Positions 1 through 64,000 are shown, counted from the first letter of the stretch. The stretch is DNA of 64,000 nt from an uncultured delta proteobacterium (GCA_963733195.1 CAVTCR010000053.1:38439-102438); one strand, 5' to 3'. Made by a program: numbers and translations. Notes: a model not told the origin generated them from the sequence alone.

Positions 1-280
1 AAAATCAGAGGCGTTACCTCCTTTTCTGCTGTCATCAAAGTGTGGAGTTATTGCGTACTAGAGTAAGCGTCACTAGCTCAGTATTTACGAGAGCTGACGT
101 TGCATACCGCCCCATAGAAAATCGTGCCGCCCCAAGAATCTACCTTCTTTCTGTACGATTGGCAAACTTTTCGGCAAGAAATTTTCTTATCGAATCCTGT
201 CTCAGCACCATTGAGCGGTCACACAGTATTGCTTATGGTGATACAAACATAACATTGTGGCTCGCATGCAAGGAGTATAG

Positions 281-1309
281 ATGGAACAACATTGGTACGG
301 AAACCGTCCTCAGCTTTGGCTGATGGTGTTGTCGTTTGTCCTTGTTACCGCACCGACGGTACATGCCGAAGGTGTAACCTCATCATCTTGGGCGGTGCTT
401 AATGGTCGCAATATTACAGAAGCGGACCTATCTGCGGTCAACAATGGACAAACTGCGCGGACGATGCATAACCAAGTGTATCAAGCCCGCAAACAGGCGC
501 TTGATGCCTTTATTACGGACCAGTTACTGGTAGATGAAGCAAAGAAACGCGGCATATCGCGCGAGCAGCTTGTCCAACAAGAAGTTGATGCGAAAATCGC
601 AGAGCCGACAGCGGCAGAAATTGAACAACTCTATAATGCGAACAAAGCACGTCTCGGTGGGAAGTCACTTGAGGAATCAAAGCCCACTATTATTTCTCAT
701 CTCAAAGGCCAGAAGCGTCAGACGCAAATGCAAGACTTTGTCCGTAGTCTACGGCGAGCTGCCGGTGTCAAGATGTTGTTAAAACCTCCGCCGCTCAATG
801 TGACTCTTGATGGTGCGCCTACCCGTGGCCCGGCCACTGCTCCGGTGACGATTGTCGAGTTCTCAGATTTCCAATGACCGTACTGCGCTCGAGTTCAGTC
901 TGAACTCGCCAAGGTTCGTGAGATCTATAAAGATAAAGTCAAAATTGTGTACAAAGATTATCCTCTAGAATTTCACAAGGATGCACGGAAAGCAGCGGAA
1001 GCTTCTCACTGTGCCGGAGAGCAGGGGAAATATTGGGAGTACCATGACGTACTGTTTGCGAACACCAACGCTCTTGGTGTTGCCAATCTTAAGAAATATG
1101 CAACCGACCTAAAATTGGAAGTGAATCAGTTCACTACCTGCTTAGACAGTGGGAAGTATGCAGCAGCGATTACCAAGGATACTGCTGAGGGAGTCCAGGC
1201 TGGGGTAACTGGGACACCGGCGTTTTTCATCAATGGTCGTTTCCTTTCTGGAGCCCAACCGTTCGCGTCGTTCCAGGATGCAATTGAGGAAGTGCTGGAA
1301 ACGCAGTGA
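281..1309 (+). CDS. Secreted SurA-N-like + DsbA/thioredoxin-fold oxidoreductase, predicted selenoprotein (UPYC active site, Sec at TGA 875-877)
   Basis: ORFs 281..877 and 947..1309 are in the same frame, separated only by TGA. Read-through gives VTIVEFSDFQ-U-PYCARVQSELAKVREIYKDKVKIVYKDYPL, i.e. DsbA FxDFxCPYC with the first Cys as TGA. cis-Pro motif GTPAF. Signal peptide ending VHA. Confidence 0.85.
878..910 (+). promoter_or_regulatory. Putative bacterial SECIS element
   Basis: 8-bp stem CGAGTTCA(890-897)/TGAACTCG(901-908) with apical GTC about 20 nt after the TGA. CAGUCUG resembles the CAGGUCUG top of the E. coli fdhF SECIS. Confidence 0.7.
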
Positions 1310-1428
1310 AAGACTGAGGACTGAGTGCTCAGGACTGAGTTTAGAAAGTTTCAAGTTTAACGTTTAAGGTTCAAAGTTTACGGATTACGTTTTACGCATC
1401 ACATTTTACGCTTTGCACTTTGCAACTG
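1308..1428. repeat. Degenerate heptamer tandem repeat tract
   Basis: Units GACTGAG-like, then AAGTTTC/AAGTTTA/ACGTTTA/AGGTTCA, then ACGGATT/ACGTTTT/ACGCATC/ACATTTT/ACGCTTT/GCACTTT. The 7-nt period persists while the unit drifts. Confidence 0.75.
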
Positions 1429-1493
1429 ATCGTCCTTCTCCGTCTGCTGTACCCCTCTTGGCGGGTCAGAAACGGCTATGGTAATTGTTGCGC

Positions 1494-2703
1494 ATGGCTG
1501 ACAACACAACCAAAACTGAACGTCGAGTGACGCCGGGTGCACCACCACCCCGACCAACTACTATCACCCCTCGAACTTGGCCGCTCTTGGCGATCCGCAT
1601 CCTTGCCTTCGTGGGGATGTGTATTGCCGTGTATTTATCCGTTCTTCATTACCAGGCTGGCACGCACGGAACCTTCGCTTCGCCTTTGTGCACCATCAGT
1701 TCGACAATTAACTGCAACGCCGTCTTAGGGAGTGTCTACGCGCGGCTCTTTGGCGTGCCGATTGCCACTTGGGCAGCGCTCACCTATGCCGCCATATTGG
1801 GTGTGTCTTTCCTTGGTTCGATTAGTGTTCTCGTTTTTTTGTGTAGCTGGTCTTTCATTTTCTCTCTCTACATGGCCGGTCTCTCGCTGTTCACTCTTCA
1901 GGCGGGATGCCTCTTCTGCATGAGCTTGTATGCCGTTAATATCGGCCTCTTCATCAGTGCGCTTGCACTGACCAAGCAGGCGAGGAATTTTAGTTTTCGG
2001 CAGTTGCAGTATGGCCTTGCGGCATGTGTAGTCCTGGCTCTCGCGTTCGGTTGGGCACAAGCGAAACTTGCCGATACAATTACTCCCCCCGGAGGTCTCT
2101 TCAGACAAAGGCTTCACGGAAACCTATGACAAACTACGTCAGGTCACGCTCAACGTTGCAGAGAGAAACACCAAAGGTTCACCACAAGCGGCAGTAACCA
2201 TCAGTGAATTTCTTGACTTTCGCTGTCCCGCATGTGCCCGCGCTCGTGAGACGCTCTCAAAACTTGTCGAAAAGTATCCCAACGACGTGCGTGTGGTTTT
2301 TCATTCGTACCCACTCGACAACGAATGCAATTCCAGCCTGCCACAGCAAGTGCATGCTGCGTCCTGCCTGGCATCCTATGCCGCGGAGTGTGCCAGTGAA
2401 CAAGGAAAGTTCTGGGAATTTGCTGATCGGTTGTTTGCCGATCAGCAACGAGTATTCTCCCGTCCAGACCTTGAAGTTCATGCGGGCGCCGTAGGGCTCG
2501 ACATCAATAGCTTCAACACGTGTATGAACAGCGGGCAGACGAAAGGGATAGTTCGCCGGGATGTTGAGGAAGGAATACGTATCGGTGTGAATGCAACGCC
2601 TACACTAGTGATCAACGGACGCGTCGCTGAAGGGCTACCCACTCCTGAACAGTTTGACACCATCGTCGCAATTGAGAAGCAACGAGCGATGGCAAGCAAG
2701 TGA
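1494..2703 (+). CDS. Vitamin K epoxide reductase (VKOR)-DsbA fusion (frameshift near C-run 2085-2090)
   Basis: VKOR loop cysteines LCTISSTINCNAVLGS, CLFC motif and TM helices in 1485..2129. DsbA domain FLDFRCPAC...NATPT in overlapping ORF 2068..2703. Confidence 0.85.
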
Positions 2704-2753
2704 TGAGGACTGAGGACTGAGTCGACGAGGACTAAGGACTGAGGACTCAGTCA
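2702..2753. repeat. (TGAGGAC)n heptamer arm, downstream flank of four-helix-bundle gene
   Basis: tgaggac tgaggac tgagtcg acgaggac taaggac tgaggac; reverse complement of the arm at 3168-3200. Confidence 0.8.
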
Positions 2754-3167
2754 GAAGTTTCCTCGTTGTTCAGATTTCTCTGTTTCTCGACTGAGACGCG
2801 TAAGCCTCCAACAATACGAGCCAAGTTCTTCTGGCCAAGGACAAGAGCGTATCAAAAGTCGATTGGTCAAGTATGGCCAACGTCGAGAGCGACGTAAAGC
2901 TGAGACCGAACTTCAGCGCAGGATGCTTTTGCCACAGAGAGCAAATTGGTGGAATTCTCCACGTCCTCCTCGTTCAAATCCTTCGGCAATATTCGACATG
3001 ATAGACACTGCAGCGCGTTGGATTTGCCCTGAGAGTCCAAAGTCTTTGGCGAAAGAGCCTTTCTGGGTGATCGCATAGATTTCTCGGGTGAGGATTCTTG
3101 CCTTCTGCCATGCTACCAAATCCTCAAACCGCTCGATACGTTTGACTCGATCAGCTTTATTCTCCAT
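2747..3167 (-). CDS. Four helix bundle protein (23S rRNA intervening-sequence protein family), frameshifted
   Basis: [10 protein letters not shown]...[27 protein letters not shown], continuing in shifted frames as [17 protein letters not shown]...RIVGGL to TGA at 2747-2749. Confidence 0.85.
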
Positions 3168-3200
3168 ACTCAGTCCTCATTACTCAGTCACTCAGTCCTT
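3168..3200. repeat. (CTCAGTC)n heptamer arm, upstream flank of four-helix-bundle gene
   Basis: actcagtcctcattactcagtcactcagtcctt directly abutting the ATG. Confidence 0.8.
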
Positions 3201-3202
3201 TC

Positions 3203-3874
3203 CTACGCGACGATGACATGCTCCTTCGTAATAATCACCGGAAGTTTCCCTGGTGCAATGAAGTTGGGCTCATCGGCTCGTGTGCGGTCATATTCTGGTG
3301 TGGTCGCTGAGACACGCATCGCTTGTGTATCGTCGAACCAGGTGATGGCGACACCATCGTATGCTGGAGCTTTCCCACTCTTATATGCTGACAGTCGCGT
3401 GTGGCTTTGCACGTAACGGCGAACCACAGGAATTGAAGCACCAAGTGGGCCATGAATTTCTCGCCAGTGTTTTTGAAACGCTTCGATCACCATGCCAGGT
3501 TTGTGGGTGACGAACTCAATGTTTTTTACTCCATCAGACGGAATCGCCCCGTTTTTGATCACGTGTTCCTCTGTAATGATCTGACCCATGGTTGAACGAT
3601 CAATGAAGTTGAGTTCGTCAGTTTGGGTCGCAGCCAATTCTGCTGTATTGGTTAACGCTCGCAAGGCATTCGTGTCGTCGTACCAAAGCTCGGCAGTTCC
3701 ATCATAAACAGGTTCTCCCTTCCGATAGCCGGACACCAAGGTGTGTGATTGTACGTAACGGCGAAGGCCTGGAAGTCTCTTGACGACCTCAGCATGCGTC
3801 GTCCGCCAATATTTCTGGAAATCTTCTACTGCCATCCCAGGTTTACGTTTGAAAAAAGCGACAACTTTGACCAT
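3203..3874 (-). CDS. Tandem EthD-domain protein
   Basis: Two copies of KPGM..E.FQ.YW...H....P..RRYVQSH...YDG..E/I.W.DD. Confidence 0.85.
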   Translation of the reverse strand: MVKVVAFFKRKPGMAVEDFQKYWRTTHAEVVKRLPGLRRYVQSHTLVSGYRKGEPVYDGTAELWYDDTNALRALTNTAELAATQTDELNFIDRSTMGQIITEEHVIKNGAIPSDGVKNIEFVTHKPGMVIEAFQKHWREIHGPLGASIPVVRRYVQSHTRLSAYKSGKAPAYDGVAITWFDDTQAMRVSATTPEYDRTRADEPNFIAPGKLPVIITKEHVIVA

Positions 3875-4108
3875 GTTCTAACGCCTCCTTTGAAAATATA
3901 TGAGTGTAATTGCATGATGGGTTGTAGTCTGGAAAGAACAAGAGGGTCAAGGGAAGCCTCACGATCCATTGAGCGTGTATCAGCGAAAGCGTATAAGGGG
4001 CCAAAAGAATAAAACGTGGAACGTAAGAGAAAAAAGAAGAGCGTGGTTACGCATCACGTATCACGTACTACGTCTCAGGCTTGACATTTTACGCGCTAAG
4101 GAGAATCA

Positions 4109-5149
4109 ATGCTTTCCATTGGCTACATGCCGGACACGCACGGTGGTCCCTATGAACAAGCGGAACCAGAGGCTGAGCGTTCAGCGAACTTTGCCGCGCA
4201 GCTCTTGCAAGAATCCGAACAAGCCGAACGTTCTGGATTCGATGGGGTCTTCGTACCAGAGAGACACGCCCGACCTGAGTGCATGTTTCCGGCACCAACG
4301 ACGCTTCTCGCTGCGATCGCAGCGCGCACACAACGAGTGAAACTCGGTACCTATGTGCTGATGCCACCACTCTACAATCCGGTCCAGTTGGCCGAAGAGA
4401 CGGCGATGATCGATCTAGTATCGCGTGGCCGTCTGATTTTGGGTCTCGGAGTCGGCTACCATCCTCGGTACTTCGATCATGTTGGTGTACCGATCAAGCA
4501 ACGAGAAGGACGGTTTGAAGAATGCCTAGCGGTGATGCGCCAAGCGTGGACCACTACTGGTCCCTCTCCGTTTCATGGTCGCTATTATCACTATGACGCT
4601 ATCCATCTGACCCCGAAGCCGTACCAGAAACCACATCCCCCAGTCTGGATCGGCGCATTTGGCCCGAAGTCGATTGCCCGTGCCGGACGACTAGGTGAAG
4701 TGTGGGGAGCTGCGCCGTTTCTTGACACCGTCGATGCAGTCAAAGAGCAGCTCGATATCTATCGTGAGGCGGCAGTGAAAGCTGGAAGAACGCCGCGCGT
4801 GGCACTGCTCCGTGATGGTTGGCTCGCGTCAAGTATGGAGGAAGCCGAGCAAACTTTTGGTCGCTTGTGGGTCGAGGAATGTAAATTCTATTTTCGTTGG
4901 GGGATGCTCGCGCCTACGCCTGAGTTCCGTTCAGAATCGGACTTCACGGTGAAAAGTGTTCGACGACACATGGTGTTAGGTACGGCGGCTGATTGGCTCG
5001 AACAACTCCAGTATTGGCAGACACTTTTCGGCGCTGAATGGCTCATACTCCGCTGTCGTCTTCCGCTTGGCCCAGGTCCTGAACAGACACACGAATGTAT
5101 CCAACGGTTAGGGGAGGAAGTGTTACCGCGACTAAAACGTGAAGCGTGA
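4109..5149 (+). CDS. LLM class flavin-dependent oxidoreductase (luciferase-like)
   Basis: GFDGVFVPERH, LAAIAARTQRVKLGT, NPVQLAEETAMIDLVSRGRLILGLGVGY, PKPYQKPHPPVWIG. Confidence 0.9.
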   Translation: MLSIGYMPDTHGGPYEQAEPEAERSANFAAQLLQESEQAERSGFDGVFVPERHARPECMFPAPTTLLAAIAARTQRVKLGTYVLMPPLYNPVQLAEETAMIDLVSRGRLILGLGVGYHPRYFDHVGVPIKQREGRFEECLAVMRQAWTTTGPSPFHGRYYHYDAIHLTPKPYQKPHPPVWIGAFGPKSIARAGRLGEVWGAAPFLDTVDAVKEQLDIYREAAVKAGRTPRVALLRDGWLASSMEEAEQTFGRLWVEECKFYFRWGMLAPTPEFRSESDFTVKSVRRHMVLGTAADWLEQLQYWQTLFGAEWLILRCRLPLGPGPEQTHECIQRLGEEVLPRLKREA

Positions 5150-5267
5150 AAGGTGACTACTCCATTTCCCCCTACGGTTTACGCATTACGTTTTACGCAT
5201 CACACCTGACGTGCTACGTGGTGCGTGTTCAGCTTGATTATTCTGTAGTAGAGGAGACCTCAAGAAT

Positions 5268-6460
5268 ATGGACTTCGAATATACCCCCGAACAAGAAGCG
5301 TTTCGTGTGAAGGTCCGCGAGTATGGCTAGAAAAGAATTTATCGAAAGAGTTATGTGTGGATGACCCGCGCGATGAACGGATCGCGCCAGACTATGAGAC
5401 CTTCGTCAAGCGTCGCGCTTGGCAGCGAAAGATGTATGAGGCTGGCTGGGTCGGTATTGCCTGGCCAAAAGAGTACGGCGGACAGGGAGCAAGCCTTTTG
5501 GAACAAGTCATTTTCGATGAAGAGTATACACGTGTTCGGGCACCGGTCTTACCCGGAACGTCCGGTTTGGCGCTGTGTGGGCCGACCTTAGCGCAGTGGG
5601 GCACGAGTGAACAAAAGCAGCGCTTCCTTCCTCGCATCCTGAGCGGAGATGACATCTGGTGCCAGGGCTATTCTGAACCTGGTGCAGGATCGGATCTCGC
5701 TGGGTTGCAGACGCGAGCCGTGGAAGATGGCGATTTCTTCATTGTCAATGGGCAGAAAGTGTGGACCTCTGGAGCGCAATACGCCAACTGGATATTCATG
5801 CTGGTGCGTACTGATCCGAACGCGGCAAAGCATAACGGTATTAGCTATCTGTTAGTTGATATGAAAACCCCCGGGATCACAGTGCGTCCGCTAGTACTGG
5901 CGAACGGTCATGCACATTTCAATGAGGTCTTCTTCGAGGATGTTCGTGTTCCTAAAGCGAATCTCGTTGGCCCGCAAAACCAAGGCTGGAAAGTGACTAT
6001 CACCACCTTGATGTTTGAGCGAACGATGGCCGGAGGCGGCAACTATGCTGACCAAATTCAGCGACTGGCTGTGCTTGCTAAACAGATGCCGATTGATGGC
6101 CGCCCGGCGTGGGAACAAAGCTGGGTGAGACAGAAAATCGCTCAGTTATGGATTGAAGGTGAAAGCCTAAAATATACGCGGCTCCGAGGTTTGACGCGCC
6201 AACTTAAAGGGCAGCCACCGGGACCGGAAGGGTCGATGCTCAAACTCTGTGGCTCTGAAATTGGCATCCGCATCGCGCAATTCGCCAGTGAGCTGCTTGG
6301 TGCTAATGCCATCGTCAATGATGCGATGGAAGATGTTCCCGATGCGCCACGTTGGTTTAATCGTCTCCTAAGTGCTCGGCAGTACACCATCGCCGGTGGC
6401 ACCAGTGAGATTCAGCGAAACATCATGGGCGAGCGGGTTTTAGGGTTGCCGAAGGGGTAA
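5268..6460 (+). CDS. Acyl-CoA dehydrogenase (FadE-like; frameshift near 5325)
   Basis: MDFEYTPEQEAFR start after GAGGAG; WCQGYSEPGAGSDLA, NGQKVWTS, TIAGGTSEIQRN. Confidence 0.9.
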
Positions 6461-6621
6461 GGCAGTAGTTTGTCTACTCTTGTGTATCTGGTATGAGAAT
6501 GTTGATAGCGGACCAGGGGTCGCCGTCACCCATTTTGCCATTTCGCCTTTCCCCCTTATTCTTCTTTTCTGAACGTGGTAATGAAGCCTTCCGCCAGCCC
6601 TTAATTGAAGGAGAAATAAAC

Positions 6622-7077
6622 ATGGCCGGTAAATACTTTGATGAACTTACTGTCGGCGATGTGTTCAAACATCAGCCCGGACGAACGGTGACAGAAACAG
6701 ACAACTTGCTGTTTAGCACGCTGACGCTCAACATGCAGCCGCTTCATCTCGATGCCGAATTCTCTAAGAACGCGGAGTTTGGCCAACGTTTAGTCAATAG
6801 TATTTTTACCCTTGGTCTTGCCGTTGGCGTGTCAGTGGCGGATACCACATTCGGGACAACAGTTGGCAATCTTGGCTTCGAGAAAGTCGAGTTTCCCAAG
6901 CCCGTGTTCATCGGCGACACCATTTACGCAGAGACAGAAGTGGTCGAGAAGCGAGAGTCAAAATCCCGCCCACAGTGGGGCATTGTCGTCTTCGAGCATC
7001 GTGCGACTAACCAACGTGGCGAAGTGGTGATGAAGTGTCGTCGCGCAGGAATGATGCGGAAGAAAAATAGTAACTAG
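6622..7077 (+). CDS. MaoC family (hotdog) dehydratase
   Basis: [34 protein letters not shown]; RBS GAAGGAG. Confidence 0.9.
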
Positions 7078-7195
7078 TGAAGAATTAAGAGTGAAGAATT
7101 AAGTAAGTTAAGAGCGAAAGAGAGAAGAACGGGAAAGCCGAGGTGCTGTGTCTCTCTTTCAGAAATTCTCCATTCTTAATTTTTAACTCTTAATT
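7075..7195. repeat. Inverted heptamer repeat spacer
   Basis: Purine arm GTGAAGA/ATTAAGA/GTTAAGA followed by complementary arm TCTTAAT/TTTTAAC/TCTTAAT. Confidence 0.75.
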
Positions 7196-7208
7196 GCCGG
7201 AGGTTATC

Positions 7209-8099
7209 ATGTCCCGTCTACGCCGCGCCGTGCATTTTGTTCCTGGCGCGAATGACAAAATGTTACAGAAGGCCCTGGCTCTGCCAGCGGATTCGTTAGT
7301 ATTAGATTTGGAAGATTCAGTCACGCCCGAGAATAAGGATTCTGCCCGTGATGTCGTTACTAAATGGCTGAAAACGGTCAACTTCGGTCGCCAGGAACGC
7401 ATGGTACGCATGAATCCTCTTGATACACCTTGGGGGGTGCCGGACCTGGAAGCGACAATGGAAGGGCGGCCAGATTCCTATCTGGTGCCTAAGGTGCGTA
7501 CCAAAGACGATTTGCTGAAGATCGACACCATTCTCAGCCGCCGCGAGCGAGATCTCAATCTTCCTTCCGGCAGAGTCAAGCTCGTTGTGTTGGCGACCGA
7601 GACCCCGCAGGGTCTACTCAATATCCGTGACTTCGGTGCCTGCCCGCGCGTCGATGCGCTTTCTTGGGGTGCAGAGGATTTGTCGGCATCAATCGGTGCG
7701 CGGCGCAATCGCGATGAACACGGACAGTTTCTTGAAGTGTTCCGCTATGCCCGTATCATGACACTCTTAGCAGCGACAGCTGCGAATGTTCAGCCACTTG
7801 ATACAGTCTATGTTGACATCAATGATGCCGAAGGGCTCCGTCGTGATTGTCTTGAAGGTGCCTGGATGGGATTTACTGGCAAGATCACCATTCACCCTAC
7901 GCAAATCAATGTGGTGAATGAAATCTTCACTCCATCAGCTGAAGAGATCGCTGAAAGTAAGGAGCTGCTTGCTGCGTTCGAGGAAAACCAGAAAGTCGGG
8001 AAAATGGCGTTTAGCTTCAAAGGTCAGATGGTCGACGTTCCGCACCTGACTCGTGCTCGAACGATACTGGAGCGCGCACGAGCGGCTGGCTTGGCGTAA
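7209..8099 (+). CDS. CitE-like CoA-ester lyase (HpcH/HpaI aldolase/citrate lyase family)
   Basis: RRAVHFVPG, LDLEDSV, VRMN, ETPQG, WGAEDL, GFTGKITIHPTQ, MVDVPH. Confidence 0.9.
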   Translation: MSRLRRAVHFVPGANDKMLQKALALPADSLVLDLEDSVTPENKDSARDVVTKWLKTVNFGRQERMVRMNPLDTPWGVPDLEATMEGRPDSYLVPKVRTKDDLLKIDTILSRRERDLNLPSGRVKLVVLATETPQGLLNIRDFGACPRVDALSWGAEDLSASIGARRNRDEHGQFLEVFRYARIMTLLAATAANVQPLDTVYVDINDAEGLRRDCLEGAWMGFTGKITIHPTQINVVNEIFTPSAEEIAESKELLAAFEENQKVGKMAFSFKGQMVDVPHLTRARTILERARAAGLA

Positions 8100-8279
8100 G
8101 CAAGGATGGAAACTAAGGATTGAGTGTGGAGCACAAAAATCAGGAGTCACCTGATAACAGTCAGGAAGAAAACCCTGGCAATGGATCGCGCGTGTCCTCG
8201 TTTTTCCTCTCGCCTTTTAGGTTCCAGGCGCAGTCCGCAGCGTTCGGACGTCACGACTGCTCCTAAGGAGATTGAGCGA

Positions 8280-9679
8280 ATGGTTGGCATCATAGTTGTG
8301 GGTATCACGTGCCATTCTGTCGTTTAGAGCGAGAAAAGATCGGCCAAGCCTGGGCGCGACGAGCAGGGAAGGGGGAACGCGCGGCAATCTATTTTGATGA
8401 GGATGCACTTACCCTCGGTTTGGAAGCTGCGCAGCGGTGTATCGAAGACAAAGGCAAGGCTGGAGTTGATGGCTTGTACTTTGCCTCAACCTCCGCGCCT
8501 TTTCGGCAACGATCCTCGGCTAGCTTTATGGCTGCAGCTTGTGACTTGCCATCCGAATGTGAGACCAGTGATTTCAGTGGGACTCTTCGTTCGGCGACAG
8601 CGGCGCTTCGTGCCGGCTTTGACGCGTTGAGTAGTGGTCGGCTTTCTCGCGTCCTGATTGCTGCTGGTGAAGTACGGGACGGGCAACCAGAAGAAGGCGA
8701 AGAGGAATGGTTTGGTGATGCCGGTAGTGCAGTGATGCTTGGTCGCGACGGTGTAATTGCCGAGATTCTTGGAGTCGCGTCGCGGTCTGATGATCTCCTC
8801 GATGAATGGCGACGTGACACTGATGATTTTATTCAGACGCAATCCTCTCGCTTTGCCACGGAGCGTGGATATCAAGCCAATCTTGTTGCTGTTGGCCAAG
8901 CGTTAATGAAGAATCACGCGGTTCGTCCGCAGGATTGTGCAAAGATCATTCTCCCTTCACCTGATGGCCGAGCCCAAGTCAACGTTGCGAAAAAACTGGG
9001 GTTCCAGGATGCGCAAGTTCAGAATCCACTGTTTCAAGAGATTGGTGCGTGCGGAAGTGCGGCTCCCTTTCTCCTGCTTGCTGCAGCACTAGAAACGGCC
9101 AAACCAGGAGAACGGCTATTGCTGCTCAGTTATGGAGAAGGAGCTGATGGTTTTCTGTTGCGGGTGACCGATGAGATCGGCAAGCGCAAAATCTCACGGT
9201 CGCTGTCCGATCATCTTAGTGAAAAGCGTCTCTATCCCTCGTATACCATCTACAAGAAGATGCGGACCTACTTCGCGGAGAATGAGGACGGACCGGAACT
9301 GTCGAATGTGTTTCTCGCCAAAGAAGAGAAACAAAATGTGCGGCTGTATGGCACGCAGTGTATGCGGTGTGGTACGCGGCAGTATCCAATCGCACGCGTG
9401 TGCATCTCTTGTAAGAACCACGACTCACTCCAAGAGGTACCGCTCGAACGTACAGGCTCGGTGTTTACGTTCACTCGCGATCACCTCTATGTTGCTGCCG
9501 ATTCTCCGACCATCATGGGTGTTGTCGATGTGGACCAGGGAGGACGGCTCTATTTGCAAATGACCGATGTTGATCCAGAAGACGTCCGCATAGGAGACCA
9601 AGTCGTATTGACTCTCCGGCGACGCAAAGAAGGAGCAACGATGCACCACTACTATTGGAAATGTCGGCCTGCACGATGA
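8280..9679 (+). CDS. HMG-CoA synthase/KAS III-like domain fused to DUF35 Zn-ribbon/OB-fold (frameshift near start)
   Basis: ERAAIYFDEDALTLG, YFASTS, GDAGSA, SYGEGAD; C-terminal CMRC...CISC and OB-fold ending YYWK. Confidence 0.8.
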
Positions 9680-9680
9680 G

Positions 9681-9892
9681 GGTGTTGTCAACTTCTTGAG
9701 AGGCTTGCGCAGCTGCTGCGTGGTGTGACGTAATCAGGGCCTGGACATACGGTCTGGCATGACGAAAGACAAGAATCCCCGGGTTCCTGTCGCGATCCTC
9801 AGCTACGCCGTGTGGCTCTACTTTCGGTTTTGCCTGAGCTTTCGTGATGTCGAAGAATGACTGTTTGAACGGGGCGTCATTGTAACCTACGG
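9681..9892 (+). mobile_element. IS6-family transposase remnant (5' fragment)
   Basis: Translates PVAILSYAVWLYFRFCLSFRDVEE*LFERGVIVTY, the conserved IS6 transposase N-terminus, with an internal stop and truncation. GGTGTTGTCAAC at 9681 may be the left end. Confidence 0.7.
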
Positions 9893-9956
9893 GGGGATGC
9901 TGAGCCTGCCCTCGGTAGCAACTTAATATTCTCCTCTGTAAAAGAAAGCATACATT

Positions 9957-10360
9957 CTACGCAGCCTTTGCCACCGTACGCTTTGCGCGCCGCTTGCGTG
10001 TTGTCGGTTGAATGAAGCGAATCAGCTGGTATCTCCCACAAGGAGTGAAGCCGTCGGATCATGTCGAGCGGAGCGGACGTTTCCGATTCAAGATTTCTGA
10101 GACGCGGCTTGCTGCCGAGGAATCTTCTCCAAGTCTTAGGCGCGTGAGACCCATTCTGTCGCATGCGCAGCTCAGATAGCTGCGATTGGGTCTGGTGGAT
10201 CAATCCGCCAATGCTTCGCTTCATAGGCTTCTACTAACATTACTAAGATGTCCAGCCGGTCGCCTTCTGGAGTACCAGGATCGGCATCCATGAGAGTGTC
10301 AATCTCGGTTAACACTACGTCATAGTCAGCTTCAGTCTTGATCGGTTTAATCGCCTTCAT
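9957..10360 (-). CDS. higA: HigA-family HTH antitoxin (frameshifted)
   Basis: MKAIKPIKTEADYD...PGTPEGDRLDILVMLVEAYE...PDPIAAI...LDMIRRLHSLWEIPADSL; overlaps HigB stop. Confidence 0.8.
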
Positions 10361-10659
10361 ACAGTCTCCGCATCAATCTTATCGTATTCGGCATGAGTCC
10401 CAACAAAGCGAATGTAGATCACTCGATATGGATAATTGATCTTTACAACCAGGCGGTACTTATTGCCACAGATATTGAACACCACGCGGCTCCCCTTCAG
10501 GATACTAGCATCCCCGTACTGGACCTTTACCTCTACTGGGGTAGCCCAGTCGGCTTGACTCACCTGAGCGTACCAGTCTTCCAAGGCTCTTTTGGCATCA
10601 GCAAAACGCCGCTCCCGTTCCCAGAACTGTCGCAGGGTACGCTTAGCGATAATCCGCAC
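10357..10659 (-). CDS. higB: HigB-family type II toxin (mRNA interferase)
   Basis: VRIIAKRTLRQFW...WATP...RVVFNICGNKYRLVVKINY...IRFVGTHAEYDKIDA. Confidence 0.9.
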   Translation of the reverse strand: MRIIAKRTLRQFWERERRFADAKRALEDWYAQVSQADWATPVEVKVQYGDASILKGSRVVFNICGNKYRLVVKINYPYRVIYIRFVGTHAEYDKIDAETV

Positions 10660-10679
10660 GGTGACACTGTACTCCCATA

Positions 10680-10694
10680 TTCCCAATTTGGGAA
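10680..10694. promoter_or_regulatory. Palindromic operator upstream of higB
   Basis: TTCCCAA-T-TTGGGAA perfect inverted repeat ~20 nt upstream of the higB start; type II TA operons are typically autorepressed. Confidence 0.6.
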
Positions 10695-10816
10695 CAGAGC
10701 AGCATTAGACAGGAGCAAGAATCGGGGCTCCTACCAGAGAGAGTGCATCATTGCTAATTCTTGTCCTCAGAGGCGAGGAGAGGTATAGGGAGGGCATCTT
10801 ACGCAAGGAGTGAGCG

Positions 10817-11683
10817 ATGCCACAGACAGGACGCCTCAATAAGGTCATTGAGTTATTGGAGCAAGGCAAGGTCGTTTTCGGTGGTGCGATCGTTGTCCCC
10901 GGCAATGTCGATGACGCCATCGCGTTTGGTGATATGGGGTATGATTTCATCATCTTTGAGATGGAGCATGAAGGCTTCCACCTGCCAAACCTGCGCTTCT
11001 CGTTGCAGTTCCTCTTAGATCGCAAACGGATCGCCACCAAGGGTAGCCTCCAACCCGACATGGTTCCCTTTGTCCGTGTTCCCCCGAACGCGCGGGAGCA
11101 AAATCAGTGGGTCATCAAGCAAACGTTAGATACAGGTGTCTATGGGCTCATCGTGCCGCATTTGGATACGGTCGAGCAGGCCCGCGCCGCAGTGATCGCT
11201 TGTCGCTATCCACAAGCCTTGGGGGTGTCGGATCACGAGCCAGTAGGTCAGCGCGGCTGGGCGCCGATGTGGGCCGCACGATATTGGGGCCTCAACGTGC
11301 AAGAATACACGGCAGCGGCCGATCTGTGGCCGCTCGACTCTCAGGGTGAAATGTTTTTCATGCCGCTTATTGAAGGAGTGGAGGGGGTGCGGAACCTGCC
11401 GCAGATTTTGCGAGAAGTTAAAGGCATCAGTGCCATCTGGGCGGGTTCGGGCGACTTGGCTATGGAATTAGGTGTTCCCTGCAATTTCGGCGATCCACGA
11501 GTGGAAGAGGGGATGCAGCAGATTCTGAGTGCTTGCAAACAGTTCAACGTGCCGTGTGCGTGTATTGCGTTTCGCGAGGAGGATGTAGCGAAACGGATTG
11601 AGCAAGGCTTTCGCATCATCATTACGATCCCCACTCGCACCGATCGGGCTTTTGCAGCAGGGAAAAAACTGGCTAGTCGGTAG
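10817..11683 (+). CDS. HpcH/HpaI aldolase family protein
   Basis: DFIIFEMEH, VPFVRVP, LDTGVYGLIVPH, CRYP, GQRGW, LIEGVEGVRNL, GSGDL. Confidence 0.85.
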   Translation: MPQTGRLNKVIELLEQGKVVFGGAIVVPGNVDDAIAFGDMGYDFIIFEMEHEGFHLPNLRFSLQFLLDRKRIATKGSLQPDMVPFVRVPPNAREQNQWVIKQTLDTGVYGLIVPHLDTVEQARAAVIACRYPQALGVSDHEPVGQRGWAPMWAARYWGLNVQEYTAAADLWPLDSQGEMFFMPLIEGVEGVRNLPQILREVKGISAIWAGSGDLAMELGVPCNFGDPRVEEGMQQILSACKQFNVPCACIAFREEDVAKRIEQGFRIIITIPTRTDRAFAAGKKLASR

Positions 11684-11709
11684 ACGTGATCGAGAAAGGA
11701 GATTGAATC

Positions 11710-12637
11710 ATGCCGGAATGGAAACCGCCAACGCAGACTGAGGTTGAAGGATACTTTAAGCGTCTCAATAATTGGGGACGTTGGGGAAACGACGATCAGC
11801 GTGGCACGCTCAATTTGATTACTCCAGAGAAGCAAGCGACTGCGGTTGCTTTGGCCCGCAAGGGGCGTGTGGTCTCGCTGTCGCGGGATCTTACGACACA
11901 GCAACCAACGTTAGACTATCACATGTTGTGTCCGGTCCGACGTGGTAACTCTAAAGCTGCAGTCGATTATTTCGGGCTGGTGTATCATGGGCTCACGGTG
12001 ACTCACATGGATGCCCTCTGTCATGTCGAGTATCAAGGGCAAGCTGTATAATGGCCGAAGCTTTGACGACAGTGTCCGTTTCGGCGGAGCCCAATGGGGT
12101 GCACTGGATGTGTGGTTCGACGGTGTTGTCACTCGTGGTGTGTTGCTCGACGTTGCGGCTGGACGAGCAGAAGGATACGTCGATATTGGCAAACCTGTGA
12201 CTCCTCCCGAACTAGATGCGGCTGCGGCCCGAGCTGGAATCAAGGTCGAGTCTGGCGATGTCGTCGTGATACGCAGTGGGCGGGCACCGTATGAAGCTGC
12301 GAAGACCAGTCTTGCCGCCGCGATTTCTCCGCAGAGCTTCACTGTGAATGCTCGCCCTGGTCTGCATATCGCCTGCCTGGAGTGGTTACGCGAACATGAT
12401 ATCTCAGCAGTCGCGTGGGATATGCTGGATGAATATCCAGTTGGCTATAATGGGATCGATTTTGGTGTCCATCTGGGGATTCCGTTTCTGGGGCTATGCC
12501 TGATTGATAATGCCGATCCTGAGCGTCTAGTAGCTGCCTGTGCAGAGGAGAAGCGGTACGAGTTTCTCTTTGTTGCCATGCCGTTGCGCATTGCCGGGAG
12601 TACGGGGTCTCCTTGCCAGCCAGTCGCTATTTTTTAG
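11710..12637 (+). CDS. Cyclase family (kynurenine formamidase-like) metallohydrolase (frameshift near 12040)
   Basis: NNWGRWGNDDQRGTLN, HGLTVTHMDALCH, GVVTRGVLLDV, GSTGSP. Confidence 0.85.
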
Positions 12638-12714
12638 TTTACAGGGAGAATTTCTCCTGTACCGCTCTGGTAGTACGGCAGTCACGGCTTTCTCCATCTA
12701 AGTACGGGCAACCA

Positions 12715-13161
12715 CTACTTCGCGGGCTTCAGCTTCGCCCCGTGTTGAGCGAAATACGTTCCCAAGCGACCGGCTTCTGCATCTGTTATCGAGTCTGTAA
12801 GGCGACGAATGCGGTCGCCTGCAAACACGGCCCGTTCTTCGCCTTCCATGCGGCAGTTTGGTGCACCGGCAAGCGTATAAATCCCGGCCCACCGTACCCA
12901 TACCTCGCCATCCTTCTCGCTTGGACCTTCGAGCACTTCGATTGTGCGCGAATCGAAACGACGATCCAGACCGTTGACGGAATTCTTGAATTGCGCGAGG
13001 ACGGCAGCTCGCCCTTCATACTTCCCACCAAACGGTGCCGGTGCAATAAACTCGTACACCGCATCTTCGGTGAAAAACGGTTCGAGCTTCGACCAGTTGT
13101 CACTCGCGTATGCTTCTTCAAAAGCCGTGGCGTACGCTACATATCGATCAATTGTTCCCAT
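12715..13161 (-). CDS. NTF2/SnoaL-like protein
   Basis: AFEEAYASDNWSKLEPFFTEDAVY...GRAAVLAQF; RBS AGGAGG. Confidence 0.75.
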   Translation of the reverse strand: MGTIDRYVAYATAFEEAYASDNWSKLEPFFTEDAVYEFIAPAPFGGKYEGRAAVLAQFKNSVNGLDRRFDSRTIEVLEGPSEKDGEVWVRWAGIYTLAGAPNCRMEGEERAVFAGDRIRRLTDSITDAEAGRLGTYFAQHGAKLKPAK

Positions 13162-13185
13162 AAGGTTCCTCCTTAAAAATGAATA

Positions 13186-13512
13186 TTAGAGCCGTGCTGT
13201 TTGTGGGTGTGCCAGCAAGTTTGGCTCTGTACCGAAGCGGCGGATCAAATAGAGCAACGGACCAACGCTGCCGAGTGCGAGTGTAAGAAGCACGTAAGGA
13301 ACGAGTGAAATTCCTTGGATTTTTGCGTCCTTATACATCCACCAAAGAATCAAACTTAAGGCTATAGAAAGATCGACAAGCGCGGCGATAGTGGCGCTGT
13401 TGGCCAATATCAATTCCCAGAAGCCGATATAGCCGTACTGATAGATGACATAGGCGTTAAGACCTAAGAAGCTCACGAGGACAGCTTCTAATCCGAGTTG
13501 TTTGGCATTCAT
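13186..13512 (-). CDS. Small 3-TM membrane protein (DUF2834-like)
   Basis: ALVDLSIALSLILWWMYKDAK...GSVGPLLYL; RBS AAGGAG. Confidence 0.7.
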   Translation of the reverse strand: MNAKQLGLEAVLVSFLGLNAYVIYQYGYIGFWELILANSATIAALVDLSIALSLILWWMYKDAKIQGISLVPYVLLTLALGSVGPLLYLIRRFGTEPNLLAHPQTARL

Positions 13513-13577
13513 GATAGACTCCTTTCTTTTGACTTTTCTGCGAGCGGGGAATTACAGGTGTCTGGCTTTCGTGACTA

Positions 13578-13593
13578 AGCAACTGCTGTGCCG
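13578..13593 (-). promoter_or_regulatory. Sigma-54 -24/-12 promoter for the DUF2834-SnoaL operon
   Basis: Minus strand reads CGGCAC-AGCAG-TTGCT (consensus YGGCAC-N5-TTGCW), ~65 nt upstream of the ATG and divergent from a sigma54 activator system. Confidence 0.75.
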
Positions 13594-13800
13594 CTGCTGG
13601 AGATCTCGGGCGAAACCTTGTGTCCTCTGTTCTTGCATGGTTGCGCGCGAATATCCTCATCGGTGCTGTGACAATAAATGTTGCAACTCTGCAACGTGCG
13701 TGGCGTCGAGTGCAACACGCAACACGTAAACGTAGTCACGAATGCCTGACACGTCCACTCTGAAACGGCAGGTACGTTCTTTGCTCTCATCAGTGCTAAT

Positions 13801-14793
13801 ATGCAAAGCATTATGCACGCTACGCGACGATGGAGTCTCTGGGGATTGTTTGCCGGTGCCCTCATGGGATTGGGCGATTTACTCGCCTTTCTCTCATTTG
13901 GCCTAGAAATGAATTGGGCCGGACGAAGTGTGATGACGGAGGTCATGATCCTCTTCATGGTGACGTACGGAGTCCTCGGATATGTGATTGGCAAACTCAT
14001 GGAAGCGCGCGCGCAAGCGCGAGCAGATGCCCGCACCATTGAATCTCAACTCCATGCGCTCGAAACCTCGCAACGTCTCGCGCTGCAAAACGAGAAACTC
14101 GCAGCGATCGGCCGCCTTGCTGCTGGTATCGCCCACGAGGTACGCAATCCGCTCGGCGTGATTCGTGCCTCGGCGTCGATGGTACAAGAACATTTCACTG
14201 CTGGTGAAGAAGCATATCGTGCGTGCGATTTTATTCGTGAGGAGATCGATCGATTGAATGGATTGATTACCTCATTATTAAATTTTGCGCGACCTGCGGA
14301 GTTGCGCTTACAGCCGGTTGCCATCGAACAGGTCATCGATAAAGCCCTCCACCTGACCAGCGACGAATTGCAACGTCGTGGCATTACCCTCACGCGCGAG
14401 AGCACTGGTACGTTACCACTGGTGTTGGCTGACCCGGATCTCGTGGCACAAGTTGTGTTTGGGTTGCTGGTAAACGCAGCCGAGGCGATTGATCAGAACG
14501 GCCTGATTATTGTACGTACCGTGAGTGAGCAAAACGAAGTTGGTGTGGAGGTTATCGATACCGGACCAGGGATCTTGCCGACCGATAGCGAGCGGATTTT
14601 TGAGCCATTCTTTACCACAAAACCAACTGGCACTGGCTTGGGATTACCTATGGCCGCACGGATTGTGCAAGCGCACGGAGGAACGATCGAGGTTGTGACG
14701 GACAAGAATGTAGAAAACAAGAACACAGGGGCACGGTTTCGTATCCGACTGCCGCTGCAAGGGCCGGTAGCGGTACAGAGGCATGCTGCATGA
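13801..14793 (+). CDS. Sensor histidine kinase (2 TM, HisKA + HATPase)
   Basis: AHEVRNPL H-box, NAAEA N-box, DTGPGI, FEPFFTTK, GTGLGL. Confidence 0.92.
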   Translation: MQSIMHATRRWSLWGLFAGALMGLGDLLAFLSFGLEMNWAGRSVMTEVMILFMVTYGVLGYVIGKLMEARAQARADARTIESQLHALETSQRLALQNEKLAAIGRLAAGIAHEVRNPLGVIRASASMVQEHFTAGEEAYRACDFIREEIDRLNGLITSLLNFARPAELRLQPVAIEQVIDKALHLTSDELQRRGITLTRESTGTLPLVLADPDLVAQVVFGLLVNAAEAIDQNGLIIVRTVSEQNEVGVEVIDTGPGILPTDSERIFEPFFTTKPTGTGLGLPMAARIVQAHGGTIEVVTDKNVENKNTGARFRIRLPLQGPVAVQRHAA

Positions 14794-16193
14794 AGCCGCA
14801 GTTACTGATTCTTGATGATGAACAACGCATGGTCGATATTCTCGCGATGGTTCTTCGTCGTGAAGGTTACGAGGTGCAGTCGTTCATACAACCCGCCAGT
14901 GCCCTTGAGGCGCTGCGTACAGAACCCTTTGATCTGTTATTGACCGATTTGAAGATGCCTGGCGCAGATGGCCTTACCGTGCTCCGTGACGCCAAGACAA
15001 TTGACCCTGAGTTGCCGGTGATTCTGATTACTGCCCATGCGACCGTGGCAACTGCGATCACCGCGATACGAGAAGGCGCGTTCGATTACGTCGAAAAACC
15101 CTTCGACAATGACGAACTCAAAACTCTCGTTCACCGCGCGCTCGATGTCACACGTTTGGCGCGTGAGAACCGCTACCTGCGAGCTGAGCTGCGCAGCCGC
15201 TATCAATTGGATTCGTTGGTGGCAGAGAGTAGTGCGATGCGCGAGGTGCTTGAGCTTGTCCGCCGCGCGGCCCGGAGTCGGAGTACAGTACTCATTACGG
15301 GTGAGAGCGGAACCGGAAAAGAGGTTATTGCCCGAGCTGTGCATTATCACAGTGACCGGGTTGGGAAACCCTTTCTTGCCGTCAACTGTAAGGCATTCGC
15401 CGAGAGTGTATTAGAGTCAGAGTTATTCGGTCATGAAAAGGGAGCCTTTACTGGCGCCGACCGAGCTAAGCCTGGACTCTTTGAACGAGCCGATGGTGGA
15501 ACGCTCTTCTTGGATGAGATTGCAGAAGTCAGTGCTGACTTCCAGGGAAAGTTGCTTCGAGTGCTGCAAGAGCGCAAGTTCTATCGGGTTGGTGGCACAG
15601 CCGAACGCGCGACGGATGTACGACTGGTGGCTGCAACCAATCGGGAACTTCGTTCAGAGGTTACAGCCGGACGATTCCGTGAAGACCTCTACTTTCGTCT
15701 TGCAGTGATTCCTATCCATTTACCACCATTGAGAGAACGTCATGAGGATATATTGCCGTTAGCTCGCCACTTTCTTGCCAAATGGAATACGGAACTGTCA
15801 CGCAAAGTGACAGGGTGGAACCCAGCGGTAGAAACGTACCTCCTGCATCATTCATGGCCCGGTAATGTGCGCGAACTGGAAAATACTATCGAACGAGGAG
15901 TAGTGTTAGCTCAGCATGAGTGTATTGAGTTGGAAGATTTATTGATTGACGTCAATACAGAAGCTCCATCTCGTGAAGCGGGCACTCAGAGTGAAAACCT
16001 GCAAACGTTTCTCGACCGTGCAGCTGCCGACCACGTGCGCGCAGTGCTTAAAGAGGTCGGTGGTGCTCGGATTGAGGCCGCGAAACGGTTAGGGATTGAA
16101 CGGACGACGCTGTATCGGTTGATGCGGAAGTATGGGATTGCTGAGCTCGTAGGAGCGTATGGTCTACGCTCCTACGAGAGCAAAACACTGTGA
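14790..16193 (+). CDS. Sigma-54-dependent response regulator (NtrC/AtoC type)
   Basis: Receiver TDLKMPG, GESGTGKE, GAFTGA, WPGNVREL, Fis-type HTH; ATGA overlap with the kinase. Confidence 0.95.
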   Translation: MKPQLLILDDEQRMVDILAMVLRREGYEVQSFIQPASALEALRTEPFDLLLTDLKMPGADGLTVLRDAKTIDPELPVILITAHATVATAITAIREGAFDYVEKPFDNDELKTLVHRALDVTRLARENRYLRAELRSRYQLDSLVAESSAMREVLELVRRAARSRSTVLITGESGTGKEVIARAVHYHSDRVGKPFLAVNCKAFAESVLESELFGHEKGAFTGADRAKPGLFERADGGTLFLDEIAEVSADFQGKLLRVLQERKFYRVGGTAERATDVRLVAATNRELRSEVTAGRFREDLYFRLAVIPIHLPPLRERHEDILPLARHFLAKWNTELSRKVTGWNPAVETYLLHHSWPGNVRELENTIERGVVLAQHECIELEDLLIDVNTEAPSREAGTQSENLQTFLDRAAADHVRAVLKEVGGARIEAAKRLGIERTTLYRLMRKYGIAELVGAYGLRSYESKTL

Positions 16194-16240
16194 GATGTGT
16201 GCCTCTGCGATATCTGCTGGAACTAAATATTCGACCTGTC

Positions 16241-16486
16241 TTACGCTTGCTTGACGAGACGCAGTACAAAAAGGAGGACAAGAGCGCCAACCGTCGCAAC
16301 AATGAGAGCGCCTAGCAGACCTCCACCGGCAGAGACGCCGAGGCTCCTGAAGAGAAATCCTCCAATCAACGCACCAATGACGCCGACAACGATGTCACCG
16401 ACAGTACCGAAACCGCCGCCTTTCATAAGTTGTCCGGCGAGCCAGCCAGCCGCTAAACCAATGAGGATGAACCAAAGGAATTCCAT
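16241..16486 (-). CDS. GlsB/YeaQ/YmgE stress response membrane protein
   Basis: GLAAGWLAG...GDIVVGVIGALIGGFLF...ATVGALVLL. Confidence 0.9.
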   Translation of the reverse strand: MEFLWFILIGLAAGWLAGQLMKGGGFGTVGDIVVGVIGALIGGFLFRSLGVSAGGGLLGALIVATVGALVLLFVLRLVKQA

Positions 16487-16592
16487 GGCTTTCTCCTTTC
16501 TTCAGGGGGAACGAAGAAATCCTTCCCCCTCCGTTTTAGACAACTCAGCCCAGCAGACATTTTCTCTAGCGATAGTTGAGTAGGCTTGATCT

Positions 16593-17894
16593 TCACTTCT
16601 TGGTCACGACTAGCTCTAACCGCCGATTCTGTGCCCGGCCTTCTTCAGTATCATTTGACGCCGTCGGCTTCTCTTGTCCATACCCCATAGTAGACAAACG
16701 GGCTGCATTAATACCGCCTGTCGTCATAATGGATTTGACCGAATCCGCTCGGTCCTGAGAGAGCTTCTTGTTTGCCTCAGCATCACCAACACTATCTGTG
16801 TGGCCTTCCAAGCGCGCTTCAGTGGAAGGGTAGGCTGTAAGGATTGCAGTAAGATTCTTCACTGTCTGTTCAGATTCAGGCGTAAGCTTGGTTGTCCCAA
16901 ACTCGAAGTTGAGGTTATCGAAGATAAAAGTACGCGGTACGGTCGTATCCGCCCTATCAGACAGAAACTTTGCGAGCTTGTAGTTAAATGAGCCGGTGGT
17001 GAGCGAGAGAGTTGCTCCGCCCGGAAGCGCGACGCTCTCGGCTGGAGGTGCTGCCGGTGCAGAGCGCGGTGCGGGTTCTGCCACCGGTGCCGGTGGGGGA
17101 GGTGGTGCCGGCCGTGCTACTGGAGGTGGTGGAGGAGTCGCTTCTCGCTTCGCGATTGGTGCTGGCTCTTCACTGCAACCGCGAGAGAAGAGCAACCACG
17201 GAATCAGAAGCCCAGCAAGCAGCAATGGAATAAGCCATTTTCCAATCCCACTCCCTTCGCGTGCTGCTTCGACGGCTCGCGTCGTGGTGGCCCTGGCAGT
17301 TCCCGTAGCAACCCGTGCTGCTGTGTCTGCCAGCCCTGAGCCGAGATTTCCTAAATTCGCAAGCCCGAGAACACCGGCGAGTCCTGCTGGAGCGGCCTTC
17401 GCGATCAGGTCTTTCTGGCCCATCAGCAGATTTACAAGACTGGAGGCGTTCAATCCTTGTGACGCAGTTTCCCGCCCGATCAGGCCGAGTAACAAGGGTG
17501 CAATGAGACTAAGGAGCGACGACGCTGACGTGCTTTTAATCCCGCTGTTATTCGCTATCAAGTCTGTCAGTGCGCCAAGCCTGCCACCGAAAATGATACC
17601 AAGCAGATCTTTGCCGGTTTTTAGCAAATCCTGCGTCGAACTTCCACCGCTGAGTAGGCCGGACAGATTACCCAAGAGGCTCGCATAATTGCCCTGCGTG
17701 AGCAGACTGATGAGACGTCCAGGACCGTCTGCGTTAGAAGATGCGAAGTTCAACAATCCAGCCAGTACGCTCGGGATCGCACCATCAACCGCCTTTTGCG
17801 TGTTGGTTGGGCTTTCGCCGATCAGCGTACTGACCTTCTGCATAATATCCGGTGTCAGCGCTCCTTTCGCTAGATCCAATAGATTGATTGCCAT
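16593..17894 (-). CDS. DUF937 + TM + Pro-rich linker + OmpA-like peptidoglycan-binding domain protein
   Basis: MAINLLD..., LNFEFGTT, EGHTDSVG...LSQDRADSV...GYGQEKP...NRRLEL. Confidence 0.88.
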   Translation of the reverse strand: MAINLLDLAKGALTPDIMQKVSTLIGESPTNTQKAVDGAIPSVLAGLLNFASSNADGPGRLISLLTQGNYASLLGNLSGLLSGGSSTQDLLKTGKDLLGIIFGGRLGALTDLIANNSGIKSTSASSLLSLIAPLLLGLIGRETASQGLNASSLVNLLMGQKDLIAKAAPAGLAGVLGLANLGNLGSGLADTAARVATGTARATTTRAVEAAREGSGIGKWLIPLLLAGLLIPWLLFSRGCSEEPAPIAKREATPPPPPVARPAPPPPPAPVAEPAPRSAPAAPPAESVALPGGATLSLTTGSFNYKLAKFLSDRADTTVPRTFIFDNLNFEFGTTKLTPESEQTVKNLTAILTAYPSTEARLEGHTDSVGDAEANKKLSQDRADSVKSIMTTGGINAARLSTMGYGQEKPTASNDTEEGRAQNRRLELVVTKK

Positions 17895-18227
17895 AACCCT
17901 ACCTCCTTGCAAAAAAGATTTACTACTTGGTTTCGTAGTCACAGTTACGTCACGTTTTAGTGCCTTGCAAGTAAAAACTGGGAAAAGGAAAGAATCGTCC
18001 TACTGGTGGAATTCCTAGAGAAAGAAGGATGGTCCGATAGCCTAAGTGATCACAATGTCCTTGTGGCGTGTCTGGCAGAAGAAATCAAGGGTGGCCAACA
18101 TGGACCTGATGCCTGAATGTGGTATAGTGCCGCCGCCGCAGGATATAAAACGTGAAACGCAAAACGTGAAGAGAACCTGAGAGATCCTCTTACATTTTAG
18201 ACATTACCTTTTAGATGGGGGAAGCAA

Positions 18228-19406
18228 ATGAAAAAGAGCGACACTCGTATTCTTACTACCCACGTTGGCAGCCTGCCGCGCAAAGCCGCATTGAGCGATC
18301 TGTTGATTCGCCAAGAGCGCGACGAGAAGATCGACGTGGCCGAGTTGGACCGCTTGGCCGAACAAGCGGTGAAGCATGTCATTGAGAAGCAACTCGAAGC
18401 CGGTGTCGACATTGGTAATGACGGTGAGCAGCCACGCATCGGTTTTCAGACCTATGTGCCGCAACGCATGAAGGGATTTGGTGGCGAGAGTAAACGACCG
18501 ACCCCACAGGACATGCGCGAGTTTCCAGATTTCGTGGCCATTATGCAAAGACGAGAGATGGCGCGCGCCAAGGTGTTTAACGCGCCCGAAGCGAGGGCAG
18601 AGGTGAAGTATGAAGACCTGAGCGGCGTACAAAAGGAATGCGCGCTGACTCGTCGCTGCATGGACCAAGCGCCGAAGCAATTTACTGAACGTTTTATGAC
18701 TGCTGCGTCGCCGGGGATCATCTGTACGACGATGTTGAACGCGTACTACGATTCACACGAACGCTATGTAATGGCGGTCGCTGAACAGATGCGCAAAGAG
18801 TACGAGTACATTTATAGTCAAGGGTTTGTGTTGCAACTTGATGCGCCGGACTTAGCCATGGAACGGACGTTTCTCTACCAAGATCTGTCGGTGAAAGAGT
18901 TTCAGAAGATCGTGGAGCTGCATATCGCGGCAGTCAATCACGCGATGCAGAACATTCCGGCTGACCGGGTGCGGCTTCACATATGCTGGGGAAATTACGA
19001 CGGTCCTCATAATCACGATGTGCCGCTCGAAGACATCCTGCCGATTCTCTATCAAGCAAAAGTTGAGGCCCTGTCGATCGAGATGTCGAACCCCCGCCAT
19101 CAGCATGAATACAAGGTGTTCCGTAAGCATAAATTACCTGCTTCGATGCTTCTGATTCCTGGTGTAATCGACTCAACTACCAACTATATTGAGCCTGCCG
19201 AAGTGGTTGCCGACCGGATTTGTCAGGTCGTGGATGTTGTCGGTGATCGTACACGGGTGATTGCTGGTTCGGATTGCGGCTTCGGTACCTTTGCTGGCTG
19301 GGAGATGGTGGCAGAAACTGTCGTCTGGGAAAAATTAAAAGCCTGTACTGAAGGTGCGCAACTGGCAACGAAACGATTGTGGGGATATAGAGAAAACGAT
19401 GAATGA
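18228..19406 (+). CDS. Cobalamin-independent methionine synthase II (MetE C-terminal-like) family protein
   Basis: ILTTHVGSLPR, DGEQ, LQLDAPDL, HICWGNY, DCGFGT. Confidence 0.9.
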   Translation: MKKSDTRILTTHVGSLPRKAALSDLLIRQERDEKIDVAELDRLAEQAVKHVIEKQLEAGVDIGNDGEQPRIGFQTYVPQRMKGFGGESKRPTPQDMREFPDFVAIMQRREMARAKVFNAPEARAEVKYEDLSGVQKECALTRRCMDQAPKQFTERFMTAASPGIICTTMLNAYYDSHERYVMAVAEQMRKEYEYIYSQGFVLQLDAPDLAMERTFLYQDLSVKEFQKIVELHIAAVNHAMQNIPADRVRLHICWGNYDGPHNHDVPLEDILPILYQAKVEALSIEMSNPRHQHEYKVFRKHKLPASMLLIPGVIDSTTNYIEPAEVVADRICQVVDVVGDRTRVIAGSDCGFGTFAGWEMVAETVVWEKLKACTEGAQLATKRLWGYRENDE

Positions 19407-19548
19407 GAAAAGAATAGAAACGATGTAACAAGGAAAAGGGTCCGTGTAGTTTGCCTGTAGTTTTTGCATTCATCAATCTGCATTCATCATTTTGCATTTT
19501 GTTGCTCCTCTTCAGCAGAAGAGTTCCAAGTGTTAAGTTCTCTCCTCA

Positions 19549-20178
19549 ATGCCATCTTCAAATTCTAATCTCTCGCCGAACTCTGCTCCTTCGCGTTCGT
19601 TGCTCCAGACCATCGGCGCAGTGTTTGACGGCCTTCTGACATTCATTCGCAAAGTGCCGATAGCGGTGCTGTTCGGAGTCTTCGGTATCATCCTCTATTA
19701 TCGCTACACCGAACAAACACCAGAAAAAAAATTGGAGCAGTTCTCCAATGTTGGTGAGATGGAACGTGAGCCGGAGATTCCAGCAGATTTCCCCAAAGAT
19801 GCGAACCCCTCGGTGCTCACATGCGTCTATAGGGTGAACGCGGAATTGGATAAAAGCCTGTGGTCTGACGTGTATTTCGGTATGGAAGTGCGCCTCGATG
19901 GAAAGATGTTCACCGCCAAAGTGACAGAGAAGTGGCAGGAATTGTCTGACGATAAGCAAAAGACAGTGGTGCAGTTCATCGTTGACACTTGGATTCAACA
20001 TGGGCAGGCACTCAAGCTCTTCACTGCTCGTGAAGAAATGGACGAAGTGACTATTAAACGGCTCCCAGATGATCAAGTTGTTGCAACCTGGAAGCCTTCG
20101 ACTGGGGTACGGATGATGAATCCACAGTCCGGAGTGGAGAAAATAGTTAAGAGTGAACAGTTAAGAGTGAAGAGTTAA
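19549..20178 (+). CDS. Hypothetical single-TM protein
   Basis: 209-aa ORF with one hydrophobic segment; the C-terminus runs into a heptamer repeat. Confidence 0.55.
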   Translation: MPSSNSNLSPNSAPSRSLLQTIGAVFDGLLTFIRKVPIAVLFGVFGIILYYRYTEQTPEKKLEQFSNVGEMEREPEIPADFPKDANPSVLTCVYRVNAELDKSLWSDVYFGMEVRLDGKMFTAKVTEKWQELSDDKQKTVVQFIVDTWIQHGQALKLFTAREEMDEVTIKRLPDDQVVATWKPSTGVRMMNPQSGVEKIVKSEQLRVKS

Positions 20179-20256
20179 GGAGTTAAGAATTAAAGTAAGA
20201 ATGAAGAGTCTTCTTAACTAATTAATTCTTCATTCTTCATTCTTAATTCTTCATTG
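20145..20256. repeat. Inverted heptamer repeat spacer
   Basis: AGTTAAG/AGTGAAC/AGTTAAG/AGTGAAG/AGTTAAG arm followed by (ATTCTTC/ATTCTTA)n arm. Confidence 0.8.
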
Positions 20257-20267
20257 CCGAGAGGCTT

Positions 20268-21347
20268 ATGGGTGATTTTTTCACTGTCGAGTGGCAAAAC
20301 GGTACAGTCGTGATGCTAGACCAGCGACTGCTGCCAACGAAAGAAATATACCGCACGTATCGTGACTACCGAGGTGTGGCCAAGGCAATTAAAGATATGG
20401 TGGTGCGCGGTGCCCCAGCCATCGGCGTCGCCGCAGCGATGGGTCTTGCCCTTGGCGCGCGACAACTGAAAAAGGTGAGCGATAGCAATGAATTTGAACG
20501 GCTCTGCCAAGTGTTTGCGGCAACCCGACCTACAGCGGTCAATCTGTTCTGGGCGATTGAGCGGATGCGCCGAGTGTACAACCGCGTTCGGAAACAGGGA
20601 GACGAAGAGATTCGTGGAACTTTGGAGCGTGAAGCCCAGAAAATGCACGAAGAGGACATTGCTGCCAATCGTCGTATGGGGCGGTATGGAGCGGCGTTGA
20701 TCCCGAAAGGTGCAACGATCCTCACCCATTGTAATGCCGGCGCGCTGGCCACTGCAGGGTATGGGACTGCTTTAGGGGTGATTCGCGCGGCGTGGGAACA
20801 AAAGAAGAATATCTCAGTCTTCGTTCCTGAAACACGCCCGTTTCTTCAAGGCGCACGCCTGACTGCCTGGGAACTGCAAAAAGAGGGCATTCCTGCGACC
20901 CTGATTACTGACAACATGGTTGGTCACTTCATGCAGCAGGGAAAGATCGACTGCGTGATTGTTGGCACTGATCGTACTGCGGCAAACGGAGATGTGGCCA
21001 ATAAGATTGGAACCTACACTTCAGCCGTGCTAGCGGATCGTCACAACGTCCCATTTTATGTTGCTGCTCCTACTTCGTCGATTGACTTGGCGTGTCCGAA
21101 TGGCAAACACATTCCGATTGAAGAACGATCCTCACGTGAAGTGACCCACGTCTTTGGCAAACAGGTAGCCCCGACAAACATGCGAGTTGCCAATCCGGCT
21201 TTTGATGTGACGCCGCATGAATTGGTCACTGCAATCGTGACAGAAAAGGGAGTCGCGCGTGATCCGTTTCAGAAAACACTGCCGAAGTTGGTTGGCGAAA
21301 AGGGGAAACTGGGAAACGGCAATATCGTTCGATCGGTAGAAGTTTGA
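20268..21347 (+). CDS. mtnA: S-methyl-5-thioribose-1-phosphate isomerase
   Basis: [58 protein letters not shown]. Confidence 0.95.
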
Positions 21348-21354
21348 CGATGGT

Positions 21355-23640
21355 TACAACCGTTGCAACTTTTCCCCTCTCCCGACCATCCCTACGGAAT
21401 AAAATTCAACTCCTCCGGTAACGGTCCAACGATCGGCGCCTCGAAAGAGCGGTCCAGTCTCCGTCAGGGTCAATGACGTTGACGCCGTCCGAAGCAAAGA
21501 ACTCGGCGATCTGCCGACGCGCAGCCGCCCCCACATCTCCCAAGGCTGGGAAAAAGAAAGGAGAGCTAGGATTAAACGGAAAAATGGAATTGATGATAAG
21601 AAAAGCGTGTGGGTCCTTCGGCACTTGTACTCCGGTTGGATTTCGCACTGGATCTGCAAACGCGAGGTCGTTGCGGTAGTATGTTGCTCGGTCAGCCAGG
21701 TCGCCAGCTCGTAGCAGAGCCGTAGCAGGAGGATTCGGCACGGTCTTATCACCTTTGGCGAATTGGATGATGATGTCCTTTGGGCGACATCCCTGCGAGT
21801 GGGGCTTTGCGCAGATAGGGAGCATAGGCAACAGGGTTTCCTGCCTGTGCGATCCATTCGCTTCGCTCCAGCACAGTTTGGATCTCGATTGCGCCAGGAA
21901 CGGTGTTGATTACTGGCGGCTGATTGCGGAGCGGCAGGTTCTCATTAAACTCGAATCCACTTGGACCTCCGACATTAATCAACGAAGGTACGGACGCGGC
22001 AAACGCGGCTCCCACGCCCAGATCGAAAGACCGGCGAGAGTCGGCTGTTTTCGATATCCGCTCCACCCGGCACATTTGGCACGCCAGCATGCACTTTAGG
22101 TTCTACCGCCAGGAAAATCGTGCCATAGATGCCACCTAACGATTGACCGAAGTAGTAGATACGTGCCGGATCGAGGTCTGCCACCGTATCGCCATCCACG
22201 TCCATGCCGACTTCGATCATGCGTACCAGTTGCATTAAATCGACTACCGTCTGTGCGATGCCCATCGCGGTTACCCACAATAGTCCGCGGTGCAGCGGCA
22301 GCAAGGCCTTCACTCGTACCAATCACTCCGTCGTTGTTTTGGTCAATCCCACGTCCACCTGCAAGAAAGGTCACTGGGTCACCAGCCGTTTGATTCAACT
22401 GTCAACGTTCCTAATGGACCGCCCCCATGTCCTACCGCATTGATGCCAATGGTGGCGATGCCACGCTCCGCCATCTCCGCCGCAAATAGGAACAAGCGAG
22501 TGTCTTTACTCCCATTCAAGGAATGGCCAAAAATCGCTACTGGCCAGCCGTTCTGTGGCGGAGTTCCGGAAGGCAGGACAAGGTTAAAGTAGATCTCGTT
22601 CTGGCCCTGGACGGCTGGACTCACCGGTCAGGGTGCCCACTGGCGGAATGAATTCACCCGTTGCTTCATAATTCGGCGAGACATATTTGCCGTAGGCAAT
22701 CGTGCCAGCCGCACCAGGAATTGCCCGTAGCGCAGGTAGCTGTAAGGCAAAGACGGCAGAGATTCCAGGCACGACCTGGGGACGTGACACGGTCTAGGTT
22801 CAATGCCATACTGCTGACATTACTGAGCGTGAAAACCGTCCGTGTTCCTCCCGGGCCCAACAAAAAGTTGGCAGGCGCAGGTACTTCTGCTTTAATTTCA
22901 TCGCGAATCTTCTCCAGCACGGCGGTTACACTCTGCGTGGTGAAGACGCTGGGGGCCACAAGATCTTTAGGATGTACTTTCTGGCCTTTCTTAAGTTGCT
23001 GCCTAGGCTTCGACCAGCGCTTGCCGGTAAGCCTGTAGATCTGCGTTCTCATCTGTCCGAAATTGAGCACGGCGAAAACGACGAAAGCCTGGGAAGTTGT
23101 ATCCGGATGCCCATCTGGGTCCGTACCTGCCGTTGGTCACGATAAAGCGCATAGCGAGTATGTTGCTCCAGCAGTTCATCGGACTCGACATGCAATGTAT
23201 TTGTCTCTGGGTCCCAGACTATTTGATTAATGCCGATGACCTGTCCACCAGAATTTCCATCGATCAGTGTACTGCCGAGATTGAGCAGAAAGACGGACTC
23301 GCTGGTTACAGTGTTGACGTCGATAGGACCAGTGAACGGAATCGATAGACGCGATTGCAGGTTAAAACCATCCAAAGTGTTAATGACATCAATATGACGG
23401 CACTCCGTTACGCGAACTGTACAATCCGGTTTGGGCAGATTGACCCGTAGGCCAGTATTGTGGCTGGAGTCAGGAACAGCAAACAGGTTGCTGGGAAAAG
23501 GACCTGCCGATGGAATGTCAGTGCTAAAGCGTACCTGAACCTTGCCTCCAGCCTCAGCTCTTGCTGGCCAGGCGGCCACACCCATGAATAAAGAAAGAAC
23601 GCCACTCGCTGCCACAAATCGTTGTCGCACGCATACGCAT
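21355..23640 (-). CDS. Secreted Ig-like domain + alpha/beta-hydrolase (extracellular lipase-like) protein, multiple frameshifts
   Basis: Consecutive minus-strand fragments: signal peptide, GPFPSNLF, LDGFNLQSR, WPVAIFGH, YFGQSLGGIYG (GxSxG), GDKTVPNP, DPH. Confidence 0.65.
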
Positions 23641-23916
23641 AAAGGAAACCTCCTTGAGGATAAATTTGGTGGAAATCTACGGCTGCGCTGCACAAGGAAG
23701 CTTGATGAAGGAGTGATGATTTGGTGATGAGGGAGTGATGATTGGGGTAAAGAGGGAAAATAAGCCGAAGGCTGCCGGGGAAATCAATGAAGAATGGGGA
23801 ATGAAGAGGGAAGAGTGAAAACAGGCTGAAGGGATGAAAAAGGAAGACCAGACTGAAGTAGCCTGCGCTATACGCACGAAGGGTGGCTAGGGGAGAAATC
23901 GTGCGTGCAACGCACA

Positions 23917-24273
23917 CTACGCTGAAGTGTATGTCTTACTCTGCTTCGGGAAGAATTCTGTCCAGAGCAGCAATGAGAGATGGCAAATCTTCGATGTATC
24001 CCAAACACGGTCCAGATCGATGTCAAAATACGCATGAATCAGTCGATTTCTCATCGCTACCATGCTTGGCCAGGGAAGGTCTGGCAATTGACGCTGAGTT
24101 TCCTTGGTGACTTGGGCTGCTGCTTCTCCGATAATCTCGATACAGTGTACAAGAGCGTGTTCCAGCATGCGATCATGGTCGAGATCACTTCTGGAGCGGT
24201 CGCGTGAGAAAGAGAGCGCTTCCTGCGCTGCATCTCTCATGTGACGCAGACGTATTTCATCATCCTTGCGCAT
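23917..24273 (-). CDS. HepT-like (DUF86/HEPN) ribonuclease toxin
   Basis: [15 protein letters not shown]...IEIIGEAA...[20 protein letters not shown] (RxxxxH). Confidence 0.85.
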
Positions 24274-24564
24274 ATTGGACTTCTGCTGACTCCACCACAG
24301 CCTGTCGAAAATAGCGACTGAGGTCGGCGGGAGTGCGCAGATCGACTTTTCGGCCAAGGATCTCGGAGATTTCGAGTTCCATTCCTGCAAAACGAATCAG
24401 TCCTACTCTTTGCCCTGGCTCGAATTCAACAAGGACATCGATATCACTGTCAGAGCGAAAGTCTTCCCTGAGTACTGAACCAAAAAACGCGAGCTTACGA
24501 ATGTGATGGCGCTGACAAGAACGCGGCGAAGGCGCTCATGGTCGACTGGAATTTTTGCACTCAT
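24260..24564 (-). CDS. Minimal nucleotidyltransferase (MNT) antitoxin, frameshifted
   Basis: Manual translation MSAKIPVD...[29 protein letters not shown]...[17 protein letters not shown]; GS-x10-DxD motif; not in the ORF track. Confidence 0.8.
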
Positions 24565-24684
24565 AGATCCGACTTTTATCATAAGTTTCGACTGAAAACC
24601 CTAGCCCCACTCTTGTTCTCTGCTTTTTTCTGCCTTCAGTCTCAAGCCTATAGTCTTTTTTATTCTCAATTCTTCATTCTTAAC

Positions 24685-26503
24685 TCATTTGAGCCCCGCT
24701 TTGCGCAGGCCAGCCACGAGACGCTCAAGATCGGTTGGATTCGCGTAAGGCACTGTCTTTTGTACCCACTCCAGGGAAGCAGAGGGCTGGAGCTTGCAGT
24801 ATTTTTGCCACCGCGGCGCGGGCTTCTTCCTCTTGGCCAAGTTCGGCGAAGCAGAATGCCAAGGTGAAATAGTAATGGACCGCGTTGGGGTTGACGGCCA
24901 GGAATCTTCTTCGCCGTGGTAATCGCTCCTCATACCGTTACGCATCGCGATAGGCAAGCGGTAAAGAAGTCGTAAAAGGCCCGACTTGCCGGGGATTGAG
25001 ACGAATCGCTTTCTCGACCAACGCAATCGCTTCCTGCGGCCGTCCAGCAAAAATCATAATATTCCCCAGAATCGAAAACCCCTCAGCAAAGTTGGGATCG
25101 AGGGCAATGGCCCGTTCGGCTTCGGCAATCGCCTGCGGTAATTGCTTCTGCCACATATGCAGAACGCCCAAGCTGGTATGGGCATGCGGCAATGCTGTCG
25201 TCCAAAGCGATGGCGTACTGCGCAAATGCCGTTGCACGTTGCATGGACTGTGCAGGGTCACTGCTCCAGTGCAAGTACCAGTCTCGAAAATAGGTCATGC
25301 CCAAACCGTGTAGGCAAGAGCGTATTGAGGAGTCTACAGCAAGCGCTTGCTCAAACAACTGCCGAGCTTGCGCGTTTGCTGCTCGATTCGTTTCTACGTA
25401 CGCTCGTACTGCCTTCTCCCAACCGCGCAAATAGAGATCATACGCAGTGAGATTTTCTGTAGGTACACGCCGCACGCGCGCGATTTCCGCTGCCAGCACC
25501 TCAACCTGAAGCCGCGCTACGATGGCCTGCGTGATCTCGTCCTGTAGCAGGAAAATCTCCTTGAGCGGACGATCATACCGCTCAGACCAGACAAGATGAT
25601 TCGTAATAGCGTCGATCAATTGGACGTTAATGCGGATATGGTCCGAAATTTTCCGAACGCTGCCCTCGAGGACATAGCGCACGCCTAACTCTCGGCTGAC
25701 CTGCTGGATGTTAACGGCTCCGCCTTTATAGGCGAAGGACGACGTGCGAGCGATAACGAACAGACCGGAGTACGTTTGATAACTGGGTGATGATGCTCAT
25801 CGGTGATCCCGTTACTGAAATACTCCTGTTCCGCATCGCCACTGAGATTCGATGAACGGTAAGACGGCAATGGAGGGTTTGTCCGGCAACGGCAGGACCG
25901 GCTGCGCCGGAGGACTGGAGTGCTGAGGACTGAGTGCTGAGTGTAGAGCGCGACAAATAATGAACCGTGAGGGCTATGACGGTCAGCAATAACACTGCGG
26001 TTAGTACGAATTGTGGAGCCTGGATGGAAAGAAATGAGATCCAGGAGAGACTCTCTTTTCCGGCGCTCTATTCCTGGATTGGTCGCTGCGCTTCATCCAG
26101 GCTACGTAACTGCCCTTCTTCTTGCCCACGGCTTACTCCTAACTGCTACACTCTTGACACTGCCTACTGAATGCTGACTACTGAATACTGATTGAGTGGT
26201 GACGAGCGGAGCCACAAACCGATATCCCCGTCCATGTTGTGTCTCAATGATCTCCTGCTTGGTCCCATCATCTCCAACCGCTGCACGAGCGGCGCGGATA
26301 CAGCGTGTGAGGGCATTTTCACCAACCACTTGTCCTGGCCAAAGCTTATCTAACAGCTCGTCTTTCGAGACAACCCGATCGCGATGTTGGACTAGATAGG
26401 CCAAAACATCAAACACCTTGGGTTCGAGGGCTACGGGCACTCCATTCCGCCGCAACTGATAGAGAGGCTCATCCAGTTCACAGTCAGCAAAGCGATAGAT
26501 CAT
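24685..26503 (-). CDS. wHTH (CadC/OmpR-type) + TM + TolB-N-like + TPR protein, multiple frameshifts
   Basis: MIYRFADCELDE...LEPKVFDVLAYL...GRGYRF; LPDKPSIAVLP; RYVLEGSVRK; TENLTAYDLYLRG; TPRs; GLRKAGLK. Confidence 0.8.
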
Positions 26504-26639
26504 CGGGAGGCTCCAACCATGGCAACTAGCGAAGCCGACCATAGCAGTACAGGGAGTGATGAACAAGTTGCGACGCTGTATGCTTGCCTACACGCGAAAC
26601 TGCCGGATCTCCTCTACCAACTGTGCGTGTGCTTGTGCC

Positions 26640-27651
26640 TCAATTTTCCCATACTGGGAGCTGACGCTGCTGGTGAGTTGCTTTTAGCGTTTTGATCCTC
26701 TGCGCAGCTTCTTCAACGCGAGACTGCTGAATAATTCCGTTCTCGACTGCTCGTACACAGGCATCTCGGGCCGCAATAGCGAGTTCAATTTTGTGACACA
26801 CCAGCAGCATATCCGCTCCAGCAGTGAGGGCATTGATCACGGCTCGCTCAATTGTCGAATGGCGGACGACCGCGCCCATCTCAAGATCGTCGGTGACAAT
26901 AACGCCATCGAATCCCAATCTGCTGCCGGAGCAAGTCAGTCAGAATCTTGCGTGATGCCGTTGCGGGGCAATCTGGATCAAGCGCGGGGTAGACGACATG
27001 AGCGGACATGATCATTTCGATTCCCTCAGCAATGACCTGCTGAAACGGATAAAGGTCAATCTGGGTCAATTCCTCCAGGCTGCGCTCGTCTTTGGGCTGG
27101 TCGTCATGCGAATCTAGCAAAGTCCCCCCATGCCCAGGGAAGTGTTTGCCACACGGAATAATCCCTGCGTCTCGTAACCCTTGTGCTTGTGCTCGACCAA
27201 AGAGCGCGACTTGGTAGGGGTCAGTAGAAAATGCGCGATCGCCAATAACGGTATTGGCCGGATTGGTCAGGACATCGAGCACCGGAGCGAAATCAAGATC
27301 AATGCCAACACTGCGGAGTTCGTGTCCCATGGCGAAGCCGACTTGATACGCAAGATTGACCGAGCTCGTTAGCCCAACCTTGTGCATCGCTGGGAAATGG
27401 GTAAATGGTGGGTTGAGACGATGAACACGCCCCCCTTCATGGTCAATGGCGATCAACGGTCGCGAGTCCGAGAACAGTGAATGAAGCTCTACACATAGAA
27501 TGATGAGCGCTTCTGGAGTCGTGTAGTTGCGACGAAAAAGAACAATGCCACCAGGGCGCAACTCTTGGAGCTGTACACGTGTTTCATCATCCAAAACTGG
27601 CTGGGGAATCCCAACCATAAATAAAGAACCGAGGGTATCTTGCAAACGCAT
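26640..27651 (-). CDS. nagZ: Beta-N-acetylhexosaminidase (GH3), frameshift near 26900
   Basis: IDHEGGRV, FAPVLDV, KHFPGHG...DSH, GFDGVIVTDDLEMGA. Confidence 0.9.
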
Positions 27652-27955
27652 CGGCTGGCAGTTTAGCAGGGATCAAACGAGGGACAAATCTAGAGACGGC
27701 CTACTAGACAACGGAAAGAGAAGTGTGCTATCAGCGCTGCCACATTTTCGCTGTGCTTTCTGAAAAGAGGGAACCTGTGAGGAGAGCTAACGATGGGCGA
27801 CGAAATCGTCGACCCAGAAGCAAAACTCTGCAGGAGAGAGAGTAGATGGCGACCGCTTGGATCCACTATTAACTGGACCGAGACGGATGGCGAAACCGGT
27901 CTCTTTGATAGACCTGTGTGACGCCTTCGGGCTCGGTTGTGAGGAGGAGATACTC

Positions 27956-28780
27956 ATGACCGCTGCTACACCAAAAGTTACTGTCCCTGAACTGCAACGG
28001 CTCAAGGCCGCGGGGCAGAAGATTACCGCGCTGACCGCGTACGATTATCCCTTTGCCCGTATTCTTGATGGTTGTGGCATCGACGTACTGTTGGTTGGCG
28101 ATTCTGTCAGCACTGTCGTACAGGGGATGGATACGACTCTACCCGTCACCATGGACGAGATGGTGTACCATTGCAAACTGGTGACTCGGGCACGGCCTCG
28201 CGCCCTTGTCGTTGGCGACTTGCCGTTCCTGTCTTACCAAGCTGGGGTTTGCGCTGCGATTGCTAACGCTGGACGATTACTGAAAGATGGCGGCGTCGAA
28301 GCCGTCAAGCTGGAAGGTGGTGTGAACATCGCGCGCGTGATGAAGGCCATTGTCAATGTCGATATTCCAGTGATGGCCCACATCGGTCTGACTCCGCAGT
28401 CGGTTCATCGTATGGGTGGGTTTAAAGTCCAAGGGAAAAAATCGGGTCGCCAACCCGGGGCACGAGAGCGGTTAATCGAAGACGCGCAGGCTGTAGCTGA
28501 CGCTGGTGCGTTTGCTGTCGTGCTCGAAGGCGTGCCGATGGATCTCGCCCACGAGATCACCGAAATGTTGCCTATTCCGACTATTGGCATCGGTGCTGGC
28601 CCATACTGTGACGGACAAATTCTCGTTATCCACGACGTACTTGGTTTGACGGATCGCTTTGCCCCCAAGTTCGTCAAACGCTATGCTGATCTCCAAGGCG
28701 TGATCTCTCAGGCGGTGAATGCCTATATCAGCGAAGTGCGCGGTGGCGCATTCCCCGCTGATGCGCAGTCGTTTCACTAG
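27956..28780 (+). CDS. panB: 3-methyl-2-oxobutanoate hydroxymethyltransferase
   Basis: LTAYDY, LLVGDS, DLPFLSY, VKLEGG, HIGLTPQS, GIGAG..CDGQILV. Confidence 0.97.
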   Translation: MTAATPKVTVPELQRLKAAGQKITALTAYDYPFARILDGCGIDVLLVGDSVSTVVQGMDTTLPVTMDEMVYHCKLVTRARPRALVVGDLPFLSYQAGVCAAIANAGRLLKDGGVEAVKLEGGVNIARVMKAIVNVDIPVMAHIGLTPQSVHRMGGFKVQGKKSGRQPGARERLIEDAQAVADAGAFAVVLEGVPMDLAHEITEMLPIPTIGIGAGPYCDGQILVIHDVLGLTDRFAPKFVKRYADLQGVISQAVNAYISEVRGGAFPADAQSFH

Positions 28781-28799
28781 GGTGTGAAAAATATTCTCG

Positions 28800-28870
28800 T
28801 GCTTCGACGGGCTCGGCACGAACGGTGAGCGTGACCCTCTTCCGTTCACCCTGAGCTTGTCGAAGGGTGA
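28800..28870. repeat. REP-like palindromic element
   Basis: TTCGACGGGCTCGGCACGAACGG ... CCGTTCACCCTGAGCTTGTCGAA imperfect inverted repeat between panB and panC. Confidence 0.7.
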
Positions 28871-28876
28871 GGGCCT

Positions 28877-29719
28877 ATGCAAATCATCAACCACATTCCA
28901 GAAATGCAGTGCTGGTCGGAGACGCAGCGGCTCGCGGGTAAGAAGATTGCCTGCGTCCCAACTATGGGTTTTCTCCACGAGGGGCATTTGAGCTTGGTAC
29001 GTGAGGGCAAGAAACGTGGAGACCTCGTCGTCGTGACAATCTTTGTCAATCCGATGCAGTTCAACCAGGCTTCTGATTTTGACAAGTATCCACGCAACGT
29101 TGAACAAGACCAACGCATGTTAGAAGAAGCCGGGACCGACGTGCTGTTCTATCCTACGGCACCAGAAATGTACCCCGAGAACTTCCAGACCGCAGTCGAA
29201 GTAGACAAAGTGAGCAAACCACTCTGCGGGGCGTTTCGTCCGGGGCATTTTCGTGGGGTGACGACAGTAGTTGCCAAGCTCTTCAATATTGTGAAACCGC
29301 ACTTCGCGCTCTTTGGTGAGAAAGACTTTCAACAGTGTGTCGTGATTCAGCGCATGGTCAAGGATCTGAATTTCGATATCGAGATCATTCCTATGCCGAC
29401 TATCCGGGAAATGGATGGAATCGCGATGAGCTCACGGAATGCGCGTTTAAGTGAAGCTGAACGACGAACGAGTCTCTGTATTTCCCGGGCGCTGAATCAA
29501 GCACAGGAGCTGGTCACTCATGGTGAACGAGACGCCAACAAGATTCTTCAGATGGTACAAAGCATCTTAAGCAAAGATAGGGGAGTACGGTTAGAATACG
29601 CGTCGCTTTGCCATCCTGAAACCCTCGAAGAAACTGCGCAAATCTCTGGTCCAACCTTGTTGGCAATTGCTGCTTGGGTTGGCGAGGTGCGGTTGATTGA
29701 TAATCGCGTCATCGGTTGA
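28877..29719 (+). CDS. panC: Pantoate--beta-alanine ligase
   Basis: VPTMGFLHEGH, IFVNPMQF, RPGHFRGV, FGEKDFQQ, AMSSRN, RLIDN. Confidence 0.97.
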   Translation: MQIINHIPEMQCWSETQRLAGKKIACVPTMGFLHEGHLSLVREGKKRGDLVVVTIFVNPMQFNQASDFDKYPRNVEQDQRMLEEAGTDVLFYPTAPEMYPENFQTAVEVDKVSKPLCGAFRPGHFRGVTTVVAKLFNIVKPHFALFGEKDFQQCVVIQRMVKDLNFDIEIIPMPTIREMDGIAMSSRNARLSEAERRTSLCISRALNQAQELVTHGERDANKILQMVQSILSKDRGVRLEYASLCHPETLEETAQISGPTLLAIAAWVGEVRLIDNRVIG

Positions 29720-29754
29720 TAGGGTAGGGGCACGGCGTTGCCGTGCCTTTGTAT

Positions 29755-30247
29755 ATGCCCAAACCAACTTCTTCGACAGACAAAACTATCTGCATCAACC
29801 GCCGGGCTCGCTTCGACTATGAAATCGAAGAGAAGTTCGAAGCGGGTATTGTCTTGACTGGCGGCGAAGTGAAGTCGCTGCGTGACGGACGAGCGCAACT
29901 GAAGGACAGCTACGGTCGTGTTGAGAGAGGCGAGATGACGTTGATCAACGCCCATATCAACGCTTATGAGCCTGCCCATTATTTTAATGTCGATTCAACG
30001 CGCACGCGAAAACTCCTCATGCACAAGAAGGAGATCATGCGATTAATGGGGAAAGTACGGGAACAGGGGTTGACCCTGATCCCATTGCGCTTATATTTCA
30101 AGAACGGACGTGCGAAAGTTGAACTAGCACTCGCGCGTGGAAAGAAGAGGTACGACAAGACGGGAAACGATCCGTGCACGCGAAGTACAGCGTGATATCG
30201 CGCGTGGGATGCAACGCAACTTGAGAGAGCCGACACGTAAAGCGTAA
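29755..30247 (+). CDS. smpB: SsrA-binding protein (frameshift near 30150-30165)
   Basis: NRRARFDY..EEKFEAGIVLTGGEVKSLR, RTRKLLMHKKEI, ARGKKRYDK then shifted ETIRAREVQRDIAR. Confidence 0.95.
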
Positions 30248-30308
30248 AGAATAATACGTGACCTCCCGAAAGAAAGTTCACGTATTACGTATCACGGGTC
30301 ACGTTTAT

Positions 30309-30663
30309 GGGGGCGATCTGGGTTCGACGGGGGCTGAGAAGCCAAAGCTGCAATGTCGGGGGCTGTTTACCCGTAAAATTGACAGACTGCAAATTTAGCT
30401 GCAGACAACGCTGAATACGCCCTCGCTGCCTAATACGCAGTGAGCGTTCTACCGGTTCGTGCCCGTAGGGCCGACTAGAACGTCATAAATCGGGATAGGG
30501 ACTGCGTTGCGCCGCAGGGCGTAGTCTCCGAAACTTCACTGAGGCTGGTCCTAGAGAATCCCGCTCACGGGAGTTGATAGGGCAAGATTAAATCGTGAGC
30601 TAAGCATTGTAGACGCTTTCGGTAGACCACTCTCGGACGGGGGTTCAATTCCCCCCGCCTCCA
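30309..30663 (+). ncRNA. ssrA: tmRNA
   Basis: 5' GGGGGCG...TTCGAC, 3' GGGGTTCAATTCCC..CGCCTCCA acceptor/T arm; tag ORF 30401-30433 ADNAEYALAA*; directly after smpB. Confidence 0.95.
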
Positions 30664-30770
30664 CTTTTCCTTCTATTTTCTTTTCGTCTAGCAAACCCGT
30701 GTTGACCGTGAGATAATCTTTGCAGAGAAGCAAAAGCCACAAACGCTTCTGCTACAACGTGAGAAGGGAC

Positions 30771-31001
30771 ATGGAAGATTCGGTACGTTGGTCGATTACG
30801 GTGTCGAGAGAAACAGATATTGCTTTACGTTCGTATCTTACTCAACAAGGAGTGAAGAGAGCAGGGTTCTCAAAATTTGTTGAGGAGGCGGTCCGTTGGC
30901 GTGTACTTGATGCCACAGTCCAGAAGATCCGAGAACGCAACAAAGACGTGCCAGAGGAGGAAATTCAAACTGCAATCGACGAAGCTGTAGACCTCGGCTA
31001 A
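30771..31001 (+). CDS. Ribbon-helix-helix domain protein (antitoxin-like, orphan)
   Basis: VRWSITVSRETDIALRSYL...FSKFVEEAVRWRV. Confidence 0.7.
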   Translation: MEDSVRWSITVSRETDIALRSYLTQQGVKRAGFSKFVEEAVRWRVLDATVQKIRERNKDVPEEEIQTAIDEAVDLG

Positions 31002-31021
31002 CAGCTGCAAAGCTTCGGCTT

Positions 31022-31451
31022 TTAAGGGACCTTTTGCAGATCCATTCCGACATAGGTGAAGTGGTCATCGTCTGTCAAAACCTTCTTGATGTTGCGGTCC
31101 CGCATAATCACCATCGAAGTCAGGTCGGTGAAGGAGATCTTCGGTTTGTCTTGAAAGCGCTTGCGTAGCTCCCACGCTGCGGTAAAGCGTTCAGACGTCA
31201 CCCGCTCTGTGGCGAGTCTGTCCTTCCTGGCTGGCCTGAAAAATACCCTCCATAAAACTGACAGCTTCTGTAAACGACTCTCGCCGAAAAATGAGCGTCA
31301 TAACCTCATCGAGCACATAGTCAGTCGTATACAACCCAGCACCTTCCTCGCGGAGCTGCTGGTACAACGCTTTGACCTCTTGGTGACGCGGGTCGCGACG
31401 ATGCCCGAGCGCCAGCCATCCCCAGGTGTCAATCAGGACCGCTTCAGCCAT
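31022..31451 (-). CDS. PIN-domain (VapC-like) toxin, frameshifted
   Basis: AVLIDTWGW, TTDYVLDE, then SFTDLTSMVIM...LTDDDHF. Confidence 0.8.
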
Positions 31452-31669
31452 TACGCCGGCTCCTTGCCATACAACTCTTCGTCAATTGCTTCCCCAGAAA
31501 GGGGACTCCCAGACAAACAACCAGCAACTCGCAAAATCGGATCTTCACTCTTTTGCTCGCGGAGCCGTAGAAAATCGATAAAGTCGAGAACTTCCTGCAG
31601 TCGAGCTTCTGATAGATCAGTGACCTTTTCAAGCAGTTGTTGCTTGAGCACGTCAGTTGCGACGTTCAT
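31451..31669 (-). CDS. DUF2281-like antitoxin
   Basis: LSEARLQEVLDFIDFL...IDEELYG, coupled to the PIN gene. Confidence 0.7.
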   Translation of the reverse strand: MNVATDVLKQQLLEKVTDLSEARLQEVLDFIDFLRLREQKSEDPILRVAGCLSGSPLSGEAIDEELYGKEPA

Positions 31670-31744
31670 AGTTGTGCTCCCTATTTTATCGACTTATTTT
31701 CGGATTGACTCATTGATTCATTGAATCCGTTTTGACTCTGGACA

Positions 31745-34700
31745 CTAGACCCTAGACGCTAGACTGTCGAGCAGCGCCTTCGCCTCTTGCAAGTCCTTCG
31801 TATCAAACCCTTCGGTGAACCAGTTGTAGATCTCAGACAACATGTTATGTGCTGCGTGTTGCTTGCCTTGTTGTTGCCACAGACGCGCCAAGCTCATCAC
31901 TGCTCGTAATTCCAGCGATTTTGCTTGCTGCTTTCGTGCAATCTCGATGGCTTTGAGAAAACACGCTTCGGCTTCGCTGGGGGTCGGGTCAGGGATCGGG
32001 ACGGTAGATTGTTGCTCTTTGACTTTTGCCTTTTGACTTTCTTGGACTTCGGACTTTGGACTTGACCTGACTGACAGCGTCAGCTCCCTTGAGCCGATAC
32101 AGCTCCGCCTCGTAGAAACACTCCCCAGTTTTGTTCTACTAAAGCCAGTGCTTCGGCCAGTAGTGCATAAGCCCTTCCTCTACCTGTCCCACTTTCCCAT
32201 ACGCCTCGGCCAGCATGGCAAGAGAAATATGGCCGTCCAATTCTGCCCCTATAGCCCGGCAGGCAGCTAGGCCCTGGAGCATCTGCGCAATACCTTCTTC
32301 TCCTTGTCCTTGCTCGGCCAGCGCCCAGCCCCGCAGGATAGCATCCCCAGCGCCAGCCAGTACGGAAACCCCTGCTCGGTTGACAGGTCATCACCGCCTC
32401 TGCCCGCTCTTGGGCAGCTGCCCCTCTCGGCGGAACTGATGGAGCAAGGCAGCACAGACTAAGGCATAAGCCAAGCTATAAGGATGAGAAGCCCTGGGCC
32501 AAGGTGAGGCCTCGCGGACTCTTCGTGAGGGCTTGGTCCGGATAGCCAAGATGCCACAAGACAAGGCCGTATAGGCATAGGCATTGCTCTCCCTGATCAC
32601 GCCCCATAGAGAGAGGCGAAGGCGTGATGCTGCTGGGGGTCATAGACGGCAATCCCTTGCTCCAAATGCTCTCGGGCTAGAACCAAACTCTCCCAGATAA
32701 TACAAGGTCTCTCCCAGCCATTTTGGGCCGCCACGAGAAGGGCTGGGTCTTGCACACTCTGGGCGAGCCGCAGCAGTTGTTCGCTCAGCTCCCGCGCTGT
32801 CTGGAACTCTGCCCGCGTACATAGATGAAACGCCGCCAGTCCCAACAGCACCGGGAAGAGCTGAGGGGTTTCCCCCACCTGTTGGCACAGCTCTCGCGCC
32901 CGGGTGTAGGTGTTTCCACTTCTGGAGCCGCATAGCCCTTGGTGGCCATCAGCGAGGACCCAGGGTGATTTGTAATGTGAGTTCTTGCTGGGCGCGTTCG
33001 GCGGGTGTCTGGCAGAGCCTTGAGCAACTCCAGTCCCTTGGTGAGGTGGCAATCGCTTCTAAATAAGCCGAACGCTGGGTTGCTCTTTGTCCCGCCTTCT
33101 GCCAATAGGGAATGGCTTGCTCTATCCGGCCTGCCTCAGTGTAGTGATGGGCGACCAGCTCAGGCTGGGTCTCTGTAGTCTCAGGAAACCGCTCCTCCAA
33201 CACTTGAGCAATCTGCCTGATGGTAGCTGCTGGCGCTTGCTCTTCAGTAACGACTGATAGGCCGTATCCTGCACGAGTGCATGTTTGAACAGATAGCGCG
33301 CCTGCGGCGGCACGCCACTCTGAAACACCAGCTCTGCCTCGACTAACTGCCGCAGCCCCCTCTGCAAGGTGTCCTCTTCAAGCGGGGAGACGGCGTGGAG
33401 TAACTCGTAGTTAAATTCACGTCCCAACACCGCTCCCAGTTGTGCCATCTCTTTGGCGCTCCCTAACCGATCCAGCCGGGCCATGAGTGCATCTTGTAGC
33501 GTTGAGGGAATCCCTAACTGGAACGAGGGCGTAGCATGCTGCGCCCCTACAGATTCCACGACCGATTTAGTCAACTCTTCCACGAACAGCGGGACTCCAT
33601 CCGTCTTACTCACTATCTGTTGGATAATCTCAACTGGCAGTGCTTTGCCACCGGTGACCTTCTCTACCATCGTTTCTACCTGGCTCCGCCCCAGCCGACT
33701 GAGGGTGAGCTGACTGAGATAGGAATGGGCGCCCCACGGCGGCGTAAACTCGGGCCGATAGGTTAGCACGGCGAGCAGCCGTGTCGTGGGCACTTGATTC
33801 AGAAAGAGCGTGAGCAGTTCCAGCGTGGACGGGTCCGCCCAGTGCAAATCTTCCCAGGCGTAGGTCAGTGCTTGCTGCTGAGCTTGCTCGCACAGCCACG
33901 CTACCACTGCGTCGTGGGTTTTCTCTTTTTGCTTCTGCGGACTCAATGTCAGCGGAGGATAGCCCTCAGGATGGGGCAGGGAGAGTAGAGCCGCGAACAG
34001 CGGCAGGGTATCGCTTGCGGGAAGCGCGCACGATAAAGGGTCTGTTGGAGTTTCTCATGCTTGCTCTCCAACGAATCGTCTGGACCAAAGTGCAAGAGGC
34101 GTTGCACGTGTTCAATGACCGGATAGAGCGCACTGTTTTGATGATATGGCGAACAGCGTAATTCCACACAGGCTGCCCCATCGCGCTCAACCGTCTCCTT
34201 GAGCGCCTCCACCAACCGCGATTTGCCAATGCCCGGCTCCCCACTGAGCAGTACGGCCTGCCCCGTCCCCTCTTTCACCCGCGCCCAGCGCTCGCGCAAC
34301 AGCCCGTACTCGTGTTCGCGTCCCACCAGCGGGGTGAGCCCTCGGCGCATGACTACCTCAAAGCGGCTCTGCGCTTCTTCCTCCTTGAGTACGCGATAGA
34401 GCGTCAGCGGGGTCGCTACGCCTTTGAGTTCGGGTTGCCCGCGGTCCTCACACGCAAACAAGCCTTCGACCAAGCGATAGGTGGCTGCACTGATCATTAC
34501 TTCATCGGGTGCAGCTTGCCCCTGGATACGGGCCGCAAGGTTGGGCGTCTCGCCCAGCGCCAGGATCTCACGTTTCTCACTGCTGCCGATCTCGCCAATG
34601 ACGACTAATCCGGTGTGAATGCCGATGCGGACGTGTAATTCCCTCCCAGCTTCCATACGCCAAGCCCGGGGTGCTGCGGCCTCCTTCTGTAAGGCGGCTT

Positions 34701-35337
34701 TTGGTTCCTCCTTAGCAAGGAGGGACAGGGAGGATTTCGCCAGCGTATTCTTCCAGGGAGAGGGGACCTTCTTTTGATTGCGTAACAATTTCCAATCCTG
34801 CCCGCACAGCCCGTGCTGCATCGTCCTCATGCGCCATTGGATAGCCAAAGTACACCAACAGTCCATCGCCCAGGTGCTGGGCAATATGCCCGTCGTACCG
34901 CCGGATCACCCCGGTAGAAGTTTCTTGATAGGCGCGTACGACTTCGCGCAGCTCTTCGGGATCGAGTTGCGCCGAGAGCGCAGTTGAGCCCACCAGATCA
35001 CAGAACATTACGGTCAACTGCCGCCGTTCGGCTGGGGACTGGGGGCTAGGGACTGGGTGCTGGGGACTGGCAACTGGCAACTGAGAACTAACAACTGTTG
35101 GATGCTGGGGGAACTTTGAACTTTGAACTCGGAACTTTGAACTGGCGAAGCCCCGACCCACACCAACACTTTCCCCTCTTCATCGACCGCCAAGCGCTTG
35201 GCATCAATGAGATCTGCCTTGAGATCTTCCAGGTCGTCGTCATTCAGGGCGAACCGTCGCTTCAGGATGCGGTAGGCCACTCGCCCTTCACGCTGCAGCA
35301 ACTCCTGCACCTGCGTCAGAATCTCCTCGAAGGTCAT
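31745..35337 (-). CDS. Class III adenylate/guanylate cyclase + AAA ATPase + TPR protein, multiple frameshifts
   Basis: [79 protein letters not shown]. Confidence 0.85.
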
Positions 35338-35647
35338 CGGCAGTTCCTTCCTTCATTATTCAGCTTGCCCACTAGTGCTGTCGTGGCAAAGGCGTCCGCA
35401 GAGGAAGAGGAACAACCAGGTTGTGCGACGGTCTTGGCGCGAACAGTACTTCCCTTCTCTCTATTCTTTGTCTTCTGCCTTTGTCAATCAAACTGTTGTA
35501 GCCGTCGGGGTTAGCTTGACCTTCTTGAACCGCTGGGTTTAGCCTTGCATTGCACCTTCTCTTTCGAGAAGGCAAGATGCGTCTACGAAGGAAAGATGAA
35601 GGCATCAATGTAAAGCGAGGAATCCGCATACCCATGGAGATCGTCTC

Positions 35648-38600
35648 ATGATCGTCCTTCATGTCGGAGCTTCCCAAGGGCAACTCTTTCTCTGGGGCGA
35701 GGTCCCTGGTGATGAGCAAGCGCCAGCCGTTCGGAAAAGGAAGAAGCAGCAGGATATAGGCGCTCTGCCGTATAACGCTGGAGCGGAAAAGATCCTGATC
35801 GCTCTTTCTGAGGCGGGAATTACTTTCACCACAGACAAGCGAGGGAGTGAGGCTCTGGTTGTGTGGCTGCCGACAGTAGACAAATCGCCTGTTGCCTCCA
35901 GCCCGCTCGTCGCCGAACCACCACCGTCTCTCACGAACACTGTCTTAGCACCCTGGACCATAACGGCCCTGCCGCTGACGATGCAGCAGGCTGTTGATCT
36001 GCTCTGCGCGTGTATAGGAAAGCCAATGCTCGCACCGGGAGTGATTCTCGGGAGTGACGTGGCGTTTTGGACTACGGTCGTGCGCTTCGCTGGTGCGTTG
36101 GTGACACAGCAACAGTTCCTTCCTCAGTTGACAGAAGAACAGGGTACGTATCGTGCCTGCTGGAAGCCTGTCTTTGTCGGACCTATTAACGAGGTGTTCG
36201 TGAAGCTTGCTCAGGGAATGCCCCAGGTCTGTCGAGCTCTGACTCGTGAAGCTCTTTCACCATCAGCAGCTCCTGCGTCTGAGGTGCTCTCTGGGGTGAT
36301 TGCTGAGATGGTCGATCTTCTCGTTCGTTCATCGACTGCTGGAGTAGACCTCGGTCTCAAGGCTCGTCCCGCGGGTGGCCGGCAAACGTCGAGAAAAATG
36401 CCTGCCTTCGTTAGTGTACATGACCAATGGTTATATCACTTACGCTCGACTGACGGCACGATGAAAACAGACCCGGAGGCGTTGGCGCAACTCACCGGGC
36501 AAATCCGTGAGTGGCAACGCCAGATCGCTGTCTCCACTGCGACGCCGTTCCGCCTGTGCTTTCGTTTAGAAGAGCCCAACGCTGATGAAGAGAGTGTCTA
36601 TAGTGGTCGGTCCAGTCGTGATGCGTGGTATGTTCGCTATTTACTGCAAGCTGCCGATGATCCCAGTCTGCTTATCGAGGCGAAGGACGCGTGGAATCAG
36701 AAAGGCAATAAGGCGGCATTACTGAAACGGAACGGGTTCAACGTTCGTGAGTATCTGTTGTCGTCACTCGGTCAAGTGACCGGGATTTGCCCACCAGTTG
36801 AGGCCAGTCTGAAAACGACTGCCCCAGGTGGCTATGAACTCGACGCCACAGGTGCCTATCAGTTCCTGACTGAATATGCGCAGGTCCTCGAACTGGCAGG
36901 ATTTGGTGTGCTCTTGCCAGCGTGGTGGACGCGAAAAGGGACGAAGCTGCGCCTCACTGCGCGTGCTGAAGTCAAGAGTCCGAAGCTACGCGGTAACAGC
37001 GGGCTCTCGCTCGATACGATTGCCCAGTTTCAATGGCAAGTCGCTCTCGGTGACGAACAACTAACCCTGGAAGAACTTCAAGCGCTGGCAAAGCTTAAGC
37101 AACCGTTGGTACAAGTGCGTGGCCAGTGGGTACAGATGAATGCTGAGGAAATCCAGGCGGCGCTTGATTTCTGGAAGAAAAAGGCGACCAACCAGGCGAC
37201 CGTACGTGATGTTGTACGGATGGCGTTAGGGGCAGGGCAGACACCGGGCGGGATTGGATTCGAGGGCGTAAGCGCGGATGGCTGGATCGCTGATTTCCTC
37301 GCACAACTGGACGGGCGGACAACTTTCGAGGAACTCTCGACACCACAAGGATTCCAAGGAATATTACGTCCGTACCAACTGCGTGGCTACTCCTGGCTTG
37401 GCTTTCTTCGTCGCTGGGGGTTAGGTGCGTGTCTGGCGGATGACATGGGGTTAGGGAAAACGGTGCAAACGCTAGGCCTGATTCAGCGCGATTGGGAGTC
37501 GAACGGTAAACGTCCAGTGTTGCTCATCTGTCCGACCTCTGTCGTTGGTAACTGGCGCAAAGAGGCTGCTCGCTTTACGCCGGATCTGCCTGTCATGGTT
37601 CATCATGGTCTCACGCGTACCAAGAGTGCGGCATTCACCAAAGAAGCGCAGCAACAGGCCATGGTGCTCTCCAGTTACGCACTGCTCCATCGAGACTTCG
37701 AGATCTTCAAACAGGTGCCGTGGGCTGGTGTCGTTCTAGACGAAGCCCAGAATATCAAGAACCCAGAAACCAAGCAGGCACAGGCGGCGCGGGCGATACC
37801 GACTGACTATCGCATTGCCTTGACTGGTACGCCAGTGGAAAACAATGTTGGTGACCTGTGGTCGATTATGGAGTTTCTCAACTCCGGCTTTCTAGGAACA
37901 CAGGGTGAGTTCAAACGTTCCTTCTTCATTCCCATTCAGGCGAATCGCGATCCGCAAGCGATGGAGCAACTCAAACGGCTAACCGGGCCGTTCATCCTAC
38001 GACGGCTCAAGACCGACAAGAGCATTATTGCCGATCTGCCCGAGAAGCTGGAGATGAAAGTCTTCTGCACGCTGACTAAAGAGCAGGCGTCGCTCTACGC
38101 CGCTGTGGTAGAAGAGGCGGTTCCGGAACTCTCGCAAGCAGAAGGCATTCAACGCCGAGGGATCATTCTGGGAACATTGTCAAAACTCAAACAGGTGTGT
38201 AATCATCCGAGGCAATTCTTGGGCGACAACTCCGCGCTTCCCGGACGCTCAGGAAAACTCGCGCGTCTGACCGAAATGCTCGAGGAGATTATCACCGTCG
38301 GTGATCGCGCGCTGATCTTCTCGCAATTTGCCGAGATGGGCGAACTGCTGCGACACCATTTGCAAGAGACATTCGGTCGAGAGGTCCTGTTCCTGCATGG
38401 TGGGACGCCAAAAGTGCAGCGGGACCGGATGGTCGAGCGCTTCCAAGCCGAGGGCGATGGTCCACCGGTCTTTATCCTGTCACTGAAAGCTGGCGGTACG
38501 GGCTTGAACCTGACCCGTGCGAATCATGTTTTTCATTTCGACCGCTGGTGGAATCCGGCGGTGGAAAATCAGGCGACCGACCGCGCCTTTCGTATTGGCC

Positions 38601-38791
38601 AGACAAAGAATGTTCAGGTCCACAAGTTCCTTTGCGTTGGGACACTCGAAGAGAAAATCGACGAGATGATTGAACGGAAGAAAGAAGTTGCTGAGCAGGT
38701 GGTCGGAGCAGGGGAGGGATGGCTGACCGAACTATCAACCGCGGAACTGAAAGAGCTTTTTACCCTGAGGAAAGAAGCAGTGGGGGAATAA
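35648..38791 (+). CDS. SNF2-family helicase/ATPase (DUF3670-type N-region, SNF2_N, helicase C)
   Basis: LRPYQ, LADDMGLGKT, DEAQNIKN, TGTPVEN, LRRLK, RWWNPAVENQATDRAFRIGQ. Confidence 0.95.
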   Translation: MIVLHVGASQGQLFLWGEVPGDEQAPAVRKRKKQQDIGALPYNAGAEKILIALSEAGITFTTDKRGSEALVVWLPTVDKSPVASSPLVAEPPPSLTNTVLAPWTITALPLTMQQAVDLLCACIGKPMLAPGVILGSDVAFWTTVVRFAGALVTQQQFLPQLTEEQGTYRACWKPVFVGPINEVFVKLAQGMPQVCRALTREALSPSAAPASEVLSGVIAEMVDLLVRSSTAGVDLGLKARPAGGRQTSRKMPAFVSVHDQWLYHLRSTDGTMKTDPEALAQLTGQIREWQRQIAVSTATPFRLCFRLEEPNADEESVYSGRSSRDAWYVRYLLQAADDPSLLIEAKDAWNQKGNKAALLKRNGFNVREYLLSSLGQVTGICPPVEASLKTTAPGGYELDATGAYQFLTEYAQVLELAGFGVLLPAWWTRKGTKLRLTARAEVKSPKLRGNSGLSLDTIAQFQWQVALGDEQLTLEELQALAKLKQPLVQVRGQWVQMNAEEIQAALDFWKKKATNQATVRDVVRMALGAGQTPGGIGFEGVSADGWIADFLAQLDGRTTFEELSTPQGFQGILRPYQLRGYSWLGFLRRWGLGACLADDMGLGKTVQTLGLIQRDWESNGKRPVLLICPTSVVGNWRKEAARFTPDLPVMVHHGLTRTKSAAFTKEAQQQAMVLSSYALLHRDFEIFKQVPWAGVVLDEAQNIKNPETKQAQAARAIPTDYRIALTGTPVENNVGDLWSIMEFLNSGFLGTQGEFKRSFFIPIQANRDPQAMEQLKRLTGPFILRRLKTDKSIIADLPEKLEMKVFCTLTKEQASLYAAVVEEAVPELSQAEGIQRRGIILGTLSKLKQVCNHPRQFLGDNSALPGRSGKLARLTEMLEEIITVGDRALIFSQFAEMGELLRHHLQETFGREVLFLHGGTPKVQRDRMVERFQAEGDGPPVFILSLKAGGTGLNLTRANHVFHFDRWWNPAVENQATDRAFRIGQTKNVQVHKFLCVGTLEEKIDEMIERKKEVAEQVVGAGEGWLTELSTAELKELFTLRKEAVGE

Positions 38792-38905
38792 GAACGAAAA
38801 ACGTAGGGCGTAAAACGGAATCTGATGACGAAGAGTTTACGCATCACGCATCACGTTTCACGTTTTCGTCTGTAGTATTTCATCGAGCGAACAGGAGCGC
38901 TAACC

Positions 38906-39817
38906 ATGTCTCGTCGTTGGGGATTTCGCGATTACGATTATTTTCCACCTCCTTCACGACCACGAGAGGTCAAAGGCGGGATCAAAGCGCAATCGAAACG
39001 TGGCACCTTTGGTGAGAGCTGGTGGGCCAAACGCTGGATTACCGTCCTGGAAAGCTTCGACATCGGTGCGCGCTTGGGTCGGGGCCGATCTTACGCTCGT
39101 CGTGGGCAGGTCATATCGATTAATATCGATAAAGGTGCCGTCAAAGCGAAAGTACAGGGGTCGCGACCAACTCCATATAGTGTCACGATTAAACTGAAAG
39201 TGTTGGCCAAAGGTGATTGGCGGAACCTCGCGACTGCCCTGTCTCAACAGATGATTTTCACTGCCAAGCTCCTCGCCGGGGAAATGCCCCAGGACATTGA
39301 GCAGGCGTTCAAGGACGCCGGGCTCTCTCTCTTCCCGGCCAAATTGCAAGATCTAGAGACCGAGTGCTCCTGCCCAGACTGGTCAAATCCCTGCAAGCAC
39401 ATCGCGGCGGTATACTATCTGTTAGGTGAAGAGTTCGACCGCAATCCGTTTCTGCTTTTCACACTACGCGGCATGGAGCGTGAGGAGCTTGTCGCTCTTC
39501 TCGATAGTGACACAGCAAAACAGAAACGTGAGACGAAGAAGTCGCAACCCGCGGTCGATAATCTACCGTCAGCAGTTTCCTCACCACCCGAGCCACTCGT
39601 GACAGACGCAGTGGAATTCTGGGGCAACAATCACGTGTCAGACGATGTGTTTGGCGAAGTGCAAATCCCACCGACTGCGGCGGCGTTGGTTAAACGCCTC
39701 GGGAATTTTCCCTTCTGGCGCGGCGAGGAAAAGTTCCTCAGTGCCATCGAGCCGATGTACACCAACGCATCGCCACGCGGCCTGGCAGTGTTTTTGGGGG
39801 AGCGAGACACGAAGTAG
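38906..39817 (+). CDS. SWIM zinc-finger protein
   Basis: WW..RW, RLGRGRSYAR, VQGSR..PY, CSCPDWSNPCKH, NPFLLFTLRG. Confidence 0.92.
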   Translation: MSRRWGFRDYDYFPPPSRPREVKGGIKAQSKRGTFGESWWAKRWITVLESFDIGARLGRGRSYARRGQVISINIDKGAVKAKVQGSRPTPYSVTIKLKVLAKGDWRNLATALSQQMIFTAKLLAGEMPQDIEQAFKDAGLSLFPAKLQDLETECSCPDWSNPCKHIAAVYYLLGEEFDRNPFLLFTLRGMEREELVALLDSDTAKQKRETKKSQPAVDNLPSAVSSPPEPLVTDAVEFWGNNHVSDDVFGEVQIPPTAAALVKRLGNFPFWRGEEKFLSAIEPMYTNASPRGLAVFLGERDTK

Positions 39818-39829
39818 GGAACATTTTAT

Positions 39830-39863
39830 TCGGACGGGGGTTCAATTCCCCCGCCTCCACTTT
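39830..39863 (+). repeat. Duplicated tmRNA 3' end (att-like site)
   Basis: Copy of 30633-30667 differing by one C in the homopolymer. Confidence 0.85.
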
Positions 39864-39971
39864 CCTTTCCATGCTCCTCTCCTACAGTTTTTAGAGTAAG
39901 CCGGTCCCAAAATCCTTCTCATTGCAGTTTCTTGTTCAAGCAGGCAAGATTCTCTGGTAAGGAGCATCCAT

Positions 39972-40226
39972 ATGGGTTGGCAAGAACGGATTGTCATGAA
40001 TCCTGAGATCCTAGTCGGAAAACCTGTGGTGAAGGGAACTCGTCTAGCAGTTGAATTCATTGTTGATTTATTAGCACAAGGATGGTCAGAGGCTGAGATT
40101 TTGCGCAACTATCCTGGCCTTACTCATGAAGATATTCTTGCGTGCTTGGGCTACGCGAGTGCGGTTTTGCGGGCAGAGAAAGTCTATCCGCTGAGGCTCC
40201 CTGAGGATGCGCATTCTAGCCAATGA
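39972..40226 (+). CDS. DUF433 antitoxin-like protein
   Basis: RIVMNPEILVGKPVVKGTRL...EILRNYPGLTHEDILACL.YA. Confidence 0.9.
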   Translation: MGWQERIVMNPEILVGKPVVKGTRLAVEFIVDLLAQGWSEAEILRNYPGLTHEDILACLGYASAVLRAEKVYPLRLPEDAHSSQ

Positions 40227-40643
40227 AAACTTTCCTGGTGATGCGGTAGAGGCTCTCAGGCAGCGGGGACATGATGTTGTCTGGGTGAGAATCGACGCGC
40301 CAGGCAGTGATGATCGAACAGTCCTCCAAAGAGCGCAGCAAGAAGAACGTATTCTCGCCACATTTGACAAAGACTTTGGTGAGCTTGCCTTTCGATTTGG
40401 TCTTCCTGCGGCAAGTGGAATCATCTTCTTTCGTATCAGGGCATCTTCGTCTAAGAGGTGGCGCGAATTGTTGTAACGGCAATCGAAAGCCGAACGGACT
40501 GGGCTGGACATTTTGCCGTGGTGGAAGAAGGTCGGATTCGGATGGTTCTCTCGGAGAAACCAAGACTGAATGACCTGGTGGCTGTGGTTCTGTGCAGGGA
40601 AATGCCAAAAATTGCTCAGATAAGAAAACGCCTTTTGGGATGA
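40207..40643 (+). CDS. DUF5615 PIN-like toxin (frameshift near 40455)
   Basis: MRILANENFP, GHDV, ILATFDKDFGEL, VVEEGRIR. Confidence 0.85.
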
Positions 40644-40649
40644 AGTGTT

Positions 40650-41730
40650 TGATTATTCGATCAGCGCTTTCTTCTTTCGCTAGTTCACTCGTTTTCTTCT
40701 AGCTTTCTCCTTTGAGATATTCAGGAAGGCGAGTTGTATGGTCTATGATTGCGTCTTGAATCTGATTCCGAGAGATGTGTCATTGCTACCTTCAAGGTTT
40801 GCCGCTGTTAGATCGGTTGCCTGTACGAGTTGGGCTGTCGTCAAATCCGCTTCTATTAACCGTGCACTTCGGAGGAGTCGCCTTTCTCAGGTCGAGCTTG
40901 CGTTAGATCAGCTTCCATTAAATCTTCCTCTGTAAGGTCAGTTTCACTGAGATTTGCCCCCCAGAGAGAAGCTTCACTGAGATTTGCTTCGGAGACAAGC
41001 GTGCACCTTTTAAAGTAGATGTGCAGTGAAATCTGCTTATCGACAAGTTAGCCTTGAGCGAAGTCATTGTATGCCGGCTCAAAATCTTTACTAGAACGAT
41101 GTCCCTTTTTGCCTCTTGAAGTAACCTGTTTCTGAATATTCCTCGTCATTTCGTACTCTAAGCCCTGTCTTGCCGTCTACCTCTATCTCGGGGCGACTCT
41201 CTGGTTATGGTCTTTGGGAAAATCACTAATTTACGAGGAGGATCATCACGATGAATGACAGCGAATATCATGAATTTCGAACTTCCCGAAAGCTGTGGTT
41301 TTTGGTCGAGTAAGTTCACCGTTGCCTTTGCGGAGATCGCCCTGACGCGTAAGTCAGCTGCGCCTTGAAGGTAAGCTATGTTGTACAGGCTGCGCGAGAG
41401 TAAATTCGCTGCAGAGAGATCAGCATTTCGAAGGTCAACATTGTGCAGAGATTGGTCGCACCGAGGTAAGCTCTCACAAGCGATGCTTCTGCTAAGATCG
41501 GCTTTTCGAGTAAGATGAAGTCCCAGCTAAGAAGGCGTTCCTTGAGGTTGGCATTGATTCGGAGATCTTGCCGTTGAGTAAATTTGCTTTGATCTGAAGC
41601 CGAATTGTCATCGAGAGGGCTGAGCTTCGTGAAAGATCAGCGTCAGCGCGAAATGCGGTAACGCCTTCGTAAAGTCAAAGCAAGATGGCTTCATGCATTG
41701 CGAACGCATTTGGGTTTCTCTTGTGGTGCC
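40650..41730 (-). pseudogene. Pentapeptide-repeat protein, heavily disrupted (decay or poor sequence quality)
   Basis: Scattered minus-strand fragments ANLKE, ADLS, NVDLRNADLSAANL, AYLQG, GANLSETDL, ADLTTAQL, DLTAANLEG. Confidence 0.5.
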
Positions 41731-41734
41731 TTCA

Positions 41735-42649
41735 TTACTCAAACCAGGCATCGTTAGCGTGGCAAAGATAGAGAAAATTCTCTGAAAGTTGAATAGCTTG
41801 GAGTTCCTCAAGGACTTTCAAAATCCTCCCCAACACCGGCATCAGATATTTCTTGAACTGCACAGGATTCTCACACATCGGGAAGTGGCCGATTTCTTCC
41901 ATGATGATGCACTCGGAGTTCTTCACTCGTTTTGCCGTACTCTCAGTTTTCTCTGGCGTGCAGGCCCAGTCGTAGACGCCAGTCATGAAGTAGAGCGGGA
42001 CGGTACCAGGAATCTGTTCGCATTTGTCACGAAAATCATGATCAACGCTGTAAAACCACAAATCGCCCTTGAATACTCCAGGTGCACTTTGTGAGTAATA
42101 CCACCACGTCTCGCGGCGATACTCCTCTGGACTCTGTGGAGCCATGAGGCCGTAGCAGAGCTGTGCTGAAACTTCGCCTCCATGTACGTGCGGATGATTC
42201 AACCAGTCGTTCCAACCGCCAGGTGACCAGTCACAACACTGGACGGCGATGAGCGCGCGAAGTTGCTCGGGATAGTGGAGGGCAAAGTGCAGGCAAATGT
42301 TCCCGCCCATCGAGCTGCCCATAATCACGGGCTTCTCTAGGCCCAACTCGTTACAGAAGGCGAGAGTGAAGTCGGTGTAGAACTTCGCTGTCAGTTTGTA
42401 TTCTTCTTTCCACCATTCAGATGGAGGGATGGATTTCCCGTGTCTTGGCAAATCGAACGCAACCACGCGAAAATTCCTGTTAATGTCGGGGTCACACAAC
42501 TGATGTCGCCATTCGCGCGAGTCGGTACCTGCCGTATGCAGGCAAACAAGCGGAATCCCTTGTCCCGTTTCTTCGTAGAAGACGCGATACTCAACGCCTG
42601 CAAACGGAACAGTTACGTAACGACTGACGATTGGCTCAATGCGTGCCAT
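41735..42649 (-). CDS. Alpha/beta hydrolase
   Basis: LHTAG, FDLPRHGKS, MGSSMGG nucleophile elbow, GHFPM.ENP. Confidence 0.88.
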   Translation of the reverse strand: MARIEPIVSRYVTVPFAGVEYRVFYEETGQGIPLVCLHTAGTDSREWRHQLCDPDINRNFRVVAFDLPRHGKSIPPSEWWKEEYKLTAKFYTDFTLAFCNELGLEKPVIMGSSMGGNICLHFALHYPEQLRALIAVQCCDWSPGGWNDWLNHPHVHGGEVSAQLCYGLMAPQSPEEYRRETWWYYSQSAPGVFKGDLWFYSVDHDFRDKCEQIPGTVPLYFMTGVYDWACTPEKTESTAKRVKNSECIIMEEIGHFPMCENPVQFKKYLMPVLGRILKVLEELQAIQLSENFLYLCHANDAWFE

Positions 42650-42735
42650 GGGTTTCCCTCACCATTATTTCTGTGAACAGTTTTTTTCCTATCTGTTTTG
42701 TTTTAATAACGATAGGGAGACGAATGGAGGCACCC

Positions 42736-43825
42736 ATGGGGTTTCGGTTTTTCAAACGGGTAGGGCTTGCTAAAGGAGTCACGCTCAACCTGAGTAAATC
42801 TGGTGGATCGGTGTCTGTTGGGCCACAAGGTGCAAAGTTGACGCTCGGCCCGCAAGGTGCTCGCGTAACCCTCGGCATTCCAGGTACGGGACTGTACTAT
42901 ACGACCAATTTTTCCTTGGGCAAACTTGGAAGAATGTTTAGTAGATCATCCGAAGCTGAAGCAACAGAGACCGCACAAACGCAAACACCTAGCAGAGACG
43001 CAAACTGCGACTCCGACACCTGCAGAAGCTGAGAATGCTAAGGCAACCAAAGAGACGTTGACTCAATTGAATGTTCCTGACGATCAAAAAGCGCTTGCCG
43101 ACGGCTGCAAGGCACTTGCGGATGGTAATGAGGAGGCTGCGTTTTCCCATTTCCAGAATGCCACTCATTTGGCTGATGGAGCTTTCTTGGCCGGGGTTTT
43201 AGCCTTGAAAAGAGAGCGGTTCGCGGATGCAGCGCAATACCTTGCGGCTGCCGCCGAGAAAGAAACCGAGCTAGGTCGCTACCTGTCGAACTATGGCATA
43301 GGGGCAACGCTAAGCCTACCGATTACCGAGGAAGTGACTGCGCATATTACGCCGACTATTCACGGAGCTTTACTTGCGTTGGCCGAAGCTTATCAAGCGC
43401 AAGAGAAAATCCCAGAGGCAATTGCGTGCCTTGAACGTTTGCAACAACATGGGCCAGTCGATGTGGTAGTGAAATTATCCCTGGCTGAGCTGTTGGCGGA
43501 GAACCATAGCGACAAAGATACACTTCAGAAAGTCGTTAAACTCACAGAAGGTGTAGAAAACGAATCGGCTGTCCATGCGGCGCTGCTGTTATGTAAGGCT
43601 CAGGCACTTCGTGGATTGGGACTGCTTGACGGTGCTGTCGATGTGTTGACCACGACGTTACGTCGTCAGAAAGACCGACCTGACGAGTTGCTGCGAGCCT
43701 TACGTTATGAACGTGCGCTGGTGTACGATGGGCAAGGACAAGCAAAGAAGGCGCGTTCAGAATTCGAGAAAATCTACGCGGAAGATCCAAACTATGAGGA
43801 TGTCGCGACGCGACTGAAGGTTTAA
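42736..43825 (+). CDS. DUF4236 + TPR protein (frameshift near 42980-43000)
   Basis: MGFRFFKRV..GVTLNLSKSG...GIPGTGLYY followed by helical TPR-like ORF 42926..43825. Confidence 0.75.
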
Positions 43826-44007
43826 ATGTGTACTGCCCCCGCTGTCGGAAGAAGATGCAAGTGCAAGCGCACAGGCCACACAAAAAAGAAAAGTGGCGGT
43901 GTGGGGCGTGTGGCAAGATACGTATGAAACCTGTGCCGAATCGTGATAAAGAACGAACAAGTCGATGACACGAATAGCCCGAAGGGCTGTCTGGATGGGA
44001 GGTGGAT

Positions 44008-44517
44008 ATGTTGTGGCGAATGGCTGTCCTTAGTTTCCTATTCGCATTGGTTCTTCAGGGGTGTAGAGCCGACCACTCCGGCGACCAAATTATTGATCTG
44101 CAAAAGCAGCTCTCATTGCTGTCGCGGCAGGTTGAAGAGGGTCGCAAAGAAATCAATGCTCTCCAGGACACGGATAAAAGCTTACGACAATCACTTGATT
44201 CTGCGGAAGCAGAGATTAACCGACTCAAAGCCTTAGAGACGTTGCCACCTAGTGCGGCAAGGGGAGCGTTAGAAGAAGAGGAGCTGTCTGTGACTCCAGT
44301 CCTGATGCCTACTCGACGACAGCCCCTCACGCCTGCGCCTCGCGAGCCATTTTCTATCGCGACTATACAACAACACAAAGCGACGACCTCGTGTCCTCAG
44401 GTCTGGGCACTACTCGGACAGGGAAAGAATACTGCAGAGGCCGCGAAAGCTCTGAAGACAACGATCGAACGTGTGCGATCATGCGAGCAACAAGTCGGGC
44501 GGGGGCGTGCCCAGTAA
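44008..44517 (+). CDS. Hypothetical lipoprotein with coiled coil
   Basis: Lipobox LQGC and heptad coiled-coil segment. Confidence 0.6.
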   Translation: MLWRMAVLSFLFALVLQGCRADHSGDQIIDLQKQLSLLSRQVEEGRKEINALQDTDKSLRQSLDSAEAEINRLKALETLPPSAARGALEEEELSVTPVLMPTRRQPLTPAPREPFSIATIQQHKATTSCPQVWALLGQGKNTAEAAKALKTTIERVRSCEQQVGRGRAQ

Positions 44518-44585
44518 GGGCCTATATGAGGATACCTCAAAATTAGGAGTTCTTTTGGGCCGGTTTCGCCGCCCCGCCTCTGATG

Positions 44586-44646
44586 GCAGGCGTAGCCTGC
44601 CCTACATCCTGGTGGTATCCACGTAGGGCGGGCTGTGCCCGCCTAC
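44586..44646. repeat. GTAG-type REP doublet (REPIN-like)
   Basis: GGCAGGCGTAGCCTGCCCTAC and GTAGGGCGGGCTGTGCCCGCCTAC palindromes between convergent genes. Confidence 0.65.
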
Positions 44647-44649
44647 GCG

Positions 44650-45147
44650 CTATTTTGCCGGGTCAGAGGGTTGCGCAGTCGGAGCTGGTGGCTTTTGTGC
44701 ATTCTGCCTCTGCCTCCAGTTGACATAGGCAGACAGCAGACCTGGGAGGTCCAAAGGAGATTCGGTCTCGCGCAGTTTGCCGCCGGGTTTGATCAGTTCG
44801 TTTGAACCGCCGGGAGAAATTGTTACATACCGTTCGCCTAGCAGCCCTTTGGTTTGAATCGAAGCAATGGCGTCATTCTGTACGGGGACACTATCGCGTA
44901 GTTTTAATGAGACCTGAGCGCGGGTGCCGTCGAGATGGATAGCAGTGACATGACCAACCGGAACTCCTGCAAGTTCCACTGGCGATCCCGGCTTCAGACC
45001 CCCAGCGTTTGAGAAGTCGGCACGAATGGTATAGCCTCCTCCGTGTCCGAAGTCAGCTTCTCCCAAGCGAGTAAACAAATAGACCAGCGACAATACGCCG
45101 ATCACGAGAAAGCCTAACACTCGAGCGCCTAAGCCTAGTGACTGCAT
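44650..45147 (-). CDS. mlaD: MlaD/MCE family lipid asymmetry maintenance protein
   Basis: ADFSNAGGLKPGSPVELAGVPVG, ASIQTKGLLGERYVTISPGG. Confidence 0.85.
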   Translation of the reverse strand: MQSLGLGARVLGFLVIGVLSLVYLFTRLGEADFGHGGGYTIRADFSNAGGLKPGSPVELAGVPVGHVTAIHLDGTRAQVSLKLRDSVPVQNDAIASIQTKGLLGERYVTISPGGSNELIKPGGKLRETESPLDLPGLLSAYVNWRQRQNAQKPPAPTAQPSDPAK

Positions 45148-45382
45148 GAGGGCGCGAGTGTAGCAGCCCGACTTCTGCTGCCCAAGGTCCCCTGCTGCTT
45201 ATAATAATGAATGCAGAATTCTGAATGATGAACAAAAAGTAGTCAGTAGCCAGTAGATCCTTTAACGCTGAACGCTGAATGGAAAAAGACTCTAGGCCAC
45301 AAGCTGTAGTGATGACGGGGAGGAGGGGGACCCTACAGCCTTTAATTTCCTTCCCTATTCAGCATTTTGCATTCTGCTTTCA

Positions 45383-46018
45383 TCATTCTTTTTGGCTCTG
45401 GATGTTGAACTCGGAACTTAAACTCCACTCCTGCGTCACGATGATATTTGCCTCGCTGCGAACCGTTGCTGTTCCAGCGCTTGGGGCAGAGAAGTTGAAG
45501 TTCAGATCAACATCTTCGAGTGTAACATCAGTCCTGGCAGAGAGGTTTTTCAATCGCCCGCTGGCGTCTTGAAAAACTGCGACGGGATCGCCAGGGTCAA
45601 TCGTGCCGTCTTGATTCACGCCAACTTGATCGAGCAGAAAAATGACAGTGAGATCTCCCGCCGCTAAGTTAGGAACAGTAAACCTACGGTCGTCTCCAAC
45701 AATACCGACTTCTGCATCGCGGAAATCTTGGAAGGTCCCCGGATCACGCAGATCGACAAAAACGAAAACCAGGATTGGTCGAGCAGTGGCAGGACGCAGA
45801 TTAAAGATATTACCTTGCACTACGGTCTCTTCTACACGGCGAGTACCACTTTGCCCACCACCAGTTTCCGCACCGAAACGAAGCGAGGATTCGCCTTTGC
45901 CGATACGTAGGCCATCTTTTTTGTTGGTACCTAGTTCGAGATCGCTACCACACGCGATACTTAAACAGGAGAGGACCACAGCCAGAAATCCACGCCACAT
46001 ACCACACCTCGAACGCAT
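45383..46018 (-). CDS. Hypothetical lipoprotein
   Basis: Lipobox-like LSIAC; D..GV.QDGTIDPGD Ca-binding-like loop. Confidence 0.55.
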   Translation of the reverse strand: MRSRCGMWRGFLAVVLSCLSIACGSDLELGTNKKDGLRIGKGESSLRFGAETGGGQSGTRRVEETVVQGNIFNLRPATARPILVFVFVDLRDPGTFQDFRDAEVGIVGDDRRFTVPNLAAGDLTVIFLLDQVGVNQDGTIDPGDPVAVFQDASGRLKNLSARTDVTLEDVDLNFNFSAPSAGTATVRSEANIIVTQEWSLSSEFNIQSQKE

Positions 46019-46091
46019 GGTGATTGTGTAGAGGAAATTGAGGGGCACGTCAAAAGCTAAATTGGACCACAGGAGATTGGCACAGCAGAGT

Positions 46092-46152
46092 TGTCACCCT
46101 GAGTGGAACGAAGGGTCTCTCAGAGAGATTCTTCGCTGCGCTCAGAATGACA
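46092..46152. repeat. REP-like palindromic element
   Basis: TGTCACCCTGAG..GAACGAAGGGTCTCT / AGAGATTCTTCGCTGCGCTCAGAATGACA inverted repeat. Confidence 0.7.
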
Positions 46153-46324
46153 TGTCCGTGGGGCCACCGGGTAAAGTGTACGAATGTTCTGTGGTTCGAT
46201 TTAGGTAGTGATGGAGGCGAGAGGAATAACATAAGCAGAGCTATTTCATCTTTGTCGAGAGGATAGCGAAGCTCTCAGCTCTCTCCTCCGTTGGCATTCC
46301 GAAAAAGGATCGTGTATACCACGT

Positions 46325-47590
46325 TTATCCTGCGCTTTTGTGCGTGCGAACTGAGAGGCCGGGACGACGGGGTTCAATGCGGATGCTGCGGTGTACATCG
46401 CCTTTGAACGCCGACTTATACCCCATGGTATATTGTTGACGTAGTTCATCGGCGATCGCCTGCACAGCAAGATCAAGTACGGCTTGGTTGCCCAGCACAT
46501 CCGTCGTGTCCAACAAGAAGTGCTTGCCCCCGCTCTCGTTGCTAAACGTCTGCAGTACATTTACATCGACCGTATCTTCAGGACCACTCCCACTGCCGCC
46601 GAGTGGCGGTAGCGGGGGCTGACCCATGCCCGGAAATCCTCTGCCCGGCATGCCCATTCCCGGCCAGTGTCCTCCGGGAAACCGCATCCCTCTACTTGGA
46701 TTGGGTCGATGGGATAATCCCATGCCTGACGTGCGTAGACCGCTAGCTGGGTTGCCGATGCCAATGGTGTAGACCATCACTTCGGCGCGTTGCACAGTCG
46801 CAACCGTTTCCTCCAATGATGTCGTGCTTGCCGTATCTAGACCATCAGTCAGTACGACCAGCGCGCGTTTCTGACGACGTCCCTGATTGACGTGCTGGAG
46901 CCCCTCTCGTATTGCGTCGTAGAGCGCGGTCTCTCCGAGGGGTTCCAATAATGTGGTTCCCTGGTCCAGCAAGACGCGACTATCCGTGAAATCCTGCAGC
47001 ATCGCCAACCGATGATTGAACGCTTGCAAGAACACTTCATCGCCACTGCGGATCGTTGTGAAGAAACGCTGCAGGGCTTGGCGCGCCCGGCCAATCTTGT
47101 TGAGCATGCTGCCGCTGGTATCCACAAGAAACCCGATACTGACTGGCTCTTCTTGGCCGGTGGTAAAATAGGTGATCGGCTGAGGGAGGTCCTCTTCGTA
47201 CACCTGAAAATCCTCGGGCCGGAGACCGGGCACATACTGTCCGGACGCATCGGTGACTGTAATGGTGAGGAATTGAGTTGGCCTTCGAGAGTCTGGTTGT
47301 GTACGTGGAGCGATGGTCGCCTGGTTTTGCGGCATGGGCACGGTAGCCTGTTGTGGCTGTGTTGGAATCTCTAACTGATTGTGCTGTTGAGGAGTCGGCT
47401 GTTGTGTCTGCGGTGGAATTTCTAAGACTTGCTTACCAGAGGGATGAGGAGGCTGAGGAACTGGAATCGCTGATGGTTGTTGTGGCAGCGGCCTCGGCCC
47501 CTGCCACCCGTCAGCCGGTATTGCTTGTCCCTCTGCGAGTTCCCTCGACACTGTTGAGAGGAGGAGGAACAACGCGACCCTAAGATTCAT
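46325..47590 (-). CDS. Secreted vWA-domain protein with Pro/Gln-rich N-terminus
   Basis: VTDASGQYVPGL..EDF..YE, MIDAS DTSGSM, TALYDA, LTDGLD, LRQQY. Confidence 0.85.
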   Translation of the reverse strand: MNLRVALFLLLSTVSRELAEGQAIPADGWQGPRPLPQQPSAIPVPQPPHPSGKQVLEIPPQTQQPTPQQHNQLEIPTQPQQATVPMPQNQATIAPRTQPDSRRPTQFLTITVTDASGQYVPGLRPEDFQVYEEDLPQPITYFTTGQEEPVSIGFLVDTSGSMLNKIGRARQALQRFFTTIRSGDEVFLQAFNHRLAMLQDFTDSRVLLDQGTTLLEPLGETALYDAIREGLQHVNQGRRQKRALVVLTDGLDTASTTSLEETVATVQRAEVMVYTIGIGNPASGLRTSGMGLSHRPNPSRGMRFPGGHWPGMGMPGRGFPGMGQPPLPPLGGSGSGPEDTVDVNVLQTFSNESGGKHFLLDTTDVLGNQAVLDLAVQAIADELRQQYTMGYKSAFKGDVHRSIRIEPRRPGLSVRTHKSAG

Positions 47591-47636
47591 TCCGCCGAAG
47601 AGTATGCATTTGGTAGCCTCGATCGATGAACATCCC

Positions 47637-47957
47637 TTAGAACGGCCTCCGATGATGCGGTCCGTGCGGTGGGCGGTGAGCGGCAAGTTCCTCTGCGCTC
47701 ACCTGACCATCACCATTGGCATCAAGACAGGTAAAGTGTCGCTGTGCCCGTGCCGCCTCAAACAACTTGGTAAAGGTGGCAAACTCCCCGACTGACAATG
47801 TGTTACTTTTGTCTGCATCTGCTTCGGCGAACATCGCGGTTCGTGTCATCGTGATTTCTTCTTCCGACGGTGGACCACACTCTGCAGCAACATCGTAAGC
47901 GAGTCCACCACTGACAGCAAACCACCCAGCAAGAAAAACGAGACGAGAGAATTTCAT
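47637..47957 (-). CDS. Secreted EF-hand protein
   Basis: Signal peptide; DADKSNTLSVGEF and DANGDGQVSAEEL loops. Confidence 0.8.
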   Translation of the reverse strand: MKFSRLVFLAGWFAVSGGLAYDVAAECGPPSEEEITMTRTAMFAEADADKSNTLSVGEFATFTKLFEAARAQRHFTCLDANGDGQVSAEELAAHRPPHGPHHRRPF

Positions 47958-48090
47958 GACTCCTGACCCCTTTTCTTTTAACGTGTGGCCAATCGTGGCC
48001 AGTTTCGTATTTCACCCGCAAGAACAACCCATTGCTGCCTTACGTACCTATCCTCGCCCTCCTTTCGTTCCCGGGCAAGGACAGTCCTTA

Positions 48091-48732
48091 TTAGAAATCA
48101 CAATAGCCTTCTTCCTCTGTACTGACGAGGATGAGACATTGACATGCCTCTTGCCAGCGGAACAGTCCTTTGACAAGTTTGGTGGCCCCGGAGTTTTTGT
48201 CGGTTATCTGTACGTTTTCAACACAGAGAGTGCTATTATCTTCAACCTGAGCGAACGAGGTATCGATGTCAACAGAGAATTGATTCAAGAAGCTGAAGTC
48301 CCCGAGCTTGACTACGGTAACTGTCCGAGTGTCGGAGACGAAGCTTGTTCCTGCCGAGGTACGAACCTCTACTCGAATCGTATGAGATCCGGCAGAGAGT
48401 TCCCCCCAGTTCGTCGTTACGCCAAAACCACTGTTTCCAGCGTTTGTCTCGTTTGGAAAGGTGGCTTGGACATCGAGACGGGTGGTACAACATGCGATGT
48501 TCCCTCGAGAAACCCCATCAACAAAAAGTTCAATACTGCTGATCTGTACTCCTGACGTTGTGTCATACGCCCAGCCCCGTATAACTGCGACACCAGCAAC
48601 TGTCTCGTTGTCGAGCGGACTTTCAAGGTTTGTTTTCAGTTCTGCGTGCGCAGTCAACGGAAAACACAGGGACAGGCTCAGTACCCAGACACAAAAACAA
48701 AGAAAAATGATACGTGATGTAGGGTAATGCAT
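48091..48732 (-). CDS. Secreted Ig-like domain protein
   Basis: Signal peptide ending AHA; LESP..., IRGWA, ELFVDG, R.DV...F, SGFG..NWGEL.AG.HT. Confidence 0.6.
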   Translation of the reverse strand: MHYPTSRIIFLCFCVWVLSLSLCFPLTAHAELKTNLESPLDNETVAGVAVIRGWAYDTTSGVQISSIELFVDGVSRGNIACCTTRLDVQATFPNETNAGNSGFGVTTNWGELSAGSHTIRVEVRTSAGTSFVSDTRTVTVVKLGDFSFLNQFSVDIDTSFAQVEDNSTLCVENVQITDKNSGATKLVKGLFRWQEACQCLILVSTEEEGYCDF

Positions 48733-48988
48733 TGAAATCTCCTCTATTAGATGTGTTTGCTTGACGTGGTAGTTGGTTCTGCTCAGAGCTGTCTGCAAAC
48801 CGTAAGTTCCTGTCATTGCGAGAAGCTGAAAGCGACGAAGCAATCTCGTTTTCGGGCAGGGATTGCTTCACTGCTGCTAGAAAATGCTGAGCTAAGGATC
48901 CAGCTCTGAGAAGACCTGCTATCGCAAGGCGCGCCGCAGGATCGTACTGTAACTCGATGTCGCGACAACTCTCGTTTGCAGACGCCCT

Positions 48989-49735
48989 CTAGAGATCCTC
49001 ACGCGCGATACGAAAAGACGCGACGCCGTGTTGAGTATCCCCACCAAGAGCGAGACGAAGCAAGAGTCGTGCGCCATTACTGCTTTGGCCTCCGCTTCCA
49101 CTCGAGCCGCTCAGATAAATGTTGTCTGCTGTATTGCGTGTGTCGGGCGCGCCACGCGTGTTGTACGGAGCTAACTGGAACACTTCATCCGTAATGGTAT
49201 CGTCGAAGAAAAACTGGGTGGTAAACTCATAGGTCTGCTGGGTCCCAGTGAATAAACGTACCTTGACGTGGATGTGAACGGTTCGACCAGAATACCATCC
49301 CGGATAGATCGTGCGAAAGCGAACCTCTCCCCGTTGATTCGTTATCTGATAACCACGGAGAAATTTCTGTCCCACCGTGTTATTCGCTTGCACATCAGAG
49401 TAGAGACCGGCGGCGTTGCAGTGCCACACATCAACATACGCCCCTGGTACGGGCGAGAGTGTCCCGTTGTCGATACTGGAGACGACGACCCGTAACAACA
49501 ACGGAAAGCCTGGTTGGATGGAGCCGTTCGTCGGATCAATACGAATATCAGAGCGATTGAGCAGTTCATCCACGAAGTACGGACCTTCAGTCAACGATGG
49601 AGTCTGTACAATTGTGCTCTGCGCGAAGGCGGTCCCGTAGTTTCTTCCGAACCCCGTCAGAGTCAGCACGCCTGCGGCTCCTAGCCGAAACAGTTCACGC
49701 CTGGCAAACAAGCGGTGAGAAATCTCCTTGATCAT
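48989..49735 (-). CDS. Tat-exported intradiol ring-cleavage dioxygenase-like protein
   Basis: ARRELF Tat motif; TEGPY, DVWHCNAAGLYS, FLRGYQ, PGWYSGRTVHIH; C-terminus possibly frameshifted. Confidence 0.85.
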   Translation of the reverse strand: MIKEISHRLFARRELFRLGAAGVLTLTGFGRNYGTAFAQSTIVQTPSLTEGPYFVDELLNRSDIRIDPTNGSIQPGFPLLLRVVVSSIDNGTLSPVPGAYVDVWHCNAAGLYSDVQANNTVGQKFLRGYQITNQRGEVRFRTIYPGWYSGRTVHIHVKVRLFTGTQQTYEFTTQFFFDDTITDEVFQLAPYNTRGAPDTRNTADNIYLSGSSGSGGQSSNGARLLLRLALGGDTQHGVASFRIAREDL

Positions 49736-50026
49736 TGTCCTATCCTTTTTTCATGCGGTATTGATGCATGGGATTTACCGCCTTGTTCTTAGTAAACAAG
49801 AGAAAAGTGAAAAAATGATGAAAATTGAAATTATTTTCTCTGGCCGAAGCATTTTGTGTTCTTGGGACACAGTATTTTTTCTAAAAGGAAAAGCCGATCG
49901 GTTTTTCATCTTGATTTCATCTTTTTGTCCTATCCTGTATGGCTAGAGAGTACACTGGAACTGTGTACCCCTCTCTGTTGTCCAATGGTAACCGAGTGAG
50001 AGAACGATGACGAGGAGTATAGAGCG

Positions 50027-50410
50027 ATGAAAGTGCTGGTTATTGAGGATGATGCCGGTATTGGGAAGCTGGTGCGACGGGGACTTGAGGAGGCGGCTTA
50101 TCAAGTGGACGTCGCACTCGACGGAGCGACAGGGCTGAACATGGCGCTGGAAAATACCTATGTCGCTATTGTGTTGGACGTGATGCTCCCCAAGCTAGAT
50201 GGATGGCGCGTGTGTGAGGATCTGCGATCGCATCGTAGCCGTACGCCTATTCTCATGTTGACGGCGCGTGACCCGCGCTGGGCGGACGATAGGGTTGAGT
50301 CATCGAGAATACGAACTACTGGAATCATTGGCAGCCAATGAAGGTCGAGTGCTGACCCGTGAGGCGGTTCAGGAGCGGGTGTGGATGGCGGAAAATTCCT
50401 TTACAAATCT
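50027..50410 (+). pseudogene. OmpR-family response regulator with internal deletion and 3' truncation
   Basis: Receiver ends at ILMLTARD and jumps out of frame to wHTH VTRAGRTIGLSHREYELL...RVLTR; the KPF region and wHTH end are missing. Confidence 0.7.
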
Positions 50411-50493
50411 GAACTCTCCTTGCACACTTTCAGTTTTCCTCATAAAAGAACGGCGCGGCGGCACGATGTCGATTGTAGATTGCGGATTGGAGA

Positions 50494-51387
50494 TTGGCGA
50501 TTGCGGATTGGTTCTTGCTCTTATCGGGTGTCGTTCTTTTGGTGGCAGTAGGGAATGTCTGGGCAGCTGAGAGTACTCTCATTACCAAAGGTCGCTATGT
50601 CTTTGCCCTTGCCGGCGGTTGTGGTTGTCATACGGCGGAAGGCGGTCCCACGAACGCTGGTGGCCGACCTTTGAAGACGCCGTTCGGAACCTTCTACGGC
50701 ACGAATATCACCCCTGAGCCGATTCATGGCATCGGCAAGTGGAGTGATAAGCAGCTGATAGACGGGATTCGCTTGGGGGTACGACCAGACGGTTCGGTGA
50801 TGAGCCCGGTCATGCCGTATCCAGCGTTCAACCGGATGAGTGATGAGGATGTAACCGCCTTGGTTGCGTATCTGCGTACGTTGCCAGCTGTGGCGCGGGA
50901 AAACCAGGCTCACAAACTGTCGATCCCCTTGAGCAGTGTTGGTAATCGCATCTGGCGTTGGTTGTTTTTTACTCCAACAATAGCTCCTCCACAGGCTCCA
51001 AAAGAAGGACTTGAGCGTGGACGCTACATTAGCGAGCATGTGGCTCACTGTCAGGAATGCCACACGCCACGCACGCTGTGGGGAACGCTTGACCGTTCTC
51101 GTGATCTTGCGGGTAACCCTAGTGGTATTGATGGTGAGGTTACGCCGAATATTACCCCCGATCCTGAGACGGGCGTGGGCAAGTGGAGTGATGACGATAT
51201 GATCTCGCTGCTCAAGAGTGGTTTTCTTCCTAATATGGATAATGTACAGGGGCTGATGGCTTTGGTGATTGAGGGAGTTCCTGAAGGTGGTTACAAAGAC
51301 ATGACCGATGCTGATGCGCAAGCAGTGACGCAGTATCTGAAGAATGTTCCGCCAATTGTGCAGCGTATCGAAACAAAAAAGAAATAA
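50494..51387 (+). CDS. Diheme cytochrome c (alcohol/gluconate dehydrogenase cytochrome subunit-like)
   Basis: CGCH and CQECH heme motifs, NITP..GIG.WS repeats, PVMPY; start uncertain. Confidence 0.85.
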   Translation: MAIADWFLLLSGVVLLVAVGNVWAAESTLITKGRYVFALAGGCGCHTAEGGPTNAGGRPLKTPFGTFYGTNITPEPIHGIGKWSDKQLIDGIRLGVRPDGSVMSPVMPYPAFNRMSDEDVTALVAYLRTLPAVARENQAHKLSIPLSSVGNRIWRWLFFTPTIAPPQAPKEGLERGRYISEHVAHCQECHTPRTLWGTLDRSRDLAGNPSGIDGEVTPNITPDPETGVGKWSDDDMISLLKSGFLPNMDNVQGLMALVIEGVPEGGYKDMTDADAQAVTQYLKNVPPIVQRIETKKK

Positions 51388-51418
51388 CTGTGTTCCTAAT
51401 GAAGGAGAGGAGAGTTGG

Positions 51419-51901
51419 ATGAAACGAAGAGTGTTGACAGTGGGAATAATACTGGTTGCGGGTTGGTTAGGAGTAAGTGCAGCCCATGAACAGCATGCCA
51501 AGCATTTACCCGATGGTAAAGATGTTATCGCTTTTCGTACCTATCTGATGGAGAACATTGGTGATAACGCCAAAGAGCTAAACGATAAGATTAAGGCAGG
51601 AAAAATTAAAGAAGCCAAACTGAACGCTCAGGCTATTGCCCTCCATTCGACTCGGATAACGGAGTTTTTTCCCAAAGGGAGTACGTCGGAAACTTCGCGA
51701 GCAAAGGATGAGATCTGGCAGAAGTGGGATGACTTCGTCAAAGCCTCAGATGCGTTTCGCGTCAACGTCGATGCCCTCGGTGTTGCTGCAGCCGATAACA
51801 ACGTGGAAGAGGCAAAAGCACAACTGAAGAAGGTCTTTGCTGATTGTAAAAGTTGTCACACCAACTTTCGCAAACCAGATAAAGATGAAGAAAAAAACTG
51901 A
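51419..51901 (+). CDS. Cytochrome c'/c556 (class II)
   Basis: Signal peptide, FPKGS, AKDEIW..WDDF, C-terminal CKSCH..FR. Confidence 0.88.
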   Translation: MKRRVLTVGIILVAGWLGVSAAHEQHAKHLPDGKDVIAFRTYLMENIGDNAKELNDKIKAGKIKEAKLNAQAIALHSTRITEFFPKGSTSETSRAKDEIWQKWDDFVKASDAFRVNVDALGVAAADNNVEEAKAQLKKVFADCKSCHTNFRKPDKDEEKN

Positions 51902-52022
51902 TCTTGCGTCCAATACGTAGAATAGCGATAGGTATCCAGCCAATAAGAGCTGAGTAAGTAAAGTTAAGGTGTAGGTTGCAAGTAGAGGTTGCCGTCTCAC
52001 AAATGATGATTATCTTACAGGT

Positions 52023-52115
52023 AATAAAGTGTTCCACGCGTCTGTTCCCCCCAACAGACGAACGTGGCCAAAGCCCCCGGGTTTACCCTCCTTTATCCGG
52101 GGGCTTTTTCTTTTT
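52023..52115 (+). ncRNA. Candidate small structured RNA or attenuator (two hairpins with C-rich loops)
   Basis: Hairpin 52034-52067 with CCCCCC loop; terminator-like hairpin 52070-52107 plus U-tract; TTGCCG-N16-TATCTT upstream. Confidence 0.4.
52070..52115 (+). terminator. Intrinsic terminator
   Basis: AAAGCCCCCGG/CCGGGGGCTTT stem followed by TTCTTTTT. Confidence 0.75.
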
Positions 52116-52193
52116 GTCATTCAGTCGTTCTGTTGCCGAGTCTTCCCTTGCACCACTTTAGGAAACATGAAATAAAATCGACTAACTCCTTGT

Positions 52194-53504
52194 ATGGAGG
52201 TGCTTTTCGTGTCAGGTCTCACCGGTTTTCATGCGTTATGCAGTCGAGATGCCGTCCTCAGCAGTGCCGAAAATTTCGTCCTCTATCTTCTTCTGGAAAT
52301 GAAAGCACGAGGGGCCACTGCGAGAGGTCGTTTGCCTCTCAATCTCGGCATCGTTCTCGACCGCAGTGGTTCGATGTACGATGAGAAACGCCTCGATTAT
52401 GTCAGTGAAGCGATCAAATATCTGGTTGATCAACTGGGGCCAAATGATCGAGCGACAGTAGTCGCATTTGCAGATAAGGCCGCTGTTGTTGCTACGGCTG
52501 ACGATCTGCTGCGTGATAAAAACAAGGTCAAGAAGGCGATCGACGATATTGACCAACTGGAGATTGGTGGCGGAACGCAGATGGCGCTTGGGATGGAAGC
52601 GGCAATCGCTGAGATAGAGAAAAATTACTCCCCCAATCGATTGAATCGTCTCTTGCTGCTGACCGACGGGCAGACCTACGAAGAGCGAAAATGCCTTGAT
52701 CTTGCGCGTAAACATCGTGAGCGTATTTCATGTAGCACATTAGGTGTGGGCATCGAATTTAATGAAAAGCTGCTCATGGAGATGGCCGAGGCGAGTGGGG
52801 CCAATTATCATTTCATCACTGAGCCTTCGACTATTCCTGGAATTTTTTCGCGCGAACTGGAAGGATTACGTAACGTTGCCCTGACCAATGTGCGCATCGA
52901 AGTGCGCCTCAGTGCGGGGATGCAAGTCAAAGAAGTTTTTCGTGCGAGTCCACAGATCTATCCGATCAAAGATGCAGTTCCAGATGCAGAACGCTTCCTC
53001 AAGATTCCACTGGGTGACGTCGAATCAAGCACTCCCAGTTCAGCGTTGTTAGTGCTTGTGCTCCCGCCTCGCAAGCCTGGACGGGTGCGTATCGCCCAAA
53101 CGCAATTGTGTTACGACACTCCGGAAGCGCGAGACCAGCGTGAAGATGCTGAAGCTGTAGTGACTTACACACTTGATCGTGAAGCTATTGGTAAAGCCAA
53201 CGGCTACGTGATGAATCTCGTCGACCAAGTCAGTGTCGCGAAAATTCAAATGCAAGCAGAAGCCGCAGCGGCGTCGGGGAACGTGGATAAGGCTACCCGT
53301 TTATTGGGCAATGCGATTGCCGGAACGCAGCGGTTAGGCAATACCAAAGCCACGCAGGCATTAGTTTCGCTGCAGAATGAAATGAAGAAGACGCAGAGCC
53401 TCTCGACCCGGGCGGCGAAGACGCAGTTACTTACCGCGCAAGCGACGCTACGGAAAACCCAGATGCTCGACCCGGAAAGCGTAAAAGATGTGCTCCGGGA
53501 ATAA
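52194..53504 (+). CDS. Cytoplasmic vWA-domain protein (YfbK/CLCA-like) with helical C-terminus
   Basis: PLNLGIVLDRSGSM, GGT, LLLLTDGQ, GVG.EFNE.LL; the true start may be GTG 52209 after GGAGG. Confidence 0.9.
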   Translation: MEVLFVSGLTGFHALCSRDAVLSSAENFVLYLLLEMKARGATARGRLPLNLGIVLDRSGSMYDEKRLDYVSEAIKYLVDQLGPNDRATVVAFADKAAVVATADDLLRDKNKVKKAIDDIDQLEIGGGTQMALGMEAAIAEIEKNYSPNRLNRLLLLTDGQTYEERKCLDLARKHRERISCSTLGVGIEFNEKLLMEMAEASGANYHFITEPSTIPGIFSRELEGLRNVALTNVRIEVRLSAGMQVKEVFRASPQIYPIKDAVPDAERFLKIPLGDVESSTPSSALLVLVLPPRKPGRVRIAQTQLCYDTPEARDQREDAEAVVTYTLDREAIGKANGYVMNLVDQVSVAKIQMQAEAAAASGNVDKATRLLGNAIAGTQRLGNTKATQALVSLQNEMKKTQSLSTRAAKTQLLTAQATLRKTQMLDPESVKDVLRE

Positions 53505-53615
53505 GTAGATCTGAGTAATGAGGACTGAGGTGAGCACAAAGGCTAAAATTCTAGTTGAGTTTATTGTTCCTTAGGCCGCCCAGTTCTTAGCATTTGAATT
53601 GATAAGGAGAAATCT

Positions 53616-54209
53616 ATGATCCGCTGTTCCGAGTGTAGCCACGAGAACCTGGACGGGCTCGAATATTGTGACGCCTGCGGGGCCAAGCTCCCAGCCGGAG
53701 CACCTGCTGAACCAGCCGTCGTGGCACCTGCTGCTCCTGTGGTAGCGTCGGAGCCACCACCTCCAGCTGAAGTGAGTGCCCCTACTGAAGCAACTGTTCC
53801 TGTGGCCCCGGACGCTGTCGCCGTACCTGTTGCTCCTACACCCGTGCCAGCCCCTTCTTCGACTCCTTCAGCGGGAACGGTACAAAATGCCCAATTAACC
53901 ATCCTGCGTGGTGGGACGGTCGGGAAGGTCTTCCCGTTACAAACAGGAGACAATCTGATTGGCCGCTGGGATCCGGACTCTGGCTCATTCCCTGAAGTTG
54001 ACATGGAGCACGATGATCCCGAAGCGCGCATTTCGCGCAAACATGCGCTCATTAAAGTGAGTGATAAGATTACGATCGAAGACATCGGCAGTCTCAACGG
54101 AACCTTTGTCAATCGTGGGCGTCGGCTTGAACCAGGCTCCCCGGCAGAAGTTAAAGACGGTGATGAAATCATCGTCGGTAAGACGTTCTTCAAAGTTTCT
54201 TTAGGATAA
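53616..54209 (+). CDS. Zn-ribbon + Pro-rich linker + FHA domain protein
   Basis: CSEC..CDACG; IGR, SRKH, SLNGTFVN, GDEIIVG. Confidence 0.9.
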   Translation: MIRCSECSHENLDGLEYCDACGAKLPAGAPAEPAVVAPAAPVVASEPPPPAEVSAPTEATVPVAPDAVAVPVAPTPVPAPSSTPSAGTVQNAQLTILRGGTVGKVFPLQTGDNLIGRWDPDSGSFPEVDMEHDDPEARISRKHALIKVSDKITIEDIGSLNGTFVNRGRRLEPGSPAEVKDGDEIIVGKTFFKVSLG

Positions 54210-54246
54210 CTGAGAAATTCGGCCTTCTTTCCGAGGCTGGTGAACT

Positions 54247-55925
54247 ATGAGTGCAGTATCACAACCGGCCTCCCTTCCGCTTCCATCAACAGACATGTCC
54301 TGTCCTGAATGCGGACAGGAAAACCCTGCGGAGGAGACCTACTGTACCGCGTGTGGTGCGGCGTTGCAAAGCGAGCCGTTGCCACCGCCGTTGATTCCTC
54401 TTACGCCAGGAACACTCCTCGCTGACACATATGCTATCGAGACAGCCGAACCGTTTGGCCGGGAGAACCGTTACCTGGCCGTTGATACGACTGCTGCGGG
54501 AGTTACCGTGCTGCTCCGCGAACGCGCGAGTGAGGATGCTGAATCGTTCCAGACCCTCCTTGCACACACTGACCGAACTCAAACATCCAGCGTTTTTGAT
54601 TCCTGAGCGCGTGATTACCCAAGACGAGCGGACCTATCTCATTTGCCCTCGGGTTCCAGGCATACGATTGTCCGAACGTATCGGACGCACGAGCGAGCGC
54701 GAAGCCGTAAGCTGGGGAGTACAACTCTGTCAGGCGTTAGGGTTTTTGCATCGTCAGGAGTTACTCTGTGTTGAATTGCCACCCGAAAGTCTGCTGCTTG
54801 ATAAAGAAGGGCGCGTGCGTATCACTCAACTCGATACTCTCGTTGCAAAAGGAGAGGTGACTGAACCGCTACGTGTTACGGATGGTTATGCTTCTCCTGA
54901 AGTGTATAAGTCCGGAGACCTCAGCGAATCGGCGGACGTCTTTGCCGTGGGTGCCTTATTATATACGCTCCTCGTAGGAAAACGTCTTCCTATCGAGGGT
55001 TGGCTTGTACAGTATGAGCCTCCAGTGTTCTATCCAGAAAAAGTCCTCTCGCCAAATCTTGAACGAGTCTTGCGCAAAGCCTTAGCCTTGGACCCGAAAG
55101 ATCGGTACGAAAATGTCGATGCCCTCAAGGCGGCGCTACTGGCCTACAACCAAAGGAGTCCGGTGCGCTCAGCATGGCTGACCGATGTCGGTCAAGTCCG
55201 GGAACACAACGAAGATGCCGTGCTTGTCAATGAAGACGGGCAGGGAACCGTTGCGGGCAATGCATTTACGGGACTGTATATTGTGTCTGACGGCATGGGT
55301 GGGGCAGAAGCTGGGGAGGTGGCCAGTGCGTTGTCAATTGAGACCGTTGCGCGATACATGGAACGTGTTCACGCCGAGGCAGTACCGCAAGACGAAGCAG
55401 GATGGGAACAGTGTCTACGCGAAGCGGTTGAGGCGGCCAACGCAGCGATCCTTGCGTACGCAAAAGAACATCCAAGTGCCGCGGGTCTTGGCGCAACGAT
55501 CGTTGCCGCGTTGCTCCACAACCAACGGTTGACGTTGGCATGGGTGGGAGACAGTCGGATTTACCTCTGGGAGCAGGGACAATTCCAACAATTGTCACGC
55601 GATCATTCCTTAGTCGCGCGTCTGGTCGAGATTGGTCAGCTCACTGCTGCTGAAGCGCGTACGCATGAACATCGCAACGTATTGATCCGCTCTTTAGGAA
55701 GTAAAGAGCAGGTCGCCGTCGATACTATGAGCCGACCACTGCGCCGTGGGGCGCGGTTGTTATTGTGTAGTGATGGTTTGACCTCTCACGTGGAAGATGG
55801 GGCGATTGCCGATATCCTGAGCCGTCATCGGGAGCCGTTTCGATGCGACGTTGGAGCTGATCGTTGCGGCCAATGCCGGGGGAGGGAGTGACAACATTTC
55901 GGCCGTGGTGGTATTTCACGAGTAG
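54247..55925 (+). CDS. Zn-ribbon + degenerate Ser/Thr kinase domain + PP2C phosphatase fusion (frameshifts near 54565 and 55840)
   Basis: CPEC..CTAC; kinase C-lobe GYASPE, DVFAVG; PP2C RxxNED, DGMGG, VGDSR, CSDGL, GGSDNI to TAG 55923-55925. Confidence 0.85.
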
Positions 55926-55940
55926 TGAGGTATATCGACC

Positions 55941-58448
55941 ATGGCGCGAAATGAGAGTGGACAGCTCGAGCCTGGAACGCTTCTCGCGGGAAGATACCGT
56001 GTTGAGCGCTTCCTTGCTGGTGGTGGCATGGGGCTTGTGTATGTTGCCAACGATCAACGTTTGGCTGAGCGTCGCTGTGCGGTAAAAGAGATCTTCGACC
56101 GCTTTACCAATCCCGAAGAACGCACCCGCGCGATCGAATACTTCCACCGTGAAGCCGATACCCTGGCGCAACTGAATCATCCTGCTATTCCTGCCATTTT
56201 CGATCGTTTCGGTGAAGGTAATTGTCATTACCTGGTGATGGATTTTATTGAAGGGACCAACTTGGAAAACGAGTTGGCCAACCAGGGTGGATCACTGCCT
56301 GAGAGTCGGATCATCGAAATTACCCGTGAACTCAGTGATGTCCTCTCGTATCTCCATAGCTTTGAGCCACCGATTATCTACCGTGACATGAAGCCGGGGA
56401 ATGTGATTCTCACTCCTAACGGGCGTGTGGTGTTGATTGACTTCGGTATCGCCCGCATCTTCACTCCGCAAGGAAAAGCGACGCTGATTGGTACGCCAGG
56501 GTTTGCTCCACCCGAGCAGTATGCTGGGACAGTTGATCAGCGTTCTGACGTCTATTCCCTGGCCGCGATGATGCACTATATGCTCACTGGTCGTGATCCA
56601 GAGAAAAACCCTCCATTCTCATTCCCCCCAGTGCACGCGCTCAAGCCTGAAGCCTCGCCTTTCTTAGCTCAGGCGATTGATACGGCCTTGGCCTATAAAC
56701 CTGAGGAGCGGCCTGAGAGTGCCGAGGCATTTAAAGAAATGTTTCTCTATGGTCGTGGGTTAAAAGCGCCGGTTGTGCCACCGGCAGCGTCGAAATCAGC
56801 AACTCAGCCGTTGCAACCGCTGGATGTGGCCATTGCGACGAATGTGGAAATTGCCGAAGAGATGCGTCCGGTGCGCAAGCGACGTTGGGGGCGACGCATC
56901 GCGGCGCTGGTGTTCATCGGACTGCTCGGGAGTGGGATGTACAATTTGGTGACGAACCCAGAGCTGCTGAATGGCGATATCGTTGCTCGCTGGGGAGAGC
57001 AAATTCCCTGGCAGAAAATCGAAGCGTGGCTTCCTGAATCACGGCGAGAGCAGTTTCGTCAGTTCGTTGCCAATCTACCTTGGGAACGTGAGAAGCGTGT
57101 GAAGGCACTACGCGCCGACCCGCTGGAGCTGGTATCGATCAAGTTGTTGAATACCTCTCGTGATGGCACCCCACTGCCCAAACAAAAGGAAACGTACCTC
57201 GATAACGAGGTCCAATACCTGACCTGGGAAGCGGTGTTGAAGAACCGCCTTGCTGGTGTAGAAGGCTCAACCTATCGGCTCGAAGGACGCTTTTTTGATC
57301 CTGAAGGTGGTGCCGCGGGAAAAAGTGAGGGTGGACGCTTTGTGCGCCCTGAGGAAGAGCAGGTCAACCTCCGTGCAGTGACCTTACTTGAAGGACTTAA
57401 AGAACGGGCGAAGGGAAACTATCAGTTCGAACTCTATTGGGGCGAGAAAAAACTCGCGACGCAGACGATCCGTATCGAGGCCGAACCGAAGAAGGTCGTT
57501 GTCGCTGAACCGCCTGCTACCGAGGGAGGAGTACTTCCAGGACCGTCACGTTCAGCGTTGCCACTTCCTGATCCTGCTATAGAAGAGCGTAACCGCCGCC
57601 TTGCTGAAGAAGCCAAACGAGCAGCCGAAGATGCGAAACGGCAGGCACTCATTCACGAGCGGAGCAAGAAGCCCTTAGATCTCGTTGCGGTCCGCTTTCT
57701 CAATACGAATAAAGAGGGGAAACGTCTGTCCGCTACTGGGAATAATACATTCCCTGCGTCGAAGGTCCGCTTCATTGCCTGGGAGGCGCAGTTCCGCAAC
57801 CGACTTCTTGAACTCGTTCCCGCTTATCACCGGATCGAAGCGACGTTCTATGCACCCAACGGTCAGCCATTAGGAACAGTACAAGACGCTAAGCAGGTTG
57901 ATCCCGAGGCGAAGGAGGTTATGTTTACTGCACGGATTGGCAATTCGACTGGTGGGGCATTTGTGCCGGGGATATACCGTGTCGATTTTTATGTGAATGG
58001 GTACCCACTGTCGTCAAGGAAATTCACCGTAGAAGATGACCGTGAGCAGATTGCCAGCCGCGAACCTCCGCCCCTACCACGTGAGGTGCCGCGGAACGAA
58101 CCTCCCCCACGTGAAGAAACTCCTCCGCCACGAGGAGATCTTGCCAGTATCCTCCAACATCACACGGGAAGTATGCTCGGTTTAGCTGGTGGACGGGAAG
58201 TGACATTGGAACTGGACTTTCATCCGCGCAATGATGGCAGCTTGGAAGGTGACCTCATCATTCATGAACCTGGATTTGGTACGGCGCCGCTGATGGGCAA
58301 AACGGATGGGGAGCGCATCGAATTTCGCAGTCCGACAGGGCGTGGAACATTTCATTTCCGCGGCTGGCGGGACGAAGGCCGGCTCACGGGAACATACACT
58401 ATCCATCCTTCAGGGGATGAGGGGCGCTGGTCGGTGAAGATTCGATGA
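55941..58448 (+). CDS. Membrane-anchored Hanks-type Ser/Thr protein kinase with duplicated C-terminal domain
   Basis: GGMG.VY, AVKE, YRDMKPGN, DFG, GTPGFAPPEQ, DVYSL; TM near residue 320. Confidence 0.93.
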   Translation: MARNESGQLEPGTLLAGRYRVERFLAGGGMGLVYVANDQRLAERRCAVKEIFDRFTNPEERTRAIEYFHREADTLAQLNHPAIPAIFDRFGEGNCHYLVMDFIEGTNLENELANQGGSLPESRIIEITRELSDVLSYLHSFEPPIIYRDMKPGNVILTPNGRVVLIDFGIARIFTPQGKATLIGTPGFAPPEQYAGTVDQRSDVYSLAAMMHYMLTGRDPEKNPPFSFPPVHALKPEASPFLAQAIDTALAYKPEERPESAEAFKEMFLYGRGLKAPVVPPAASKSATQPLQPLDVAIATNVEIAEEMRPVRKRRWGRRIAALVFIGLLGSGMYNLVTNPELLNGDIVARWGEQIPWQKIEAWLPESRREQFRQFVANLPWEREKRVKALRADPLELVSIKLLNTSRDGTPLPKQKETYLDNEVQYLTWEAVLKNRLAGVEGSTYRLEGRFFDPEGGAAGKSEGGRFVRPEEEQVNLRAVTLLEGLKERAKGNYQFELYWGEKKLATQTIRIEAEPKKVVVAEPPATEGGVLPGPSRSALPLPDPAIEERNRRLAEEAKRAAEDAKRQALIHERSKKPLDLVAVRFLNTNKEGKRLSATGNNTFPASKVRFIAWEAQFRNRLLELVPAYHRIEATFYAPNGQPLGTVQDAKQVDPEAKEVMFTARIGNSTGGAFVPGIYRVDFYVNGYPLSSRKFTVEDDREQIASREPPPLPREVPRNEPPPREETPPPRGDLASILQHHTGSMLGLAGGREVTLELDFHPRNDGSLEGDLIIHEPGFGTAPLMGKTDGERIEFRSPTGRGTFHFRGWRDEGRLTGTYTIHPSGDEGRWSVKIR

Positions 58449-58638
58449 AGGGAAAATGAGTCGTGCAGTAGGAGAAATGGATGAGTAAATTATAGTGAAT
58501 CAAATGAGAGGATGAACAGGGGAAAGTGAGGAAGACAGCAATTGCTCCCATGCTCCTCCATTATCCACTCTTCGCCCGTATATCTGCTTAATTCTACGTT
58601 GCCCACTGTTGACTAACTGGATAACTGAGAACTAAAAC

Positions 58639-59493
58639 ATGGAACTTTCACGCGAACGACTGATCTTATTTGCCGGTGCAGGTCTGTTAGGCGGAATCGC
58701 CGGATGGGCTGTGGCCGATCCACTTGCTGGAGTTGGCGATGTCTATCAACGAGCGTTAGTGCTTGGCGCTGCCATTGGGGTTTTCGTTGGGGTCTTTCTC
58801 GGTGCGATTGAAGGATTGAGTGCTGGTCATAAAAATCAAACCCAACAGGGAGTGACGCTTGGTGGCATCACTGGTCTTGTAGGGGGGGGGCTTGGTTTGT
58901 TGATGGGAGAACTTGCGTTTGGAGCGCTCGGCGGTATAGGCGGGCGGATGCTCGGGTGGAGCATCTTCGGCATTGCGGTAGGCCTTGGGGTCGGTTGGGT
59001 GGGACATTCTTTTGCGCGTCTGCGGAACGGCGGGATTGGCGGTTTGCTTGGAGGAGCGATCGGTGGAGGAGTATATCAGATAGTGACTTCAATATTCCCG
59101 CAAACCACCGGACGAGGAATTGCTCTTGCATTATTGGGAGCCATGATTGGTCTCGGAATCGGCCTCGTTGGTGAGATTCTCAAACGTGGGTGGCTAATGG
59201 TTGTCCGCTCGCAGAGTCGTAATGCTCGTGAAGGTAAAGAATATTTACTGGTTAAGCCAAAGACGACGATTGGTCGAGCTGAGGAGAGTGACGTAGGGTT
59301 ATTTGGCGACCAAGCCGTAGCGAATCTCCATGCGGTTATCGAACGCCAAAAAGGGAAATTCCTCCTCGCACGCGGGGAAGGAGCGATACGAGTGAACCAA
59401 CAACCGGTGACCCAGCCTGTACAATTGAAGAATGGCGATCGAGTTGAAGTTGGTGGTACGCTCTTCCTTTTCCGTGAGCGAACAGGGATGTAG
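58639..59493 (+). CDS. Gly-rich multi-TM membrane protein with C-terminal FHA domain
   Basis: About six Gly-rich TM helices; TIGR..., H.VI, VN, LKNGDRVEVGGT. Confidence 0.82.
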   Translation: MELSRERLILFAGAGLLGGIAGWAVADPLAGVGDVYQRALVLGAAIGVFVGVFLGAIEGLSAGHKNQTQQGVTLGGITGLVGGGLGLLMGELAFGALGGIGGRMLGWSIFGIAVGLGVGWVGHSFARLRNGGIGGLLGGAIGGGVYQIVTSIFPQTTGRGIALALLGAMIGLGIGLVGEILKRGWLMVVRSQSRNAREGKEYLLVKPKTTIGRAEESDVGLFGDQAVANLHAVIERQKGKFLLARGEGAIRVNQQPVTQPVQLKNGDRVEVGGTLFLFRERTGM

Positions 59494-59520
59494 GGGTCGG
59501 GGGCCAGGGGTTGGGGGTCG
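59494..59520. repeat. (GGGGTCG)n-type heptamer arm upstream of four-helix-bundle gene
   Basis: GGGGTCG GGGGCCA GGGGTTG GGGGTCG; complementary to 59905-59947. Confidence 0.8.
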
Positions 59521-59523
59521 GTG

Positions 59524-59940
59524 ATGAGAAAAGTAAGGGTAGGCGCAGTGATTAACAGCTTCCGCGATCTCCGAGTCTGGCAAAGTGGGATGGATCTTGT
59601 TGAAGAGATCTATCGTCTGACGCGAACGTTTCCCTCTCATGAAGTGTATGGGCTTACAAACCAGATGCGACGAGCGGCTGTTTCCATTCCATCGAATATC
59701 GCGGAAGGTCATACGCGAGAGGGCAGCAAAGAGTATCTGCAGTATCTATCGATAGCACAAGCATCACTTGCGGAACTGGAGACCCAATTGGAGATTGCCG
59801 TGCGATTGAAATACAACTCATCTGAACAGATCAAAGCCAATTCTACAAAGGACTGCATCCTTGGGAAAACAACTCTATACTCTTCGCAATGCGCTAACGA
59901 AGAAAACCCCAACCCCTGGCTTTCGATCCCCGACCCCTGA
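59524..59940 (+). CDS. Four helix bundle protein (23S rRNA IVS family), frameshifted near the 3' end
   Basis: SFRDLRVWQ, FPSHEVYGLTNQMRRAAVSIPSNIAEG, SLAELETQL. Confidence 0.88.
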   Translation: MRKVRVGAVINSFRDLRVWQSGMDLVEEIYRLTRTFPSHEVYGLTNQMRRAAVSIPSNIAEGHTREGSKEYLQYLSIAQASLAELETQLEIAVRLKYNSSEQIKANSTKDCILGKTTLYSSQCANEENPNPWLSIPDP

Positions 59941-59947
59941 CCCCTCT
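59905..59947. repeat. (ACCCCTG)n-type heptamer arm downstream of four-helix-bundle gene
   Basis: ACCCCAA CCCCTGG ... TCCCCGA CCCCTGA CCCCTC. Confidence 0.75.
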
Positions 59948-59954
59948 CTTACTG

Positions 59955-61478
59955 GTGATCGGTTTCTTTGTGACTGCTGTACTGCTTTGTGCGCACCGAC
60001 TCGCAGCGGCAGCCTCAGATACCATCGTGGTATCGCTGACCAATCCTCGCCTCGAGAACTTCGCCAATGGTGGTGCGGTGGGACTCTACTTCAGTGCAAC
60101 CGACACTCAAGGACACCCTGTCGGCCAACTCAGCCCTCAGACATATTGAGGTGAAAGAAGACGGACAGAAAGTACAGGTCGTCGATTTTCGTGGCGAAGA
60201 GCAAGGACGAGCGGTCGATATTGTCGTGGTGTTTGACATTACCGAGAGTATGCAACCGTTCATCGATGGACTGAAGGAAGCCACAAGCGATTTTGCTGAT
60301 CGTCTAGGTAAAGCGAATCGAGACTACCGCCTCGGACTCGTAAGTTTTGAAGATTATGTGACGAGACAAGATCCCGTGTTCACTCGTAGTGCGACCGAAT
60401 TCAAAAGCTGGGTTGGGTCGCTACAGGCTGCCGGTGGTGGTGATATTCCCGAGAATTCACTCGATGCGCTGGAGGCAGCCAGTAAATTTCCGTTCCGACC
60501 CGATGCGCAGGCGGTTATCATTCTCATTACCGATGCACCAAATCATTTTCGTGGCGATGGCTCGGAAAAGAATAATCCCTATGGCCGTGAAATTACGCCA
60601 TTGACGGTTGACGAGCTTCTTCCCACGCTGAAGAAAGCGAACATCAATGTTGTTGCTATCTCCCCGCCGCCCTTTGCCGCGCCAGACTCTGCATAAGATC
60701 GCCAAAGAGACCGGGGGACGGCACTACAACATCTGTCAGTGAAGGTCGTCGATTTCCTGAACTGATTGGTGAGATTGGTCGTTCGTTAGCATCACAGTAT
60801 TTCCTCTCCTATGTGAGTCCACGACCGATTGAAGACGGGACTCGTCGAAATGTATCGCTCACTGTGACGTACAGTGCAGCGGCCGGAGAAGATCGCACTG
60901 CGTATGAAGTACGTGGTGTTGGCGGTGCGCGAGTTGTTACCCCGGCAACACCTGCGCGTCCAGGAGAGATCCCAACAAAAGTGCGCAGTGTCGTTGATTA
61001 TCGTTGGTGGAACTTTCTTGTTCCTCTACTTGCCGGGGTTGGGTTGCTCGCGCTAGCGCGTGTGCGGTTGAGCACTCTCCCGGCAGAAGTGATGGCCCGA
61101 CTGGCCGGAACGGGTATAGTACCACAGCCAGCAAGTACGAGTTCCCCCAGTGCGCTGCCAGTTACAGAAAAATCGGCACCGTATGCACGGCTCATGCGGC
61201 AGAGTCCGTTGGATGAAGTGCCACGTGAGATCGCCTTTACGCGCGATGAGATACTGATTGGGCGAGGTGAAGAATGCGATGTGATCATTCCTCACTCCTC
61301 GATCTCGCGTGAACATGTTCGGATCAAGAAGCTGAAACCTGGATATGTAATCTTCGACCTCAAGAGCAGAAACGGTACAACCGTGAACGGTCGCCCGATT
61401 GTGGAAAATCTGCTCAAGGACGGAATGATCGTCAAGATTGGTGACGTTGAGTTCGTCTTTCGCGCGGCGAATGTATAG
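59955..61478 (+). CDS. Signal/TM + vWA + TM + cytoplasmic FHA protein (several frameshifts)
   Basis: Fragments 59955.., 60067..60696 (DITESM, GGGDIPE, ITDA) and 60813..61478 (TM, IGR, SREH, SRNGTTVNG). Confidence 0.8.
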
Positions 61479-61730
61479 CTAAGTCCTCGGATATTTGACC
61501 GTCATTTCAAGGACACTGTCGGCTTCGTGCACTATGCTTAGGCCAGGCTCCGACGACGAAGCGATACGTAACATGTTCCTGCTCAGCGATTGCTTCAGCT
61601 ACGCTCGCATGAGCAACCTTCATCTTGACACTGTAAAGTGATTAGATGTTGATGCGCCACGGGCAGCTGGCTGCCCATGATCTGCCTGAGCACTGACGAA
61701 CAAGTCACCAGTAGAGCCTGCGCAGAACTG

Positions 61731-61760
61731 TTGACAAGTGTGAAGAGGCAAGAAGATAAT
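61731..61760 (+). promoter_or_regulatory. Putative sigma70 promoter
   Basis: TTGACA-N18-GATAAT followed by RBS GGGGAGG before ATG 61783. Confidence 0.45.
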
Positions 61761-61782
61761 TCTCCGGTAAGGGGAGGTATGG

Positions 61783-64000
61783 ATGTCCACTCACACGCCT
61801 GCTGTCGGTATGTCGCGCAAGTTGGCCGCGATCTTTAGCACGGATGTTGCAGGTTACAGCCGCCTCATGGGCGACGATGAAGAAGCCACCATCCGCACCC
61901 TCACCGCCTATCGTGCGCTGATCTCCTCCCTGATCCAGCAGTATCGTGGCCGTGTCGTCGATTCGCCCGGCGATAATCTTCTTGGCCGAGTTTGCCAGTG
62001 TGGTCGATGCCGTGCGCTGCGCCGTCGAGATTCAGCAAGAACTCAAAGTGAAAAATGCCGAGCTGCCCGACCATCGGCAGATGCAGTTTCGCATTGGCAT
62101 CAACCTGGGCGATGTGATTGTCGAAGGCGAGCGACTGTACGGTGATGGCGTCAACATCGCCGCGCGGTTGGAAAGTCTCGCGATTCCCGGCGGCATCTGT
62201 ATCTCAGGCACGGTCTACGACCAAGTCGAGAACAAACTTGCCCTCACCTACGAGTATCTGGGCGAGCAGGCGGTCAAGAACATCGCCAAGCCGGTGCGAA
62301 TGTATCGGGTAGTGAGGGAAGAGGGCCAGGTGAAAGGGCCGCCAAGTCAGACACGGCAAGCGGCAAGACTGAAGCGCAAAGGCAAAGAGCTGAAGCACGT
62401 AGGGCGGGCAGTGCTCGCCGAAAAGGGAGGACTGGTCGCAGTGGCGGGCTGCTGCTCATCGCGGCAACGATTCGGGACCGTTCGCTATTTCTCCTCCCCG
62501 ATCCCGAACTCCCAGCCCTCACCCCTAGCCCCCAAGCCACGCCAGCGGCGCTGCCTCTGCCCGACAAGCCCTCCATCATCGTTCTTCCCTTTGTGAACAT
62601 GAGCAACGACCCGGAGCAAGACTACTTTAGCGATGGCATCACCGAAGACATTACCTCCGATCTCTCGAAAATCTCCAGTCTCTTTGTTATCGCCCGCAAC
62701 TCGGCCTTCACCTACAAAGGCAAAGCGGTGAAGGTGCAAGACATCAGCCGAGAGATGGGGGTGCGTTATGTCCTGGAAGGCAGTGTGCGCAAAGCCGACA
62801 ACCAAGTCCGGATCATCGCCCAGCTGATCGACGCGACAACCGGCCATCATGTGTGGGCTGAGCGCTATGATCGTCCGCTGAAGGACGTGTTTGCGCTGCA
62901 AGACGAGATCGTGCAGAAGATCGTCACGACGCTGAAGCTCCAGCTCACCTTGCAGGAACAAGGGTGGATAGTACGCAAACATACCGACAACCTGGAGGCC
63001 TATGATGCCTTCCTGCGCGGGGTGGAGTCTTATTTGCGCCTCACGAAAGAAAGCTTCGTCCAGGCGCGACAGCTATTTGAGAAAGCCCTAGCGCTGGATC
63101 CCCAGTATGCCGAAGCGTATGCGTGGCTGGGGATGACCTACTGGAGAGAGTGGGTTGTACGCTGGAACATGGATCCCCAGACCCTGGAGCGTGCGTTGGC
63201 GTTGGCGCAACAGGCCGTCGCCCTAGACGATTCCCTGCCGAGAGCTCATTCGGCCTTGAGCTATATCTACATGCAGAAACAGCAGTATGAGCAAGCTATT
63301 GCCGAAGGGGAACGGGCGATCGCTCTCGATCCCAACAATGCCGACAGCTATGCACGGCTGGCAGAGGTGCTGACCATGGCGGGCAGGCCTGAAGAGGGCC
63401 AACGGTCGATGGGACAGGCGATGCGGCTCAACCCCTACTTTCCTCCTTGGTACTTCGGTACCTTGGGCTGGGCTTACTCCTTAACCGGGCGGTATACCGA
63501 GTCGATCGCCATGCTGAAGGAATACATCAGCCGGAGTCCCAATGATCCGATGCCCTACAGCGTCTTAGTTTTCAGTTACGCGTGGCAGTGGATCTCTCAA
63601 CTGAGTCCATCCCCCCAGACGCTGGAGGAGGCGGTGGCGATGGGACAACGGGCCCTCACCCTCAGCGACTCCTGGCATCGGATCCATAACGGATTGGGCT
63701 ACATTTATCTCTTCCAACACCAGTATGCGCAGGCCCTGGCGGAGATAGAGCGGGCCGTGAGCCTTGCGCCCAATGAGGCGTGGAATTACGCGGCGCTGGC
63801 TATGGCGCTGAGCGAGATAGGTAAGACCACGGAGGCTCTGCAAGCTGCGGCCCAAGCGCTACGACTGAAGCCTGTGGTTCCGGACCTTCACTTAGCAGAC
63901 GTCGGCATAGCCTATGTCGTGGCTGGGCATTACGAAGAGGCGCGTGCCCCGCTGCAGCGTTTTCTCAGCCACTATCCTAACCACCCACTTCCCCACCTCA
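61783..64000 (+). CDS. Class III adenylate/guanylate cyclase + TM + TolB-N-like + TPR protein (frameshifted; runs off window)
   Basis: RKLAAIFSTDVAGYSRLM, GD, FRIGINLGD, GDGVNIAARL, LPDKPSIIVLPF, RYVLEGSVRK, TPR repeats. Confidence 0.88.

Follow-up and report, generated by a model that had tools for sequence, protein, structure and literature searches.

A DsbA-like gene with a candidate selenocysteine codon, a SECIS-like hairpin and an N-terminal SurA-like module in an uncultured Binatia bacterium

We analyzed a 64,000-nt stretch of DNA, hereafter referred to as the window, whose source organism is an uncultured Binatia bacterium. Close to its start, positions 281-1309 of the plus strand translate as one frame of 342 residues with a single internal stop (Table 1). 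This stop is a TGA in the context FSDFQ-TGA-PYC and falls where the DsbA motif has its first Cys, a codon at which orthologues with Cys are found. Gene calling with table 11 yielded two in-frame ORFs, 281-877 (198 aa) and 947-1309, and across the 120 codons 3' of the UGA the frame is open and the sequence conserved. An earlier sequence-only reading of this DNA had described two in-frame ORFs parted solely by a TGA at the first DsbA Cys, which is what we found, and had predicted that standard callers would split the gene. They do so: the 198-aa fragment is returned under table 11 and is also present among database gene calls.

Table 1. Features of the candidate selenoprotein locus in the window, and genes for selenocysteine (Sec) insertion in the same genome.
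Feature	Position	Strand	Basis or remark
Shine-Dalgarno-like AGGAG	271..275	+	5 nt 5' of ATG; read from sequence
Sec-type gene, whole	281..1309	+	342 codons and terminal TGA; orthologues align over residues 1-342
Signal-peptide-like N-terminus, residues 1-29	281..367	+	by eye: VHA before EG
SurA-like chaperone module (putative), residues 30-178, no parvulin domain	368..814	+	sequence profiles
DsbA-type thioredoxin domain, residues 179-339	815..1297	+	Pfam and PDB matches
Candidate Sec codon UGA (residue 199), position 1 of UPYC	875..877	+	TGA/Cys alternation among orthologues
Resolving Cys codon C202 of UPYC	884..886	+	invariant among 43 aligned sequences
SECIS-like hairpin, 8-bp stem, loop GUC	890..908	+	folding, conservation in TGA forms, covariation, bSECIS fit
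True stop, TGA again	1307..1309	+	same end point in orthologues
VKOR-DsbA fusion gene, CPAC active site, two frames in assembly	1485..2703	+	Pfam
selA	contig C11		two frames, 315 aa and 195 aa; 293 and 130 bits
tRNA-Sec (selC)	contig C11, beside selA		70.7 bits, cut-off 47
selB	contig C81		397.8 bits, cut-off 242
selD	contig C81, beside selB		375 bits; in-frame TGA reading GUAGK

The first 29 residues of the encoded protein show a charged start, a hydrophobic stretch and an A-x-A-like end and contain no Cys, hence no lipobox, from which we infer that the protein would be exported to the periplasm. The region that follows, residues 30-178, resembles a SurA/PrsA-type protein reduced to its chaperone part, minus the parvulin domain. 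A SurA-like N-domain had been proposed from the sequence alone, and this assignment stood at the level of the family and of profiles but not for the window protein itself, which scored below the Pfam cut-offs (SurA_N_2, 26.0 bits against 28.5; SurA_N_3, 25.4 bits against 27.2; PF13623 / PF13624). Among 43 aligned family members, SurA_N_3 matched 31 (E <=0.01, best 3.1e-08) and SurA_N_2 matched 17. When a profile of the N-domain (A3) was compared with a structure database, matches were obtained to HP0175 (6.3e-08), Cbf2/PEB4 (3.9e-05), LIC12922 (0.0034) and PrsA (0.062). The match to HP0175 consists of two stretches, the helical N-terminal and C-terminal parts of that protein; in contrast to SurA-like chaperones, no parvulin PPIase domain lies between the stretches, and a DsbA domain follows.

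The assignment of the C-terminal part as a DsbA-type oxidoreductase with a UxxC active site, also made from the sequence alone, is well supported by Pfam and PDB matches and by an invariant active site. Thioredoxin_4 and DSBA match the window protein with E-values of 1.7e-32 and 1e-25, the DsbA-family profiles (PF01323 / PF13462) score above their gathering thresholds (113.4 vs 23.2 bits and 91.1 vs 25.6 bits), and all 43 family members match. PDB matches over residues 183-339 include 7unn, 4pwo (DsbA), 3gyk and BdbD 3eu3. Invariant in the 43 sequences are U/C199, C202, T312-P313, which we take to be the cis-Pro loop of the DsbA fold, and a further Cys pair, C244 and C287.

Past the internal UGA, positions 890-897 can pair with 901-908 in eight Watson-Crick pairs that enclose the loop GUC (898-900). 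The sequence-only reading had placed an 8-bp hairpin about 20 nt downstream of the UGA; the hairpin is present, and this distance is true of the loop, at 20 nt, but not of the stem, which begins 12 nt past the UGA. Its top, CAGUCUG, presumably resembles the loop of the E. coli fdhF SECIS. When both strands of the window were taken together, 2262 TGA trinucleotides were counted, and 5 of them (0.2%, with 875-877 included) had a perfect stem of at least 8 bp starting 8-20 nt downstream. Compared with shuffled sequence, folding stability was not unusual (z -0.44 for 870-940 and z -0.18 for 875-925). As the stability of the single sequence is at chance level, the case for the hairpin rests on comparison with relatives; the single sequence alone is suggestive and short of decisive. 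A search of Rfam over positions 1-3000 at a permissive threshold gave no match at the hairpin and three weak, chance-level matches elsewhere.

Like the E. coli fdhF-type SECIS and the bSECIS model, the hairpin is a stem-loop within the coding sequence, just 3' of the UGA and with a small loop; as there, the loop opens with G, followed by U or G, and lies 20 nt from the UGA. The consensus bSECIS has an apical loop of 3-9 nt and an upper stem of 4-16 bp, according to the legend of Fig. 2 in PMC13188914. The same source gives three further rules, namely a G within the first two loop positions, a UGA-to-loop distance of 16-37 nt and a minimum free energy (MFE) of -7.5 kcal/mol or lower (PMC13188914). 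The hairpin falls within every one of these limits, with a loop of 3 nt, a stem of 8 bp, 20 nt between UGA and loop and an MFE of -9.1 kcal/mol. The loop G is found both in the window (GUC) and among relatives (GUC, GGG, GGC or GGA).

A six-frame search of the genomes of 60 relatives yielded 29 orthologous loci (L024-L052), which were aligned with the window's own region (L023). Across these 30 loci the codon aligned with the internal TGA is TGA in 19 and TGT or TGC in 11; the loci and genomes are related, and counts per genome are accordingly non-independent. The hairpin follows the same division. It is found in all TGA forms (19/19), with a stem of 7-8 bp, a 3-nt loop and energies of -7.7 to -10.4 kcal/mol for a 23-nt piece, whereas no Cys form (0/11) has an equivalent hairpin, the energies of the same piece being 0 to -5.5 kcal/mol. 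All 19 TGA-form loops start with G and continue with U or G. Cysteine/TGA alternation together with a covarying hairpin, confined to TGA forms, is thus what the homologue search proposed in the sequence-only reading brought to light.

In 18 distinct Sec-type sequences, 92.4% of the stem cells are paired, vs 9.7-46.5% when the 3' partners are slid. Covariation is confined to one pair (36-44 of alignment A1), where 10 sequences have U-A, 7 have G-C and 1 has G-U; at the outer end of the stem the last pair is missing in 11 of the 18. The change from U-A to G-C combines a synonymous replacement (GUU->GUG) with a non-synonymous one (GAA->GCA, Glu->Ala). None of 500 shuffles matched the paired share or the covariation score, figures that are overstated as the sequences are kin, and a further measure, pairs with change on both sides, was reached by 498 of 500 shuffles. 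Third codon positions in the stem are fixed or covarying in Sec forms but freely variable in Cys forms. The peptide ARVQAEL, for example, is common to L027, a Cys form, and L025, a Sec form, but the codons of L027 break the stem. The peptide therefore does not dictate the hairpin, and the limitation of the stem to Sec forms despite the same peptide points to a constraint at the RNA level that is tied to the UGA.

The distribution of the two forms was followed through the taxonomic family of the window's genome, in which an orthologue was detected in 51 of 55 genomes (E <=1e-60). Exactly one TGA occurs within the match in 38 of the 51 and none in the remaining 13; the 38 count a TGA anywhere in the match, the position of the codon being confirmed for the 19 loci of the 30-locus alignment. 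Orthologues with one TGA make up all of those in genera g8 (27/27), g1 (3/3), g5 (3/3) and g9 (1/1), a part of those in g10 (3/5) and g3 (1/8), and none in g2 (0/1), g4 (0/2) and g6 (0/1). Outside the family, L038, from a single genome in another family of that order, likewise has TGA. Elsewhere in the class, 14 genomes of further families gave 15 full-length matches, all without a stop. When one genome per species was scanned, Cys stood at the site in 78 of the best 80 loci; these 78 are mostly from Acidobacteriota and include records titled Myxococcales, Nitrospirales, Bdellovibrionota and Leptospiraceae. TGA was present in the other two, both of them Binatia contigs, those of L025 and L026.

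A quick maximum-likelihood tree was computed from 43 sequences with the active-site column removed; L031, L047 and L050 are not part of it, and an internal stop led to the exclusion of L064. All 27 Binatia sequences fall into a single clade with a support of 99, 17 of them Sec and 10 Cys forms. At least 6 changes between Sec and Cys are needed on this tree, and at least 2 are forced by well-supported branches alone. The hairpin is homologous in all Sec forms, for which the simplest account is that Sec arose once, at the base of the clade; the Sec form was probably ancestral for this Binatia clade, with several later reversions to Cys.

Directly downstream of the gene on the same strand lies a second DsbA-type gene, in which Pfam recognizes VKOR on 1485-2129 (2.8e-18) and Thioredoxin_4/DSBA on 2068-2703. 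VKOR is a substitute for DsbB and often adjoins, or is fused with, a DsbA- or Trx-like partner; as in VKOR-dependent disulfide formation, the VKOR of the window is fused to DsbA. The reading frame of this gene changes at a run of C near 2084-2090, and in a genome of the same genus it is one 405-aa ORF. At least 26 genomes of the family have a second DsbA-type match in an open frame of about 400-540 aa within about 4 kb and on the same strand, the VKOR fusion being confirmed by Pfam in the window only; judged by eye, the second ORF of L024 and that of L046 align with or resemble the window's VKOR ORF in their N-terminal part. The VKOR-DsbA gene is a candidate Sec form in the same-genus genome and a Cys form in the window. 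The paralogue in the same-genus genome has a post-UGA hairpin of 6 bp with the loop 8 nt from the UGA, outside the bSECIS spacing rule. Upstream of the candidate selenoprotein gene, the opposite strand carries an unrelated gene, the encoded protein of which has an end that is histidine-kinase-like. A scan of positions 1-2800 for promoters and terminators gave sites no commoner than in shuffled sequence; on the plus strand, the interval separating the two genes had none.

All four genes for Sec insertion whose presence the sequence-only reading had made a check, selA, selB, selC and selD, were located in the genome (Table 1), although a frameshift breaks selA in two in this assembly. The in-frame TGA in the GUAGK motif makes SelD itself a candidate selenoprotein. 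The break in selA is a 1-nt shift near ...VYGL, which splits the Pfam match at about position 190. An intact selA is present in all 10 relatives examined, which include the same genus and are divided evenly between the Cys form (5) and the Sec form (5). Reversion to Cys was thus unaccompanied by loss of selA in the Cys-form relatives, and the break in the window's assembly is the exception. With selA whole in relatives and another frameshift at a homopolymer in the same assembly, in the neighboring VKOR-DsbA gene, the frameshift in selA is more likely an assembly artefact. Were it real, the strain could not make Sec-tRNA.

The selA break leads to one of the alternatives to selenocysteine insertion at this locus: the gene may be functional in the lineage while selA is truly broken in this strain, so that the UGA terminates translation and the product of a decaying gene is a 198-residue chaperone fragment only. 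Besides the two frames themselves, the frameshift site speaks for this, as it shows no obvious homopolymer. On the other side stand the intact state of the gene, of its hairpin and of the UGA of selD, the ten relatives with whole selA and the second frameshift of the assembly in the adjoining gene, and we give a truly broken selA a slim chance. A different proposal is that the UGA is decoded outside the Sec system, either by genome-wide reassignment to Trp or Gly or by near-cognate read-through that inserts Cys or Trp. Computation cannot distinguish the identity of the inserted residue, which leaves some room for such decoding, but the gene's own end is a TGA at the end point of its orthologues, and genome-wide reassignment was rejected on this ground. 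Moreover, the internal UGA aligns with Cys and not with Trp or Gly, and a full set of sel genes accompanies a hairpin of SECIS type; decoding of this kind is very improbable.

The TGA could also have arisen through an error of sequencing or assembly or through a nonsense mutation of recent date, and the locus would then be an ordinary Cys-DsbA or a pseudogene. Errors do exist in this assembly, and the support for the TGA in sequencing data comes from Logan contigs, not raw reads. A 281-nt contig of DNA run X1 (Logan) covers 701-981 without a listed change at 875-877, so the TGA anticipated in sequencing data is there, unchanged, in an assembled contig; X1 may be the source sample, and its agreement is then not independent. 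Contigs of RNA run X2 lie at 708-858 and 898-1048, with the UGA in the gap between them, those of run X6 stop short of the site, and a contig of X3, from a relative, covers 842-881 and then diverges from the window. What weighs against an error is comparison with other genomes. The codon is TGA in the loci of 18 other genomes, one TGA is found in 38 of the 51 family orthologues, and the protein database adds independent evidence with 198-aa calls, besides the window's own, that end in ...EFSDFQ or ...EFSDYQ on three other contigs (99, 99 and 91% identity) and stop at the same residue. In addition, the hairpin is restricted to TGA forms and the downstream 120 codons are open and conserved. A substitution error at this codon had been thought less likely from the sequence alone, and the recurrence of the TGA in 18 other loci and in the calls of three other contigs agrees with that view; sequencing error was rejected because the TGA is conserved across genomes, and we regard the chance of an error or a recent nonsense mutation as close to negligible. 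Judged from these comparisons of sequence, positions 281-1309 very probably constitute one gene for a selenoprotein in which UGA 875-877 is the Sec codon in this lineage.

Selenoproteins of the DsbA-like kind have been reported before, as the sequence-only reading had stated (PMC1088965, PMC1794560, PMC13188914). In 2005 the Sargasso Sea metagenome yielded nine predicted UxxC sequences, placed under COG2761 (PMC1088965), and DsbA-like selenoproteins are recorded for Anaeromyxobacter, Desulfovibrio desulfuricans and Desulfotomaculum reducens (PMC1794560). An entry in a 2026 review reads "DsbA-like protein form 1, PF01323, UxxC" (PMC13188914). Going by what these sources give for form 1, it and the window protein share PF01323, Sec as the first residue of UxxC and a SECIS directly past the UGA; the window protein adds a putative signal peptide and a SurA-like module, neither of which is mentioned in the passages of these sources that describe form 1. 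Among curated families, the best NCBIfam match is NF041057 (Rcas_1661 family thioredoxin-like (seleno)lipoprotein), at 125.2 bits and below the cut-off of 190, with residues 159-337 aligned on model positions 61-246 of 247. Similar to the family of the window protein, NF041057 includes both Sec and Cys forms. Unlike NF041057, the window protein is without a lipobox Cys, and the chaperone module is absent from the NF041057 model. COG2761 is presumably of the FrnE type. FrnE chains match residues 259-338 only, whereas BdbD-type and other DsbA chains cover the whole domain (175-339), which points to another DsbA subfamily for the window protein than COG2761/FrnE. A search of a limited literature collection found no paper on Binatia and selenocysteine or on Binatota and selenoproteins; selenoproteome surveys may list such genes in their supplementary tables. 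The kind of protein is already known, and what is new is another DsbA-like selenoprotein, with a chaperone fusion and a Sec/Cys series within one family.

The following course of events would be consistent with these observations. UGA 875-877 would be decoded as selenocysteine, with the mRNA hairpin 890-908 acting as a bacterial SECIS: as in the established bacterial pathway, SelB carrying Sec-tRNA(Sec) would bind this stem-loop when the ribosome arrives at the UGA, leading to Sec at codon 199 and not to termination. The predicted product is a periplasmic protein composed of a signal peptide, a SurA-like module without PPIase and a DsbA domain with U-P-Y-C, in which Sec199 and Cys202 would alternate between a selenenylsulfide and the reduced selenolate/thiol. 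In general, Sec differs from Cys in its faster exchange and its redox potential. The chaperone module may hold unfolded clients, whose disulfides the DsbA domain would meanwhile make or rearrange. Given the gene neighborhood and general knowledge of VKOR systems, we infer that the Sec-DsbA may be re-oxidized by the adjoining VKOR-DsbA membrane protein, with quinone. As the stop at codon 199 falls about 20 residues past the end of the chaperone module, a stand-alone chaperone product is conceivable, and the UGA might then serve as a selenium switch that gives a chaperone-oxidoreductase fusion with selenium and a stand-alone SurA-like chaperone without it. We consider such a switch unlikely; if true, Binatia would have oxidative folding that is partly tuned by selenium, together with the VKOR-DsbA gene.

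While our understanding of Sec decoding itself is unchanged, the finding bears on how these genomes are annotated. Because standard calling leaves a 198-residue fragment, the main periplasmic disulfide catalyst would be missing or mis-sized in databases for many Binatia genomes. Among the matches listed, most of which are unnamed, none is named a selenoprotein, and full-length Cys forms among them are named "thioredoxin domain-containing protein" or "protein-disulfide isomerase". The scope of DsbA-like selenoproteins would be extended by an uncultured soil lineage and by a chaperone-fused architecture. Finally, the family offers a clean natural Sec/Cys series of one enzyme, in which a change from Glu to Ala appears to be tolerated to keep the RNA stem. 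It would thus be suited to asking what Sec brings to a DsbA-type oxidant, and may serve as a model for the evolution of SECIS elements within coding sequence.

The gene adjoining that of P0001, the predicted DsbA-like selenoprotein of the window, encodes a VKOR-DsbA fusion protein with the active site CPAC and is split over two frames, which change over at a C homopolymer around 2084-2090. In the same-genus counterpart (L024), TGA replaces the first active-site cysteine (FVDFR-U-PAC), and a genome search listed one TGA somewhere in the match to this paralogue in several further relatives as well. The hairpin of the L024 paralogue falls outside the 16-37 nt from UGA to loop expected under the consensus bacterial SECIS model (bSECIS). 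Between the two window genes, the spacer 3' of the P0001 stop codon is taken up by degenerate tandem repeats with the units GACTGAG (4 copies) and AAGTTTC (4.9 copies) and a unit of 14 bases.

Within P0001 itself, a second cysteine pair besides the active site, C244 and C287, is invariant across the 43 aligned sequences; this pair may form a structural disulfide. An orthologue in a Deltaproteobacteria bacterium MAG (L064, 1501-2511) carries an active-site cysteine, but its match is interrupted by a single stop codon away from that site. A contig from the soil metagenome run X3 (record 8) matches window positions 842-881, 40 bases spanning the UGA, and differs in sequence beyond them; it probably represents a related gene from another organism.

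Coordinates of the features described in the window, its genome (G000) and a same-genus genome.
Feature	Location	Strand	Remarks
P0001 Cys pair C244/C287	window 1010-1012 and 1139-1141		helical insert of DsbA domain
Degenerate tandem repeats, 7-base units	window 1312-1411		spacer 3' of P0001 stop codon
VKOR-DsbA fusion gene	window 1485-2703	+	adjoins P0001 gene
VKOR-DsbA counterpart	L024 2691-3908		single 405-aa ORF
selA	G000 contig C11, 21666-22767; L001 942-2448	-	two ORFs
selD, in-frame TGA	L020 1441-1680 (G000 contig C81, about 171.2 kb)		reads ...AAG-U-AGK...

As for the selenocysteine machinery of G000, selA is immediately adjoined by tRNA-Sec and is divided into ORFs of 315 and 195 aa by a 1-nt frameshift near ...VYGL; it is unbroken in 10 of 10 relatives examined. 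selB is directly followed by selD, whose in-frame TGA makes this selenophosphate synthetase a candidate selenoprotein in its own right.
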